From contig JAEOTE010000090.1 of NCBI GenBank assembly GCA_016839945.1, forward strand, positions 1 to 64,000: a DNA stretch of 64,000 nucleotides. The letters run 5' to 3'. The stretch is from Candidatus Heimdallarchaeota archaeon. GTDB lineage: Archaea > Asgardarchaeota > Heimdallarchaeia > Heimdallarchaeales > Heimdallarchaeaceae. Below, piece after piece: positions 1 to 64,000 of this stretch (within the stretch, counting starts at the first letter, position 1; each line of letters opens with the position of its first letter). Both the position numbers and the translations under genes were made by a program. The notes below the pieces were generated by a model. That model worked only from the letters and a program-made list of their open reading frames with translations. It was not told the DNA's origin and made no database searches.

Positions 1-2363
<2,363 letters not shown>

Positions 2364-2374
2364 GAAAAGAGAGA

Positions 2375-2812
2375 TTACGAATAACCCTCTCTTTTATCCA
2401 ACTCACCCGAGAGTATTTTTTTGAATAGTTTCTCAAAAGGTTTCTTGCCTACAGCACCAACTACATTCCCAAGATACTTCCCATCTTGGAAGACTAAAAA
2501 GTTAGGAATTGAAGAAATTCCATATTTCATAGCAGTACGCGGATATTGATCAATATTCAATTTTCCTATCGAAACTTGTCCTGTCCATTCTTTTGCTAAT
2601 TGCTTCATAATAGGCTCCATACTTCTGCATGGAGCACACCATGCAGCCCAGCAATCAATAACAACAATCCCTGGTTGTTTTACAAAAATATCGAATGATT
2701 GATCGTTAAGCTCTTCCATTTCTTCGTATGGAAATGTTCCTACAACAGGAATATCATCTTTCATAATTCTAAGCATCTTTTCTCTTCTTATTCGCTCAAG
2801 TTCATCGTCCAT
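2375..2812 (-). CDS. trxA: Thioredoxin
   Basis: WCAPC active site, cis-Pro SIP motif, archaeal-type N-terminus DDELERIRREK. Confidence 0.93.
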   Translation of the reverse strand: MDDELERIRREKMLRIMKDDIPVVGTFPYEEMEELNDQSFDIFVKQPGIVVIDCWAAWCAPCRSMEPIMKQLAKEWTGQVSIGKLNIDQYPRTAMKYGISSIPNFLVFQDGKYLGNVVGAVGKKPFEKLFKKILSGELDKREGYS

Positions 2813-2829
2813 TCTCTATCACCATGGCC

Positions 2830-2848
2830 TGTGTATGTTTCTCGCACA
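2830..2848. promoter_or_regulatory. Palindromic operator TGTGYR-N7-YRCACA, copy 1 (thioredoxin promoter)
   Basis: TGTGTA-TGTTTCT-CGCACA, between a minus-strand TTTAAA TATA-like box (~2853-2858) and the trx start at 2812. Confidence 0.65.
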
Positions 2849-2928
2849 CCCATTTAAATCTTATGTTTTTTCGAATCTTAATTATTAGGGAGAATTTTGA
2901 TTCATTGCGTATAGCAGAAAACTTAATA

Positions 2929-2947
2929 TGTGTGTTTTTTACACACA
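2929..2947. promoter_or_regulatory. Palindromic operator copy 2 (first HTH regulator promoter)
   Basis: TGTGTG-TTTTTTA-CACACA, directly after GAAAA-CTTAATA (BRE/TATA-like, ~2917-2928). Confidence 0.7.
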
Positions 2948-2953
2948 AACGAG

Positions 2954-3328
2954 ATGGAAAAGTGCTTAATTAATCTACCGGGAGTAATTGAAAGCGGAGG
3001 AAGGTGCGATATTTTTGAGTGTTTATTCGGTTTAAAACCAATACATGTAAAAATCTACTTTTTTACACTCAAGAAGAAACGGACAATAAAAGAGATAGCA
3101 TCCCATGTTAATCGAGATCGAACCACTACTGTAAGACTCGTTCAAAGGATAATTAAACAAGGATTGCTTGAAAAGGAAACAGTCGCTCTAACATATGGGG
3201 GTTTAAAGAATGTTTATCTAGGGATTCCACAAGAAACTGTGAAAGAAAAATTGAAAGTCACTTTAGGAGAATTGAATATAAGTATGGATAATTTTCTAGA
3301 ATTAGACTGGTTGAAAATTCCGGAATAG
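2954..3328 (+). CDS. Cys-containing winged-HTH transcriptional regulator (COG3355/TrmB-like)
   Basis: CDIFECLFGL...TIKEIASHVNRDRTTTVRLVQRI..GLL...GG pattern. ATG 2954 (MEKCLINLP) aligns with the paralog start MQRCLIDLP, so it is preferred over GTG 2930. Confidence 0.8.
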   Translation: MEKCLINLPGVIESGGRCDIFECLFGLKPIHVKIYFFTLKKKRTIKEIASHVNRDRTTTVRLVQRIIKQGLLEKETVALTYGGLKNVYLGIPQETVKEKLKVTLGELNISMDNFLELDWLKIPE

Positions 3329-3378
3329 ATTACTTTACCATAATAATACATAGTCTCGTAAAAACGTAAGGTTTATTA

Positions 3379-3397
3379 TGTGCAAAAAAAATACACA
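3379..3397. promoter_or_regulatory. Palindromic operator copy 3 (second HTH regulator promoter)
   Basis: TGTGCA-AAAAAAA-TACACA, directly after TTTATTA (3372-3378). Confidence 0.7.
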
Positions 3398-3408
3398 ATC
3401 GAGATTAT

Positions 3409-3882
3409 ATGCAGAGATGTCTAATTGATCTTCCTGAGAATTTTCGAAAAACAATGGCAATGAAGGAAGGAGAATTACTAAGGTTAGGTTTGAGAAATTG
3501 TGCATGCGAAGACTGGGAATGTGACTTTTGTGTATGCCCAATTTTTGAATTTATCTTTGGTTTAAAGCCACTTCACATCCACATCTATTTCTATACTTTG
3601 ACTCATAAAAGAACAATAAAAGAAATTTCTAACAGAGTAAACAGAGATCGAACCACAGTTGTAAGATTAGTTCAAAGCTTAATTGAAAATGGATTAATAA
3701 ACAAAGAATCAGAAATTTTGCCCACAGGAGGATTAAGACACCTTTATTCAGCAATACCTCAAGAGCATCTAAAAGAAAGACTAAAAGAGAGTTTTAAAGA
3801 GCTTGGAATTATTGTTGAAGAACTACTAAAGCAAGATTGGTCTCATGTGAGAGATCGAAAAGAAGAGGAAATAGTAGTTTAA
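3409..3882 (+). CDS. Paralogous winged-HTH regulator with Cys-rich N-terminal insert
   Basis: Shares FGLKP.H..IYF, RTIKEI...VNRDRTT.VRLVQ and IPQE with the upstream gene; has an extra CACEDWECDFCVC segment. Confidence 0.82.
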   Translation: MQRCLIDLPENFRKTMAMKEGELLRLGLRNCACEDWECDFCVCPIFEFIFGLKPLHIHIYFYTLTHKRTIKEISNRVNRDRTTVVRLVQSLIENGLINKESEILPTGGLRHLYSAIPQEHLKERLKESFKELGIIVEELLKQDWSHVRDRKEEEIVV

Positions 3883-3883
3883 A

Positions 3884-4504
3884 TCAAAAATCAAAATCCT
3901 CTAATTCATCTATAGAACCAGTTAAATCTTCTGCAAGTTTTTTCTTCTTCTTTTTATCTTTTTTACTCCTTACTTCATCAACTGCGGAGGATAATTCTGA
4001 CATAAAATCTGATCCCATTGTATCTAAAGGAACAACATTGTTATCATCAACAGGTGTTAAAATATCTGGTTCCGCCACAGGCTCTAATGGAGGTTGAGAT
4101 TCTTCTGGAGGTGGAAAATATGTCGTCTCAGAAGGTTCTGAGGGGAGTTGAGTTGAAGAATCTTCTGTTGGTTCTACAGGAGATTCAGAAGGTTGTGGTT
4201 CAAAACCAGGTTCGGAAATACCTGATAATCCAGGATGTGTATCAGCTGCAGCTTGTGCCACTGTAGAAGAAGAACGATCCGGAACCAAGCTTCCATCTTG
4301 AAGCACTTTTACGATTTCCTTACATAGTGCTCTATTTTGAGGATTAAGTTGATACATATATCTTGGAAGATTAGTACTTATTTGTTCTAAGAAATAAATC
4401 CCAGTTTCATAATCTTTAATATAAAAAGCTTGTATAGCTTGCATAATTAGTTGTTGAACAAGTTTATCTGGTGGAACACTTGATTGTGGAGAGTGTGAAT
4501 ACAT
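3884..4504 (-). CDS. Hypothetical protein: helical N-domain, Pro/Ser/Glu-rich linker, basic then acidic C-tail
   Basis: 206-aa ORF filling the gap, with a GGGGG SD-like sequence upstream and a low-complexity linker. Confidence 0.7.
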   Translation of the reverse strand: MYSHSPQSSVPPDKLVQQLIMQAIQAFYIKDYETGIYFLEQISTNLPRYMYQLNPQNRALCKEIVKVLQDGSLVPDRSSSTVAQAAADTHPGLSGISEPGFEPQPSESPVEPTEDSSTQLPSEPSETTYFPPPEESQPPLEPVAEPDILTPVDDNNVVPLDTMGSDFMSELSSAVDEVRSKKDKKKKKKLAEDLTGSIDELEDFDF

Positions 4505-4627
4505 AAGTTACCCCCATGTACAGTAGTAGTGAAGCTATAAGAAAATTTTGGAAAAGGAAAAGGAACTTCTATTAAGTGTAGGACTGGATTTGAGTAGGTT
4601 TATAATTGTTGGTGCATAAATGACTGC

Positions 4628-5305
4628 ATGACAGGTGAAGTAGAGTACATACAAGATTATCACCCATTCGAGCGAACAACTTTTTTTAGTGTTTATAGAA
4701 ATCCAAAGACATATACTAGTTTGATTTATTTGCTTCTAATCTTTCCATTAGGAATAGCTTTTTTTGTATATGCCGTAACAGGATTTTCTGTTTCTATAGG
4801 ACTGGTTGTAACAATAGTAGGTATATTTCTCTTGTATATTTTTCTCTGGAGCCTTCCAAGAATTATGTATATTATGGGATTACTAACAGATTGGCTTGTT
4901 GGTATTAAGATGCCAGAAAAAGTTTACAAACCATATTATGAAGGCACATTCTTTAGAAAAGCTCTAAGTTCTTTAAGAGATTCAAGAATATGGAAGACTT
5001 TACTTTATTTCCTATTCCCAGCTATGCCATTTGGGATAGCAGCATTTACCATTGTAGTTACATTATTATCAGTATCATTGGGAGCCATTAGTTTCCCAAT
5101 CGTCTATTTAATTGAGCTCCTGCAAGGAAATTACGGTGGATGGATATACTATGTTTTCGATTATTGGGCACCTCCTTGGGTTAAGTTTGTTCTGTTGATA
5201 TTAATGCCCATAGTAGGATTTTTCTTACTTACAGCTACATTACATCTAACAAACACTCTTGCTTTAGCACATGGAAGGATGGTAAAAGGAATTTTGAAAG
5301 GATAG
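4628..5305 (+). CDS. Membrane protein with putative 'sensor' domain (PF13796-like), stand-alone
   Basis: Duplicated YLLL.FPLGI.F / YFLF..MPFGIAAF TM pattern with the SSLRDSRIWK linker typical of this family. Confidence 0.65.
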   Translation: MTGEVEYIQDYHPFERTTFFSVYRNPKTYTSLIYLLLIFPLGIAFFVYAVTGFSVSIGLVVTIVGIFLLYIFLWSLPRIMYIMGLLTDWLVGIKMPEKVYKPYYEGTFFRKALSSLRDSRIWKTLLYFLFPAMPFGIAAFTIVVTLLSVSLGAISFPIVYLIELLQGNYGGWIYYVFDYWAPPWVKFVLLILMPIVGFFLLTATLHLTNTLALAHGRMVKGILKG

Positions 5306-5396
5306 ATTTTTTCATAAATCTATTTTCTTTTTCTTTCTCACAGTATATGTCATTATCTTTATATCTATACTTTTTTTTGGAATCTAAAAAAAGGAC

Positions 5397-6698
5397 TTGG
5401 ATAATCTGAGTGAGAGTAACTTTTATAGAAAATCATTAAATTTCATTGTTAATCACCTCTACCTTAATGATCGTCGTCGTCTCTCACCAATTTTACTCGG
5501 TGTTGTTGGAGCTTTTTCTTCTATCATCTTCATGTCATATGTTGGTCTTCATTTAGAGGATTTAAGGACGATTGCTTGGTTAATAACATTCATATTGGCA
5601 TTAAGAAACCTATATCAAATTTTTTTGAGAGTTCCTTTGGGGCACTTTTCCCAGATGATTGGGAGGAAACCTCTTTTAATAACAGGTGTAGGACTTTACA
5701 CCGTAAGTTTGTTTGTTATGTCACTAGCAACACATTGGGGGTTTGTATTATTAGCTATAACATTTTTTGCAGTTGGTATGTCTTGTTTCTGGCCAATTAT
5801 CTTCGCATATATAGGAGATGTTGAAAAAGAGAATATTGGAAGATTACAAGGTAGAGTATTTCAGGGAACAGATATTGGATCAGTTGCTGGATCACTACTG
5901 GCAGTTCTTTTACTTAAGAACTTTCAAACTGAAATAAGGGTGCTTTTCGCGTGGGGAGCGGGAATTTCATTAATTGGAGTGATTGGACTGGCATTGTTTA
6001 TTCCAGAAGTACTCCCTAAAGAAGATAGATTGCAAGTTGAATCCAAAATAAAAGCTTTGGCTGATTCATTTCTTGCAACTTTTCGACACTTAGTTCAAGT
6101 TACACGACAGAAGAAATTAAATTTCATTTATGTACTTCAGGTATTTGTTGCTTTCTTGGAGTATATGGTCGCAGCTTTTTTCCCATTTCTTGTTGTTTCA
6201 AAAGGTTACACGGACGATGTTGTGGCTCAGGTTTTTTGGATAACTGCAGGTGTATTGCTATTCTTTAAGCCGTACATGGGAAGACTTGTTGATAAAATAG
6301 GGTATAAAATACCAATCTTTGTTACTCTTCTTTTTTCTTCAACAATGCTCATTTTTATGGTTTTTGTTGATGCCTTGCCTTGGTTAATAGTTGTATACAT
6401 GTTGTATAGTGCGAGTAGTCTAACAAGCTATCTAGGAGCTAATACAGGAACAACAAGAGTGTCAAAAATAGCGGAAAGAGGTATGGCTCTTGGAGCTTTA
6501 GGGTTTTATGTTTCTTGTGCACGTTCTGTTTCGACTGTAAGTATGTTGCCTGTTTGGAATAATTTCGGAGTGGATTGGGTTTTTATCGCAACATCTATTA
6601 TAGTAGTAGTTGGGGTAGCGGTGATTTATTTTGTTTACTATTTAATTGGTAATAAAAACAACAATAAAATTAGCATTGATTTAAACGATGAAAAATAA
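5397..6698 (+). CDS. MFS transporter
   Basis: About 12 hydrophobic segments; motif A variants GHFSQMIGRK and GRLVDKIGYK. Confidence 0.88.
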   Translation: MDNLSESNFYRKSLNFIVNHLYLNDRRRLSPILLGVVGAFSSIIFMSYVGLHLEDLRTIAWLITFILALRNLYQIFLRVPLGHFSQMIGRKPLLITGVGLYTVSLFVMSLATHWGFVLLAITFFAVGMSCFWPIIFAYIGDVEKENIGRLQGRVFQGTDIGSVAGSLLAVLLLKNFQTEIRVLFAWGAGISLIGVIGLALFIPEVLPKEDRLQVESKIKALADSFLATFRHLVQVTRQKKLNFIYVLQVFVAFLEYMVAAFFPFLVVSKGYTDDVVAQVFWITAGVLLFFKPYMGRLVDKIGYKIPIFVTLLFSSTMLIFMVFVDALPWLIVVYMLYSASSLTSYLGANTGTTRVSKIAERGMALGALGFYVSCARSVSTVSMLPVWNNFGVDWVFIATSIIVVVGVAVIYFVYYLIGNKNNNKISIDLNDEK

Positions 6699-6935
6699 GA
6701 AAAAAGGAATATGTGACTCTTCTATTCCTAACTTTATTCCCTTCCTTAGTATTACCAGAGAACGAAAAAATCTTAGGTTTTTCGGTTTTGATGCAATTTT
6801 TTAAAGAAGAAATTGGTTGTGTTTTTTTCTTGATTTTCCTATAGTTTCCAAGAAGGATGCACTTACAATAAAGTAACCTTGCTGCAAAGTTAAAAACAGA
6901 GAAGAAGTTAATAATCCTTTTTTCAACTAAATACT

Positions 6936-7217
6936 ATGGATGATGAGATCCAACACCTCTTAGCTCTTTTAGATAAAGCAGTGGACGAAATGTTTTCTTA
7001 TGGAGATGAATCAACTTTTTCTTATTTTGATACATGTAATGATGTAGGACTATTTGTTCAAGATGTAACTACTAAAGCTAGAAATGGAGATTTAGAAGAT
7101 TTATCTAAATTGTGGTATATTTTTGCCCCTACTAGTGTCTGGGATGATTCAGGAGGTTCTCAAGAGATAGCAAATGAAATCTTCGAAATAATAAACAAGA
7201 GATTTCAACCAAAGTAA
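6936..7217 (+). CDS. Hypothetical acidic protein
   Basis: 93-aa ORF with ATG; LWYIFAPTSVWDD looks like a conserved motif, but the family is not recognised. Confidence 0.6.
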   Translation: MDDEIQHLLALLDKAVDEMFSYGDESTFSYFDTCNDVGLFVQDVTTKARNGDLEDLSKLWYIFAPTSVWDDSGGSQEIANEIFEIINKRFQPK

Positions 7218-7277
7218 TAAGCGAATTAAATTTTGTTCAATCATAGTTTTAAAAAAGAATGGAGGGGACCTTAACTT

Positions 7278-7823
7278 ATGCCTGAGAGAACTCACAGAGA
7301 GAAAATTGAGAGAATAAGAGAAAGAAATGACATTCTATTTAAGAAATCTCCAAACTCTCCTTTAACACATGAACAAAAGGATGATTTCAAAGGGATACCC
7401 TATTTCCCTATTGATAAGAAATATGAAATCATCTTCAGAATGAAGAAATTTGATGATTATAGTGAAATAACTATCACTACTACCCGATTCGATAATAGGA
7501 AATATAGTCGTTATGGTTATATTGAATTCGAATTAGAAGGCAAAATGAATAAACTTACTGTGTTTAAACCAATTGATGATGATTATCTGTTTGTTCCCTT
7601 CAAAGATACAACTACAGGAAAAGAGTCCTACAAAATTGGAAGATACGTAGAAATTGAGAAGATTTCAAAAGAAGAATGGGTAATTGATTTCAATACAGCC
7701 TACAATCCTTTGTGTGCATATAATGATAATTGGAATTGTTCTCTAACTCCTGACGAAAATATACTTGATATACCTATACGTGCAGGAATGAAGATATATC
7801 CGGATTATCGTGGATCACACTAG
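7278..7823 (+). CDS. DUF1684 family protein
   Basis: SPL...F.G..YF, LFVPFKD.T.G.ESY..GRY, DFN.AYNP.CAYN..W.C motifs. Confidence 0.9.
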   Translation: MPERTHREKIERIRERNDILFKKSPNSPLTHEQKDDFKGIPYFPIDKKYEIIFRMKKFDDYSEITITTTRFDNRKYSRYGYIEFELEGKMNKLTVFKPIDDDYLFVPFKDTTTGKESYKIGRYVEIEKISKEEWVIDFNTAYNPLCAYNDNWNCSLTPDENILDIPIRAGMKIYPDYRGSH

Positions 7824-7952
7824 GTATATTTGAGCTTTGGTATGTTTTTTTGCACCAACTAGCGTCAGGGATTATTCAAATAGTTTACAAGAGATGCAAA
7901 CCTGAAGCATAAACTACTTTACATACTTTAGTCAAAAAAGATTAGAAAACAT

Positions 7953-8576
7953 ATGTTTGAATGGATAAATCTTGCTATTCTAATCTTATCTATGCTTCTT
8001 TTTTCTATTCTATATGCATTTAGTGTTATGCCTGCTATTCGTGGAGAAAAAAAAGGAAAAGAAATCTGGAATGAATGTAGAAATCTTAGAATTGCTGGTT
8101 CTGTATTTGAAGGTATTACATTGATATCAGTGATTCTTTGGATATGGTTCCCAATTGAACAACTAAATTGGAAGATTTTTTCTAAATTATGGATGGGAAT
8201 CGTAGTTTCTTTAGTAATTTTCATTCCTGGAGGAATCATTGTACTTAAAGGAGTAATAGATGCTGGAAAAGAAACCCTTACTCCTTCTAAAGATACTGAG
8301 ATGTATGGTGGGATCTACAAATATATCAGACACCCACAAACAACAGGAGAGATGCCTATGTTTCCAGCATTTGGATTAGTAGTTAATTCATGGTTTATAG
8401 TTTTGATTATGAGCGTATTCATTCTTATTTACGTTCCTACAATTCAATATTTTGAGGAAAAAGATTTAGTAAAAAGATTTGGAGATTCATATATTGAATA
8501 TCAAAAAATTACTGGTGCATTTTTACCAAAATGGAAAACAATAAAATCTTTATTCAAGCGGAAAAAGAGAAAGTAA
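7953..8576 (+). CDS. Isoprenylcysteine carboxyl methyltransferase / PEMT-family membrane methyltransferase
   Basis: GIYKYIRHPQ and EEKDLVKRFGDSYIEY motifs with TM helices. Confidence 0.85.
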   Translation: MFEWINLAILILSMLLFSILYAFSVMPAIRGEKKGKEIWNECRNLRIAGSVFEGITLISVILWIWFPIEQLNWKIFSKLWMGIVVSLVIFIPGGIIVLKGVIDAGKETLTPSKDTEMYGGIYKYIRHPQTTGEMPMFPAFGLVVNSWFIVLIMSVFILIYVPTIQYFEEKDLVKRFGDSYIEYQKITGAFLPKWKTIKSLFKRKKRK

Positions 8577-8583
8577 GCGATGT

Positions 8584-9666
8584 TTATTTTGATTCAAGAT
8601 ATTTCCCCAAATCCTCAACTGTAAGTTGACCAGTTATGCTTTCTTTATATATCTTAAAACCTAAGCGATCATTTATAGAAAGCATGGGTGCGTTTGTTGT
8701 TGCATTACCAGTTGAAACAATCTTGACATTTGGAAATTCCTCTTTAACCCTTAATAGCATTACAGCCTTTAACCATTTTCCCAATCCTCGACTTCGATGT
8801 TTATCTTTAACCCCAGTAAGAAGCTGTTCAATAATATAGTCTCTTTCTGGTCTATAAATCATCTCTGTAAGCCCAGAGATTTCTCCATCATGTTCAACGG
8901 TAATATATGTCATCTGTTTTCTACCTAAATCCTTAGTTCTTTTCTCCATTTGGCGTAATGTTTCTGGTGTAAAGATTATGTCACCAATATCTAAATCTCC
9001 AAGAGGTTGTTGATTATTGGTTTCAGTGTAAGTTTCACTATATTGTTTAATAATATTCTCTGGAATAGTATAAAAGAATTGTAATTTTGTTTTAGGTGAC
9101 TTTTCAGGTCCCTCTTTTTCCCATTTTGATATCATCTCCCAATCAACTTCTTCAAGATTCAATCTATTTTCAACACCAGTTAGAGCTGTTTGAGCTCCAA
9201 TGGTTTCTAGAAATTTCTTTCCATCCTCTTCATTAGAATTAGTTATAAGAGTAGTTTTGTTATTTTCGATAGCAAAATCGTAAAGAGATTTCAAAGCTTT
9301 CATTCCTATTCCTTTACGACGATATGGAGCTAAAATCGAAATATCAAATTGAATCAAATGCTTATTTCCCTCATATGAAGAAGCTGTTTTTTTGATAACA
9401 AAATTATTCATAATTCCAATTTGTTTGTCTTTTGTATTATCAATTATAGAGTATAAGTAAATATCAATTTCAGGATGGTTCATTGAGGTTTTTATATTAT
9501 TTTCAGCAGTTTCATTATCAGTATAAGGATCATCTGGATTTACTTCTTCATGTCTTATTTTTCTAAATTCATGATATAGTCTCCAATCCTCTTTTGTAGA
9601 AGACATAGGGTCAAATTCTTTAATCTTCACATTTTTTATATCAAATTGGTTACTCATAAAAACCAA
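8584..9666 (-). CDS. Tandem-domain GNAT N-acetyltransferase
   Basis: Two acetyl-CoA motifs (YRRKGIG, HRSRGLG) and N.PMLSINDRLGF. Confidence 0.88.
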   Translation of the reverse strand: MVFMSNQFDIKNVKIKEFDPMSSTKEDWRLYHEFRKIRHEEVNPDDPYTDNETAENNIKTSMNHPEIDIYLYSIIDNTKDKQIGIMNNFVIKKTASSYEGNKHLIQFDISILAPYRRKGIGMKALKSLYDFAIENNKTTLITNSNEEDGKKFLETIGAQTALTGVENRLNLEEVDWEMISKWEKEGPEKSPKTKLQFFYTIPENIIKQYSETYTETNNQQPLGDLDIGDIIFTPETLRQMEKRTKDLGRKQMTYITVEHDGEISGLTEMIYRPERDYIIEQLLTGVKDKHRSRGLGKWLKAVMLLRVKEEFPNVKIVSTGNATTNAPMLSINDRLGFKIYKESITGQLTVEDLGKYLESK

Positions 9667-9714
9667 ATAAAATTGGATTCTTATATATGTAGCTAAATAG
9701 AACTTGTGTAACAG

Positions 9715-10461
9715 TTATATTGAATCTGATGAGCTAGATCCCCGTTCAAGCAACCACTTTGTGATTATTTCAGAAGCTTGTTCTCTATTCTCATCATGCA
9801 TAATAATATGACCCCCTGCTTGGAGTTCTACTAAGGTTTTATCTTCAGATCTAACGGTATTGAACACCTGATTTCTTCCTCTACGATTGATAATACGATC
9901 ACTTTTAGCTTGTATGATTAGTATTGGTTGGTTTACTTGCTTTGTTCTTTTTCGTAATTCCTTCAGAAGTTTAGCTGATTGAATCAAACTACTGACAGGT
10001 ATTTTTTCATACCGTTTCCAGCCCTTAGGAATTCCGAGATACATGGACATGATTTTGTTTAATGGAATATACCGAATAAGATATTGGATAAAATGAAAAT
10101 TATAAACAAACCAGGATTTGAAGTTGAATGGTTTAAGAACTGTTGAGCAAAGTATCAAACCCGCAACATCTGGGTTGTTTGTTGCTAAGTAAAGAGAAAT
10201 GACACTACCCAGAGAAGTTCCTAATATAAATACCTCTGATGATTTTGTTCTTAAATTATCTAATCTTCTTTGAGTATGTTCTGTCCATTCAGTCCACTCA
10301 GTATTTCTTAAATCCTCAGGGGTCGTGTTATGACCTGGAAGATCATTATTATCTACGATGAAATTTTGTTTTTCAAGTATTTCTGCAATTTTCTTCATAG
10401 ACCTATGATTAGTTCCAAGACCATGAATCAGAAGTACACAGGGAACTTGTTTAGCATCCAT
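9715..10461 (-). CDS. Alpha/beta hydrolase (carboxylesterase/monoacylglycerol-lipase-like)
   Basis: LIHGL oxyanion loop, GTSLG nucleophile elbow, Asp in AKSD, His in GGHI. Confidence 0.88.
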   Translation of the reverse strand: MDAKQVPCVLLIHGLGTNHRSMKKIAEILEKQNFIVDNNDLPGHNTTPEDLRNTEWTEWTEHTQRRLDNLRTKSSEVFILGTSLGSVISLYLATNNPDVAGLILCSTVLKPFNFKSWFVYNFHFIQYLIRYIPLNKIMSMYLGIPKGWKRYEKIPVSSLIQSAKLLKELRKRTKQVNQPILIIQAKSDRIINRRGRNQVFNTVRSEDKTLVELQAGGHIIMHDENREQASEIITKWLLERGSSSSDSI

Positions 10462-10587
10462 ATCAACCTATAATTCGTTTACTATATTTTATTTTTTTTC
10501 TGTAATCATAAAGCAAACAAAAACTAAAACAATATAATCAAGTTTCGACTACATATTTAAGTGTAGCAAAACTTATTGTGATTTAAT

Positions 10588-11226
10588 ATGTGGATGGATG
10601 TTAGCAAAAAGAATGTGGTTGTCTCTGAGATTATTGGAATAATAAGAGATGAAACCACTAATGCTATGGTTTTCAGAACAAACCTAACAAGACTAGGACA
10701 ACTCTTAGCCTATGAAGCAGCAGAATTTCTGAACACAAAGAAAACAGAAGTCGAAACGTCACTAGGTAAAGCAGAAGTTAATTCTATTGATGAAGATATG
10801 GTCGTAATATCTATTTTAAGAGCAGCTTTACCTATGTCTGAGGGGGTTTTGGAAACATATTCTGAAGCTTCCATAGGAGTGGTTTCAATGTCCAGAGGTA
10901 AGATGTTACAAGAAAAAGGGAAAGATTTTAGAATAGATTGTCCCTATATGCACATTCCTTATTTAGAAAACAAATTTACAATGATCGTAGATCCAATGCT
11001 AGCAAGCGGTTCTACAATGCTTTATTTACTTAAATCAATTGAAAATCAGAAACCAAAGAAAATTGTAATTCTATGTGCTATCGCATGTAAATATGGCTTA
11101 GACAGAATACTAAAAAAATATCCGGAAGTTATCATTATAGCCGGAGCTGTTGATCCTATACTTGACGAGAGAGGGTATGTTGTTCCTGGTTTGGGAGATG
11201 CAGGAGACAGAGCATTCAATACGTAA
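10588..11226 (+). CDS. upp: Uracil phosphoribosyltransferase
   Basis: ILRAAL, PRPP motif VDPMLASGST, C-terminal GYVVPGLGDAGDR. Confidence 0.95.
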   Translation: MWMDVSKKNVVVSEIIGIIRDETTNAMVFRTNLTRLGQLLAYEAAEFLNTKKTEVETSLGKAEVNSIDEDMVVISILRAALPMSEGVLETYSEASIGVVSMSRGKMLQEKGKDFRIDCPYMHIPYLENKFTMIVDPMLASGSTMLYLLKSIENQKPKKIVILCAIACKYGLDRILKKYPEVIIIAGAVDPILDERGYVVPGLGDAGDRAFNT

Positions 11227-11283
11227 ACAAAAATTGTAAAAGCAGTTAATTAAAATAATTCTGCGAATAAATGTAAAATACTT

Positions 11284-11970
11284 ATGATTTCAATCAAAGA
11301 TATTAAAATTCCTTGGAAAGAGTTTCTGAGTCCCCGCCTTCTATTTCTTGCAATATGGGTTTTCTTTCTTCTGTATTCTTTCATTTGGGCTCCAGAGGAT
11401 CAACGAGGTTTGTCTTTTAGTGATTTTAAATTAGACTTTGTTGGACCTTTGGCTTGGAGTTTGTTTAACCTTGTAGGAGTGTTCGCCCTTCTTTATGCTG
11501 TTATTCTCGTTTTAGAAAGCAGAGAGAGATTTATTCCAGCTTGGCTTTTTGTATTAGCGGCTCTTGGATTTGGAATGTATGCATTAATGCCTTACTTTGC
11601 CCTACGAGGAGTGTGGAAAAAGAACCAAAAAACAAAGAAAACTTGGTTCACAAAAGCAATTGATTCACGTACTCTTGGTATTATATTATACAACCTAACT
11701 GTTGTGCTATTACTCTTCGGAATCATTGCGGGAAGCTATACAGGAGATTGGAATAATTTTGCTACACTGTTTATGGAAAGCCGGTTTGTACATGTTATGA
11801 CAATTGATTTTGTTCTTCTATGTTTGTTTTATCCAATAGTAATATGGGATGATATGAAAAGAAGAAACTGGAAGAACAACATTGCATTTGTGATATTCTG
11901 CATTCCTCTATTAGGTGGAATAACCTATTTGATAGCTAGACCAAGACTTCCAGATGAAACAATCGCATAA
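11284..11970 (+). CDS. Integral membrane protein (DUF2834-like)
   Basis: G..ALMPYFALR, SRFVHVMTIDF, DDMKRR and PLLG..YL..RP motifs. Confidence 0.65.
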   Translation: MISIKDIKIPWKEFLSPRLLFLAIWVFFLLYSFIWAPEDQRGLSFSDFKLDFVGPLAWSLFNLVGVFALLYAVILVLESRERFIPAWLFVLAALGFGMYALMPYFALRGVWKKNQKTKKTWFTKAIDSRTLGIILYNLTVVLLLFGIIAGSYTGDWNNFATLFMESRFVHVMTIDFVLLCLFYPIVIWDDMKRRNWKNNIAFVIFCIPLLGGITYLIARPRLPDETIA

Positions 11971-12058
11971 ATTTTTATTTTTTTATTTTTCAACCACTAT
12001 CGTTTAAACTTAAGCCTAAATATTTTTATAAAGATTTCAAGGTTGAGTTAAGCGAACA

Positions 12059-13876
12059 ATGAAAGTTCCACTACAAAAATACTGGGATATACAAAAGAGG
12101 TACTTAGCACCTTTCAAAGCACAATTGGTGCTGTTAGCTATTCTATTGATTAGTGGAACTGTTCTTCAAATCTTTACTCCTTTGATTATTGAAAGATACA
12201 TAAATCTCGCTACTCAAGGAATAGCATTGCAAGATCTAAACAACTTCTTTCAGACTATCGGTTTACCGTTCGCTAATGCTAACAATATAGTATCCACGCT
12301 CATTCTATTAGCGTCTCTTTACATTGTTCTAATGTTTATTCAACAGATAGCATCCTTATTTTCTGTCTACTTCAGTCAAAACCTTTCTTGGTCCTCTACA
12401 AATATGATGAGATTCGAATTAACAAAACATTGTATTAATTTAGACATGACCTTTCATAACGAATACAAACCTGGTGAAATGATTGAGAGAATTGATGGAG
12501 ATGTAAACACTTTAGCTTCTTTTCTGTCTCAATTTGCTGTTCAACTTCTTAGTTCATTGCTTCTAATATTTGGAGTTCTAATTACATTGTTTACCAAACA
12601 TTGGATACTAGGACTTGCATTCACAGTTTTTACTGTTCTCGCTATACTTGTTATGTATAAGATGAGAAATTTCTCCGTCAAATCTTGGGAGAAACAGAGA
12701 GAAACTAGTGCAGATTTGTATGGTACTATTGAAGAAAGTTTAAGTGCTGTAGAAGACATTAGAGCGAATGGATCAGTTAAAAATGCTATGCGTAAATTCT
12801 TTGATTTCGCCAGAAATAACTTCAAAGCTTTTCGTAGAGCCTTAATCAGAGATCAATTGTTTGTAATGACCATATGGGGAATTATTGCAATTATTAACAC
12901 AATGGTGTTTGCTCCAAGTATTCCTCTTCTCAATAATGGTATCATAACTATTGGAACAATTTTTCTAGTGCAAGTTTTTGCTGGAATGCTTCTAAGACCA
13001 ATCTTTCAAATTACTAGACAGATGCAAAATCTTCAACGCGCAGGAGCTTCCATTGATAGAATAAATAAAATATTTGATACTAAAACAAAAATACTAGATA
13101 AGGGGTCACAGAAATTTTCACCAGGACCTTTAACACTGGAATTCAAGAATTTGAGTTTTGCATACAATGAAGATGATTATGTTCTAAATAAATTGTCATT
13201 TAAGCTTAATCCTGGCAAGATATTGGGAATCGTTGGACAAACTGGAAGCGGAAAAACAACTATTTCCAGGTTGCTATTTCGTTTATATGACACAAAACCA
13301 GATGATGGTTTTATTAAATTAAACAACACAAAAATCGAAGAAATTTCTTTAGAAGATTTAAGAGATAAGATATCTTACGTTACACAAAATGTGGAATTGT
13401 TTCAAGCTTCTATTAGGGATAATGTTACTTTGTTTGATAAGAGAATAAATGATCAAAGAATAGTATCAATCCTTGACGATATTGGTCTAGGTGAATGGCT
13501 GGATAAAATGCCAGAAGGATTAGATACAATTATTTCTTCAAGTGAATATGGTATTTCAGCTGGTGAAGCACAACTCTTAGCGTTAGCACGTGTTTTTATT
13601 AAAAGCCCGAATTTAGTTATTTTAGATGAAGCTTCTTCTAGACTTGATCCTGTTACAGAGAATTTGCTTGAACAAGCAATTGATAAACTACTAATAAATA
13701 GAACAGGTATTATCATAGCTCATCGATTAGCTACACTTGAAAAAGTGGATGATATTTTGATCATTGATAAAGGTCACATTGTAGAACATGGAGAGAGAGA
13801 AGATTTAGCTAACGATCCAGACTCACAGTTTTACCAGCTGCTTCAAACAGGAGAAATAGTGGAGTTGTTGAAATGA
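12059..13876 (+). CDS. ABC exporter, fused TMD-NBD (heterodimer subunit 1)
   Basis: Walker A GQTGSGKT, degenerate signature ISAGE, Walker B ILDEA, H-switch IAHR. Confidence 0.93.
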
Positions 13877-15687
13877 ATATTCTTAAATTATCTTGGAGAC
13901 TACTGCGTTTCAAACCAGGATTAGCTTTTACTGGTTTTCTTTCTGATATTCTTTTCTTTCTACAACCTTTAGCTGCCAGTTACATTGCTAGAGAAATTTT
14001 TAATCAACTCGAGGGAGTAGGTGGGTGGAGTACAGGATTAAATATATGGATCTTGGTTCTTTTAGTACTCCCTCTTACTTTAAGTTTAAGACTCATAGGT
14101 GATTTTATTTTTGTTTTTACAATGTGGATATTCATTCTTTCAAGTCAAGTACTTCTCAGAAAAAACATGATGGCAGGAATATTCCGCAAACCAGGCGCTG
14201 TTGCACTCCCAGATTCTCCTGGTGAAGCTGTATCAAGATTTCGAGGAGACGTAGAGGAAGTGTTGTGGTTTGTATATCATCTTACTTCTTTCTTCAGTCT
14301 CGGAATATTCACTGGATTAACCTTCTTCATAATGCAAGACATTAATTGGAAATTAACAGTATTTGTTAGCATACCTTTTGTCTTTATGATGGTTTTAGTT
14401 TATTTTACAAGACCCGTATTCACAAAATTAAGAAAAGAACGCAGAAAAGCAGCTGGAGCTGTAACAAGAACTATTGGAGAGATATTCAGATCTGTACAAG
14501 CGATCAAAGTAGCTACTTCTGAAGAACATGTTTTGAATTACTTCAGTGGAGTTAATGAAAAGCGACGTATAGCAGAAGTGAAAGATGAGTTTTTCCATCA
14601 TTTTATCCATGTTATATACTATGTCACCATTTATCTTTGTATAGGAATTATCCTTTTACTTGTTGGAAGCAACTTGAGAAATAATGTTTTTACAGTTGGT
14701 GATTTAGCATTTTTTGTAACTATTCTAGCAGAATTGGGAGAATTCATCTGGAATATGGGGGACTTGGTTCCAAGATATGTTCGTACTAAAGTTTCCTTTG
14801 GAAGAATGTTTAACTTGATTAAAAGCGCTGATCCAGAGGTTACTGAATTAAATTTAGTGGAACATGGACCAATTTTTGTGAAAGAAACCACTCCACCAAT
14901 ATTGCCATTAATGATTAATGATCAAGATAAGCTCTTAAGGTTTGTAGCAAAAGACATATCGTATACTTACCCGAATTCAGATAAAGGAATCAAGAATATT
15001 AATTTAGCATTGGAGAAAGGTTCTTTTACTGTAATTACAGGTAGAATTGGTTCTGGAAAAACAACACTTCTTCGAGTATTGCTTGGATTGTTACCTAAGG
15101 AAAAAGGAAATCTAATCTGGAATAATGAATTAGTTAAGAAACCAGAAGATTTCTTTGTTCCACCAAGAACGGCGTATACAGCTCAAATCCCTAGACTTTT
15201 TAGTGACTCTATAAGAGAAAATATACTCCTTGGATTACCTGAAGAATCTGTTAATATCGAAGAGTCTCTTAAGCTTGCTGTTGTAGAAAAAGAAGTGAAT
15301 GAGTTTGCTGAAGGATTAGATACTCTAGTAGGTCCTAAAGGAGTTAAACTCTCTGGAGGACAACGACAACGTTTAGCAGCAGCAAGAATGTTTGCTAGAA
15401 ATCCTGAGATTTTAGTCTTTGATGACTTGTCTAGTGCTCTTGATGTTGAAACCGAGCAATTATTGTGGGAAAGAGTTTTTGACAAAGAAGGTTCAACATG
15501 TTTAGCGGTTTCCCACCGTCCAATTGCTTTACGTCGAGCAGACAATGTTATAGTCATGAAAGATGGAGAAATAGAAGCTCAAGGAAAACTAGATGTATTG
15601 CTAGAAACAAACGAAGAGATGAGACGATTGTGGGAAGAGAAGATTATGAAATCAGATACAACTCCAGTTGTTTCACAAACAGATTAA
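13873..15687 (+). CDS. ABC exporter, fused TMD-NBD (heterodimer subunit 2)
   Basis: Walker [14 protein letters not shown], degenerate Walker B VFDD; 4-bp overlap with its partner. Confidence 0.93.
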
Positions 15688-15724
15688 GAAAAAAGAAATC
15701 CCCTTCCTCTGTAGTGTCCCTTTT

Positions 15725-16180
15725 CTATTTTTTTGGTACAAAGAAACCAGAGATTATTGATAATAATGCGCCACCAGTAGCCATCCAAAAACCAATAAAA
15801 TCTACTGGAGGATTTATTGGTAATCCTGCAAATAGCATCCAAGGCATTGAGAATGCGCCACCAAAGAAATAGGGGAAAATGCCAATCATTCCTGATGATA
15901 TTGCTGGTGGGAGAATTATGAATACCAAGACAAAGGAAGATAGCAAAATCCACACCCATCTAGGAATTTTGAATATTGCAAGAATGAGTGCTAAACCTCC
16001 AGACACTAAGGCTAGTGTACCAAAGAACACGTAAGTTAAAATTAGTGTATCACCTCCAGCATGTGGTACAAGAAGTGAATGAAGTGTAGCATATTCGAAA
16101 ACTACACCTATTACTCCTAACATCATTAGCAGGTATGAAATTTTACCATTTTTCGAAGATACAAAAATTTTTTTTGCCAT
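15725..16180 (-). CDS. Hypothetical 4-TM membrane protein
   Basis: Hydrophobic 151-aa ORF with ATG and an upstream TTTAAATA box. Confidence 0.6.
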   Translation of the reverse strand: MAKKIFVSSKNGKISYLLMMLGVIGVVFEYATLHSLLVPHAGGDTLILTYVFFGTLALVSGGLALILAIFKIPRWVWILLSSFVLVFIILPPAISSGMIGIFPYFFGGAFSMPWMLFAGLPINPPVDFIGFWMATGGALLSIISGFFVPKK

Positions 16181-16242
16181 ATAAGAGGATATATTCTCTT
16201 CTTATTTAAAAGTAGTTGAAAGAAGAAGGGTGATTATTTTAT

Positions 16243-16270
16243 ATCACAAGTTAAGGTCACAACTTGTGAT
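16243..16270. promoter_or_regulatory. Perfect 10-bp inverted repeat (candidate operator) in a divergent intergenic region
   Basis: ATCACAAGTT-N8-AACTTGTGAT just upstream of TTTAAATA (~16278-16285), which precedes the 16327 gene. Confidence 0.6.
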
Positions 16271-16326
16271 TTTTCTTTTTAAATACTTACTTCTATTTTA
16301 TCTTGAAATAAATTTGGTGATTTACA

Positions 16327-17529
16327 ATGACAAAAATCGTAGTAGAAGAAGATCAAGAAATGGAATTGACCAAGGTTGATGGTAATCTTGAGATTTTAGA
16401 TGGAGCAACAGTAATTGTTTCTCCTAATGTTGAATATCTAGCTGTTAGTGGAGATCTGATAAGTAAGGGGGACGTAGTAATTCAAGGTTCAATAGTAGCT
16501 GGTGGGTTGAGACATAAAAACGGATATCTCGAAATCGAGGGTGATGCTAAAGTTAAGGAGATATCTGTTTCAAGTGGAAAAATGCGTAATGGTTCTAAAT
16601 TAATAGTTTATGGTAATTTAGAAGGAATTGAAGCTGAAATCGATGGTAGTTTAGAAGTTGAAAAGGATTTTATCTGCAAAGATGTAGATATTATGGGATC
16701 ATGTAAAATTCATGGTGAAGCAACTGTAGAAGAGTATGAAGTAAGTGGTTCAGCAAAACACGGTAAGGACTTAAAAGCTAAAGAAGTAGAAGTAAATGGT
16801 TCATTAAAAGCATCCCAAAGTGTTTTTGTGGAAGAAGATTTTGAAATTTCTGGTTCTGCGAAAATAAGTGATACTCTAAAAGCAGTTAGTGTTAATGTGG
16901 GTGGATCTTTTGTATGTTCAACTCTAACAGCAACTGAAGTTGATGTTGGAGGTTCAGTAAAAATAACCAGAGGAGAAATTGAGGAAAAAATCGATGTAGG
17001 GGGATCATTTAAATGCGAAGAATCTCTTAGAGTGCCTAAAGCTTCATGTAATGGATCCTGCCGTTTTGGTGATAATTCACAAGTTAATGTACTTAATATT
17101 AATGGAGCAACAAAAGTTGGTTCAGATTTCGTTTTTCAAACAATTAAAGTAAATGGAGCATTCAATTTTGATACAAACGCCAGTGGTGATACCCTAACAA
17201 TTAATGGAGCAACCCAAGGTGAGGGATTATTAAAACTTAATGAAAAATTAAGTATAAATGGTGCATTGCATGTTGATAAGGTTGAAGCAGACGAAGTAGA
17301 CATCGCAGGTTCTTTTGATGGTGAGGAAATTAAAGCCAGATTTATACATGTTTCAAGAAATTCACGTGTTAAAGGGACATTAATTGCAGAAAAAGTAATA
17401 GTTGAAGATGAAGCTCGAGTTGAAAACATAATTGCTGATGATGTTGAACTAGGAGAAAAAGTTAAAGCTTTGAAAGTTCAAGCTAAAAATTTGAATGCTG
17501 ATCCTTCAGCGAAATATCGAACTGAATAA
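16327..17529 (+). CDS. Bactofilin-like / polymer-forming cytoskeletal beta-solenoid protein
   Basis: Many ~17-aa repeats of the type (V/I)xV(S/N/G)GS and INGA; C-terminal SRVKGTLIAEKVIV typical of CcmA/YhbE-like proteins. Confidence 0.7.
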   Translation: MTKIVVEEDQEMELTKVDGNLEILDGATVIVSPNVEYLAVSGDLISKGDVVIQGSIVAGGLRHKNGYLEIEGDAKVKEISVSSGKMRNGSKLIVYGNLEGIEAEIDGSLEVEKDFICKDVDIMGSCKIHGEATVEEYEVSGSAKHGKDLKAKEVEVNGSLKASQSVFVEEDFEISGSAKISDTLKAVSVNVGGSFVCSTLTATEVDVGGSVKITRGEIEEKIDVGGSFKCEESLRVPKASCNGSCRFGDNSQVNVLNINGATKVGSDFVFQTIKVNGAFNFDTNASGDTLTINGATQGEGLLKLNEKLSINGALHVDKVEADEVDIAGSFDGEEIKARFIHVSRNSRVKGTLIAEKVIVEDEARVENIIADDVELGEKVKALKVQAKNLNADPSAKYRTE

Positions 17530-17553
17530 GAGATTACCTTTTAAGAAAGTTAA

Positions 17554-17576
17554 GAGTCTCATGACTTCAGAGACTC
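17554..17576 (+). terminator. Hairpin followed by T-rich tract (terminator or operator)
   Basis: GAGTCTC-N9-GAGACTC then CTTTTATTTTTCT, between the solenoid gene and the wHTH gene. Confidence 0.4.
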
Positions 17577-17622
17577 AAAACTTTTATTTTTCTGTTTATA
17601 CATATAATCGTGGTTACTCAAC

Positions 17623-17919
17623 ATGCCTGTAATAAATAGAACAAGATATGATATTTATGCGGATATTCTATCTGTAATGGATTTTTATAGCGAAGCAGGA
17701 ATTTCACAAATAGCAAGAAGAGCTAATTTACCTATTGACAGAGCTAAAGGATTAGTACAATTTATGATGGCGAGAGGTTTACTTGTGAAGTTCGAAAATC
17801 CCAAACAACGTCCAAGTATCTTATATAGAGCAACAAATAGAGGATCACAATATCTTGAATTGTATAAAAATCTCTCTCACATGGTAGTAGAAATAACAGA
17901 AGAGGAAATGGATTTTTAA
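17623..17919 (+). CDS. Archaeal winged-helix regulator (HTH_45-like)
   Basis: RTRYDIYADIL...SQIARRANL...GLL...Y..T.RG..YL pattern. Confidence 0.85.
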   Translation: MPVINRTRYDIYADILSVMDFYSEAGISQIARRANLPIDRAKGLVQFMMARGLLVKFENPKQRPSILYRATNRGSQYLELYKNLSHMVVEITEEEMDF

Positions 17920-17972
17920 TCATAGTTTAAAACCAAAAATCTACATCCATTCATCAAAAAGAATTTATTATT

Positions 17973-18827
17973 ATGAGTTATAGGAATTATATAATGCTTC
18001 AATTCAGAAAATTTGTTGCTAAGGATTGGGAAGACTTCAAAGAAATTGTCAAAGAAGCATTTTCTAGAGAAGGTATTCAAAAAGAAGGTTTTATTGGAAC
18101 TTTAGAGGACGAAGGTTTTATTGGGGGCTTTATAAACAATAAACTCATTGGATACCTTCGTTTACTGACTCACAAGGAATATGGGCATTTAGGACAAATT
18201 GCAGTTACAAAACTCGAAAGAGGAAAGGGTTATGGGAATATTCTCATGAAGTATGCTCTTGATTTTTTTGAATCCAAGGGGATGAAAAGATTAGGATTGT
18301 ACGTAGAAACTAATAATCAAACTGCTATTTCATTATACGAAAAGTTTGGATTGGTAAAGCAATTTGAATCTTGGCATTATTGGATAAATGAGGAGTTCTA
18401 CAAGCAAATAGAAGAATCGTCTGAAAGAATTGGAAACTCTGAGTTAAGAATTTTAACTGCATCCGATTTTGAAATTATAATAAAAGCATTTCCTGAGGTT
18501 AACAAAGAAGAACTTGAGTCTCATCTAAATAGCGAACAAATTCAAGGTTTAACAGGAGTAAAATCCATTCCACTTGGTTTATTTGTAAATAATGAATTAC
18601 AAATCTATGGAAGATTTAATCCTGAATTTCCAGGATGCAGACCATTTCTAGTTACTGAAACACAGTATGTTGACGAGTTTATTTCTAATTTGGTCAAATA
18701 TAAGAAGAAAAACTATATTCGATTAACTTTTGATAGAAATAGAAAGTTAGCTGAATTCTTCAAAGAAAGAGGATACAAGCTCCACAACCACATGTTTGTG
18801 ATGGAAAAAAAGATTTCAAATGATTGA
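17973..18827 (+). CDS. GNAT N-acetyltransferase
   Basis: IAV...ERGKGYG, N..AISLYEKFG. Confidence 0.88.
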   Translation: MSYRNYIMLQFRKFVAKDWEDFKEIVKEAFSREGIQKEGFIGTLEDEGFIGGFINNKLIGYLRLLTHKEYGHLGQIAVTKLERGKGYGNILMKYALDFFESKGMKRLGLYVETNNQTAISLYEKFGLVKQFESWHYWINEEFYKQIEESSERIGNSELRILTASDFEIIIKAFPEVNKEELESHLNSEQIQGLTGVKSIPLGLFVNNELQIYGRFNPEFPGCRPFLVTETQYVDEFISNLVKYKKKNYIRLTFDRNRKLAEFFKERGYKLHNHMFVMEKKISND

Positions 18828-18884
18828 AGTCACAAAAATAGAAAATTTTGTCTTTATAAAGTATTTTTCGAATTATATTATTGA

Positions 18885-19163
18885 ATGCAATCAAGGGAAG
18901 CAGAAGGGATTCTGGAATCAGAGGTCATTAGGGAAAAATATCCTTGTTATAATTATGCTGTTTACTTCCTTGAACAAGAGGACATTATGCAGAGAAAAAT
19001 CGGTTACTCACTCTTAGCACCTTTATTTAGATTGCTTCCAGAAGATCTGCAGGAATATATCAGATACATTTGGCAAATAGATGGAGAAAAACACAAAATG
19101 CCTTTTTCCTTTGTAAAGTGCTGTAATCAAATTTTCATTGATGAAGAAAATCAAACAAGCTGA
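18885..19163 (+). CDS. Hypothetical protein
   Basis: 92-aa ATG ORF after an AT-rich promoter-like stretch; its stop abuts the convergent ORF. Confidence 0.5.
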   Translation: MQSREAEGILESEVIREKYPCYNYAVYFLEQEDIMQRKIGYSLLAPLFRLLPEDLQEYIRYIWQIDGEKHKMPFSFVKCCNQIFIDEENQTS

Positions 19164-19385
19164 TTATCCTCCAAAGAACTTTCTACGCATGTATATGAAT
19201 TGTTCAGTCGCTTCTTGATCTTCAGCCATTCTTTCATAATATGATTTAGGTTTTAATAGTATCTTTCTACTTTTTTCCCCAAGTTTATTCATTGATTTCA
19301 TCCAAACAAGAAGAAAAGCCACAATAGCAGACACTAATAGACATACAAAAATAGAAATGAAGATTATGTATAGGATTGGAGCCAT
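19164..19385 (-). CDS. Small single-pass membrane protein
   Basis: N-terminal TM helix plus basic tail; CTTATAAG TATA-like box upstream. Confidence 0.55.
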   Translation of the reverse strand: MAPILYIIFISIFVCLLVSAIVAFLLVWMKSMNKLGEKSRKILLKPKSYYERMAEDQEATEQFIYMRRKFFGG

Positions 19386-19466
19386 AGTCTATTGTTAACT
19401 AGGGATTAATGCCTTATAAGCATTATTAAAAATGGAGGATTTAGAGTTTTGAAATTTATATAAAAT

Positions 19467-19594
19467 GGTTCAACTCTCAACTGCTCTTATGTGTAAATGA
19501 GCTCATTGCTCCAGAGTGGAATCATTTTGATTCATCAAACCAATTTCAATTCATTGCTCACTAGGCCACATCTTAAGAACTGAAAGGAGAACCC
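19467..19594 (-). ncRNA. Box C/D methylation-guide sRNA for pre-tRNA-Trp C34 and C39 (core 19498-19560, in a long terminal stem)
   Basis: Minus strand reads TGAGC-A-[C ATGAATT]-GA-AATTGGTTT-G-[D' ATGA]-ATCAAA-[C' ATGATTC]-CA-CTCTGGAGC-A-[D ATGA]-GCTCA. Both spacers are 12 nt; each guide forms 9 Watson-Crick pairs with the adjacent pre-tRNA; D+5 falls on C34 and D'+5 on C39. Confidence 0.88.
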
Positions 19595-19630
19595 TAATTA
19601 CTGGTTATAAGTTATAAAAATAAAGGTTTG

Positions 19631-19741
19631 TGGTGGGGACTGGGTGATTTGAACACCCGACCAATTGGTTTCTTCGGATTGGTCATTGCCAAAGCAATGT
19701 TCTCTGGAGCCAACCACTCTACCGGACTGAGCCAAGTCCCC
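19631..19741 (-). tRNA. trnW: tRNA-Trp (CCA) with 34-nt intron at 37/38 (intron 19670-19703); CCA end encoded
   Basis: Acceptor GGGGACT/AGTCCCC+A+CCA; D-arm GCTC/GAGT; anticodon stem GTTGG/CCAAT with loop CT-CCA-G|A; T-arm GGGTG-TTCAAAT-CACCC; 77 nt when spliced. Confidence 0.96.
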
Positions 19742-19828
19742 TACCGATGCTCTTGTTTTTCTCCTTATTTCTTCTTTTAAGGTTTTCTTTATCTTTTTTC
19801 TTGTCTCTTTTCTGAAAATTCCCGTTGA

Positions 19829-20935
19829 TTATTCAATGTAGTAATTTCTATCTTCTAATAAAAATCCCCTTAATATCTCCCCATCCTTCTTCTTTGGTGG
19901 AATTCTTTCTATATTATCATCAAAATTCTCATAATTATCCATAGCCATGATTGTAACTGTTTCATTTTCTTTGGATACCAACATATATTCTCTTAAAATG
20001 ATCTCGTCGCTTCTTTTTTTAGCTCGTTTTTCGACTCTCTTTCTATCAATGTTTTTTATAATGTGGTTCTCAAGATTTTCCATTTTTACTTGATTTTCGT
20101 TAACATTCTTTACTAACCACAAGTGATTTTCGTACTCTATTACGTCACTCACTGCAAATTCTGGTAATCTTACCAAATATGTATTAGTGTATACTTCTGT
20201 TCCATCTTTTGAAGTTGTTTTGTGTTCATAAGCTACAGTCAGTTTTCCTGCAGTCAAATTCTTAATTTCTCTAGCTATTGTTTCAGCTAGGAATTTTGTA
20301 CTAACATTTGCAGTTATACCATCATTGTCTACCTCTAGGTCAAGAATATATGCTAATCTTGCGTCTTCATACTGCTTCATCATTTTCTCTATTAGATTTT
20401 CTATTTCTTCTTCTTCTTTTTCTGTTAGTTTCCTGTTTTCTCCCCTAATTTGTAATATTGCTTCAAAATACCCAGATCTATACTTAGAACAATCATCACA
20501 ACCTTGTCTCACCATTTTCAATCTTGTTTTACCTTCCCTTATGAATTCCCCGAATTCTTTGAAAGGTTTGGCTGTTATAGTGGTGATCATGGTAAATTCC
20601 TTTACACCATAATTCATGATTTTGCTTTCTTCTATATCATCTTCAAATTCAGAATTATAAGAAAAATCAACACTTATTTTTTCTAAGATTTTACTCCGTG
20701 AAATTTCTCGAATAATTTCTTCTAGACTTTCCTCTCTTCTCCAAGTATCGATGTGAGCTCTAGAAACAAAAATTGTTCCACATGTAGGACAGATTTCAAT
20801 ATCTAAGGAAGGAGTAATCTTTATTTCTAAAGAATTTTCTCTTTTGAAGCAGTTCTCACACATATTATCTAAGAATGGGCCTTCCTTCTCACCACAAACG
20901 GCACAAAATCTTCCTTTTAGTGAAATTTTAATCAC
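19829..20935 (-). CDS. nmd3: NMD3 family large-subunit maturation protein
   Basis: Four CxxC pairs, GYFEAILQIRG, TYLVRLP, C-terminal eIF5A-like domains. Confidence 0.92.
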   Translation of the reverse strand: MIKISLKGRFCAVCGEKEGPFLDNMCENCFKRENSLEIKITPSLDIEICPTCGTIFVSRAHIDTWRREESLEEIIREISRSKILEKISVDFSYNSEFEDDIEESKIMNYGVKEFTMITTITAKPFKEFGEFIREGKTRLKMVRQGCDDCSKYRSGYFEAILQIRGENRKLTEKEEEEIENLIEKMMKQYEDARLAYILDLEVDNDGITANVSTKFLAETIAREIKNLTAGKLTVAYEHKTTSKDGTEVYTNTYLVRLPEFAVSDVIEYENHLWLVKNVNENQVKMENLENHIIKNIDRKRVEKRAKKRSDEIILREYMLVSKENETVTIMAMDNYENFDDNIERIPPKKKDGEILRGFLLEDRNYYIE

Positions 20936-20971
20936 CTATATAGCTGTTCTTCTTTAAACTCAAAAAAGTTG

Positions 20972-21289
20972 CTATTTTATTAAAATTGCATGACCAACCT
21001 TTTTCTTTTGATCAGAAGGATTTTCAAACCAAAGTACAGCATCTTTATGAATTAATCTGTTTTCAACTAATAATTTTATGATTTTTACACCAATAACATT
21101 TGCAGATGTGCATCTTTGGACTTCATTTAGTAACTCTTTTTCAGTTACTAATTCATTTCCATAGAACCTCTGCGATACTTTGATTTTAACATCTTTGCAA
21201 AATAATTCTAAATCTACAACTTCCTTATCACACGCTGCAACCAATACTTCATTTCGCTGTTTAATGACCTTCATAAAGAAAACAGACAT
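20972..21289 (-). CDS. DUF424 family protein
   Basis: LVAACD.E, V...FYG, T.ANVIG, GHA; usual neighbour of aIF-2beta and NMD3. Confidence 0.88.
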   Translation of the reverse strand: MSVFFMKVIKQRNEVLVAACDKEVVDLELFCKDVKIKVSQRFYGNELVTEKELLNEVQRCTSANVIGVKIIKLLVENRLIHKDAVLWFENPSDQKKKVGHAILIK

Positions 21290-21309
21290 TTTATTTCAAC
21301 TTCATTAGC

Positions 21310-21720
21310 TTATTTTCTTAATGGTTTAACAGCTGTGGATGCACCACAAGCATCACAACGTTTCCATAATATTCTGGATTCAGCAACTAGTTTGGTATCA
21401 GGTTTACTACACTCGTTACATATGACATATTCCTTAACGTATCTTTCCAGTAAACTTTGGAGAGTAACTCTAGCATGTTTTCCAGCGAATACAGCACGAG
21501 CACCTTCCATTGTTACAGATGTTGCTAATTCACCAGCCATAAATTTAAGAAAATGATTTTCTTCTCTATTTATTGTTTCCAAGATTTCTCTTATGTTTAC
21601 AATGAAAGTTTTGTTTCCCTCAACAACTGAACGAATTATGGGTATTTCAAATCTTGATTGTTCAAAGACCTTTTCAGGTAGTTGACTTCTTGCTCGTTCA
21701 AGTAATTCTTTGTATTCCAT
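21310..21720 (-). CDS. eif2b: Translation initiation factor aIF-2 beta
   Basis: YKELLERA, RFEIP, EGNKT, YVICNECSKPDT...CDACGA zinc ribbon. Confidence 0.96.
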   Translation of the reverse strand: MEYKELLERARSQLPEKVFEQSRFEIPIIRSVVEGNKTFIVNIREILETINREENHFLKFMAGELATSVTMEGARAVFAGKHARVTLQSLLERYVKEYVICNECSKPDTKLVAESRILWKRCDACGASTAVKPLRK

Positions 21721-21854
21721 TTTAATACCTCAACTTCCTCTTTCAGTTATCCTTTTTGTTTGTTTCGTTTAAGTCTTCTTTTTTGTTATTCATTTTCTTC
21801 ATTACATCAAAAACTATTTTAACACAAATCGTTTTCCTATTTTGAGGTTTATAT

Positions 21855-22232
21855 TTGAGTAGTAGAGGCAAAAAACCCACAAAAGGAGGAAAAAAACCTA
21901 AAAAAGGTACTCGAGCAGGAGATTGGGTTACAGCTGATTCAGATGCAATCAGAGCGCAATTACCTGGTGAAGGAGAAGTTTTTGGTATTGTTATTCAGAT
22001 TTTAGGAGCTAGTATTCTTCTAGTTAAATGTCTAGATGGTTTTACAAGACAAATTCGTATCCCAGGTAAATATCGAAAACGTCTTTGGTGTAGAGTTGGG
22101 GATGTAGTTATTATTATGCCTTTCTATGGTATGAATCCAGATGAAAAGGGAGAGCTCGTTCATCGTTTTCGTAGAAATGAAGTTCAATGGTTAATAAATA
22201 ATAAGCATATTCCAGAGGACTTTATTTCATAA
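21855..22232 (+). CDS. eif1a: Translation initiation factor aIF-1A
   Basis: LP.EGEVFG.V...LG....V.C.DG..R..RIPGK..KRLW...GD.V; basic N-terminal tail; TTG start. Confidence 0.93.
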   Translation: MSSRGKKPTKGGKKPKKGTRAGDWVTADSDAIRAQLPGEGEVFGIVIQILGASILLVKCLDGFTRQIRIPGKYRKRLWCRVGDVVIIMPFYGMNPDEKGELVHRFRRNEVQWLINNKHIPEDFIS

Positions 22233-22411
22233 TTTATTATTGTTCTTTACAATTAGATTTTGTATTAGTATAATTAGCTTCATCAATAGTTTTATTTATC
22301 TCCCAAACCGTATTCAGATAGAAAGCTTTAGCTTTGGAATTAATCGCCCCCTAAAGCAAATCGCTCTGTTGACAAAAACTCACTCTCAATAACAGTAAAT
22401 TATGTGATTAC

Positions 22412-23212
22412 ATGTCTCAAAAGGATATTGATCAAATAGATCAGAAGTTAGACAAATCTCGAATGCGAGAAAAGGATAGAGATACGCTTAAAGTAATTGA
22501 GAGTGTGTTCGATTTTCAAACAAGCATGTTAATAGTAAAATTGATGAATAAAGGAATTTTAAAAGAAATAGGATTTGTTGTTTCAACAGGTAAAGAGGCT
22601 AATGTATACCATGCTTATGGACCTAAGAATGAAGAGTTAGCTATTAAGATTTATAGAACTACAACTGCAGATTTTAAGAGAAATTGGATGTATGTAGAAG
22701 GAGATCCACGTTTTAAACGATACAAGAAGGGGACTTATGCATTTATCTACACATGGGCAAAAAAAGAATTTAAGAATTTACAGAGAATGAACAAGGCTAA
22801 TGTAAGGGTTCCAGTTCCTGTCATAGTTTCAAAAAATGTCTTAGTAATGGAGTTTATTGGTAAAAAAGAAACTGCTGCACCTCTCTTAAAGGATGTTGCA
22901 ATTAAGAAACCCCAAAAAGTTTACTCAACTGTGGTAGAGTACATTTTTAGATTATACGAAGAAGGAAAACTTGTTCACGCAGATTTAAGTGAGTATAACA
23001 TACTCTATTACAATAAAGAACCCATCTTTATTGATGTCTCTCAATCCGTTCTTCTAGATCATCCACATGCTGCAGTATTTCTTTATAGAGACATAAGTAA
23101 CATTAACAGGTATTTTAGTAGTCTTGGAGTACAAATTATGACAAATGATGAACTTTATGAAAATATTACTAATTCAGAGCCTAGCCCTAAAGTTAAAGCA
23201 ATCGAAATATAA
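22412..23212 (+). CDS. rio1: RIO1 serine/threonine kinase
   Basis: STGKEANVY, AIKIY, GDPRF, LVMEFIG, LVHADLSEYN, IDVSQSV...HP. Confidence 0.96.
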   Translation: MSQKDIDQIDQKLDKSRMREKDRDTLKVIESVFDFQTSMLIVKLMNKGILKEIGFVVSTGKEANVYHAYGPKNEELAIKIYRTTTADFKRNWMYVEGDPRFKRYKKGTYAFIYTWAKKEFKNLQRMNKANVRVPVPVIVSKNVLVMEFIGKKETAAPLLKDVAIKKPQKVYSTVVEYIFRLYEEGKLVHADLSEYNILYYNKEPIFIDVSQSVLLDHPHAAVFLYRDISNINRYFSSLGVQIMTNDELYENITNSEPSPKVKAIEI

Positions 23213-23884
23213 TTGGTGTCAAATATGTCAAGTGAGTTTCTTGTGCGAATTCCCTTAGAAAGAGTAGCTGTATTAATTGGACCTAAGGGAAGTACAAAAA
23301 AGAAGATAGAAGAATTAACCGAATGCAAACTTATGATAGATAGTAATAGTGGAGATGTTATAATTCTTGCAGAAGAAGAATTGGAAGACCCAATTAGTAT
23401 GTGGAAAGCAAGAGATATGATTAAAGCTATTGGGCGTGGATTCAGTCCACAAAACGCATATAAGATTAATAATCCTGGATGGGGATTTGATTTAATTCAA
23501 ATAAGAGAATTCGTAGGAACCTCACCAAACGCTTCGAGGGAAGTTAGATCTCGAGTAATAGGGAAGAATGGAAGAACGAGAAACATAATTGAACAGTCTA
23601 CTGGATCAAATGTCTCAATTTTTGGGAATACGATTGGTATAATCGCAGAGTTCAACAAAGTTCAATATATCAGAGAGGGGATAATTAAACTGATCAATGG
23701 TGCTAAACATAATACTGTCTATAAATATTTAGAACAAAGAATGAGGGAACTTAAGGGAGATAAAGACAAACTATGGGTAAAGCACGCAGATGAAGAGGAT
23801 CTTGTTAGTATAACCGACTTAGATGAATTAGAGAAAGTAGTTTTCGAGGAAGAGGAGAAAGCGAAAGAACAGAATGATGAATAG
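23213..23884 (+). CDS. KH-domain pre-rRNA processing protein (Dim2/Pno1-like)
   Basis: LIGPKG, AIGRGFSP, RVIGKNGRTR, GAKH..VY; conserved position after aIF-1A and RIO1. Confidence 0.92.
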   Translation: MVSNMSSEFLVRIPLERVAVLIGPKGSTKKKIEELTECKLMIDSNSGDVIILAEEELEDPISMWKARDMIKAIGRGFSPQNAYKINNPGWGFDLIQIREFVGTSPNASREVRSRVIGKNGRTRNIIEQSTGSNVSIFGNTIGIIAEFNKVQYIREGIIKLINGAKHNTVYKYLEQRMRELKGDKDKLWVKHADEEDLVSITDLDELEKVVFEEEEKAKEQNDE

Positions 23885-23900
23885 TTCAAGAGAATAGGGG

Positions 23901-24551
23901 ATGATGGTTAACATGAATCCAATTCTGTATGATTTACACATTCACAGTCACTTTTCTTTCGACTGTAAAAGTGATCCAAAAGAAATAATCAAAGTAGCTA
24001 AAAAGAAAAATTTAGCAGGAATAGCAATTACAGATCACAATAAAGTTAATTTTCACTTAAAGGAATATGATAACAAAGGTTTACTAGTAATACCTGGAAT
24101 TGAAGTTTCTACTGAAAAAGGTCACGTAATAGGATTAGGTATTAAAGAGCTAATTGAGAGAAAAATGTCTGTTGCAGAAACTATTGAAAAGATATTAGAA
24201 TTAGGAGGACAACCAGTTATTCCTCACCCTTTTGATTTTACAAGAAGAGGTATTGGCAAAGAAATTTATAAACTCAAAAAAATACCCATAGAAACTCAAA
24301 ATGCATCTTGTCCTTTGCAGCTATTTAATAGAAAAGCTAAGAAATGGGCTGAGAAAAACAAGCTTCCTCAAACAGGAGGAAGTGATTCTCATAGAATACA
24401 AGATATAGGTATGGCTTTTACAATCTTCAAAGAAGAGTTAGAAACTATAGATGATGTATTAGAAGCTATTAGAAAGAGAAAGTCTTCTTCAGGAGGTACT
24501 CATTTATCTATACCTGAGAAGATTATAAGAGCTTTTCAGATTCATTTTTAA
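23901..24551 (+). CDS. PHP-domain metal-dependent phosphoesterase
   Basis: DLHIHS, AITDHN, GIEVST..GH, PHPF, GGSDSH. Confidence 0.92.
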   Translation: MMVNMNPILYDLHIHSHFSFDCKSDPKEIIKVAKKKNLAGIAITDHNKVNFHLKEYDNKGLLVIPGIEVSTEKGHVIGLGIKELIERKMSVAETIEKILELGGQPVIPHPFDFTRRGIGKEIYKLKKIPIETQNASCPLQLFNRKAKKWAEKNKLPQTGGSDSHRIQDIGMAFTIFKEELETIDDVLEAIRKRKSSSGGTHLSIPEKIIRAFQIHF

Positions 24552-24610
24552 AATTTAATTTACATATTTTTAAACAGAAGTAGAATAAAAATAAGAGTAG
24601 AATGTGGAGC

Positions 24611-24766
24611 TTAGAAAGCGTTGTTTTTATTCCACATTTCTTCTTTTAACAAGTCACGAATTGCAACTCGTATACACTCACTTCTATTAGGGTATCTCTT
24701 TAACCTTACCAACTCATCTAAATCATGAAGGAATTCATCTGGTAGATGTACTGTTACTAATTTCAT
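24611..24766 (-). CDS. Ribbon-helix-helix (CopG/CdrS-like) regulator
   Basis: MKLVTVHLP...LDELV...YPNRSECIRVAIRDLL; GAGGTG SD precedes ATG 24766. Confidence 0.88.
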   Translation of the reverse strand: MKLVTVHLPDEFLHDLDELVRLKRYPNRSECIRVAIRDLLKEEMWNKNNAF

Positions 24767-24976
24767 TTCATATACACCTCTGATTCCACTTTTCATTTTG
24801 TATTTAAAGGAAATGTAATATTAGGAGAATATACTTCTCTATTTTCACATAATTTACTGGTATGATTCCTTCAGAAAAAGAAAGAGAAGAATTCTCTTTA
24901 AAACCTCTGGATATCTTCCTTTTTGGGATTTAAAAGGTAATACATCTAGTTCTTAATTTTTGAAGCATATCCAGAA

Positions 24977-27028
24977 CTACTTTACTTCAGTTCCAGGAGG
25001 TACTTTTTTATCTAAATTTAGTAAAATTGGTTCACCATCAATGTCTGCAGCTAGAAGCATTCCATCAGATTTTTCACCCATCAATGTTGCAGGTTGCAAA
25101 TTGGTTACAACAACAATTTGTTTTCCCACTAATTTCTCAGGTTCATAATGTTGTTTAATTCCAGCAAGAATTTGTCTTTCTTCTGTTCCTAAGTCTATTT
25201 GTAATTTTATTAAATTCTTACTTTTTTCCAATGGAGTAGCACTTTTTATTGTAGCTATCTTAATTTGAACATTCTTAAATTCGTCATAAGTTATTTTATT
25301 CATTTTATTTCCACTTTCCTTCTCTTTTTTCTTGGCTTTCTCTCTTATTTCTTTTAGATTATTTTTTATCTCATTTTCCTTAACTTTGTAGAAAATTGGT
25401 TTTATTTTCTTAATTTTTTGTCCTGTATTTAATTTGTTTAAATCAATGGTTTCTAACCCTTCATCCACAGGTTTTCCATTGAATCCTAAAGCTAACCAAA
25501 TCTTTTCTGACGCATTAGGTATAATAGGCCACAAAAGAATAGATATTACTTCAGAAATTTTAGCTGAAAGATTCAGAACAGTTCCAGTTTTTTCTTTGTC
25601 TTTCTTAATTAAATGCCAAGGTTCAACAGATGAGAAGTATTGATTACCTAGTCTAGCAATGTTTACAGCAATGTTCGTTGCATCTTTGATTTTGAAATTA
25701 TCCATTGCTTTAAGATAAGATTCAATATTTTCCTCTATTTTAGTGAGTAATTCTTCCTCTATGTCTGTTAACTTTCCTCTTTTAGGGATTTTTCCTTCAA
25801 AATGCTGGATTGTAAATGTAATTGTTCTATGTATGAAGTTACCTACGACATCATTGAGATCAACATTGATAGTAGAAGCAAAATCATCCCATTCAAAGTA
25901 GAAATCTTTAAGCTCTGCTCTGTTAACACTCATAAAGTATCTCCAATAATCTGCAGGCAATGTTTCTATAGCTTCATCACACCATATTCCTATACCTTTT
26001 GACTTAGAGAAAGGTCCTTCTTTGAACTGGATGAAGTTTGTTGTTGCAACAGCATAAGGTAATGGATAAGAATCTCCTGTTGCTAAGAGCATTGCAGGAA
26101 AAATCAAAGCATGAAATATTATATTGTCCTTACCAATACAGAAGACTGTTTTTGTATTTTTGTCTAACCAAAAATCCTTGAAGCGTTCTGGTTTTTCTTG
26201 TTCTTCTGCTAGTAATTTAACTGTACTAATATAACCAAGAACATTTTCAAACCAAACATAGAGAACTTTGTCTTTATACTCTTCACCAAAGATTGGGGCA
26301 ATTGGAATGCCCCAAGTCATATCTCGTGAAATTGGTCTTTCAATCAAACCTTCTTCAATCATACTTAGAAGTTTTTGTTTTGCGAATATTGGAATATGTT
26401 TATTCTCTTTAGCGAATTTGTTCAATTCCTTAGAGAAAGCTGGAAGATCAAAATACCAATGACTAGTTTTCCTAAGGACAGGTTTTCGAAGGCAAGTTAT
26501 ACAATGAGGTTTGATTAAATCAGTAGGTTTGAGTATGGCTTCACACTCAGGATTGGTGCATTGATCACCTCTAGCACCTTCTGCATTACATATTGGACAT
26601 TTTCCTTCTACAAATCTATCTGGAAGAAATCTTTTATCGTGTTCACAATAAAATTGTTCTGTTTCTTTGAGTTTGAAATATCCATTCTTATGTATTTTTT
26701 TATGAAATCCTTGAACAAACGATATGTGTGTTGGATTATGAGTTATTGTATATTTATCAAATTCAATATTCCATTCTTCTAGAAGTTTTAGGGTTTGATT
26801 ATGATATTTTGATGCTAATTCTTCTGGAGATAATCCTGCGGCTTCTGCTGCAACTACAATTGGTGTACCATGGGCATCAGATCCACTAACATAGATAACA
26901 TCATGTTTTCTAAGCTTATGATAACGAGTTATTACATCTCCCCACAATAATTGGGAAAAAGTCCCTAAATGAGGTACATAATTTACATATGGCCATGCTG
27001 CCGTGATTACCCATTTCTCTTTAGACAT
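24977..27028 (-). CDS. metG: Methionyl-tRNA synthetase with C-terminal tRNA-binding (Trbp111-like) domain
   Basis: AWPYVN..PHLG, SGSDAHGTPI, zinc knuckle, LYVWF, IGKDNIIFH, FSKS, C-terminal NL.PA..MG..S.GM. Confidence 0.96.
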   Translation of the reverse strand: MSKEKWVITAAWPYVNYVPHLGTFSQLLWGDVITRYHKLRKHDVIYVSGSDAHGTPIVVAAEAAGLSPEELASKYHNQTLKLLEEWNIEFDKYTITHNPTHISFVQGFHKKIHKNGYFKLKETEQFYCEHDKRFLPDRFVEGKCPICNAEGARGDQCTNPECEAILKPTDLIKPHCITCLRKPVLRKTSHWYFDLPAFSKELNKFAKENKHIPIFAKQKLLSMIEEGLIERPISRDMTWGIPIAPIFGEEYKDKVLYVWFENVLGYISTVKLLAEEQEKPERFKDFWLDKNTKTVFCIGKDNIIFHALIFPAMLLATGDSYPLPYAVATTNFIQFKEGPFSKSKGIGIWCDEAIETLPADYWRYFMSVNRAELKDFYFEWDDFASTINVDLNDVVGNFIHRTITFTIQHFEGKIPKRGKLTDIEEELLTKIEENIESYLKAMDNFKIKDATNIAVNIARLGNQYFSSVEPWHLIKKDKEKTGTVLNLSAKISEVISILLWPIIPNASEKIWLALGFNGKPVDEGLETIDLNKLNTGQKIKKIKPIFYKVKENEIKNNLKEIREKAKKKEKESGNKMNKITYDEFKNVQIKIATIKSATPLEKSKNLIKLQIDLGTEERQILAGIKQHYEPEKLVGKQIVVVTNLQPATLMGEKSDGMLLAADIDGEPILLNLDKKVPPGTEVK

Positions 27029-27283
27029 TGTTAATCACCTTATCCAATTTTACTTTAATTCTCAGTTTCTCTTCTTTAGACTCCAGAAAACTTATTGTTT
27101 TTTGTGTCTTTTGGAAAGAATCTAAATTTGATGGTGAAAGAAACTTTACACTAAATAAATTTGCAAAAAGAAGTTCAGAATCCTTTTTGGGAGTCCATTT
27201 CGTGATTCCTCTGCAAAACCACTTTACCACCAATTCCTACAATATGCTTCCTATTTAAAAAGTTAATGTATACAAATGTGCAT

Positions 27284-28420
27284 TTACTTATTAGACAGTT
27301 TGTAGTACAGCTTCTCGATTTGGTTTGTTACATTTTGAAAAGAAAATTCCTTTCTTATTCTTTTTCTAGCTTTTTGTGCTTTGTTTACATAAACAGAATA
27401 ATTCTCAATCATGCTAATAATAGCAGTCTCTAAAGATTTGACATTTCCAACCTCAAAGAGTATCCCATCATCACCATTTCTTAAAAGACGAGGTATATCT
27501 CCTATATTTGAAGCAATTACTGGTATCCCCATGGCCATAGCTTCAATAATGATTGTTGGAGAGCCTTCCCAAAAACTTGGCAATACTAAAACATTAGTTT
27601 TACTAAGAAGGTTGGGTATAGATGAATGTTCTACAGCTCCATAGATTTTAACTCGTTTTTCTTTTTTGAATACCTCTTTTAATACTGAATAAAGCGAACC
27701 ATAACCAATGAACCAAAAAGAAAGTTTCTTTGTTCTCTTGAGAAGTGTTTTGATAACTTCAGTGTAATAACCAACACCTTTCCAAGGTTCTAAATCACCA
27801 ATATATGTAATTATTTGATCATTATTTATTTCTGGTTCTACTTCAGGAAAGACTTCTAGGTTTATTGCGTTATTAACAATCATTACCCTTTCTTTTCTTC
27901 TGTGGATAGTATTTTTTAGTAAATCAGCATCATATGCACTGACTGATGCTATGATATCTGCTTGAGATAGAACAAATCGTCCTAAAGTAATATCATAAAA
28001 TTTCTTTGCGAATTCTTTCACAAAACCTGTTCTATACGGAGGACTACCCACACCCCCATGGATGTGTAGAAGTGTTGGAATTTTTCTAAGCATCTTAGCA
28101 ATAGCAGCTTGGATTGTTGTAAAATAAATGAATGAATGTACATGAAAAACATCTACATTCTGAACTTTCAGTAATTTATGAAGCATAATGCATGCAGGAT
28201 TTATTCCAAAAACATCCCAAGGACTGAAAAACCTATGAACTGTCATGTTTGTATAATAGCTTTGGTAAGGAACCTCTGTTGACTTTTTTGTTGTAAAGAC
28301 ATCAATGTAATGACCCTTTTTGACAAGTTCTTTTGAAAGATAACTTACATATCGTTCAGTTCCTCCATAGGTCTTCGAATCGAAAAAAGGAGTCACTTGG
28401 ACAATATGTAAAGAATCCAT
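27284..28420 (-). CDS. Glycosyltransferase family 4
   Basis: GGTERY, HVHS, LPSFWEGSP..IIEAMAMG.PVI. Confidence 0.92.
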   Translation of the reverse strand: MDSLHIVQVTPFFDSKTYGGTERYVSYLSKELVKKGHYIDVFTTKKSTEVPYQSYYTNMTVHRFFSPWDVFGINPACIMLHKLLKVQNVDVFHVHSFIYFTTIQAAIAKMLRKIPTLLHIHGGVGSPPYRTGFVKEFAKKFYDITLGRFVLSQADIIASVSAYDADLLKNTIHRRKERVMIVNNAINLEVFPEVEPEINNDQIITYIGDLEPWKGVGYYTEVIKTLLKRTKKLSFWFIGYGSLYSVLKEVFKKEKRVKIYGAVEHSSIPNLLSKTNVLVLPSFWEGSPTIIIEAMAMGIPVIASNIGDIPRLLRNGDDGILFEVGNVKSLETAIISMIENYSVYVNKAQKARKRIRKEFSFQNVTNQIEKLYYKLSNK

Positions 28421-28431
28421 GTTTTTTTCAC

Positions 28432-30087
28432 CTATATATGATATAAAAGATAATTCTTACCATTACTTGTTACTAGATGGAAAGTTGGAAGGGTTAGTTG
28501 AAGTGAGTTTAGATAGTATGATATGTTGCTACTTGACAAAATCAAAGGAGTGCCTAACCATTGATCCATCGTTACACTAATTACAATGAAACGAAGATGC
28601 GTTGATATTAGTCTAAATCTGTTTTGTTCCATAGAAGAGTTAGCATCCAATAATAAGGGTATTCTGTAAATATCGATACCTTCAATGTATTTTGAAATAG
28701 AAAAAGGCACACTCATGCTATTGTTATATACGGTCATATTAACATAACTCTGCATGCTATTTGCAAAAGTTACATTTTGATAATCATTAGTTAAATTATA
28801 GCCAGGAAGATACTGTTTCCCCAAATAATTAATACTCAAATATGAATTAAAAAGCAAAACAGACAGCAAAATAGGGATCCATCTTCTTTTTAGGGTTTTC
28901 AATAAGCTTGAAACTGATAAATAAGCTAAAAGTCCTATGAAAATCAGAGTAAAGATAAAGGTACGTGGAGCTACCCATGAGAGCTCATGCTCTGTAGAAC
29001 TGAATGTTAATGAGAATACAACAGTCAGACCATAAAAACAAAAACCTAATGCAAACAGTGCATATTTGATATTGTCTGGGAAGAAGAGTGCTACACCACT
29101 TAGAAGAACGACAATAATTAGCTCAACCGTTATATACCAAGAAGGGAGGTTTGCACTGTAGATAAATAAACCTATGATTTCCACCAATATAATGGCCCCA
29201 ACAATGAAAGCTAAGGAATATTTTGTAAATTTACGTTTGGAAAAGAATTCCGAAATCTTTTTTCCGTATCTTCTTCTAATTATAAAACCGATTAAAGTTA
29301 TGATTACCCATAAAGCTAAGAAAGAGAATTCATTTTTGATAAAGACATTGAAAAGGGTTTCATATGTTTCATTTTGTGACAAATAGTAATTCACTATTTC
29401 AAATTCTCTTGAGTTAAGGATTGTTCTAACAATTATGACTGCAGGAATTGCATAAATGAGAGATAAAATCGATTTATAGTTCTCAGCTAGAAAAATACTC
29501 GTAATAAAAATAACAGGAAGTAAAAATAAGGCAGATAAATGATGGACTCTCACAGTTACAATTGCTAAAAATCCTGCGATAATTTGTGATCGGAAGCTTT
29601 CAGGTTTACATAAATACAAATATACACACAAGCTAAACAATCCTATTCCTAAGGAATTTGGCCTTCCCAGAAACATTTGGATTCCAATAATAGCAGGATA
29701 CAGTAATATTAACGAAAAATATTGAAGATTAATATCATTCGGAATATATCCTCTTTTTTTCTTCTCTACTTGACGTATAAAAGCAATGACAGATAAATCG
29801 AATATCAAAATTGGTATTATTACGCTTATAAATTCATAAATTATCTCTGTGTTCAGACCAGTTAGAAGTGAAATGGCTGATGCAAAAACATGGAAACCTA
29901 CAAAGTCATAGTATGATTTAGCAATGTTTACTTCAATAATTTGATTATTTTGTATTATGGAATCAACATACTGTCGATGTATGTGGGCATCAAATCCATA
30001 CATCCCAACATTGAAATAAAGAATAAGAAAAATTAATGCTATTTTTCCTATTAAAATAGCTGGGATATAGAGAGATTTACGATTCAC
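28432..30087 (-). CDS. Polytopic membrane protein, GT-C/glycan-transfer-like
   Basis: GFDAHIH loop after TM1, YYDFVGFH, HHLS, more than 10 TM helices; sits in a GT cluster. Confidence 0.55.
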   Translation of the reverse strand: MNRKSLYIPAILIGKIALIFLILYFNVGMYGFDAHIHRQYVDSIIQNNQIIEVNIAKSYYDFVGFHVFASAISLLTGLNTEIIYEFISVIIPILIFDLSVIAFIRQVEKKKRGYIPNDINLQYFSLILLYPAIIGIQMFLGRPNSLGIGLFSLCVYLYLCKPESFRSQIIAGFLAIVTVRVHHLSALFLLPVIFITSIFLAENYKSILSLIYAIPAVIIVRTILNSREFEIVNYYLSQNETYETLFNVFIKNEFSFLALWVIITLIGFIIRRRYGKKISEFFSKRKFTKYSLAFIVGAIILVEIIGLFIYSANLPSWYITVELIIVVLLSGVALFFPDNIKYALFALGFCFYGLTVVFSLTFSSTEHELSWVAPRTFIFTLIFIGLLAYLSVSSLLKTLKRRWIPILLSVLLFNSYLSINYLGKQYLPGYNLTNDYQNVTFANSMQSYVNMTVYNNSMSVPFSISKYIEGIDIYRIPLLLDANSSMEQNRFRLISTHLRFIVISVTMDQWLGTPLILSSSNISYYLNSLQLTLPTFHLVTSNGKNYLLYHI

Positions 30088-30089
30088 AA

Positions 30090-30776
30090 TTACACCTTTT
30101 TATATTCTTCTAAATAAAGTTTTATTGACTCTTCTGGTTCTAAAATTGGTGAACCATGTCCTGGCATTATGGCTTTTGGATTGGATGTTTGAAACATTTT
30201 TATTGAGGAATTTATTGCTTGATCATAATCCAGAGCATAGTTTTTGTCTGGAGGGAGAATCGCAGTTCCTTCTTTATTAGTATTAATGATATCATTACAG
30301 AACAATGCTTGTGTTTCAATGTCTTCAAGAGCAATTGTTCCTGGCGTATGACCAGGTAGATGAAGTATTCTTAATCCATGAACAATTTCATTATCCTCTA
30401 CAAGCTTATCAACATTACAGGCAGGTATAGCCATAATTTTATCCAGAAGTTTAAACATAAATCCTGAAAAACCTCCTCTGGTTGGAAATTCTTCAGTTTT
30501 CATTATGTATCCGCTTTCTTTTTTATGTGATATTATTTCAGAATCATATAATCTAACTAACGTTTTAAGACCTGCAGTGTGATCTTGATGAGCATGTGTT
30601 ACAAATATAGCTTTGAGGATTTTATTAGGACATTGTTCGCTGATTTTTTGAGTAATCTTTTTCGCTTTCTTGGACATTCCAGCATCTATCAAAATACAAT
30701 ATTCATCTCTCTCAATTAAGTAACAATTTACAAAACCTGGAATAAAAAAGATTTTTTCAAAAAATCTCATGCTCAA
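30090..30776 (-). CDS. Metallo-beta-lactamase-fold hydrolase
   Basis: IDAG, THAHQDH, PGHTPG, MPGHG. Confidence 0.92.
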   Translation of the reverse strand: MSMRFFEKIFFIPGFVNCYLIERDEYCILIDAGMSKKAKKITQKISEQCPNKILKAIFVTHAHQDHTAGLKTLVRLYDSEIISHKKESGYIMKTEEFPTRGGFSGFMFKLLDKIMAIPACNVDKLVEDNEIVHGLRILHLPGHTPGTIALEDIETQALFCNDIINTNKEGTAILPPDKNYALDYDQAINSSIKMFQTSNPKAIMPGHGSPILEPEESIKLYLEEYKKV

Positions 30777-30801
30777 CTATAACTCTATCTAGATTTTAAA
30801 A

Positions 30802-31962
30802 TTATTCTATTTTTTGTTCGCTCTTTTTAACAAATTTCTTTTGATTACAGGATGGACACCCTATCTCTTTTAGTTGCTCAATTGTACTGTATTTTCTATC
30901 ATAGCCTACTTCTAACACTTTCTTGCAGTTTTGGCATTCGTAAAAACGTACAGAAGGGGATTTGTCTCCAGTGTAAATAGAACCTTCAAAAATTCCTGAG
31001 ATTATTGGGGATAAAGGAGGAACTGCTACTAACCTATAGAATGCTGAAACCCCTCCAATTTTCTGTGCCCCAACATATCTATTAAAGCGAGGGTAAACAT
31101 TGGAGATGTAACAATTCATATTATGAAGATCTTTTTGAACTCCTAGCTGTTCTTTTGGATTTTTAAATGGGAAGGATAGATAAATTACAGCCAATCTATT
31201 TGATGAGAGTAATTCTATTCCTCTAGAAAGAAATAATGAGCACCCTTCTCTTGTATATGGAGGATCAGTTATAACACAATCAAAATTATCTTGAAATTCA
31301 TGGGGAACTGGTTTTAGTAAATCGTGTTCAATGAATCTAATATTCTTATTAAGTTCTTTATTAGCAGAATTAATAATCTCTTCCAATCTTTTATCAACAT
31401 CAAAAACTGTAACTTTGGCGTCTGAGTGAGTGAACAAAGTCAAAGCAATACTTGTTAAATCACTATCACCTATGAATGCGTAGTTTCTTCTAAATAAATC
31501 ATAATGATGACCCATAAGCAATACTCTAGATAGACTAGTTGCAGGTGTTGCAAAAGATTGATCTATCCTTGTATCGGGTTCTCCACGCAGTTCACAAAAC
31601 TTAGATAGAGTATCAAGTTCTTTCTTGTATTTTTCAAGTGGAATTAATTTTCCTTGTTCATCACAGCTTGTACATTCTAAATTTTGATTAAAAACTCCTA
31701 AAGAAGCTAGAATTTTTTCTCCTTCTTTAGTTAAATAAGAACCCACTTTTCCTCTTTTACACAAGTTTTTGTTAATGAATTCGTTTCTTATTGCTACACA
31801 TATTGGAACGGGTAGATTGCTTTCATGTGCTATTTTCTTCATTGGTTCATTAGGGAATCTCGCAATTGCAGCTAGAACAATAATTAAACCATACTCTCCT
31901 TCTTCAATATTAACATTCTTTTGAATATCTTGAAACACCTTAAGAAAGACATCCTTGGTCAT
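30802..31962 (-). CDS. bpsA: BpsA/DUF43-like aminopropyltransferase (branched-chain polyamine synthase homolog) with C-terminal zinc ribbon
   Basis: N-terminal wHTH + CxxC, DQ..AT..T..SR, IGDSDLTSIAL (canonical GDDD), D.D.R, HDL..P.P, FD...TDPPYT..G..LFLSRG, FN.Y.GA; terminal CQNC...CPSC. Confidence 0.8.
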   Translation of the reverse strand: MTKDVFLKVFQDIQKNVNIEEGEYGLIIVLAAIARFPNEPMKKIAHESNLPVPICVAIRNEFINKNLCKRGKVGSYLTKEGEKILASLGVFNQNLECTSCDEQGKLIPLEKYKKELDTLSKFCELRGEPDTRIDQSFATPATSLSRVLLMGHHYDLFRRNYAFIGDSDLTSIALTLFTHSDAKVTVFDVDKRLEEIINSANKELNKNIRFIEHDLLKPVPHEFQDNFDCVITDPPYTREGCSLFLSRGIELLSSNRLAVIYLSFPFKNPKEQLGVQKDLHNMNCYISNVYPRFNRYVGAQKIGGVSAFYRLVAVPPLSPIISGIFEGSIYTGDKSPSVRFYECQNCKKVLEVGYDRKYSTIEQLKEIGCPSCNQKKFVKKSEQKIE

Positions 31963-32070
31963 TAAAATATCAATGAAAGGATGTTTTTAATAGTTTTTCA
32001 ATTTGAAGACAAAACTTTTCTATTTTAGGTGAAATACAATGTTAAATAATAAGAAAATGTGAAAAATTAA

Positions 32071-33363
32071 ATGACTAAATCCAATTTTTTCAATATAGTC
32101 AACTTCTTTCCTTATCTAAAGTATAGAGAAAATATTCTAGAAGTAAAAGAAAAAACAGTTAATGAAATTATTCAAGAGTATCCAACACCGTTATTTCTTT
32201 TTATTCCAGATCGTTTTGAACAAAATTATAAGGAAATTAAAACAAACCTCAACAAATTCGTTCCAAACCTTTTTGTTACTTATGCAATGAAAGCAAATTA
32301 TCTAGGAAGAGTCTTGAGACAAACCAAACAATTAGGTCTTGGAATAGAAATAATGTCATTTTTTGAAATTTTACTAGCTGAAAAAGCTGGTTTTAGTTAT
32401 GATAATTTTGTTTTTAATGGACCGGCTAAAACAGCTGCAGAATTAGAACACACTATACAGAGGGGTATAAAATACCTCAATGTTGATTCTTTAAACGAAC
32501 TTAAATTAATCGAAGAAATTGCTAAAAAGAAAAATATCCAACAATCAATAACAGTTAGAATTCACCCACAATTAAGTGAGAATACAGAAAGGAGATTACT
32601 GATTAAGAAAAACAGTAAGCTTGGAATAGATTACTCAAGAGGAATAAAACTGTTTGAATATGCAAAGAGAAGTACCAACCTTAATCCTACAGGCGTTCAT
32701 ATCCACGTAGGAACAAATATAGTTTCTCATGATTTTTATGACGAATTGTTAGTTTTTGTTAATGATTATATTAATGATTTAGAAAATAGAAAAGGAATTC
32801 AGATTCAGGAAATTAATCTAGGTGGTGGTTTAGCTAGCAAATCAAAGCTAGATGAAAACGGTTTTAGTTTTGAAAAATTGGGAAAGCAAATCAACACTAA
32901 CATTGATAATATAAAGGACAAAATGGTAATCTTTGAACCAGGACGATATCTGGTAGAGGACAGTTTTATTGCTATTACAAGAGTTCTTAGAAGCAAAAAA
33001 TCATGGGGTCGAAAATGGGCTTTTGTAGATATTGGTGCAAATTCACTAATACCTATGCGATATTCAGAATATAGGATTATACCATCACATTACAAAGGGA
33101 AGGGACAGTATTGCAATATAGGTGGTCCTTTGTGTTTACCTGTTGATGTAATTACAAGTGAAGCAGTGGACTTCGAAATAGAGGAAGAGGATTTACTTGT
33201 TGTACTAAATTGTGGTGCTTATACTTTATCAATGAGTGAACAATTTGGATATCCTCGACCTGCTGTTTATGAGCTAGAAAATGATGGTGTTATTAAACTT
33301 CTAAAACCTTCAGATGATATAGATCAAATGGTGAAAGACTCTTTTTGGTCTGAAAAAACATAA
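32071..33363 (+). CDS. PLP-dependent Orn/DAP/Arg-family decarboxylase (LysA-like, substrate uncertain)
   Basis: YAMKAN (PLP lysine), NGPAK, SKLG, HIHVGT, NLGGG, FEPGRY, GPLC, GAY. Confidence 0.88.
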   Translation: MTKSNFFNIVNFFPYLKYRENILEVKEKTVNEIIQEYPTPLFLFIPDRFEQNYKEIKTNLNKFVPNLFVTYAMKANYLGRVLRQTKQLGLGIEIMSFFEILLAEKAGFSYDNFVFNGPAKTAAELEHTIQRGIKYLNVDSLNELKLIEEIAKKKNIQQSITVRIHPQLSENTERRLLIKKNSKLGIDYSRGIKLFEYAKRSTNLNPTGVHIHVGTNIVSHDFYDELLVFVNDYINDLENRKGIQIQEINLGGGLASKSKLDENGFSFEKLGKQINTNIDNIKDKMVIFEPGRYLVEDSFIAITRVLRSKKSWGRKWAFVDIGANSLIPMRYSEYRIIPSHYKGKGQYCNIGGPLCLPVDVITSEAVDFEIEEEDLLVVLNCGAYTLSMSEQFGYPRPAVYELENDGVIKLLKPSDDIDQMVKDSFWSEKT

Positions 33364-33383
33364 TTTTAGTTTTAGGGGCAACC

Positions 33384-33917
33384 TTGGTGGAGATATCTTT
33401 GAAAACAATTGAAGAAAGATTGAAAATATGTGCAGAACAATGCGGTAGTAAATGTTGTAAAAGCACTCAACCTGTATTAAGTTCGGAAGATTTTATGAGG
33501 ATCAAATCCAATACTGATAAAATTGATTGGTTTGAGGAAATAGAAGAAAACAATGAAATAATTCGATTAATTAGTAAAAAAAGAGAAAATAATGATTGCA
33601 TATTTCTGACAAACAAGGGAAGGTGTGAAATATATGAATATCGTCCATTAGATTGTATTTTATTTCCAATTTTTCTTAAGATTAAAGAGAGAGAACCACG
33701 TAAATACAATATTAGATGGTTAGTTTGGTATTGCCTACTATCAGAAAACGTTGGTATAGACACCTTGAAGCTTGAATCTAGAGGATTAGTGAAAAACTAT
33801 CTTTCATCGAAACCTCAGTATATTTTTGAATATCAAACTGCAATGTATAAGTCAGGAGGATATAAGAAAAAACATTTCTTGGAAGAAGAAAACTTAACTA
33901 TAGGTAATCAAGAGTGA
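33384..33917 (+). CDS. YkgJ-family cysteine-cluster (Zn/Fe-chelating) protein
   Basis: C..CG..CC, CIFL...RCEIYEYRP.DC.LFP. Confidence 0.88.
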   Translation: MVEISLKTIEERLKICAEQCGSKCCKSTQPVLSSEDFMRIKSNTDKIDWFEEIEENNEIIRLISKKRENNDCIFLTNKGRCEIYEYRPLDCILFPIFLKIKEREPRKYNIRWLVWYCLLSENVGIDTLKLESRGLVKNYLSSKPQYIFEYQTAMYKSGGYKKKHFLEEENLTIGNQE

Positions 33918-34915
33918 TAAAGATGAGTTCCATTTCTGTATTAATACCTACATTCAACAATGAAACCACCATAAGAGAATGTCTTCAATCAATCTCTAAA
34001 CAAACATTGAAACCTACTGAAATCATTGTAATAGATGGTCACTCAATAGACAAAACTGTTGATATTGCAAAAGAATTTGAATGTAAAGTATTGTTTGAAC
34101 AAGGGGGATCACGTGCAGCAGCTTGTAATGTTGGAGTCCCACAATCAGAAGGGGAACTTATTGTTTTCATTGATGCTGATGCGATAGCAAAGGAGGATTG
34201 GTTAGAAAATATAGTAAATGCATTTGAAGCACCTCATTCGACTCAAGTTGCATGTGTAACTGGTCCAAATATTGAGTATCCAAATGAATCTTTTTTTGGA
34301 AAAGCAGTTAGTTCAGTCTATAATACATTCATTGGAGGGAATTGGACTGAGCACATTCAAAGTATCTTCAATGAGAACAAAAGATATGTGCAAAGCGCTG
34401 CAGGATGCAATGCGGCTTACATTCGAAAACATCTTGAAGAAGTTATGCCTTTTAATGAAAACCTTCTTACAACAGAAGATACAGATATCAATTATCGTTT
34501 GTTACTCAAGGGATATGCAATTTATTTTGAGCCCAATGCAATAGTCTACCACCAACGTCCTCAAACGCATAAAGCATATAGAAAGAAAGCTAAAAAATAT
34601 GCAATTGGGAAAGTTCAGTTTTTCCGAGTTCATAAAACAGGATTAAATCTTGGTCACTTGTTTCCTCCTCTCTATTTCATCACAGGAATTTTCCTTATAC
34701 TTTCAATTTTTGCAAATTACTGGATAGGGGTAGGTATTGCTGGATATTTTAGCATGTATCTGCTTTCAGTTTTAATTGCATCAATTGTTCAATCAATCCG
34801 TTATAAGGAGTGGAAATATCTTTTCATTTTACCTATTATGTTCTTTGAAGGTCATTTATGGTGGAGCTTTGGGATCCTACAAGAAATCTTCTTACCAATT
34901 AAAAAAAGTGGATAG
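33914..34915 (+). CDS. Glycosyltransferase family 2 with C-terminal TM helices
   Basis: SVLIPTFN, IDGHS.D, DAD, TED, C-terminal hydrophobic segments. Confidence 0.92.
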   Translation: MIKMSSISVLIPTFNNETTIRECLQSISKQTLKPTEIIVIDGHSIDKTVDIAKEFECKVLFEQGGSRAAACNVGVPQSEGELIVFIDADAIAKEDWLENIVNAFEAPHSTQVACVTGPNIEYPNESFFGKAVSSVYNTFIGGNWTEHIQSIFNENKRYVQSAAGCNAAYIRKHLEEVMPFNENLLTTEDTDINYRLLLKGYAIYFEPNAIVYHQRPQTHKAYRKKAKKYAIGKVQFFRVHKTGLNLGHLFPPLYFITGIFLILSIFANYWIGVGIAGYFSMYLLSVLIASIVQSIRYKEWKYLFILPIMFFEGHLWWSFGILQEIFLPIKKSG

Positions 34916-34917
34916 AC

Positions 34918-36135
34918 ATGCCATTAAACATTGCAATGTTATTTGAGTTAGGACCAGACGATAATGGAAGAATAGGCGGTGGGGTTGAATTGCATGCTAC
35001 AAACCTATCTAAGGAACTAACTAAAAGAGGGCATAAAGTAACATACATAACTGGTGCTGTACCAAACTGTGATAATGAAACAATAATTGAGGGAGTTAAG
35101 TATAAAAGAATAGATTTTTGTTCATTTATCAGAAAGGCTTACAATCCACAACATCTAAACTTTTCAAGGCAACTATTTTTCTTAATTAAAAATAGAATCT
35201 CATCTCTAAATAGAATAGTTGGTAATGAAGATTTTGATATTTTTCATGGGCATGTTTACTCATCTGGTTTGTCTGCTAGCCATTTAGCAAGAAAAACGAA
35301 AAGTGCATTTGTAAACACCGTACATGGTTCTTATTACAAATACTGGGATCAAATCACAAAAAATCGTCTATCTTCGAGCATTTACAAACTGATGGAAAGA
35401 CAAATTGTCCCTTTTTTAGTTAAGAAATGTAAATATCAAATACACACAGATTATGATTTTGCAGAATTGGTAAAAGGTTGGATTAAACCGAGAATGAAAT
35501 CAAAGATTACTACAATACTTAATGGTGTAGATGTTAAACGATTTAATCCACAAATCAAAAAAAATTCAGAATTAGGAAATGAGAAAGGACCGTTAATAAT
35601 TACTACTCGACGTTTGGTTACCAAGAATGGTGTAATTTACCTAGTTAAAGGTTTTAAAGAGGTATTGAAGAAGTTTCCAAATGCTAAACTATTTATTATT
35701 GGAGATGGTCCTGAAAAAGAAAGAATCAGAAAAGAAATACAAACTCAGAAAATTAAGACTAGTACTCGATTAATTGGAATGATACCAAACAATGAAATTC
35801 CAACATATTTAGCAGCTGCAGATATTGTTGTTGTTCCTAGTATTGTAGAAGCATCTAGTATTAGTGTTTTAGAAGCTATGGCCATGAAACTACCTATCGT
35901 TGCTTCAGATATCCCTGGAATAAGAGAAATTACAAATTTTGGTGAAAATTGCGTTTTAGTTCCGTCAAAAGACCCTAAATCAATAGCAGAAGGGATATTG
36001 AGATTATTGAATTCCAAAGAAGAATCAGAAAAACTTGCTAATTCGGGATATCAAGAAGTTTTACAAAATTATACTTGGGAGAAGAAAGCTAAAGAAATTG
36101 AACAAATATACTATAATGCGTTAGATGGAAAATGA
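34918..36135 (+). CDS. Glycosyltransferase family 4
   Basis: GGGVE, HGH, NGVD, VPS..EA.SISVLEAMA. Confidence 0.92.
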   Translation: MPLNIAMLFELGPDDNGRIGGGVELHATNLSKELTKRGHKVTYITGAVPNCDNETIIEGVKYKRIDFCSFIRKAYNPQHLNFSRQLFFLIKNRISSLNRIVGNEDFDIFHGHVYSSGLSASHLARKTKSAFVNTVHGSYYKYWDQITKNRLSSSIYKLMERQIVPFLVKKCKYQIHTDYDFAELVKGWIKPRMKSKITTILNGVDVKRFNPQIKKNSELGNEKGPLIITTRRLVTKNGVIYLVKGFKEVLKKFPNAKLFIIGDGPEKERIRKEIQTQKIKTSTRLIGMIPNNEIPTYLAAADIVVVPSIVEASSISVLEAMAMKLPIVASDIPGIREITNFGENCVLVPSKDPKSIAEGILRLLNSKEESEKLANSGYQEVLQNYTWEKKAKEIEQIYYNALDGK

Positions 36136-37019
36136 TCACTGAAACAAATTTCTGTTTAAGAGTTGATGTAGATACCTTTGAAGGTCTGAAGTATGGGATA
36201 CCAAAAATCATACGACTTTCAAAAGAACTAGATTTTCCAGTGACTATTTATCTAAGCTTAGGAAAATTTGCAACAGGCAGAAACATTTTCAGAATTATAA
36301 AAACTAGAAAAAACGTTCAACTAAACATACAAGGTTTTAAACGAAATTATAAGCGAAGTTTAGTTCGAGGTTTAATTCTACCCTCCAAAACAATAGGGAG
36401 TAAAGAGAAAGAGTTATTGAATACCTACACCAAAGATGAATTATTAGAATTTCATCCACATGGTTTTAATCATATTAAATGGTCATCAAATTTTGATAAT
36501 TTTTCTTATGAAAAAACAGAAGAATACATTGAAGCTATAATAAATGATTATGAGTTAATATTTAACAAAAAACCAACCGCAAATGCAGCACCTAATTTTC
36601 AAACAAATAACCATTATTTCAAATTATTAAGAAAACTAGGTTTTGATTTCTCTTCTGATTTTTATAAAATGCCACCATTCAATTTGGAAATTGATAAAAC
36701 AAAAAAGAATTCAAAATCTTGCGAAATCACACAGTTAACAGTCACAGAACCAACAATTGAGGAGCTACTTCTAAAGGGAAAATCTATAGATCAAATTAAA
36801 AACACATATGAAAAAACGTTTGAAGGATATGTAGATCAAGAGGTAGATTATGTTTGTATGTATGTCCATTCTGTTTTTGAGCCTATAAGATTAGAGAAGG
36901 TGTTGCATGAAATATGTCAATTGACATACAAACTAGATATGAAACCATCAACCCATAGTAATTTCTATAAAAAAGTAAAAGAACTACCAAAAATAAAATA
37001 TTCAGAATTACCAAAGTGA
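36132..37019 (+). CDS. Polysaccharide deacetylase / ArnD-like deformylase
   Basis: LRVDVDTFEG..YGIP N-terminus as in ArnD, HGFNH..W, AAP, FSSD, H...E. Confidence 0.72.
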   Translation: MITETNFCLRVDVDTFEGLKYGIPKIIRLSKELDFPVTIYLSLGKFATGRNIFRIIKTRKNVQLNIQGFKRNYKRSLVRGLILPSKTIGSKEKELLNTYTKDELLEFHPHGFNHIKWSSNFDNFSYEKTEEYIEAIINDYELIFNKKPTANAAPNFQTNNHYFKLLRKLGFDFSSDFYKMPPFNLEIDKTKKNSKSCEITQLTVTEPTIEELLLKGKSIDQIKNTYEKTFEGYVDQEVDYVCMYVHSVFEPIRLEKVLHEICQLTYKLDMKPSTHSNFYKKVKELPKIKYSELPK

Positions 37020-37026
37020 GTAAACC

Positions 37027-38175
37027 ATGGATGACAAATCTGTATGTCTCATGACACAAGAATACAGAAGAGGAGCTACTTGGATTTATTGCTATAACTT
37101 AGCTAAAGAGTTTAATAGAGAAAATGAATGGAAAGCTCAAGTAATTTCAGCTCTAAAGAAGAAACAGAAAGAAGTTTTTTCAGATTTAGATGCTCTAAAA
37201 TTAATAAAAACATCATCTTCAAAATATTTTTACTCTAGAAATTATTGGAGAAAATCCAGAGCATTAGTTAATCAAATTGATCCTACAATAGTGCATGGAA
37301 ACATGAATATGCTTTCTTCACTTGGAATTAAAGAGGACTATCCAATTGTTGAAACAATTCATACAACTTTTAGTAGAGAAAAAATGGGAACAATTGGTAT
37401 GCCTTTTCAATCTTTGACTTGGGTTGAAAAAAGAGTCGTACTGTTATATAAACTCTTGAAAAGAAAAGAAACTCAACTTTTACAAAGAGCAAAACACCTC
37501 ATAGCTGTAAGTGATGCCATAAAAGAAGAGTTAATTGAAAAGTATTCTATGAACTCTGATAAAATAACTACTATACCTAATGGAGTAGATATTGATACAC
37601 ATCACAAAACAGACGAAAAGATATATGAAAAAAATGAAGACGAGTTTATACTAGGTTTTCTGGGAAGAATGACAATAGGAAAAGGTGCAAAGTTACTTCT
37701 TCCTATATTAAAGAAAGTAAAAAAAGAGATTCCTAATGTTAAATTACTAACTGCTGGTGACGATTTAAACACAAAAGTAGAGATTATTCAGTTAATTCAT
37801 GATTATGGTTTGAGCAAAAATATCATAGATTTTGGATATATTTATGACATACAAAAGAAGAATTCCTTTTTTAGTTCTCTAGACATTTTTCTATTGCCTT
37901 CAAGTCATGAAGGGATGAATCTAACACTTCTAGAATCACTGGCTTGTGAAACTCCAGTACTTACAACAAAAGAAGCTATCACTTTTGAACATAACAATAC
38001 TTTCGTTACTACAACTAGAAACGTAAAAGACATTGTAGATAAAATAATTGAACTTTATAATAATCCAAATACTTTGGACAAAATAAGAAATAAGTCAAGA
38101 TCCGTTGCTGAAAAATATACTTGGAAGAACACTACAATGTTAACTAAAAGAGTATATGATGATGTGTTAAACTAG
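37027..38175 (+). CDS. Glycosyltransferase family 4
   Basis: IAVS, IPNGVD, GFLGR...KG, LPS.HEG..LTLLESLAC. Confidence 0.9.
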   Translation: MDDKSVCLMTQEYRRGATWIYCYNLAKEFNRENEWKAQVISALKKKQKEVFSDLDALKLIKTSSSKYFYSRNYWRKSRALVNQIDPTIVHGNMNMLSSLGIKEDYPIVETIHTTFSREKMGTIGMPFQSLTWVEKRVVLLYKLLKRKETQLLQRAKHLIAVSDAIKEELIEKYSMNSDKITTIPNGVDIDTHHKTDEKIYEKNEDEFILGFLGRMTIGKGAKLLLPILKKVKKEIPNVKLLTAGDDLNTKVEIIQLIHDYGLSKNIIDFGYIYDIQKKNSFFSSLDIFLLPSSHEGMNLTLLESLACETPVLTTKEAITFEHNNTFVTTTRNVKDIVDKIIELYNNPNTLDKIRNKSRSVAEKYTWKNTTMLTKRVYDDVLN

Positions 38176-38196
38176 CTAGCATATACTCTTTCGATT

Positions 38197-39198
38197 TTAA
38201 GCTTCTTCTTCTGTAATTTCAGGAGAAGATGCTTCATCTTGTTTTTTGGGTTTTTTCTTTTCCCCTATTGGTAGAATAAATAGCCAGAATATTGGCACCC
38301 AAAGAATTAGGAAAGCATATCCAAGATAATCGTGTATTGGTCCAGCAATAGACCAATCTTTAAAGTAGAAAATGACAACTATAATCAATACACGAATCAG
38401 ATTTACAATATAAGTTCCCACTATTCCTATTAAAGCCACTAAAGCGGTTCTATAATTCCACTTCAATCTTTTTCTTGCTTCAAATAGCATAAGCAGAAAA
38501 ATTGCTAGAAAAATAGTAAGAGAGTGAATGCCACTGCATCTAGCATCTACGCCTATACTTTTTGTCCCGTTAGGACTATTAAAAGTAAGTAATGTCATTC
38601 CTATGCCCTCATCCCAATTCGCACTTAGAACATTTAAACCAAACAATTTTGCTAATCCAGCAGTAGCTGAACCTGTTAGTTTTGTTAACCATTCAGCTAC
38701 AGATAGTTTGAAGAGATGTTCATCTATTCCTGAATAAATCAAAGTGTAAAAAATGGCAGTCAATAAAACCATGTAAAGTCCTGGTGATCTGTACTTTCTA
38801 AAAAAAGAGTCATCCCATGTTAGATAAAAAAGTGCAATTAAGGCAAAAACCAATGCTAACGGAACAAGCAAATTCACAGAAATCTGTGAATTGACGAATA
38901 TTATTGCATACTCAAAGTGTCTATATCTTTCAAATAAAATATAGAAATAGACAACAAAACCTATTAAAATAAATGAAATGCTATATCTTAAGATTCGTTT
39001 TTTTAGTATAGTAGTTACTGGTGAGATATAATTTGTAAACTCATCATACTTTTCTTTTGTTTTTGATTTTAGTGTACTAGTTTTTTCCTTCACTCGGTGT
39101 AAAAAGGTATCAGATTCATTTTTTTGTTCTTTTTTTGATCCAGTAGAATCAAGAACCTCAGGAGTGTCTTCTAAATCCTTTTTATTCAACATCCACAC
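38197..39198 (-). CDS. Exosortase/archaeosortase family transpeptidase
   Basis: Catalytic triad contexts V.ARCSG (Cys), VNLIRV (Arg) and IHDYLG (His) in a multi-TM protein. Confidence 0.88.
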   Translation of the reverse strand: MWMLNKKDLEDTPEVLDSTGSKKEQKNESDTFLHRVKEKTSTLKSKTKEKYDEFTNYISPVTTILKKRILRYSISFILIGFVVYFYILFERYRHFEYAIIFVNSQISVNLLVPLALVFALIALFYLTWDDSFFRKYRSPGLYMVLLTAIFYTLIYSGIDEHLFKLSVAEWLTKLTGSATAGLAKLFGLNVLSANWDEGIGMTLLTFNSPNGTKSIGVDARCSGIHSLTIFLAIFLLMLFEARKRLKWNYRTALVALIGIVGTYIVNLIRVLIIVVIFYFKDWSIAGPIHDYLGYAFLILWVPIFWLFILPIGEKKKPKKQDEASSPEITEEEA

Positions 39199-39326
39199 CA
39201 GATTTATTTTATGTCATTGACTTAAATGGAATTGTGATAATCTTCATATGATTCTCTCTCTCTTTGTTAAATCTAACGTTATTTCAAAGACAAAAAAAAG
39301 TTGGAGGGAATTGATTTTTCTAAGTT

Positions 39327-39536
39327 TTAGTCATCTTCGAAAATTATGTTATTGTAAGCAAAATCCACATTTGGAAATTTGAAATCTGTAGATTGCTTAG
39401 CAGCATAATGTTCTCTGTAAAAATCCCTTAAAGCAAGCCTTATTGCCTCTGACCTAGATGCATATTTCCCCTGCAGAACCATTTCGTCTAGTATTTCGAC
39501 AAATTCACTCGGTAGTCTGATTGAAATTAGATTCAT
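39327..39536 (-). CDS. Ribbon-helix-helix (CopG/CdrS-like) regulator, second copy
   Basis: ISIRLP...LDEMV..GKYASRSEAIRLALRD; GGGGTG SD upstream. Confidence 0.87.
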   Translation of the reverse strand: MNLISIRLPSEFVEILDEMVLQGKYASRSEAIRLALRDFYREHYAAKQSTDFKFPNVDFAYNNIIFEDD

Positions 39537-39749
39537 ATATTCACCCCAAGGACAAAATCCTATTTTGAATCACTTAAAGCTATATGTTTTGTCACATTTA
39601 TACATTTGTAACACAATTGCTTGTATAGAATTTTGTGTTGTACCCTCGCTCGATGATTTTCTATTTAAGGTTTGCCCAAGTTTCGACAAAAAACAAAAAA
39701 ATTTCGACAAGAGAAGAAAAATAGTTGAGCTTCTTGAATAAAAATAGAA

Positions 39750-40319
39750 TCAAAGAATGATTTCTTTATTACACTCTTCACAAGAGAGCTTTGTTCCTTT
39801 GGGTAAAATGCTAGTTGTTTTCTTAGCAACATTCCCACAGTAACAAACATAACCGTTAAGTCTTGCTGGATTACCAAAGACAAGTGCAAAGGAAGGTACA
39901 TCTTTGGATACCAAACTTCCTGCCCCTATCATTGAATGATCTCCTATTGTAAGACCGCAGATTACTGTAGAATTTGCTCCTATGGAAGCACCTTCTTTTA
40001 CTAGTGTTTTAATTAATTCCCAATCTTGATTTGTGGCTCGTGGTAGAAGATCATTTGTGAAGCATACATGAGGACCAACAAAAACATCATCCTCAATAGT
40101 AACACCTTGATATATCGAAACAAAATTTTGCACTTTTACATTATTCCCTATAGAGACATTAGCATCTATGAAGACGGACTTACCAAAAATACAGTTTTTA
40201 CCGATCTTTGCTCCTGTTCTTACTTGAACCTGATGCCAGATTTTTGTATTATCTCCTATTGTAACATTGTCTTCTATGAATGCTGTAGGGTGCGCAAAAT
40301 AATTCTTATCTTCACTCAT
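39750..40319 (-). CDS. Hexapeptide-repeat sugar N-acyltransferase (WbpD/WlbB-like) with C-terminal Cys ribbon
   Basis: HPTA, IWH, KVQN.VSIY.GV.IEDDVF.GP...FTND..PR, GNPAR..G.VC.CG. Confidence 0.88.
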   Translation of the reverse strand: MSEDKNYFAHPTAFIEDNVTIGDNTKIWHQVQVRTGAKIGKNCIFGKSVFIDANVSIGNNVKVQNFVSIYQGVTIEDDVFVGPHVCFTNDLLPRATNQDWELIKTLVKEGASIGANSTVICGLTIGDHSMIGAGSLVSKDVPSFALVFGNPARLNGYVCYCGNVAKKTTSILPKGTKLSCEECNKEIIL

Positions 40320-40362
40320 AAATCTTTGAAAGTAATAAGAAATAATAAAGTTTGCTTCTATC

Positions 40363-41034
40363 TTAAATTAAGAAGTAAAATAACATTACAGCGATATAGG
40401 CTAATCCACTGGCAAAAAAGCCAATAGACTTAGGAGTTTCGTGTTCAGCACTTAAACCAATCGCAATCATTATGTGTGAGTACAGAAACGTTGTTGGAAC
40501 AAGGATTGTGTCTGCAATTTTATACCCCCATGTTGCAGTATTAAAAGCTTCAAAGATATTGAAATCAGCAACATCAGTTTGGATTACAACCTCTGGTTGA
40601 GTTGCAGCAATAGCTAATAATACTAGTACTCCAACAACTACAGGAATTTGTGAGATACAATAAATGGAGAGTGTTTTAAGATATTTCCCCTTTCCTCCCA
40701 AGTATCTTAATAATCCATATAGAATCGTTGCCCATATGAGTATTTGAGGGGCGGTGGATGTTAGAATCCCAACAAGAAAACTCTCTTTTACACTTGCTAC
40801 TTCACTTTCGATTACTGGATTAAATTCTATTTTGTTGAATAATAAAAAGAAATTGCCAACCTTTATTCCTGTTAGGACAAATACTATGATTAGAGGAACT
40901 ACAATTAGATAGGAATTTGTCATTCCTTTGAAACTACTGGAATCTAATAAATGGTGCCCAACTAACCTTCTAAAGGGAGCGGTTTTGTAAGGATTGTAAA
41001 AACCGCTTTCCTCATCACCTAATTCTACATTCAT
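40363..41034 (-). CDS. Yip1-domain membrane protein
   Basis: About 5 TMs; ..LGGKG.Y.KTLSIY.ISQIP motif characteristic of Yip1-like domains. Confidence 0.62.
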   Translation of the reverse strand: MNVELGDEESGFYNPYKTAPFRRLVGHHLLDSSSFKGMTNSYLIVVPLIIVFVLTGIKVGNFFLLFNKIEFNPVIESEVASVKESFLVGILTSTAPQILIWATILYGLLRYLGGKGKYLKTLSIYCISQIPVVVGVLVLLAIAATQPEVVIQTDVADFNIFEAFNTATWGYKIADTILVPTTFLYSHIMIAIGLSAEHETPKSIGFFASGLAYIAVMLFYFLI

Positions 41035-41120
41035 CTGTTCATATTGCCACTGAACATGTTAAAAATGTTCTTTTATGTTGATTTTTGGTTGTTAAAGTAA
41101 GAAAGAAAAATACTACGAAA

Positions 41121-41870
41121 TTAAGAGCAGGTTACGCATTGGTTATCTCTTTCTATTCTAAATATCTCAAAAGTGTTGTATTTCATATCTATATACAACA
41201 TTTTATTTGTTAACAACTGATCAATGTCTCTAAAAACTATATATTTTATAGCTTCGTTTGCTTCGATAACACCAAACAAGCCTGCTATTGTGCCCATAAC
41301 ACCACCCTCACTTGTTGTCGGATATGAACCAATTTCTGGAATTTCTTTCGAAACACACCTGTAACAAGCTGTTTTTCCAGGCATTACTGTCATCATTTGT
41401 CCTTCAAATTGATATACTCCTCCTATAACAAAAGGAATTCCAAGTTTAACACAAGTATCATTTACTAAAAATTTAGTCTCAAAGTTGTCACTTGCTTCTA
41501 CAATGAAATCAAAATTCGATAAGATTTTTTCTGAATTATCATTAGTAAGAGTAATATTGTACTCTTTAATTTTGATATCTTGATTTAGTTTTGATAACTT
41601 CTGTGAAGCAGATTTAGTTTTAGATTCTCCTACATTAGTCTCTTGATGAAGAATTTGTCTATTTAGATTAGATAGTTCGACTTTATCTTTATCCAATATC
41701 CCTAAATACCCTATTCCTGCGCAAGCTAGATAATACGCAGCACTTGAACCCAAACCACCTAAACCTATAACTAGAACCTTGCTAGTTTTAAGTCTCTCTT
41801 GACCATCTAAACTGAAATTTGTAATTATTATTTGTCTATTGTATTTGTCCTTTTCTTTGTCATTAAGCAT
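41121..41870 (-). CDS. ThiF/MoeB/E1-like adenylyltransferase
   Basis: YNRQI, GLGGLG, D.VELSNLNRQ, SDNF, CYRC and terminal CVTC zinc site. Confidence 0.92.
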   Translation of the reverse strand: MLNDKEKDKYNRQIIITNFSLDGQERLKTSKVLVIGLGGLGSSAAYYLACAGIGYLGILDKDKVELSNLNRQILHQETNVGESKTKSASQKLSKLNQDIKIKEYNITLTNDNSEKILSNFDFIVEASDNFETKFLVNDTCVKLGIPFVIGGVYQFEGQMMTVMPGKTACYRCVSKEIPEIGSYPTTSEGGVMGTIAGLFGVIEANEAIKYIVFRDIDQLLTNKMLYIDMKYNTFEIFRIERDNQCVTCS

Positions 41871-41948
41871 TTTGAATCCTTCTTCGTTTTATTAAAACAC
41901 AATTTTCTTCTTAAAACATTATTTAGGTTTCTACCTTATTAATTTAGT

Positions 41949-42365
41949 TTATATGTTTGATACATATTCCTTCTCAATCATTATGCGAAAATTTTCAATT
42001 TTATCTAGGATCGATTTTGTTTCTTTCTCAATCATTTTAGGAAGTTTTCTAGACTCTAAAGCTTTTTCATAGCATTTAGAGAAATAGTTGAGCTGAAAAA
42101 CCAATTGCACTACTCTTGCATGTTGGAAAACTTGTTCAGGATCTGACACCAATGCTACTTTCAAAGAAATTTCATTTTGTTCTTCTAAACTCAAGTCTAT
42201 ATTTAATCCCTCTTTGTGACAAACATCAAATAATGTGCTTAATAAAAATCTGCCTTTCTTCAAGACTTGTACGAGTTCTTTTGCTATATCAGATAATCCT
42301 GGTACTTCCCTTTTTATAACTTCAGCACTCGTTGTTACACTTCCAAGATGCATGTTTTCACACAT
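41949..42365 (-). CDS. Hypothetical protein
   Basis: 138-aa ATG ORF with its own TTTATAA box upstream. Confidence 0.6.
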   Translation of the reverse strand: MCENMHLGSVTTSAEVIKREVPGLSDIAKELVQVLKKGRFLLSTLFDVCHKEGLNIDLSLEEQNEISLKVALVSDPEQVFQHARVVQLVFQLNYFSKCYEKALESRKLPKMIEKETKSILDKIENFRIMIEKEYVSNI

Positions 42366-42456
42366 AGGATTTTTATGAAAAATACGTTCAAGTTTTTATA
42401 AACATTTTTAGATTTACAATGTTGAAATTTAAAAAAGAAAAAAAAAGAATTATCTT

Positions 42457-44556
42457 TTAAGGTTCTAAAAGCATTCTTAATGTTACAAGAACAGCATCTA
42501 TTTCATTCTTTAATTTTTCAATAGTTTGTTGTCTTTCTCTGAATAACTTTACGTATGATTCTTTAGTCATGCTCTTCTTAACACGATATTCCTGCTGTAA
42601 AGCTCGCAGATTTCTTCTTTCTTCAAAGAGTTTTCTTTCAGAGATTTCAATTTTCTGAACTGAATCCTTGTATCGTCCACCATGTTTCACAAGATTCTCT
42701 TTTGTGACCTTCAAAGATTCTTCTTCAGAGCGTAATCTCTTTTCAAGTTTTGTTCTTAGATCTTTTCCTTCTTTTGCTTTCAGTTTCTTAGCTGCAATCT
42801 TTGCTCTTGTCTCTCTAATTCTCTCTTTAAGCGATAGAACCTCTTCATATTGTTTAACAAACTCTTCAAGTTCATCTACAGGAATGAATTCCTTTTCTTC
42901 TTCCAGTACATATTCCTTGGCAGTTTTTGTTGACCACCTTATTCCTAAATAAATGGCAAAAATTACTCCGACGGATATTACTTGGAAGAAGTAAGTTACC
43001 CACATATTAAAGCCAGAATAATTATAATAAATTACCATTGGAGAGTTATCACTTCCAGAGAATTGTGTAGTTTCAAAATGTAAAATTCTTTTAAACCCCA
43101 AACTGCTAAAAGCGAATTTTACATCATAGCCTGTAAGTGGAATTACTTGATAAGGATCAGCACCTTCGTAAACATATGATTTATAGACTGCACCTTTTGG
43201 TAAGACTATATCTATGTATAGATTATCCACTGTCCAATTTATTATTGAACAAGGTGAGAGTGTTAATTTGTAGTTAATTGATGTTTGTTCCTTAGAAAGA
43301 AATGTTTCCATTGGAACTTTGTAAACTATTGTAAAAGTCATTTGTTCTCCATGGAATAAGGGGTAACGTGGAAATATTACTAAACCCGGATAGTTTGGAA
43401 AAATAGTGTCTCTAAGATTATACGACCCTCTTTCAAAGAATCCTTGTTCGTCAAGCTGTGAATAAAAGTTCAGTTGCCCAAGTTCGTCTGCAAGTGATAA
43501 GACAGATGAGTTTTGGGGAAGAATTATTACAAAAGCGTTCAAACCAAAAAGCTTAACTTGTGTCATAGGAGAATCACTTGGTCTTTCAGGCCCCAAGAAA
43601 AGGATATTTTGTGTTTCAGTAACTTTGATTAAACCAAGTGGTTCAATTTCGACTTTTCTATAAACTTCTGTTGCTTTGAATAATTTTGTATTAGTTGCTT
43701 CTTCTACCGCTTCACCAGTACTGACTGATTGAGTATAAACATTCATTAACAAATCGTCTTCATAGGATTGAGAATAATTAAACGGTCCTCTAGTTATATT
43801 TGTCCATTTTAATACCCCTGCTGCAGCTTGGGATACATAAATTACATCTGCTGTGTTATTATTTGGAGTTACTGTGTATTCTGCATTGTCAATGAAGTTG
43901 TCATTTCCTTGTTTATTTACCTGCGCTTCTCCTTTAACTAGTGGAATATTATTAATTAGAGGATAAAGCAATTCTCTATAATGAAGAAGTTGCTCACCTG
44001 CTAGTATCTCATAAAAATAAGGGGTAGCAAATTCTATATAACTAACAAGATAATAGTGTGCATCTTTTCCAATGCTTGATTTATCAACATTAAATGGAAC
44101 CATATACGTTGTATAATCATCTGACTTATAGTAACTATAAGTACGTGTAGCATTTTTGAGATTGATATCTCGAAAAGTTTCATTTACTACATGAAATCCA
44201 ATAAAGGAGATATTATCTACATTAATATTCGGGAGAGTATAATTGAAGTAAACAAGAGATTCATTGCCAATAACATTCAATTCAACTGAATCAATTAATG
44301 TGACTACGCCATATTGCTCAAAACTGATTGATCTATTAAAATTTGCTGTTGCATTAAACCCATAAGTGTAGTTTGCAATAGCATTAAACTTAACATTGCT
44401 AATTGGAGATATGGGAGTATTATTCATTACACTTGGCGGATTTGAATATAGATCAGAATTCGAATTTGCATTGATTACTCCAAACATAGGTAGAAATGAT
44501 ATACCAATAATAAGAAGTATAATCATAGGTAATATTGTGTTTTTGGTTTTTTGCAT
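42457..44556 (-). CDS. Ribophorin I (OST1)-like oligosaccharyltransferase subunit homolog
   Basis: Signal peptide from ATG 44556; luminal domain rich in N-x-S/T; R.VEI...G.I.V.E, D.LG and PRYPLF.G....F.I.Y..P match ribophorin I; single TM; cytosolic coiled coil. Confidence 0.78.
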   Translation of the reverse strand: MQKTKNTILPMIILLIIGISFLPMFGVINANSNSDLYSNPPSVMNNTPISPISNVKFNAIANYTYGFNATANFNRSISFEQYGVVTLIDSVELNVIGNESLVYFNYTLPNINVDNISFIGFHVVNETFRDINLKNATRTYSYYKSDDYTTYMVPFNVDKSSIGKDAHYYLVSYIEFATPYFYEILAGEQLLHYRELLYPLINNIPLVKGEAQVNKQGNDNFIDNAEYTVTPNNNTADVIYVSQAAAGVLKWTNITRGPFNYSQSYEDDLLMNVYTQSVSTGEAVEEATNTKLFKATEVYRKVEIEPLGLIKVTETQNILFLGPERPSDSPMTQVKLFGLNAFVIILPQNSSVLSLADELGQLNFYSQLDEQGFFERGSYNLRDTIFPNYPGLVIFPRYPLFHGEQMTFTIVYKVPMETFLSKEQTSINYKLTLSPCSIINWTVDNLYIDIVLPKGAVYKSYVYEGADPYQVIPLTGYDVKFAFSSLGFKRILHFETTQFSGSDNSPMVIYYNYSGFNMWVTYFFQVISVGVIFAIYLGIRWSTKTAKEYVLEEEKEFIPVDELEEFVKQYEEVLSLKERIRETRAKIAAKKLKAKEGKDLRTKLEKRLRSEEESLKVTKENLVKHGGRYKDSVQKIEISERKLFEERRNLRALQQEYRVKKSMTKESYVKLFRERQQTIEKLKNEIDAVLVTLRMLLEP

Positions 44557-44713
44557 TAGTAAAACCTCATTTTTTGTAGTCTTGTCCAGAAAGAGGAGGA
44601 ACAATTTTAAATATTTTGGCATAGAAGATTTTTTCAGGTTTTATTTGTTTTTTATTTGCACCTTTTACCATAAGAGTCGGAATGTTTTTGTATTTTTACT
44701 TTCTAAATAGGTT

Positions 44714-45520
44714 GTGTATTCAAAAAAGGTTACAATTGAAGAATTATCTAGTATGATAGATCATACTAATCTTAAGCCATTCACTACAAAAAAAGAAATA
44801 AACAAATTATGTGAAGAAGCAACAAAGTACAATTTCGCAGCTGTTTGCATAAATCCAACAAATGTTTCTTTCTGTCATGAGATTTTAAAGAGAACAAATG
44901 TCGAAGTTGCTACAGTTGTTGGATTCCCTCTTGGTGCAAATATGAGGGAAGTCAAAGCACAGGAAACAAAAGAAGCTGTTAATCTTGGCGCTCAAGAAAT
45001 TGACATGGTTATGAATATTGGTAGTTTTAGAGACAAAAACTATGATGAAGTTAGTAAAGATATTCAAGCAGTGGTAAATGCTGCAGCAGGGAACATTGTC
45101 AAAGTTATATTGGAAACTGGATTTTTAACAGATGATCAAATAGTTAAAGCTTGTGAAATAGTAAAAGATTCAGGAGCTCATTTCGTTAAAACATCCACTG
45201 GTTTTGGTCCTATGGGAGCTTTTTATGATCATATTCTTCTAATGAGACAAACTGTAGGTACTGATTTTGGAGTCAAAGCTGCAGGCGGAATAAAAGATGC
45301 TAGAACTGCAGTTAGATTAGTTAATGCAGGGGCTAATAGACTTGGTGCTAGCGCGGGTGTTGCAATAATAAATTCTTTAGCAAAAATAGAAGAAGAAGGC
45401 AGTTGGTTTGACGCAACAGAAGACAAACCTATGGGTATTTATTCATTTGGAGCTGCTGATCCAAAAAAACAACCTAAAGATGTTTACGATTTTTATATAA
45501 GAAAAAAGGAAGAATATTAG
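44714..45520 (+). CDS. deoC: Deoxyribose-phosphate aldolase
   Basis: IDHT.LKP, VVGFPLG, EIDMV, KVILE, FVKTSTGF, VKAAGGI, RLGAS; ~45-aa C-terminal extension. Confidence 0.95.
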   Translation: MYSKKVTIEELSSMIDHTNLKPFTTKKEINKLCEEATKYNFAAVCINPTNVSFCHEILKRTNVEVATVVGFPLGANMREVKAQETKEAVNLGAQEIDMVMNIGSFRDKNYDEVSKDIQAVVNAAAGNIVKVILETGFLTDDQIVKACEIVKDSGAHFVKTSTGFGPMGAFYDHILLMRQTVGTDFGVKAAGGIKDARTAVRLVNAGANRLGASAGVAIINSLAKIEEEGSWFDATEDKPMGIYSFGAADPKKQPKDVYDFYIRKKEEY

Positions 45521-45544
45521 AAAGGACTTAGAAGAGAGAATAAG

Positions 45545-48241
45545 ATGAAGCGATTTGACGATAGAAAGCTAAAGCCAAAATTAACACCTATGATGCAACA
45601 ATGGCAGCAAATTAAGAACCAAAATCCTGAGTATGTGCTCTTTTTTAGAGCAGGAGATTTTTATGAATGTTTTAATGAAGATGCAAAAATCGCTTCAGAT
45701 GTTCTGAATATAACGCTAACAGCTAAACCTATTGGTGAGAGAAAAATACCTCTAGCAGGAGTTCCTTATCATGCAGTAGATTCCTATATAGCAAAAATGG
45801 TTCAAAATGGATATAAGGTTGCTATTGTTGAGCAATTAGAAGATCCTAAAACTGCAAAAAAAGTGGTTAAAAGAGGTGTTGTTCAGTTAGTAACAAGAGG
45901 AACTATAACTTTACCAGAATCACTTGGAAAAGGACAAAACAATTATTTGATTGGATTAGCTAAAGAGGAATCTATATTGGGAATTTCTGCTTTAGATCTA
46001 TCAACAGGAGAGTTTTTAGTTGCTGATTTTGAAAACGAAAATGCTCTGGGTTTATTAGAAGTTGAGTTGACACGCTTAAATCCATCTGAAATCTTAGTTG
46101 AAAATGAGTTATGGAAGTTTTTAGATTTCTATCATGATGAACAAAATTGTACAATAACTCATGGAGATGATTATTATTTTGATATTGAACAAGGAAAGAA
46201 AGATCTACGCGAGACTTTTGATGTCTTAAGTCTAGAAGGTTTCGGAGTTGATGAACATACACCTTCTATCGGTGCGGCAGGAGCAATTTTGAGATATATT
46301 AAGGAAACACAGAAACGAGAAGATTTTCCAAATATTACAAAAATTAGCCAAATAAGAAGTCAGGAATTTATGACGCTTGACTCAAGCACCATAAGAAATT
46401 TGGAATTAATTGAAAACTTACGTGATAGGAAAAACTACGGAACATTACGACAGATATTAGATAACACAAAAAATCCAATTGGATCACGTCTATTAATCTC
46501 GTGGATTCTTCGACCAAGTTTAAATCCAACAACGATACAAGGAAGACTTGATGCAACAGAAGAGCTTTTTGAGGATATTATTCTAAGAGAAGAGTTTCGT
46601 GATATTCTAGGTAAAATGAGTGATTTGGAAAGGATAACAAGTCGAATTTGTTTGGGGAGAAGCAATCCAAGAGATTTGTTAGCTCTTAAAAATTCTCTTG
46701 AATTAATTCCTGAAATCCAGAATAATTTATCAAAGTTCAAAACTGTTCTTCTTAAAGAAATAAGGAAAAAACTTAATCCGCTGAAAGAAGTAACAAGCAT
46801 TATTGAAACAGGAATAGCAGATGAGGTTCCTACATCTGTTAAAGATGGTGGAGTAATAAGGGATGGTTATAACCAAGAATTAGATGAATTAAGAACAATT
46901 CAAAGAAGTGGTAAATCATTTTTATCAACTCTAGAGGCTAGGGAAAAAGCTAATACTGGCATAAAGAATCTAAAAGTTCGCTACAACAAAGTTTTTGGTT
47001 ACTATATAGAAGTCCCAAAAGCATCAACTAACAAAGTTCCAGCTGGGTATGAAAGGAAACAAACGCTAGTAAATGCTGAAAGATATATTACCCCAGAATT
47101 AAAGGAATATGAAGAAAAAATATTGAATGCAGAAGAAAAAATACTGGTTTTAGAAGAGCAGCTGTTTAATGATATACTGCAGGAAATAGCACAGTTTGCT
47201 AGTTCTATTCAACAAAACGCATATTATTGTGCAATTTTGGACGTGATTACAACTTTTGCTCAAAATGCTGTATATTATAATTATGTTAAACCAGAGATAA
47301 CAGAAGATGAAATAATAGATATAAAAGATGGACGCCATCCAGTTGTGGAACAGCTTTTAGAACATTCTAGTTTTGTTCCAAATGATACCGTTATAAAAAA
47401 GGAAAATGAGAGAATCCTGATTATAACTGGTCCAAATATGGGTGGTAAATCAACTATATTACGACAAGTTGCATTAATTGTGTTAATGGCACAAATTGGT
47501 AGTTTTATTCCAGCAAAGCAAGCTAAAATCGGTTTGACAGATAGGATTTTTACTCGAATCGGAGCTCATGATGTTCTAGTGGAGCATCGTTCAACGTTCA
47601 TGGTTGAAATGTATGAATGTGCAAATATTCTCAATAATGCAACAGAGAAGAGCTTAGTAATTCTTGATGAAGTAGGTAGAGGAACTTCAACATTTGATGG
47701 TGTGGCAATAGCTTGGTCTATATCAGAATTCTTGCATAATAATATTGGTAAAAATGGTCCTAGAACACTCTTTGCTACTCATTATCATGAATTAATTGAA
47801 CTAGAAGAATTACTCCCTAGAGTCAAAAATTATCACGTTTCGGTTAAGAACATAGATGGTGACATACATTTCTTATACAAAGTTAAGGAAGGAGGTATTA
47901 ATGAGAGCTTTGGGATTCATGTCGCTTCTTTAGCAGGATTACCTGAGAAGGTGATAGATGATGCAAATGAAATGCTTTCAATTCTTCATGATCAGGATGA
48001 AAAAAAGGAGCTACAATCTTTTGATAAAGAATCAATATTAGCACCTATGAGAATAGAAAAAAGCAAAGAAAAACAAGATACATCTCTGCAACACATTGAA
48101 AAAACTGAAGAGATTATGAAAGATCTATCAGATATTAGTATTGAAGAAATGGCTCCCGTAGAAGCGCTAAATATACTAAACCAGCTTGTTAGAAAAAGCA
48201 AGAAAATACTTAAAGAAAAAGGGAAGAACAGTAAGGAGTAA
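45545..48241 (+). CDS. mutS: DNA mismatch repair protein MutS
   Basis: TPMMQQ, GDFYECF mismatch-binding motif, GRHPVVE, TGPNMGGKST, STFMVE, DEVGRGT, FATHYHEL. Confidence 0.97.
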   Translation: MKRFDDRKLKPKLTPMMQQWQQIKNQNPEYVLFFRAGDFYECFNEDAKIASDVLNITLTAKPIGERKIPLAGVPYHAVDSYIAKMVQNGYKVAIVEQLEDPKTAKKVVKRGVVQLVTRGTITLPESLGKGQNNYLIGLAKEESILGISALDLSTGEFLVADFENENALGLLEVELTRLNPSEILVENELWKFLDFYHDEQNCTITHGDDYYFDIEQGKKDLRETFDVLSLEGFGVDEHTPSIGAAGAILRYIKETQKREDFPNITKISQIRSQEFMTLDSSTIRNLELIENLRDRKNYGTLRQILDNTKNPIGSRLLISWILRPSLNPTTIQGRLDATEELFEDIILREEFRDILGKMSDLERITSRICLGRSNPRDLLALKNSLELIPEIQNNLSKFKTVLLKEIRKKLNPLKEVTSIIETGIADEVPTSVKDGGVIRDGYNQELDELRTIQRSGKSFLSTLEAREKANTGIKNLKVRYNKVFGYYIEVPKASTNKVPAGYERKQTLVNAERYITPELKEYEEKILNAEEKILVLEEQLFNDILQEIAQFASSIQQNAYYCAILDVITTFAQNAVYYNYVKPEITEDEIIDIKDGRHPVVEQLLEHSSFVPNDTVIKKENERILIITGPNMGGKSTILRQVALIVLMAQIGSFIPAKQAKIGLTDRIFTRIGAHDVLVEHRSTFMVEMYECANILNNATEKSLVILDEVGRGTSTFDGVAIAWSISEFLHNNIGKNGPRTLFATHYHELIELEELLPRVKNYHVSVKNIDGDIHFLYKVKEGGINESFGIHVASLAGLPEKVIDDANEMLSILHDQDEKKELQSFDKESILAPMRIEKSKEKQDTSLQHIEKTEEIMKDLSDISIEEMAPVEALNILNQLVRKSKKILKEKGKNSKE

Positions 48242-48274
48242 TCATTGTTTAATAAAATATCATATTGTGGTTTC

Positions 48275-50107
48275 ATGGAATCAAAAATTATCAAACTTGA
48301 TAAACTTACAATTAATAAAATTGCAGCAGGAGAAGTTATTGAACGTCCTGCTTCTGTTGTTAAAGAACTTGTAGAAAATTCTATTGATGCTGGTAGTTCC
48401 GAGATAACAATAAATATACAAGAAGGGGGGAAGAAACTGATAGAAGTAATTGACAATGGATCAGGTATGACACATGATGATGTTTTACTTGCAGTTCAAC
48501 GATATTCAACAAGCAAAATTAAAGAAGCAGATGATTTGTTCTCTATCAATACATTAGGTTTTCGAGGAGAAGCTTTAGCTAGTATTGTAAGTGTAGGAAT
48601 GGTTGAGATAACAACAAAAGTGAAGAAACAAGATCTAGGAACACAGTTAGTAATAGAAGGAGGAGACATCAAATCTGATAGTAACATTTCAACAACTTCT
48701 GGTACAAGAATTATGATTAAGAATCTTTTTTTTAATGTGCCAGTAAGAAGAAAATTCCTAAAATCAATCAATACAGAAATGAATCATATTACAGAATTTA
48801 TTACCAAATATGCATTAGCATATCCTGACATCTCCTTTTCTCTTACTCACAATGGGAAAACAGTGATATCATCACCAAAAGGAAATTTAATCACTCAAAT
48901 CACAGAGATTTTTGGAAAGAATATTGCTAAGGGATGTTTAACAATAAAAAATCAAGAAAATGGATACACCATCAAAGGTTTTATCACCAAACCGGAATTA
49001 TCACGGAAATCAAAAGATTATATGTACACATTTGTAAATGGTCGGCCTATTTCAAATAAAACACTTAATGACTCAATTATTCAAGGTTATGGGACATCTA
49101 TTCCCCATGGAAGGTACCCAATTGTTTTTACATTTCTAGATCTTCCCTTAGACGAACTAGACGTTAATGTCCACCCTACAAAAAAAGAAGTTAGATTTAG
49201 CCAAGAAACCAAGATATTCAGTTTAGTGGAAACTGCTATTGGTGAAGCTCTACAAGCAAGTGGTTTGAAAATCTTTGAAAGGGTAACTGAAACAAAAGCT
49301 CAACCTACTTTGTTTCAAGAATTAAAACCGCAAGAAAAAAGAAAAATTGGTGATAAAACAGTGATTCAACCATCTTTTGTATCAAAGATGGATACGTCTC
49401 CTAAACCAGATACACGGATAATATCTAGCAAATCTCAAGTTATTGAGGATTTTCTACCAATAGAAAAAGTATCAAAACCAGAACTTCCCGCTGCAAAGGC
49501 AAAGACAAGAGAAATCAGAGTTATTGGAATATTAAAAGACACATACATAATTGCTGAAATTCAAGAAGGGTTGTTTCTATGCGATCAACATGCTGCCCAT
49601 GAAAAGATAAATTATGTAAAATACCTAAATCAATTACGTAATAATAACGTTAAAATTCAACAACTCCTTTCTCCGGTGAATATTGATCTAAAACCTTCTG
49701 AATTTGAAATTGTCAAAGAAATCATTTCTGAACTAAACAAATTTGGATTTGAAGTAGAAATCTTTGGTAAAAATGAACTAATAATTAGAGCTATTCCATC
49801 AATAATGAAAACAACTATTTCTTATGATGTTGCAAAAGATATTGTTGATATTTTCAAGGAGCATGTATCTGAAATTAAGAAAGAGATGGAATTTAAAGAC
49901 TTAATTTTCATTAAAGACATAATATCAGTATTTGCTTGTAGAAGATCTATAAAAGCAGGAGATCGTATCACTTTAAATCAAGCTGAAAAACTCATTTCTG
50001 AATTGTTAGCATTAGATGAGCCTTTCACTTGCCCTCATGGTCGTCCTACTATAATAATCTTAAATGAGAAATATATTGAAGAGTTATTTCAACGTGATTA
50101 CAGATAA
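48275..50107 (+). CDS. mutL: DNA mismatch repair endonuclease MutL
   Basis: KIAAGEVIERP, ENSIDA, DNG.G, GFRGEAL, DVNVHP.K.EV, DQHAAHE, ACR, CPHGRP; ATG 48275 preferred over TTG 48245. Confidence 0.97.
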   Translation: MESKIIKLDKLTINKIAAGEVIERPASVVKELVENSIDAGSSEITINIQEGGKKLIEVIDNGSGMTHDDVLLAVQRYSTSKIKEADDLFSINTLGFRGEALASIVSVGMVEITTKVKKQDLGTQLVIEGGDIKSDSNISTTSGTRIMIKNLFFNVPVRRKFLKSINTEMNHITEFITKYALAYPDISFSLTHNGKTVISSPKGNLITQITEIFGKNIAKGCLTIKNQENGYTIKGFITKPELSRKSKDYMYTFVNGRPISNKTLNDSIIQGYGTSIPHGRYPIVFTFLDLPLDELDVNVHPTKKEVRFSQETKIFSLVETAIGEALQASGLKIFERVTETKAQPTLFQELKPQEKRKIGDKTVIQPSFVSKMDTSPKPDTRIISSKSQVIEDFLPIEKVSKPELPAAKAKTREIRVIGILKDTYIIAEIQEGLFLCDQHAAHEKINYVKYLNQLRNNNVKIQQLLSPVNIDLKPSEFEIVKEIISELNKFGFEVEIFGKNELIIRAIPSIMKTTISYDVAKDIVDIFKEHVSEIKKEMEFKDLIFIKDIISVFACRRSIKAGDRITLNQAEKLISELLALDEPFTCPHGRPTIIILNEKYIEELFQRDYR

Positions 50108-50121
50108 AGGATGAATAAGAA

Positions 50122-50415
50122 ATGATGAAGAAATTTAGGATAGATTTGAAAAAAGGAAAAATACAATTGAATCAAGCTTTAAGCATACATTTGATTATGA
50201 TAATAGTCACTATTCTTGCTTTTGCAATTTTCTTATCCATACAACAATTTTTGTACTCTTTCGAGGATTTTATTGCGAAAATCATTATCATAGATGTACT
50301 TCTTGGAGTAGGAATATTACTGGAAATAATTACTTTTATCTGGAGAGTTCGCAATCTACAACTAAAAAATAAAGAAAGCATTACATCTACAGAAGAAAAA
50401 GAAGAAAAGGAATAA
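50122..50415 (+). CDS. Small 2-TM membrane protein
   Basis: Two hydrophobic helices; co-oriented directly after mutL. Confidence 0.55.
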   Translation: MMKKFRIDLKKGKIQLNQALSIHLIMIIVTILAFAIFLSIQQFLYSFEDFIAKIIIIDVLLGVGILLEIITFIWRVRNLQLKNKESITSTEEKEEKE

Positions 50416-50457
50416 GGATAGAACAATCCTCTACTTTTCAAAACTATAATGGATTCT

Positions 50458-50847
50458 TTATAGCTTATCACCATACAATTCTTTTATTTGCTGAGGTGTA
50501 AGCATAACAGGTATGCCTTCTTTTATATCGTAAACATGCTCTTCATTTTCTGAACAAATAAGTCTTCCTTTTTTTATTTCTAATTGGAAACAGTTTTCAC
50601 AATCTTTTTTCGAAACATGTTTTTTTATTTCATCAATCACTTTAGTTTCTTCTGTTAAGTCTTCATTGATATTAACAAGAAAGTATTTTTTATAATCACA
50701 ATAATAACTACAAACAACTTTGGTAAGAGGATTTTCCATGGGAATTGGGATTTTCTCTGATTCTTCCTCTTTTTCTTCAATTTCAAGCTTTAAAGGCCAA
50801 GCTTTATCAACTGGACATGCCAATAAATCCATTAATCGATACTTCAT
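50458..50847 (-). CDS. Trm112-like methyltransferase activator
   Basis: MKYRLMDLLACP.DK..PL.L and G.L.C......Y.I.EGIPVML; central CSYYC...CENC insertion. Confidence 0.85.
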   Translation of the reverse strand: MKYRLMDLLACPVDKAWPLKLEIEEKEEESEKIPIPMENPLTKVVCSYYCDYKKYFLVNINEDLTEETKVIDEIKKHVSKKDCENCFQLEIKKGRLICSENEEHVYDIKEGIPVMLTPQQIKELYGDKL

Positions 50848-50930
50848 ACAAACACACGTCTTGTTAAGCAATTTTAAAGTATAATCCCTTTATTTTAATT
50901 GGTTATAAATTTATTTCATTTATTGGGAGA

Positions 50931-51671
50931 TTATTTCATTAGCTTTGTTATCTCCTCATGGTTAAGTTTTTCATAACGTTCTATAGAACCGATATCATCC
51001 CAATAACAATCATCAGGGATATAAGCCATAACATTGTTTTTTTCAACAAAATATGGAAAAATATCTTTTGATAGATCAATGCTTTTTGTGCTATCAAACT
51101 CTTCAAGAAAATTAAATACAGTTGGCTCTATTATACTGATTCCTGTATTTACTAAAAGAGGTAATTTAGGTTTTTCAACAAATTTTGTAACTCTTTTTTC
51201 CTCATCTATTTCAGCTATTCCAACACGCAAATCCCAACCTTCGGTAACTAAAATTGAAGCCCATTTTCCATGTTTTAAGTGAAAATTCAACATATCTGTA
51301 AAATTGACATTTGTGATTATATCAGAGTAAAAAATAATTATGCGTCTGTTGCCAATAATATCTTTAGCATTCAAAAGAGCTGTGCCAGTTCCTTTAGGTC
51401 CAGGTTTGTCTACAACATAGCTGAGATTCATCCCCCATTTTTCTCCATTTCCAAAGTAACCCTGAATTTGTTCTTTCTTATAATTTACTAGTAATATTAA
51501 ATCCTTTATACCATGTTTCTTAAAATGAGTAATTACATATTCCAGAATAGGAAGTTGGTCTTTACCTATGGGAACCATGACTTTTTGCATGTAATAGGTA
51601 AGAGGGCGCATTCTTGTTCCTTCTCCACCACAAAAAAGAATTCCAACTGTTTCTGTCATTTCAAATATCAA
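50931..51671 (-). CDS. NDP-sugar pyrophosphorylase family nucleotidyltransferase
   Basis: GGEGTRMRPLT....K.M.PIG, GTG.AL, F.EKP, NTGI, W.DIG. Confidence 0.92.
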   Translation of the reverse strand: MIFEMTETVGILFCGGEGTRMRPLTYYMQKVMVPIGKDQLPILEYVITHFKKHGIKDLILLVNYKKEQIQGYFGNGEKWGMNLSYVVDKPGPKGTGTALLNAKDIIGNRRIIIFYSDIITNVNFTDMLNFHLKHGKWASILVTEGWDLRVGIAEIDEEKRVTKFVEKPKLPLLVNTGISIIEPTVFNFLEEFDSTKSIDLSKDIFPYFVEKNNVMAYIPDDCYWDDIGSIERYEKLNHEEITKLMK

Positions 51672-51788
51672 TAGTTGAGGTTATTTAATTATTTATTCCT
51701 AATTACGATAGTTCTATAGCGAAAGTATGATGATGATGATATTCCGATTAAGAAATTCTTATTAACATAAAGTAGAGATGTAATTATT

Positions 51789-52442
51789 ATGGAATCAACT
51801 AAGACATCTACTCTTGCTGAAATAACAGACAAACTAAAAGCAAATATTGATCGTTCATTTTGGAAAGGAAGAGGAAATAGAGAACTCTTTAGAGAAGCAG
51901 TAAAGAATCTAGTTGCTTCTGGTGTTCTTTCGAAGGACGAGTATTCATACTTTCAGAAAAATGAAAGAAGAATTTTGGTTAAAACACAACTTATTCATCT
52001 CATCCCAGAATTACAATCTCAGGAGGTAGTTGAAAACACATTGAGACATCTTTCGAATGTAATTTTGGAGAAAAAATATAAGGAAGGAGAAACAAGACGT
52101 GAAGAAGTTGAAAAACAAATCGTAGACCAAATTGCGAGTCACCTTCATAGTACTTTTCATCCAAAAATATCATCAGTAAAAGATGCTTTTTCACATATGA
52201 GACAAATGATTCAAGAGTCACCAGACGTTTCTCAGGAATTAATAAAAATCTCTAATCAATTGCTAGAAGTGCGAGACGGCTTATTAGAGAAAGGACAAAG
52301 TCCGATGTTATTACACGAAATAGACAAACTTTCAACTAAATTAGTTTTTGCTGCAAAAAGTAACAACCCAGAGGACATTCCTTCGAAAACCGATCTACTA
52401 AACTGGTTGAATGATATCCAAATCACTTCTAATGTCGAATAA
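51789..52442 (+). CDS. Hypothetical all-helical protein
   Basis: 217-aa ATG ORF with an upstream TTTATTAA box; no family recognised. Confidence 0.65.
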   Translation: MESTKTSTLAEITDKLKANIDRSFWKGRGNRELFREAVKNLVASGVLSKDEYSYFQKNERRILVKTQLIHLIPELQSQEVVENTLRHLSNVILEKKYKEGETRREEVEKQIVDQIASHLHSTFHPKISSVKDAFSHMRQMIQESPDVSQELIKISNQLLEVRDGLLEKGQSPMLLHEIDKLSTKLVFAAKSNNPEDIPSKTDLLNWLNDIQITSNVE

Positions 52443-52565
52443 CTCAACAAAACAGATTAGCTAACCGAAACCTCAATTTTTCTTATTTAAAACTTTGATA
52501 TCACAATAATTTTAAATATTGTATAATTTCTTTTGTAGCGTAATTACTTCTGGAGTGTTTGTAAA

Positions 52566-53732
52566 GTGAAATTCAGAAAAATAATAGCATCAGAATCTGT
52601 TACTGAAGGTCATCCTGATAAAGTTTGTGACCAAATTTCAGATGCAATTCTTGATGCCATTTTAAGTGTGGATCCTGATGCATATGTTGCATGTGAAACT
52701 TTTGTTACAACCGGTCTTGTTATAGTAGGAGGAGAGATTACTACAACCAAGGGATGTATTATTAATTATGATAAAATAGTTCGAAATACGATAAAAGAAA
52801 TCGGTTATGATGATTCTAATATAGGTTTTGACTATCGGGGTTGTGCAGTTATAAATACAATTCATTCACAATCTCCAGATATTTCACAAGGGATAAAAAA
52901 AGGGGAATTAGAAGAGCAAGGGGCGGGGGATCAAGGCATAATGATTGGCTATGCAACAAATGAAACACCAGAATATATGCCCTTACCAATAATATTAGCA
53001 CATAAATTAACAGCAAAGCTTAGTGAAGTTAGAAAAAAAGGAATTCTTCAATTTCTTAAACCAGATGGGAAGTCTTTAGTTGCAGCTGAATATGAGGAGA
53101 ATAAACCAACCAGAATTGAAGCTGTTGTTATTGCTGCACAACATACCAAAGATGTTTCTCAAGAAGAAATAGAAGAAGGAATAATAAAGGAAGTTGTTCA
53201 AAAAGTTGTTCCTAAAAATCTTATGGATTCTGAAACTAAAATATTCATTAATAGAACCGGACGTTTTGTGGTAGGGGGTCCTCATGGTGATTCAGGTCTA
53301 ACAGGGAGGAAAATTATAGTGGACACATATGGACAACATTCGCATGGTGGTGGTGCATTTTCAGGAAAGGATCCTTCTAAAGTTGATCGTTCTGCATCAT
53401 ACGCCGCAAGATATGTTGCTAAAAATGTCGTAGCAGCGGATTTGGCTGATGAATGTGAGGTTCAAGTTTCATATTGTATTGGAGTACCTGAACCGTTGTC
53501 AGTTAACATTGAATGTTTTAACACTGAAAAAGTACAAATTGATAAGATAAGAGAAGCTGTAATGAAAATCTTTGATTTCAGACCAGGTATAATAGTAGAA
53601 CAATTAGAATTAAAAAGACCGATATACTTGAAAACAGCATGTTATGGTCATTTTGGAAGGAATTTACCTGAATTCACTTGGGAAAAAACAGACAAAGTTG
53701 AGGAATTAAAACGAATTGTTAATGAATTGTGA
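52566..53732 (+). CDS. metK: S-adenosylmethionine synthetase (bacterial/eukaryotic type)
   Basis: [59 protein letters not shown]. Confidence 0.97.
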
Positions 53733-53821
53733 TTCGGAATAAAACAAAGTTCAGCTTTGTTTTTTTTACTCATTTTTTTTCACAAACCTTTTTTTATTAT
53801 TACTTATGTATTATCGAAGGT

Positions 53822-54481
53822 ATGAACAAAACAGATAGTTTAGCAATTGAGAAAGTAGTACAAAAAATCTTGCAAGAAGAGAAACCAAAAACGGTTAAAA
53901 AGCTCATAGAAAGGACAGTAGAATTAACAAGCAAGGATAAATATGAAGTATTTCTCGTTGTTCAAGAATTAGAAAGAACTAAGAGAATCCATTTAGGATC
54001 ACCAAAAATCATTAGAAAATTACCTGAAACCATACTAGAATATTTTATAAAAGTTAATTATTTCTCTGTTGAATTTTGGACTATTTTCTTGTTAACTGCA
54101 ATGTTCTTTCCAATTATAATTCTAATTCCTGAAGAATCTTCCTTTTTGTTCCTTCGAGTAATTTTTGGGTTTTTGTTCATTCTATTTATCCCAGGATGGT
54201 CGATTACAAATCTGTTTTTTCCGAAACTATATGAAGTAATAGATCAGTTCGAGAGATTTTTAATTGCAATTGGAGTAAATGTTGGAATTGCTATTTTTTC
54301 TGGACTAATCCTAAATCAAGTCTGGATTATTAATTCAACACCATTTACTATTATTATTGGTTCATTTACTTTTGCAGCTTCATTATTATCGTCATTGTTG
54401 AGAATTTATATTGGTTCGAGCAGAAATAAGAAATTATTGGTACTATTTGAGAATATAAAATTAAAAATAAAAAGAAAGTGA
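53822..54481 (+). CDS. DUF1616-like membrane protein (N-terminal part of family)
   Basis: LR..FG.LF.LF.PG......LFP...ID..ER..I..G motif; ATG 53822 preferred. Confidence 0.7.
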   Translation: MNKTDSLAIEKVVQKILQEEKPKTVKKLIERTVELTSKDKYEVFLVVQELERTKRIHLGSPKIIRKLPETILEYFIKVNYFSVEFWTIFLLTAMFFPIIILIPEESSFLFLRVIFGFLFILFIPGWSITNLFFPKLYEVIDQFERFLIAIGVNVGIAIFSGLILNQVWIINSTPFTIIIGSFTFAASLLSSLLRIYIGSSRNKKLLVLFENIKLKIKRK

Positions 54482-54487
54482 AGGAAA

Positions 54488-55027
54488 GTGTCTAGATATT
54501 GGAAGGTTAGAAGTATTGTTTTGCTAGCAATGTTGTTTCTTTCACTTTTTTTAGTAAATAATTATTCTTATGCTCAAACAGAGCAGGAGGCTTTAACATT
54601 AATCAATAATGCTAATGAAAAATTAATAGAAGCCCTTAATCTTCTTGAGGAAATCCCTGTTACAGATTCTGAAGCTAAGCAACTAACATCAGAAATAGAT
54701 TCAGCATTACAACTAATTCAAGAAGCAAAATCAAAAACAATTGAGAATGAGTATAGCGTAGCAATGCAAAGGGCAAGCGAAGCTATTGTAAAACTTGATA
54801 ATGTTATTGAACAATTAGAGGAAGTCGTTAAGAATAATAAGCAGAAAAACACGATTCTCTTTTCATTATTAGGTGTTTTTTTAGCACTGTTGACAGTGAT
54901 TGTTCTTTATTTTTATCTAACAAGAATATATCCTTGGTATAAGATGAAGAAAGTTGAAAATTATGAGAGATTAGAAATAGTTTATGAAAGTGAAGGTGTG
55001 TTAAACAATGGAGAAAAAAAGGATTAG
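54488..55027 (+). CDS. Secreted/anchored helical-bundle protein (signal peptide, coiled coil, C-terminal TM)
   Basis: N-terminal hydrophobic leader ending SYA, amphipathic helices, second TM. Confidence 0.65.
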   Translation: MSRYWKVRSIVLLAMLFLSLFLVNNYSYAQTEQEALTLINNANEKLIEALNLLEEIPVTDSEAKQLTSEIDSALQLIQEAKSKTIENEYSVAMQRASEAIVKLDNVIEQLEEVVKNNKQKNTILFSLLGVFLALLTVIVLYFYLTRIYPWYKMKKVENYERLEIVYESEGVLNNGEKKD

Positions 55028-55625
55028 CGAAATAATTTTTAGAAGTACTAATCTAAAGAGATTCATTTCTCTTTTTGTTGTTTCTATAATTATTATTGTT
55101 ATTGTTACAATGTTTAGCACTACATTTTTTTCATATTCTAGGGAAGGTTTCTCTGAAATATCCTTATTACAATATAATCAAGCAGAGAGTTTATATGAAG
55201 CTGCCAGACAACCTTATATTCTTTATAAAAATTTCAATTCTACCACTTATTTTATGATCAAAAATTTCGAAAACAAAGTAACCTATTATCAGTTACAGAT
55301 TAAGATAACAAAATTATCTCAAGCTGTAAATTCTGAAACGCCTTTAGCTACAACTGAATGCTATTTAATGTATTTAAACCATACTTATGAAAAAATTCTG
55401 TTTCCAGCAACAAAACAAGAGAAACAGGAAATTAACGCATTTACAGGAAGTTATATTTGGAGTCCAACTAATGTGACTTTATATTTCTCAAGTCAATTTG
55501 AATCATTGCTTTTAGGAGAAAATGGTGTGAAAATCGTTTTTGAAATATGGAGATTCAACACACAAGCAGAAGAATTTTCGTATTCAGGAATTTTCGCTTT
55601 CATGGAATTATTTGTTATAGGCTAG
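55008..55625 (+). CDS. DUF1616-like protein (C-terminal part of family)
   Basis: TM followed by EGFSEISLL, I.NFE.K..YY....K and KIVFEIW motifs. Confidence 0.6.
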   Translation: MEKKRISEIIFRSTNLKRFISLFVVSIIIIVIVTMFSTTFFSYSREGFSEISLLQYNQAESLYEAARQPYILYKNFNSTTYFMIKNFENKVTYYQLQIKITKLSQAVNSETPLATTECYLMYLNHTYEKILFPATKQEKQEINAFTGSYIWSPTNVTLYFSSQFESLLLGENGVKIVFEIWRFNTQAEEFSYSGIFAFMELFVIG

Positions 55626-55632
55626 TGTTTCT

Positions 55633-56283
55633 ATGAGTACAAAAATATTGATTCTTTCTGATATTCATAGCCAAAATATTACTTTAATGAATATTCTAGA
55701 CAAAGTTCAAAGTTTGTTTAACCCACCTAAAATATGTTTTATAGCCGGTGATATTACTAATTTTGGTTCAATTGAAGATATGAATGAAGTTTTGGATATT
55801 ATCACGAGTTATAATATTCAAACTTTTTTTATACTCGGAAATTGTGACCCAGACATTAATTCAGGGACACTTGATACTTCTGCAAAACATTTAGAATCTT
55901 CAGCAGAAGAAATTAGTTTTTTTACTTTAGTAGGTTTTGGATCTCACAGGCCTCGTATTAACTATAAGCTTCTTCTTGAACTAAAAAGAACAAAAAAGAG
56001 AGTTTGTTTACTTACCCACGCACCACCTTATGGAACAAAAGCAGATTTAATTTCTTTTAACAGACATGGGGGTTCCCATGAAATAAAAAAAATTATAGAA
56101 AAATTCCACAATATTTTCTTAGTAATTTCAGGTCATATACATGAATCTCACACTATTTCTACTTATAAAAAATGCACAATCATCAATCCAGGACCAATTA
56201 CGAGGGGAAATTTCGCCATTATTGAAATAGACGAGGAATTTAAAGTTAAAGGGGACATACACAATATATACGAGATGAAATAA
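55633..56283 (+). CDS. Calcineurin-like metallophosphoesterase
   Basis: SDIH, AGDIT, GNCD, THAPP, SGHIHE, NPG. Confidence 0.92.
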   Translation: MSTKILILSDIHSQNITLMNILDKVQSLFNPPKICFIAGDITNFGSIEDMNEVLDIITSYNIQTFFILGNCDPDINSGTLDTSAKHLESSAEEISFFTLVGFGSHRPRINYKLLLELKRTKKRVCLLTHAPPYGTKADLISFNRHGGSHEIKKIIEKFHNIFLVISGHIHESHTISTYKKCTIINPGPITRGNFAIIEIDEEFKVKGDIHNIYEMK

Positions 56284-56985
56284 TTGAAGAAGAATTTAGA
56301 GGATTATTTAGAATTTTTTTCAAACTTTCAAGAATTTAACAATATCTTAGTGAAAGCCTATCAGTTTATATTACAACAATTTCTAGTATCTGGAAGTAAA
56401 AAATCACATTCTCTTGAACATACAATTCGAGTTACTTACACTTGCATGAATCTTGGATTTGAACTTAATGCGAAATTAGATATTTTAATTATTGCTGCAC
56501 TCTTTCATGATACGGGTAGACCCTTAGAGGAAGTAACAGGAAGATGTCATGCAGAATTAAGTGCTGAAATCGCAACTGAATTTCTAAAAGAACATTCTCT
56601 CGATGACATGATACCAGAAGTATGTGACATCATCCTCTCGCACAGATTTAGCAAAAAAATCAAACCAACATCAAAAGAAGGTAAAATCCTAAAGGATGCA
56701 GATGCTCTTGATGCATTGGGTGCTATGGGTCTATACCGCACAATAAGCTACAGTGTTGAAAAAAAATACGACCTCGAAAAAGCTCTAGAGCACTTTGATG
56801 AAAAACTATTCAAATTACCAGAGCTTATGCATTTTCCTTCTACAAAGAATTTAGCGGTAGAAAGATGTAAGATATTGAAGGAATTTATTGAGAAAATAGA
56901 AGAATACAAGAAAAAATCAAATTTTGATTCACTTTTAGAAAAATTACAAAATAAAAATCATAGCGAAAACCAGAATTTTAAATAA
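56284..56985 (+). CDS. HD-domain phosphohydrolase
   Basis: H..EH..RV, AALFHD, HA..SA, HRFS, DAD.LDALGA.G. Confidence 0.92.
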   Translation: MKKNLEDYLEFFSNFQEFNNILVKAYQFILQQFLVSGSKKSHSLEHTIRVTYTCMNLGFELNAKLDILIIAALFHDTGRPLEEVTGRCHAELSAEIATEFLKEHSLDDMIPEVCDIILSHRFSKKIKPTSKEGKILKDADALDALGAMGLYRTISYSVEKKYDLEKALEHFDEKLFKLPELMHFPSTKNLAVERCKILKEFIEKIEEYKKKSNFDSLLEKLQNKNHSENQNFK

Positions 56986-57025
56986 GACTAATGTCTTATC
57001 TTTTACTTGTGTAATAAATTAAAAG

Positions 57026-57730
57026 GTGAACCTTATGGCTTCTCTTCATGCAGGCGACATGGTAAAAATAAATTATACTGGAAAAACAAAAGAAGATAAT
57101 GTTGTGTTTGATACTACTTCGGAAAGTATAGCGAAGAAAGAAGATATTTTTGATGAAAAAGTAATATATAGACCTTTCACTCTGATAATTGGAAAAAAGT
57201 GGCTTCCTGAGGGATTGGAGGCGCAGATTGTAGGAATGAAAGAAGGTCAAAACAAAACCATTGAAGTTGAAGCAAAGAAAGGATTTGGTTTAAGAGATAG
57301 GTCTAAAATAAGATTAATTCAACGAAGAGAATTTCAACGACATCAAATAAAACCAAAAGAAGATACCAAAGTTGAAATAGGAGGGCAAATGGGGAGGATC
57401 CTTAAGGTATCAAGTAGCAGAGTGAAAGTTGATTTTAATCACGATTTAGCAGGAAACGATTTGGTTTATGATGTTGAAGTTATTAAAAAAATAACTGATA
57501 TCAAGGAACAATTCATTTGTTTGTTAGAAAAAAGACTACCTGGTGTTGATTTTTCATCAACAAAGATTGAACTTAAGGATAAGACCATTATTGTAGAACT
57601 GCCTAAGGATACTAGATTTATGGAATACATACAATTCATTAGAAATGGTGTAACAAGAGATTTAGGAGATATAACAACCAAATACAATAAAGTGACATTT
57701 ATTGAAGATTATGAAATAGAGAAGAAATAA
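57026..57730 (+). CDS. FKBP-type peptidyl-prolyl isomerase (long archaeal SlyD-like)
   Basis: GD.V.INYTG...VFDTT, G.R, VDFNH.LAG, plus archaeal C-terminal domain. Confidence 0.92.
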   Translation: MNLMASLHAGDMVKINYTGKTKEDNVVFDTTSESIAKKEDIFDEKVIYRPFTLIIGKKWLPEGLEAQIVGMKEGQNKTIEVEAKKGFGLRDRSKIRLIQRREFQRHQIKPKEDTKVEIGGQMGRILKVSSSRVKVDFNHDLAGNDLVYDVEVIKKITDIKEQFICLLEKRLPGVDFSSTKIELKDKTIIVELPKDTRFMEYIQFIRNGVTRDLGDITTKYNKVTFIEDYEIEKK

Positions 57731-57746
57731 ACATATCCACTTCTCT

Positions 57747-58178
57747 CTATATTTTTTTAGCTTCTACTAAAACAAGATTATAATCTAAAGGGCAATTCAC
57801 TTTATTCAAAATCTTAAGAATTTTTACTTTTGATTGTTCATTAAAGTTTGAATGAATACAGTATTCATAATTCTCACATAGTATTTCGTTGCATTCCAAT
57901 GGTTTTCTATTAATGATAATGTTGTCCAGATATTTTTGAGTTTCAACGGTGATGATACTATTAGCTTTTTCAACCTCACATACAATCATTACTTGTTCAT
58001 CTATTAAGCAACTATGTTCTTTTGTGCTTATTTTCTTTATCTCATAAGAAACATTATTCTCAAGAGCTTCAACACAAACTTTTCTTAGAGTGCATTTTGA
58101 ACATACTTCTGTTCCTCCCATGTGTATGAATGTGTAACCGATTTTTGCGATGTTTTTCTCTAGTAGAGTTATTATCAT
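57747..58178 (-). CDS. UPF0179 family protein
   Basis: ITL.....AK.G..F..MG...C..C.L..VC, H.C, C....C.....C, CP; usual egsA neighbour. Confidence 0.85.
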   Translation of the reverse strand: MIITLLEKNIAKIGYTFIHMGGTEVCSKCTLRKVCVEALENNVSYEIKKISTKEHSCLIDEQVMIVCEVEKANSIITVETQKYLDNIIINRKPLECNEILCENYEYCIHSNFNEQSKVKILKILNKVNCPLDYNLVLVEAKKI

Positions 58179-58226
58179 TTCAAAGGAACTTTACAGAAAT
58201 TGTTTTTTAATATTGGGAAACATAAC

Positions 58227-59294
58227 TCAATTTATTACATTAGTTTTTACTGCTACATTTACTGCGGCTTCATGTGTTAGTCCATCTTTTCCTAGAATTG
58301 TAAACCTTTCTGGTCTTATTGTGTGAGCTATTTTTAATGCGTCTATGACTTCTTCATCTTTTAACCCGGCTTTCTTTGCTGTAGTTGGTATTCCTATGGT
58401 GTTCATTACTGATTGAATATTCTCCCAATCAAGCTCATGGAGGAAAGCCATTAGTATAGTACCTATTGCACATTGCTCCCCATGTAAAGCTGGAGTTTCT
58501 GCTATAGAATCTAGTGCGTGACTAAACATATGTTCAGAACCGCTCCCAGGTCTAGAAGATCCTGCAACACACATAGCTAAGGAGCTACCAATTAATGAGT
58601 TCATTACAATACGACTATAACCTTCTGAATGACTTTTAATTGAATTTGCATTTTCAGAAACTAGTTTAACTGTCATTTCAGAGAGAGCGACTGAAGTTGG
58701 TGATATTGGCTCGTTTCTGATTCTGTGCGACAACATCCAGTCCTTAAGTGATGTTTTTTTAGCAAGAATATCTCCACATCCTGCACAAGTATAACGATAA
58801 GGTGAACTATCAAGAATCTTTGTGTCAGCTACGACTGCAATAGGAGGTCTAGCTTGGATTGAATGTCTTTCATCAATCCCTTTCAGTGATGCCCTTGAAC
58901 TTGCAATTCCATCATGACTTGCAATTGTTGGTATCGAAATAAATCTTTGATTAGCTTTAAACGACGTTAATTTTGCTACATCAATTGGTTTTCCTCCACC
59001 TAAACCAATAACAAAATTATTACTTGTTTCTCTTAAAACAGACAGTTGTTTGTCAACTTCATCTAATGTACTATCTTCAATAATTGATATAGTTGTTTCA
59101 ATTTTCCCTTCTTCCAATATTGCTTTGATTTGTTTTCCATATTTGTTTTCCACAAATTTGTCTGTAATTAAGAGACATTTATCTCCCAATGTCAGTCTTT
59201 CAATAATTTCAGGGAGGCTTAAAAACATATTAGTGCCAAGAGATAACATTTGTGGCATTTCTATATGTTTAAACTCGTTTATTACACCATACAT
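58227..59294 (-). CDS. egsA: Glycerol-1-phosphate dehydrogenase [NAD(P)+]
   Basis: GLGGGKPIDVAK, PTIASHDGIASS, GSSRPGSGSEHMFSHALD, LHGEQC, IRPERFTILG. Confidence 0.95.
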   Translation of the reverse strand: MYGVINEFKHIEMPQMLSLGTNMFLSLPEIIERLTLGDKCLLITDKFVENKYGKQIKAILEEGKIETTISIIEDSTLDEVDKQLSVLRETSNNFVIGLGGGKPIDVAKLTSFKANQRFISIPTIASHDGIASSRASLKGIDERHSIQARPPIAVVADTKILDSSPYRYTCAGCGDILAKKTSLKDWMLSHRIRNEPISPTSVALSEMTVKLVSENANSIKSHSEGYSRIVMNSLIGSSLAMCVAGSSRPGSGSEHMFSHALDSIAETPALHGEQCAIGTILMAFLHELDWENIQSVMNTIGIPTTAKKAGLKDEEVIDALKIAHTIRPERFTILGKDGLTHEAAVNVAVKTNVIN

Positions 59295-59423
59295 TTCAAT
59301 ATCCTTTATAATCTAAATTAGCTTATATTAAAGGGATTCTATCTTTTTTTATCATAAATCATTTGTTGATAGAAACAAATGTTTAAGAAATTGGAATGAA
59401 TTTTCTTGAATTGGAGCGATTTT

Positions 59424-60308
59424 ATGACAAAATATGCAATCATAATTGATTCAACATCAGATATTCCTCAGAAACTTGTAGATGAATACAGACTATATAC
59501 TATTCCTGTCTATATTATTTTTCCTGATACTGATGAAGCTCTAAAAGATAAAATAGAAATATCAAGAGAACAATACTTCGAAAGATTAGAACAAGCAAAA
59601 AAGCATCCTTTTACAACTCAACCAAGTCCAAATGAGTTTCTTACTTTGTACAATAAATTAGAGAAGGAGGGTATCAAAGAAATCTTGTATATTCCATTCT
59701 CCTCAAAGCTATCTGGATTGTATAATAATGCTCATTTAGCTAAGAAGATTTATTTGAAAGAAGGAGGAAAATCAGAAGTTGAAATACATGATTCCAAGCA
59801 GAGCTCAATGGGAGTTGGAATACAAGCTTTGAAAGCTGTGAATTTATTTCAACAAGGTTTGAATCTAAAAGAAGTTGTAGAAAAGCTAGAGCATTTTAGA
59901 GAAAATCAACTTAAATCCACACTTGTTGTTGCAACTTTAAAATATCTAATGAAAGGGGGAAGAATTAGTAAGATACAATATGCTATTGGATCAGTTTTAA
60001 GTTTAACACCTTGTCTAGAAGGAACTTCTGAAGGATTACTTGTCGCATTTGATAGAACTAAGAATTACAAAGATGGCATTAAGAGAGTAATAGATAGAGC
60101 ATTTGAGGAAATCAAAGAAAAAGAAGATTTAGCTGTGTATATAATTGAGGGTAAAGCTGAAAAAGGAGTAAAAATAGCAAAAACGTATTTTCAAGAGAAA
60201 TATCCAGATATTGAGTTACTTGGGGAGTTACCATTAGGTGCAGCTATTTATACTCATACAGGACCTGGAGTGGTAGCATTTATTTTATTCAAGAATTTCG
60301 ATTTCTAA
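59424..60308 (+). CDS. DegV family fatty-acid-binding protein
   Basis: IIDSTSD, TTQPSP, SSKLSG, DS...SMG, L.YL.KGGRI, HTGPG. Confidence 0.92.
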   Translation: MTKYAIIIDSTSDIPQKLVDEYRLYTIPVYIIFPDTDEALKDKIEISREQYFERLEQAKKHPFTTQPSPNEFLTLYNKLEKEGIKEILYIPFSSKLSGLYNNAHLAKKIYLKEGGKSEVEIHDSKQSSMGVGIQALKAVNLFQQGLNLKEVVEKLEHFRENQLKSTLVVATLKYLMKGGRISKIQYAIGSVLSLTPCLEGTSEGLLVAFDRTKNYKDGIKRVIDRAFEEIKEKEDLAVYIIEGKAEKGVKIAKTYFQEKYPDIELLGELPLGAAIYTHTGPGVVAFILFKNFDF

Positions 60309-60363
60309 AATCAGATTCATAATTAAGTGAACAACATAAAACATAAAAAAAGAGGAAGAAGAT

Positions 60364-61218
60364 CTATTTCTTCTTAGGAAACCAAGGAATTAATGCTTTT
60401 GTTTTTTGCTTGTAATTTTGATATTCCTTATTATCTTCAAATCTCTTCTCTGCTAAGGGTAGTCCTGTTACATAGATTAAAAGCAATGCAATAATAATAG
60501 GTCCAATAATCGATGCGAAATTCCAAGCTTTAAATTCATATAGAGCTATGAAAAACAAACCAAACCACATAGTTATCTCACCGAAATAATTTGGGTGACG
60601 AGTATATTTCCAAAGTCCTTTTGTCATTACTTTACCCTTATTTTCTGATTTTTTCTTGAACAAGTGCATTTGTAAATCTGCAAAAAACTCAAAGAAAAAG
60701 CCAATTGACCAAATACCAATTCCTATATAATCAAGTACCCATAGAGGTCTAGCATTAGAAGTATTTGCAGTAACAACAAGCACAGGTAATCCTATAAGAA
60801 TTACGAGGATAACTTGTGACAAATAAATCTGAAGAAAGCCTCTCCACCAAATAGATTTACCCCATTCATCACGGTAAATTTTAAATCGTCTATCTTCACC
60901 AGTTTCTTCATCTTTTCCGAATTTCCTTAAAGTAAGAAACACAGCTATTCGAATGCCCCATAGAATTACTAGTCCTGTAATCAGAATCTTTCTTTCTAAG
61001 AGAAAATTACTCCCACTTGCTATCCATGACACAATAGCAGCTAAAATAAAACCTGCTCCATATGCTATATCAACTGTATTGAAACTTTTTTGATACAAGC
61101 CTATGAAGTAGAATATAAAGAATAATCCAAATACAGCAAGTAAACTCCATAAAATCGGAATAATCATAAATATCAACTTCACTTGATAGATTTGTTTATT
61201 TATTTTTGGTTTTGTCAA
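60364..61218 (-). CDS. DUF1295 (steroid 5-alpha-reductase-like) membrane protein
   Basis: VDIAYG, WGIR, EDRRF, AD.Q...FK, GLWKYTRHPNYFGE, Y..Y...T...IPW. Confidence 0.9.
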   Translation of the reverse strand: MTKPKINKQIYQVKLIFMIIPILWSLLAVFGLFFIFYFIGLYQKSFNTVDIAYGAGFILAAIVSWIASGSNFLLERKILITGLVILWGIRIAVFLTLRKFGKDEETGEDRRFKIYRDEWGKSIWWRGFLQIYLSQVILVILIGLPVLVVTANTSNARPLWVLDYIGIGIWSIGFFFEFFADLQMHLFKKKSENKGKVMTKGLWKYTRHPNYFGEITMWFGLFFIALYEFKAWNFASIIGPIIIALLLIYVTGLPLAEKRFEDNKEYQNYKQKTKALIPWFPKKK

Positions 61219-61271
61219 AAATACGAAAATAGCGTAATGATTATTATTACTGTAATTTATTACATTTTAGA

Positions 61272-62237
61272 ATGAAGCCAATCCAACCCAGTGCTAGTGT
61301 TTATAACCTTGGAGAAAAATATGGTTATCTCCCTTATATGATTGATAGATATATTGAGATATTTGGAGAGGAGGAAACCACAAAGTTGCTTCATTTCTAT
61401 GAATCAGAACTACCTAAAATAATTAGATTAAACTCTTTAAGATCGCCATATTCTAAAACCGTGGAATTACTTACAAATAAGGGGGTAGAACTAAAAGACA
61501 TACTAGGCATTGAAGAAGGAAAGGAAGTTGTAAGTTCTCTAGTTCCTATTGGAGCAACTCCTGAATACCTAAATGGTTACTATTTTTTGCAAGGAAAAAA
61601 CTCAATGTACCCTTCTCTAGTACTCAATCCCAAGAAACAGGAACTTGTAGGTGATTTTGCTGCAGCTCCAGGAGGAAAAACTACTCATCTAGCTCAATTG
61701 ATGGAAAATGAGGGAAATATTTTTGCTTTAGAATTAAGCTTGAAAAGATGTAGAAGCCTCAAAGCAAATCTTTCTCGTATGGGAGTTAAAAATACTACCG
61801 TTTTTCAAATGGATACAAGGGAAGTAACAACCCTTGGTATAGAGTTTGATAAAATTCTTTTAGATGCGCCTTGTTCGGGATCAGGGGTAATTAGTTCAGA
61901 TTATACAAGAAAATCTTCTAAAACGCTAGATGACATAATGAATTACCATGAGTATCAAACATCTCTTTTATCTAGTTCTTTAGAAGTACTGAAAACAAAT
62001 GGAAAGCTTGTTTATTGTACCTGTTCGCTTGAGCCTGAAGAAAATGAGTTTGTTATTTCTAGAGTTTTGGATAAATGTGATATTGAATTGGTAGAGATTA
62101 ATATCGACGGAGATAGAGGATTAGAAAAATTCCTACAATATGAATTCCATGAAGATATAGTAAAAACAAAAAGGCTCTATCCTCACAAGACTGGTGGAGA
62201 GGGGTTCTTTATAGCAAAAATGGTGAAAAATAGATGA
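61272..62237 (+). CDS. Nop2/NOL1/RsmB-family RNA m5C methyltransferase
   Basis: IGATPEYL.G.Y, AAAPGGKT, LLDAPCSG.G, YCTCSL.PEENE, GFFIAK. Confidence 0.95.
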   Translation: MKPIQPSASVYNLGEKYGYLPYMIDRYIEIFGEEETTKLLHFYESELPKIIRLNSLRSPYSKTVELLTNKGVELKDILGIEEGKEVVSSLVPIGATPEYLNGYYFLQGKNSMYPSLVLNPKKQELVGDFAAAPGGKTTHLAQLMENEGNIFALELSLKRCRSLKANLSRMGVKNTTVFQMDTREVTTLGIEFDKILLDAPCSGSGVISSDYTRKSSKTLDDIMNYHEYQTSLLSSSLEVLKTNGKLVYCTCSLEPEENEFVISRVLDKCDIELVEINIDGDRGLEKFLQYEFHEDIVKTKRLYPHKTGGEGFFIAKMVKNR

Positions 62238-62782
62238 AAAGAACTTATCCAGTCTTTCGTAAATCATCTAACGAAGAAGAAAAGCTTGTTAAGGAAACTT
62301 TTGATTATTTTCTTGACAAAGAATCCACCAATCCACTTGATAACTACCATTTATGGACCAAGGAAGGAAAAATAAAAGAGATATATGCAATCCCTGAAGA
62401 AACAAACAAATTATTGCAGAACATGAACAAACCTATTTATTCATCTGGAATCCCATTGGGAAGTATCTTTCAAAATAAATTTCAATTAGAAATTGAAGGC
62501 GCTCATCTAATATTGCCACTCACTAACAAAATCATAGAAATTAAAACAGAACAATTTCTTTATGGAAAACCTATTTTTGTTGAAAATATAGAAAACTTCG
62601 AAACAAGCTTTGAAGAGGGAGATCTATTAATAATTGTGGGTAGAAACAAGCTTCATTATGGTATCGGCATCTCTAGAATTAGTTCGAAAAACATACAAGA
62701 TGCTAAAAGAAATGCGATTTTAATTAAGGAATTTGAAAAGAAACCAAGAGACAGAGGATGGTACCTGAGATACGGAAATTAA
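62234..62782 (+). CDS. Nip7-like PUA-domain ribosome biogenesis protein
   Basis: G..LG, FLYGK, G.G, DRGWYLR; 4-bp overlap with the Nop2 homolog. Confidence 0.8.
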   Translation: MKRTYPVFRKSSNEEEKLVKETFDYFLDKESTNPLDNYHLWTKEGKIKEIYAIPEETNKLLQNMNKPIYSSGIPLGSIFQNKFQLEIEGAHLILPLTNKIIEIKTEQFLYGKPIFVENIENFETSFEEGDLLIIVGRNKLHYGIGISRISSKNIQDAKRNAILIKEFEKKPRDRGWYLRYGN

Positions 62783-62966
62783 TGATAAAGTTTCTCTAAA
62801 TATATTCATTTATTACTAAAGTTGATTATTTAGTGAAAACAAGAGATAACAAAAAATATTTAAATATAGTTTGAAGCGTTAATTTAGTTTTATCAACGTT
62901 ATTTACAAATATGAGGCTTCATTCTGTTGCATATTTGTTCTATGATAAAAATAAGGGTTGGACATA

Positions 62967-64000
62967 TTGAGCTATAAAGAAGTATTAGAGCAGATTTCCG
63001 CAGACATACATGAAGAATTACCTGATAATTCCGAGATAAGTAGAATCGAATTTGAAGGTCCTGAAGTTGCAGTTTATTCACGAAATCCAAAAGTTTTAGT
63101 TGATGATGAAACAATAATCAAAGAACTTGCAAAGAAATTAAGAAAAAGAATTGTTATTAGATCAGATCCAGATGTAAGACTCCCAAAAGACCAAACAATA
63201 TATCTAATAAACGAACTAGTAGGGAAGGAAGGAGAAATTACTACAATAGATTTTGATGAGCTAGTTGGTGAAGTTGTAATTGAAGCACTTAAACCTGGTG
63301 TCATTATTGGAAAATCTGGTGATATGTTAAGATCGATTATTTCAAAGACTCTTTGGCGACCTCGAGTAATGAGAACACCACCAATTGAATCAAAAGTGAT
63401 AAAAACTATTAGACATCTCTATCAGAAACATTCAAAGAAAAGGCAAGATATACTTCGAGTTATTGGAAAACGTATTCATAGACCTGTTATTTACAGAGAT
63501 GACACAATAAGAGTAACAGCTTTGGGAGGTTTTGCTGAAGTAGGTAGGAGCGCTGCTCTAGTTCAAACTGGAGAGAGTAGAGTTCTAGTAGATTGCGGAA
63601 TCAATGTAGGAAGCAATACACCAAACAACACTTTTCCAAGGTTTGATTTACCTGAATTTGACATAGAAGAATTGGATGCAGTGGTGGTTTCCCATGCACA
63701 TTTAGATCATTCGGGTTTTGTTCCATATCTCTTTAAATATGGTTACAAAGGCGCAATTTATGCCACACGACCAACAAGAGATTTAATGACAATGTTACAA
63801 ATTGATTATTTGGATGTAGCTAACAAAGAAGGAAAAACTCTTCCTTATGAACAAGATGACATTCGTGAATCTGTATTGCATACAATTGTTTTAGATTATG
63901 GTGAAGTCACAGATATCACACCAGACATAAGATTAACTTTTCATAACGCAGGACATATAGTTGGAAGTGCAATTCCACACCTTCATATAGGTGAGGGGAT
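62967..64000 (+). CDS. fttA: aCPSF1/FttA beta-CASP ribonuclease (3'-truncated; absent from the ORF track)
   Basis: Read manually from TTG 62967: SYKEVL...IEFEGPEVAVYSRNP, KH domains (KPGVIIGK), LGGFAEVGRS, DCG, SHAHLDH, NAGHIVGS. Confidence 0.93.
   Translation, partial: MSYKEVLEQISADIHEELPDNSEISRIEFEGPEVAVYSRNPKVLVDDETIIKELAKKLRKRIVIRSDPDVRLPKDQTIYLINELVGKEGEITTIDFDELVGEVVIEALKPGVIIGKSGDMLRSIISKTLWRPRVMRTPPIESKVIKTIRHLYQKHSKKRQDILRVIGKRIHRPVIYRDDTIRVTALGGFAEVGRSAALVQTGESRVLVDCGINVGSNTPNNTFPRFDLPEFDIEELDAVVVSHAHLDHSGFVPYLFKYGYKGAIYATRPTRDLMTMLQIDYLDVANKEGKTLPYEQDDIRESVLHTIVLDYGEVTDITPDIRLTFHNAGHIVGSAIPHLHIGEG

Follow-up and report, generated by a model that had tools for sequence, protein, structure and literature searches.

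The stretch of DNA analysed here (the window) comprises 64,000 nt of a Candidatus Heimdallarchaeota archaeon, whose genome is 3.0 Mb, 88% complete and 32% G+C. A tRNA-Trp(CCA) gene with an encoded CCA lies on its minus strand (19631..19741; Rfam tRNA model, 53.7 bits) and could be read in the sequence as exon 1 (19741-19704), a 34-nt intron placed after position 37 (19703-19670) and exon 2 (19669-19631). The gene was not called in the window by ARAGORN at default settings, and the counterpart gene of relatives was identified as an intron-containing tRNA-Trp (ARAGORN -i). Upstream of it on the same strand is an NMD3-family gene (19829..20935; Pfam NMD3, 124.6 bits), which forms a synteny anchor common to the window and its congeners. 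Other window genes with Pfam matches include a ribophorin-I homologue, aIF2-beta and MetRS. The tRNA-Trp gene is followed by a run of five T, and between the tRNA and the guide cassette described below lies an AT-rich box, CTTTATTTTTATAA (19612..19625, minus strand), which is probably the oligo-T terminator of the tRNA, a putative BRE/TATA-like promoter of the cassette, or both. Downstream of the cassette, again on the minus strand, the list of open reading frames contains a small ORF of 73 aa (19164..19385), for which a Pfam search matched no family.

The cassette is centred on a box C/D sRNA core at 19498..19560 of the minus strand, conserved in 21 congeners. Its 5-bp terminal stem (TGAGC, 19560-19556, with GCTCA, 19502-19498) is separated by a single A from box C (AUGAAUU, 19554-19548), which is followed by a 12-nt D′ spacer (19547-19536), box D′ (AUGA, 19535-19532), a 6-nt linker, box C′ (AUGAUUC, 19525-19519), a 12-nt D spacer (19518-19507) and box D (AUGA, 19506-19503). 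An earlier note on this DNA had described the same stem, boxes, spacers and guides, and each of these lies on the minus strand where the note had placed it. The guides within the two spacers, CTCTGGAGC (19516-19508) for D and AATTGGTTT (19545-19537) for D′, are exact complements of the two exon–intron junctions of the tRNA-Trp, each forming a duplex of 9 Watson–Crick pairs that spans a junction. By the N+5 rule, the D guide points to C34 (window 19707) and the D′ guide to C39 (window 19668). The element thus has the features by which box C/D guides are recognised, namely a guide duplex of at least 8-9 bp with a Watson–Crick pair at N+5, an internal C′/D′ motif with two spacers of ~12 nt, conserved here across species, and a terminal stem joining C and D for the K-turn. 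It was also confirmed in the sequence that the 34-nt intron is devoid of C/D boxes and that the dual guide is a separate element beyond the CCA end, although the gap of 36 nt given in the earlier note has to be amended to 49 nt as far as the core of the flanking stem and 70 nt as far as the C/D terminal stem.

All four boxes depart from the consensus RUGAUGA/CUGA, and the same variants are found throughout the genus. The UGA of each box is invariant in 21 species, and the positions that are normally U·U and G–C are A–U and U–A in C/D, and U·U and U–A in C′/D′. As positions 5-6 of the C and C′ boxes (AU or UU) are able to pair with positions 2-1 of the AUGA of D and D′, a K-turn should still fold with these deviant boxes according to established K-turn geometry. 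Copies in a second Heimdallarchaeia family (f3) and in DPANN genomes have canonical RUGAUGA/CUGA boxes. A search of the guide region against Rfam returned no family at the gathering threshold, which the tRNA alone passes; the best weak match over the sRNA was plasmodium_snoR16 (18.5 bits versus a threshold of 70), and the possibility raised with the earlier note, that an existing family already covers this RNA, is therefore not borne out by Rfam.

Elements of this kind could in principle arise by chance, as an AT-rich intergenic stretch with UGA motifs and two short complements, and relaxed box patterns do match coding sequence in this genome. Single 10-mers complementary to a guide are likewise frequent at 32% G+C (5 and 48 places for the two guides), which makes a search with one guide uninformative, and it was therefore replaced by a test of paired targets. 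Both 9-mer targets in order and no more than 100 nt apart occur at the tRNA-Trp gene alone in the 3.0-Mb genome, the sole other place being the antisense of the guide RNA itself, against ~0.05 places expected by chance. Together with the conservation and covariation of the element across two families, this uniqueness of the dual target refutes a chance resemblance, which is left with next to no probability.

The cassette was detected by BLAST in 21 of 24 congeners. With the flanks built into a covariance model (R1), it was recovered in 20 of the 24 and, beyond the genus, in four other genera of the family (six genomes, all positive); an R1 search of the window genome found no paralogue. A covariance model of the C/D core alone (R2), to which the window copy scores 80.7 bits, gave exactly one match per genome in 27 of 30 genomes of the window organism's family (f1), 10 of 12 of f3 and one of two of family f6. 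No R2 match was obtained in f2, f4, f5 (22 genomes) or f7 (12 genomes), and the tRNA-Trp gene of f5, f7 and f2 was not located by pattern or BLAST searches. In three congeners (G017, G003 and G021) no guide was found by R1, R2 or other searches, though with genomes that are 72-89% complete this does not demonstrate absence. Scanning 185,579 species genomes for an exact pattern led to ‘Candidatus Heimdallarchaeota’ MAGs and, outside the Heimdallarchaeia, to two Anstonellaceae (DPANN) genomes, one of which carries its guide ~30 nt downstream of tRNA-Trp; the ~30 bacterial matches of the same scan are within the chance level, estimated at ~65. Judged by this distribution, the element is a genuine conserved gene.

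The guides also follow their target. Among the 23 genomes in which both tRNA-Trp and guide were recovered, N+5 falls on C34 and C39 in all 23, as G–C pairs, in agreement with the pairing proposed in the earlier note for the window copy. The D′ guide tracks the anticodon stem: for example, a CCUGU target is met by an AUAGG guide in genome G045, and in L190/L091 a C at position 43 is paired with a G at guide position 9. The D guide reaches 2-5 nt into the intron and covaries with it, such that intron AG is paired with guide CU in the family, AGUCU with AGACU in G044 and UGA with UCA in congener G015, while AUU is paired with AAU in four further genomes, detected with a pattern that fixed only GGCUCCAGA and not those bases, and in the Anstonellaceae genome L117 from the exact-pattern scan. 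The conservation and guide–target covariation in relatives on which the earlier proposal had been made to depend are thus both present, in the anticodon stem and in the first intron bases. The duplex of the D guide measures 9-11 bp on the pre-tRNA versus 7-9 bp on spliced tRNA and is always longer on the unspliced form; that of the D′ guide is about equal on the two. As pairing of the D guide spans the 5′ exon–intron junction, and as the guides covary with the anticodon stem and the first intron bases, the substrate is most likely the unspliced pre-tRNA-Trp.

The core is enclosed by a further conserved structure, as ~25 nt on either side of it are conserved in all congeners. On the 5′ side of the minus-strand RNA, an outer helix strand CTTTCAGTT (19586-19578) and a central 4-bp helix strand CTTA (19577-19574), together 19574..19586, are followed by a 3-nt bulge AGA (19571..19573), the predicted 5′ cleavage site of the tRNA-splicing endonuclease (EndA), and by the inner helix strand TGTG (19567..19570). 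On the 3′ side, the inner helix strand CACA (19490..19493) is followed by the central helix strand TAAG (19489-19486), a 3-nt bulge AGC (19485-19483) and the outer helix strand AGTTGAGAG (19482-19474), the last three spanning 19474..19489. In the RNA, CUUUCAGUU would pair with AGUUGAGAG in the outer helix, CUUA with UAAG in the central helix and UGUG with CACA in the inner helix, leaving one 3-nt bulge per strand, each 3′ of the central helix. This is the helix–bulge–helix–bulge–helix (hBHBh′) motif recognised by archaeal splicing endonucleases (PMC7714728, PMC4090602). Pair counts identified every part of it, joined by a motif scan and the minimum free energy (MFE) fold for the outer and central helices and the 3′ bulge, and by the strict motif scan for the 5′ bulge. 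Over 21 species, 90% of the cells in these helices are paired, whereas sliding the partners lowers this to 30-51%; eight pairs have changed on both sides. Pairing is complete (100%) in the central helix, which also shows compensatory changes, and reaches 97.6% of cells in the inner helix, where two pairs are compensatory. The flanks predict that a piece of ~88 nt would be cut out by the splicing endonuclease (19571-19484 here, 88 nt; 83-92 nt across species); the bulges can also be placed one nucleotide away with an equally good fit. The RNA is accordingly free-standing, as the earlier note had it, in that it is separate from the intron, but it is not a bare box C/D RNA, being framed by a conserved bulge–helix–bulge signal.

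The same helix can be read as no more than a long terminal or processing stem, the RNA being trimmed by exonucleases as far as the protein-bound K-turn without EndA, as proposed for most archaeal C/D sRNAs. C/D termini usually form no bulge–helix–bulge motifs, according to a 2021 review (PMC7994747), and the cassette does not fold more stably than its shuffled versions (z = -0.5). Moreover, in the window species the 4-bp central helix has a competitor in an alternative register of 7 bp, and the same RNA has plain 6-9-bp stems, lacking the motif and its bulges, in g10, g11, g12, f3 and DPANN. A plain stem, however, needs no two offset 3-nt bulges, and these bulges, which recur in both the MFE and centroid folds of the cassette, are never paired; the strict 3-4-3 motif, with its bulge sizes and 4-bp spacing, is kept despite compensatory base changes in 18 of 21 species of the genus (the other 3 of 21 miss it by one pair) and in both complete genomes of genus g13. 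A mere processing stem is for these reasons unlikely, and the support for the splice-signal motif is comparative, not thermodynamic. On the distribution described, the framing is lineage-specific, and its absence from g10-g12 and f3 implies that excision by EndA would not be required for guide function. Nor could framing be shown to be a general rule in the window genome: a loose scan for other framed C/D RNAs gave 428 matches versus 240 in a reversed-genome null, and a dual-guide scan gave 35 loci versus 10 in the null, among which the Trp cassette alone is convincing.

The position of the cassette relative to its target varies among relatives. In six species of the genus, tRNA-Trp and guide stand in tandem, 48-51 nt apart, and in 15 other congeners the distance is 1.1-4.2 kb; the two genes are in tandem 0.3-0.4 kb apart in g10 and g11, divergent in g13 and convergent in g12. 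In the two congener loci whose intervening DNA was examined, ordinary genes lie between tRNA-Trp and guide, partly on the opposite strand (one locus has an amine-oxidase-like gene and an S15 peptidase, the other an LTD/Ig protein and PFK). A mobile element was considered as the source of the inserts of 1-5 kb and rejected, as neither of these loci contains an integrase and the intervening genes are ordinary. The claim that the guide stays physically linked to its target holds to the extent that linkage is kept in five genera, but the arrangement may be tandem, divergent or convergent, mostly with genes between. Since protein genes separate tRNA and guide in most congeners, the linkage probably does not reflect co-transcription. 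In all congeners, including those with the tRNA 1-5 kb away, the motif AAAC-N-TT(T/A)ATTTT occurs ~50 nt upstream of the cassette, and the presence of this conserved AT-rich box whether the tRNA is near or far suggests that the cassette has its own promoter.

These arrangements also bear on whether tRNA and guide form one dicistronic precursor, from which an RNase Z cut at the tRNA trailer frees the guide. Such a precursor would suit the six species with both genes on the same strand ~50 nt apart, g10 and g11 with their 0.3-0.4 kb, and the Anstonellaceae copy at ~30 nt, and it has precedents in the tRNA-Val/sRNA8 gene of Nanoarchaeum and in plant tRNA–snoRNA genes (PMC3491384). It is hard to reconcile with the 15 congeners in which 1.1-4.2 kb intervene, including protein genes on the opposite strand, with the divergent or convergent genes of g13 and g12, or with the five-T run after the tRNA and the conserved AT-rich box that precedes the cassette everywhere, and we hold it to be improbable. 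A host transcript on the other side of the cassette is possible in the 73-aa small ORF, with the cassette as a bulge–helix–bulge intron in its 5′ UTR and the guide as a by-product of mRNA splicing. The ORF starts ~90 nt downstream on the same strand, two further clades have an in-frame-looking ATG at a similar distance (as judged by eye), and a bulge–helix–bulge intron is known from the 5′ UTR of Haloferax HVO_1309 (PMC7714728). The downstream genes nevertheless vary between clades, a T-run and a hairpin lie between cassette and ORF in the window, and the ORF of G015 comes straight after the tRNA, with no cassette, all of which makes an mRNA intron a poor prospect.

The whole is best explained, and we consider this likely, by a functional stand-alone C/D guide gene whose RNA is excised by EndA from a splice-signal frame. 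The genome encodes fibrillarin (308.7 bits) and, beside its gene, Nop5 (223.9 bits), two ORFs with EndA domains (205 and 185 aa; 91.6 and 42.8 bits) and RtcB (546.6 bits). We infer transcription, cleavage, circularisation and methylation of the cassette RNA along the following lines. Transcription would probably start from the cassette's own AT-rich promoter and yield a precursor of ~130 nt, the ends of which would fold into the canonical helix–bulge–helix–bulge–helix motif; the tRNA-splicing endonuclease would then cut both bulges, giving the predicted ~88-nt RNA, which RtcB may circularise, as is the case for the tRNA-Trp intron of Haloferax that carries a C/D RNA. Assembled with L7Ae, Nop5 and fibrillarin, the guide RNA would direct 2′-O-methylation of C34 through its D guide and of C39 through its D′ guide, most likely on the unspliced tRNA-Trp encoded just upstream. 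The cassette would in this way behave as an intron without a tRNA. Two metatranscriptome runs contained reads over 19631-19752 only (the tRNA region of a relative), with none over the cassette and no joints, and are uninformative either way.

The relationship between stand-alone and intronic guides can be examined in congener G015, whose tRNA-Trp intron is 85 nt long and contains a 7-bp stem, AUGAAUA, an 11-nt spacer, AUGA, AUGAUUA, a 12-nt spacer and AUGA. Its guides place N+5 on C34 and C39, and the D guide is fitted to the first bases of its own intron. The locus is syntenic with that of the window, with a matching upstream flank that includes NMD3 and, directly after the tRNA-Trp, an ORF that BLAST identifies as the counterpart of the small ORF at 19164..19385, without a cassette between; no second guide copy was found in the G015 genome by R1, R2 or other searches. 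The ends of the G015 intron resemble those of the short intron in the window, whose central hairpin the module appears to have replaced. In a MetRS tree, G015 is a lineage of its own within a polytomy that also takes in three clades of the genus and the outgroup genera, and all of these other lineages have a stand-alone guide, so that on parsimony the stand-alone state is ancestral within the family and the intronic state of G015 derived. The box sequences in G015 are the genus-specific variants, and these shared variants, together with the synteny, suggest that the module originated from the genus's own cassette, though functional constraint on boxes and guides keeps this short of proof.

Taken together, the two loci show, at the level of gene comparison, that the guide module is able to pass between a stand-alone locus and an intron. 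The earlier note had proposed that the guide was relocated out of the intron or never captured by it; the second option fits the ancestral stand-alone state of the family, but capture into the intron has apparently taken place in G015. A bolder reading, which we put forward tentatively and regard as possible rather than probable, is that the cassette is a portable intron that moves between a locus of its own and the intron of the tRNA gene it targets, since EndA and RtcB would excise and close it, and that G015 has been caught in the act. Such a move could proceed through the RNA, which would be reverse-spliced and then reverse-transcribed, or through a rearrangement of the local DNA.

Several known systems share parts of this arrangement. 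Intronic C/D guides of tRNA-Trp have been described in Haloferax volcanii and, as sR50, in Pyrococcus (Clouet-d'Orval 2001 and Singh 2004, as cited in PMC7994747 and PMC4090602), and the Haloferax tRNA-Trp intron occurs as a circle (PMC7714728). The cassette resembles this euryarchaeal intron in being a dual guide, with D directed to the wobble C34 and D′ to position 39, in pairing across the exon–intron junctions, and in being bounded by a bulge–helix–bulge from which EndA release is expected. In contrast to the euryarchaeal guide, the module lies outside the tRNA, beginning 70 nt past the CCA, with a splice-signal stem and probably a promoter of its own; the tRNA keeps a 34-nt intron without boxes, position 39 is C and not U, the boxes are AUGAAUU/AUGA rather than RUGAUGA/CUGA, and the intronic layout is found in G015 only. 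Pyrobaculum sR26 is, like the cassette, a stand-alone C/D sRNA gene for the wobble C34 of tRNA-Trp, with C34 as a predicted target on the mature tRNA (PMC6009581). The free-standing state by itself is therefore not new. The available part of the sR26 report does not mention a position-39 guide, linkage to the tRNA gene or a splice-signal frame (PMC6009581), all of which are present here.

Dicistronic tRNA–C/D sRNA genes comprise tRNA-Val/sRNA8 of Nanoarchaeum and cases with tRNA-Ser in Ignicoccus, tRNA-Pro in Thermoproteus and tRNA–snoRNA genes in plants (PMC3491384, PMC7994747). They share with the window a C/D guide directly downstream of a tRNA on the same strand. In the available parts of these sources, the guide is not described as aimed at the preceding tRNA, as it is here, and its release is by RNase Z with no bulge–helix–bulge, whereas in the present genus adjacency is dispensable and most congeners have genes between. 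Non-tRNA substrates of EndA include rRNA processing stems, the cbf5 mRNA intron, the HVO_1309 5′ UTR intron and the permuted SRP RNA of Thermoproteus (PMC7714728, PMC4731332); as in these, a helix–bulge–helix–bulge–helix motif outside a tRNA frames a functional RNA, but in none of them is the framed RNA a stand-alone box C/D guide. Trp guides are not mentioned in a 2026 preprint on the tRNA introns of Asgard archaea, and a literature search that left most subscription journals outside its range found no report of this arrangement. Stand-alone guides for C34 of tRNA-Trp and tRNA–sRNA tandems are thus already known, and what is new here is a stand-alone, splice-signal-framed, target-linked dual guide for pre-tRNA-Trp, together with an intron-capture variant in a sister species.

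The euryarchaeal tRNA-Trp intron guide is the textbook example of an intron whose product modifies the RNA that hosts it. In one genus of the Heimdallarchaeia, which are close archaeal relatives of eukaryotes, both the intronic and the stand-alone state are found at the same syntenic locus, with a polarity that can be read from the tree, and the stand-alone form already bears the intron's splice signal, which provides a concrete model, open to testing, of how introns come to capture guide RNAs. The covariation between guide and intron is in addition comparative evidence for methylation before splicing in these organisms, and the cassette is predicted to extend the non-tRNA substrates of the archaeal splicing endonuclease by a new class. 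It also offers a defined, if proposed, route to circular C/D RNAs, the origin of which was described as unclear in the 2021 review (PMC7994747). If the portable-intron reading is true, G015 would exemplify the origin of intron-encoded guides, that is, of the euryarchaeal tRNA-Trp intron, and, by extension, the intron-hosted snoRNAs of the Asgard–eukaryote lineage may have arisen in the same way.

The motif AAAC-N-TT(T/A)ATTTT, an AT-rich element found at 19612-19625 on the minus strand of the window, lies about 50 nt upstream of the guide cassette in all congeners and is retained even where the cassette is located kilobases away from the tRNA, and probably serves as an archaeal BRE/TATA promoter. 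On the other side, five consecutive T residues and, after them, a short hairpin of palindromic sequence (ATGCTTATAAGGCAT; window about 19405-19432, minus strand) separate the cassette from the small ORF, and these features may represent a terminator or a promoter element. The Rfam search returned CRISPR-DR66 alone for this stretch, as a weak match (E = 4). A single row of same-strand genes for translation and ribosome biogenesis (window 19829-21720, minus strand) runs from aIF2-beta through DUF424, NMD3 and tRNA-Trp to the guide RNA. Elsewhere, the window encodes a 400 aa bactofilin-repeat protein (16327-17529, plus strand) and a homologue of ribophorin I (42457-44622, minus strand), which we regard as one of the eukaryote-signature proteins of the Asgard archaea.

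Within the tRNA-Trp gene of the window, the splice motif of the intron (19670-19703, minus strand) has a C34.A mismatch in its central 4-bp helix, formed by CUCC and GAAG, and its inner helix is broken by seven extra bases that include a second ACCAAU. The splice motif of this intron is therefore relaxed, which fits with the presence of two paralogues of the tRNA-splicing endonuclease EndA. Additional introns were identified in the tRNA-Trp genes of three congener genomes: G015, with a 35 nt insert in the T-loop (L047, G015:C188, about 1690-1470, minus strand), G017, with about 30 nt inserted after position 43-45 (L045, G017:C107, 5243-5104, minus strand), and G022, with an insert in the D-arm (L037, G022:C87). 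G022 also carries a second, 5'-truncated copy of tRNA-Trp about 3.7 kb off.

The same tandem of tRNA-Trp and guide as in the window was found in a DPANN archaeon, on a Candidatus Anstonellaceae contig (L117, JBKBMW010000007.1, 333-514, minus strand), where an intron-containing tRNA-Trp is followed about 30-45 nt further on by a dual guide with canonical boxes. The D guide of this locus complements the first three bases of the adjoining tRNA-Trp intron. The D' guide has a fit of only 6-7 bp.

In the congener genome G012, a degenerate tandem duplicate that consists of the flank, box C and a D' guide in decay (L038, G012:C128, about 1543-1573) is positioned directly upstream of the intact cassette (1597-1725) and scores 34.5 bits with R1, the covariance model of the guide RNA and its flanks. 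The cassette is therefore capable of local duplication.
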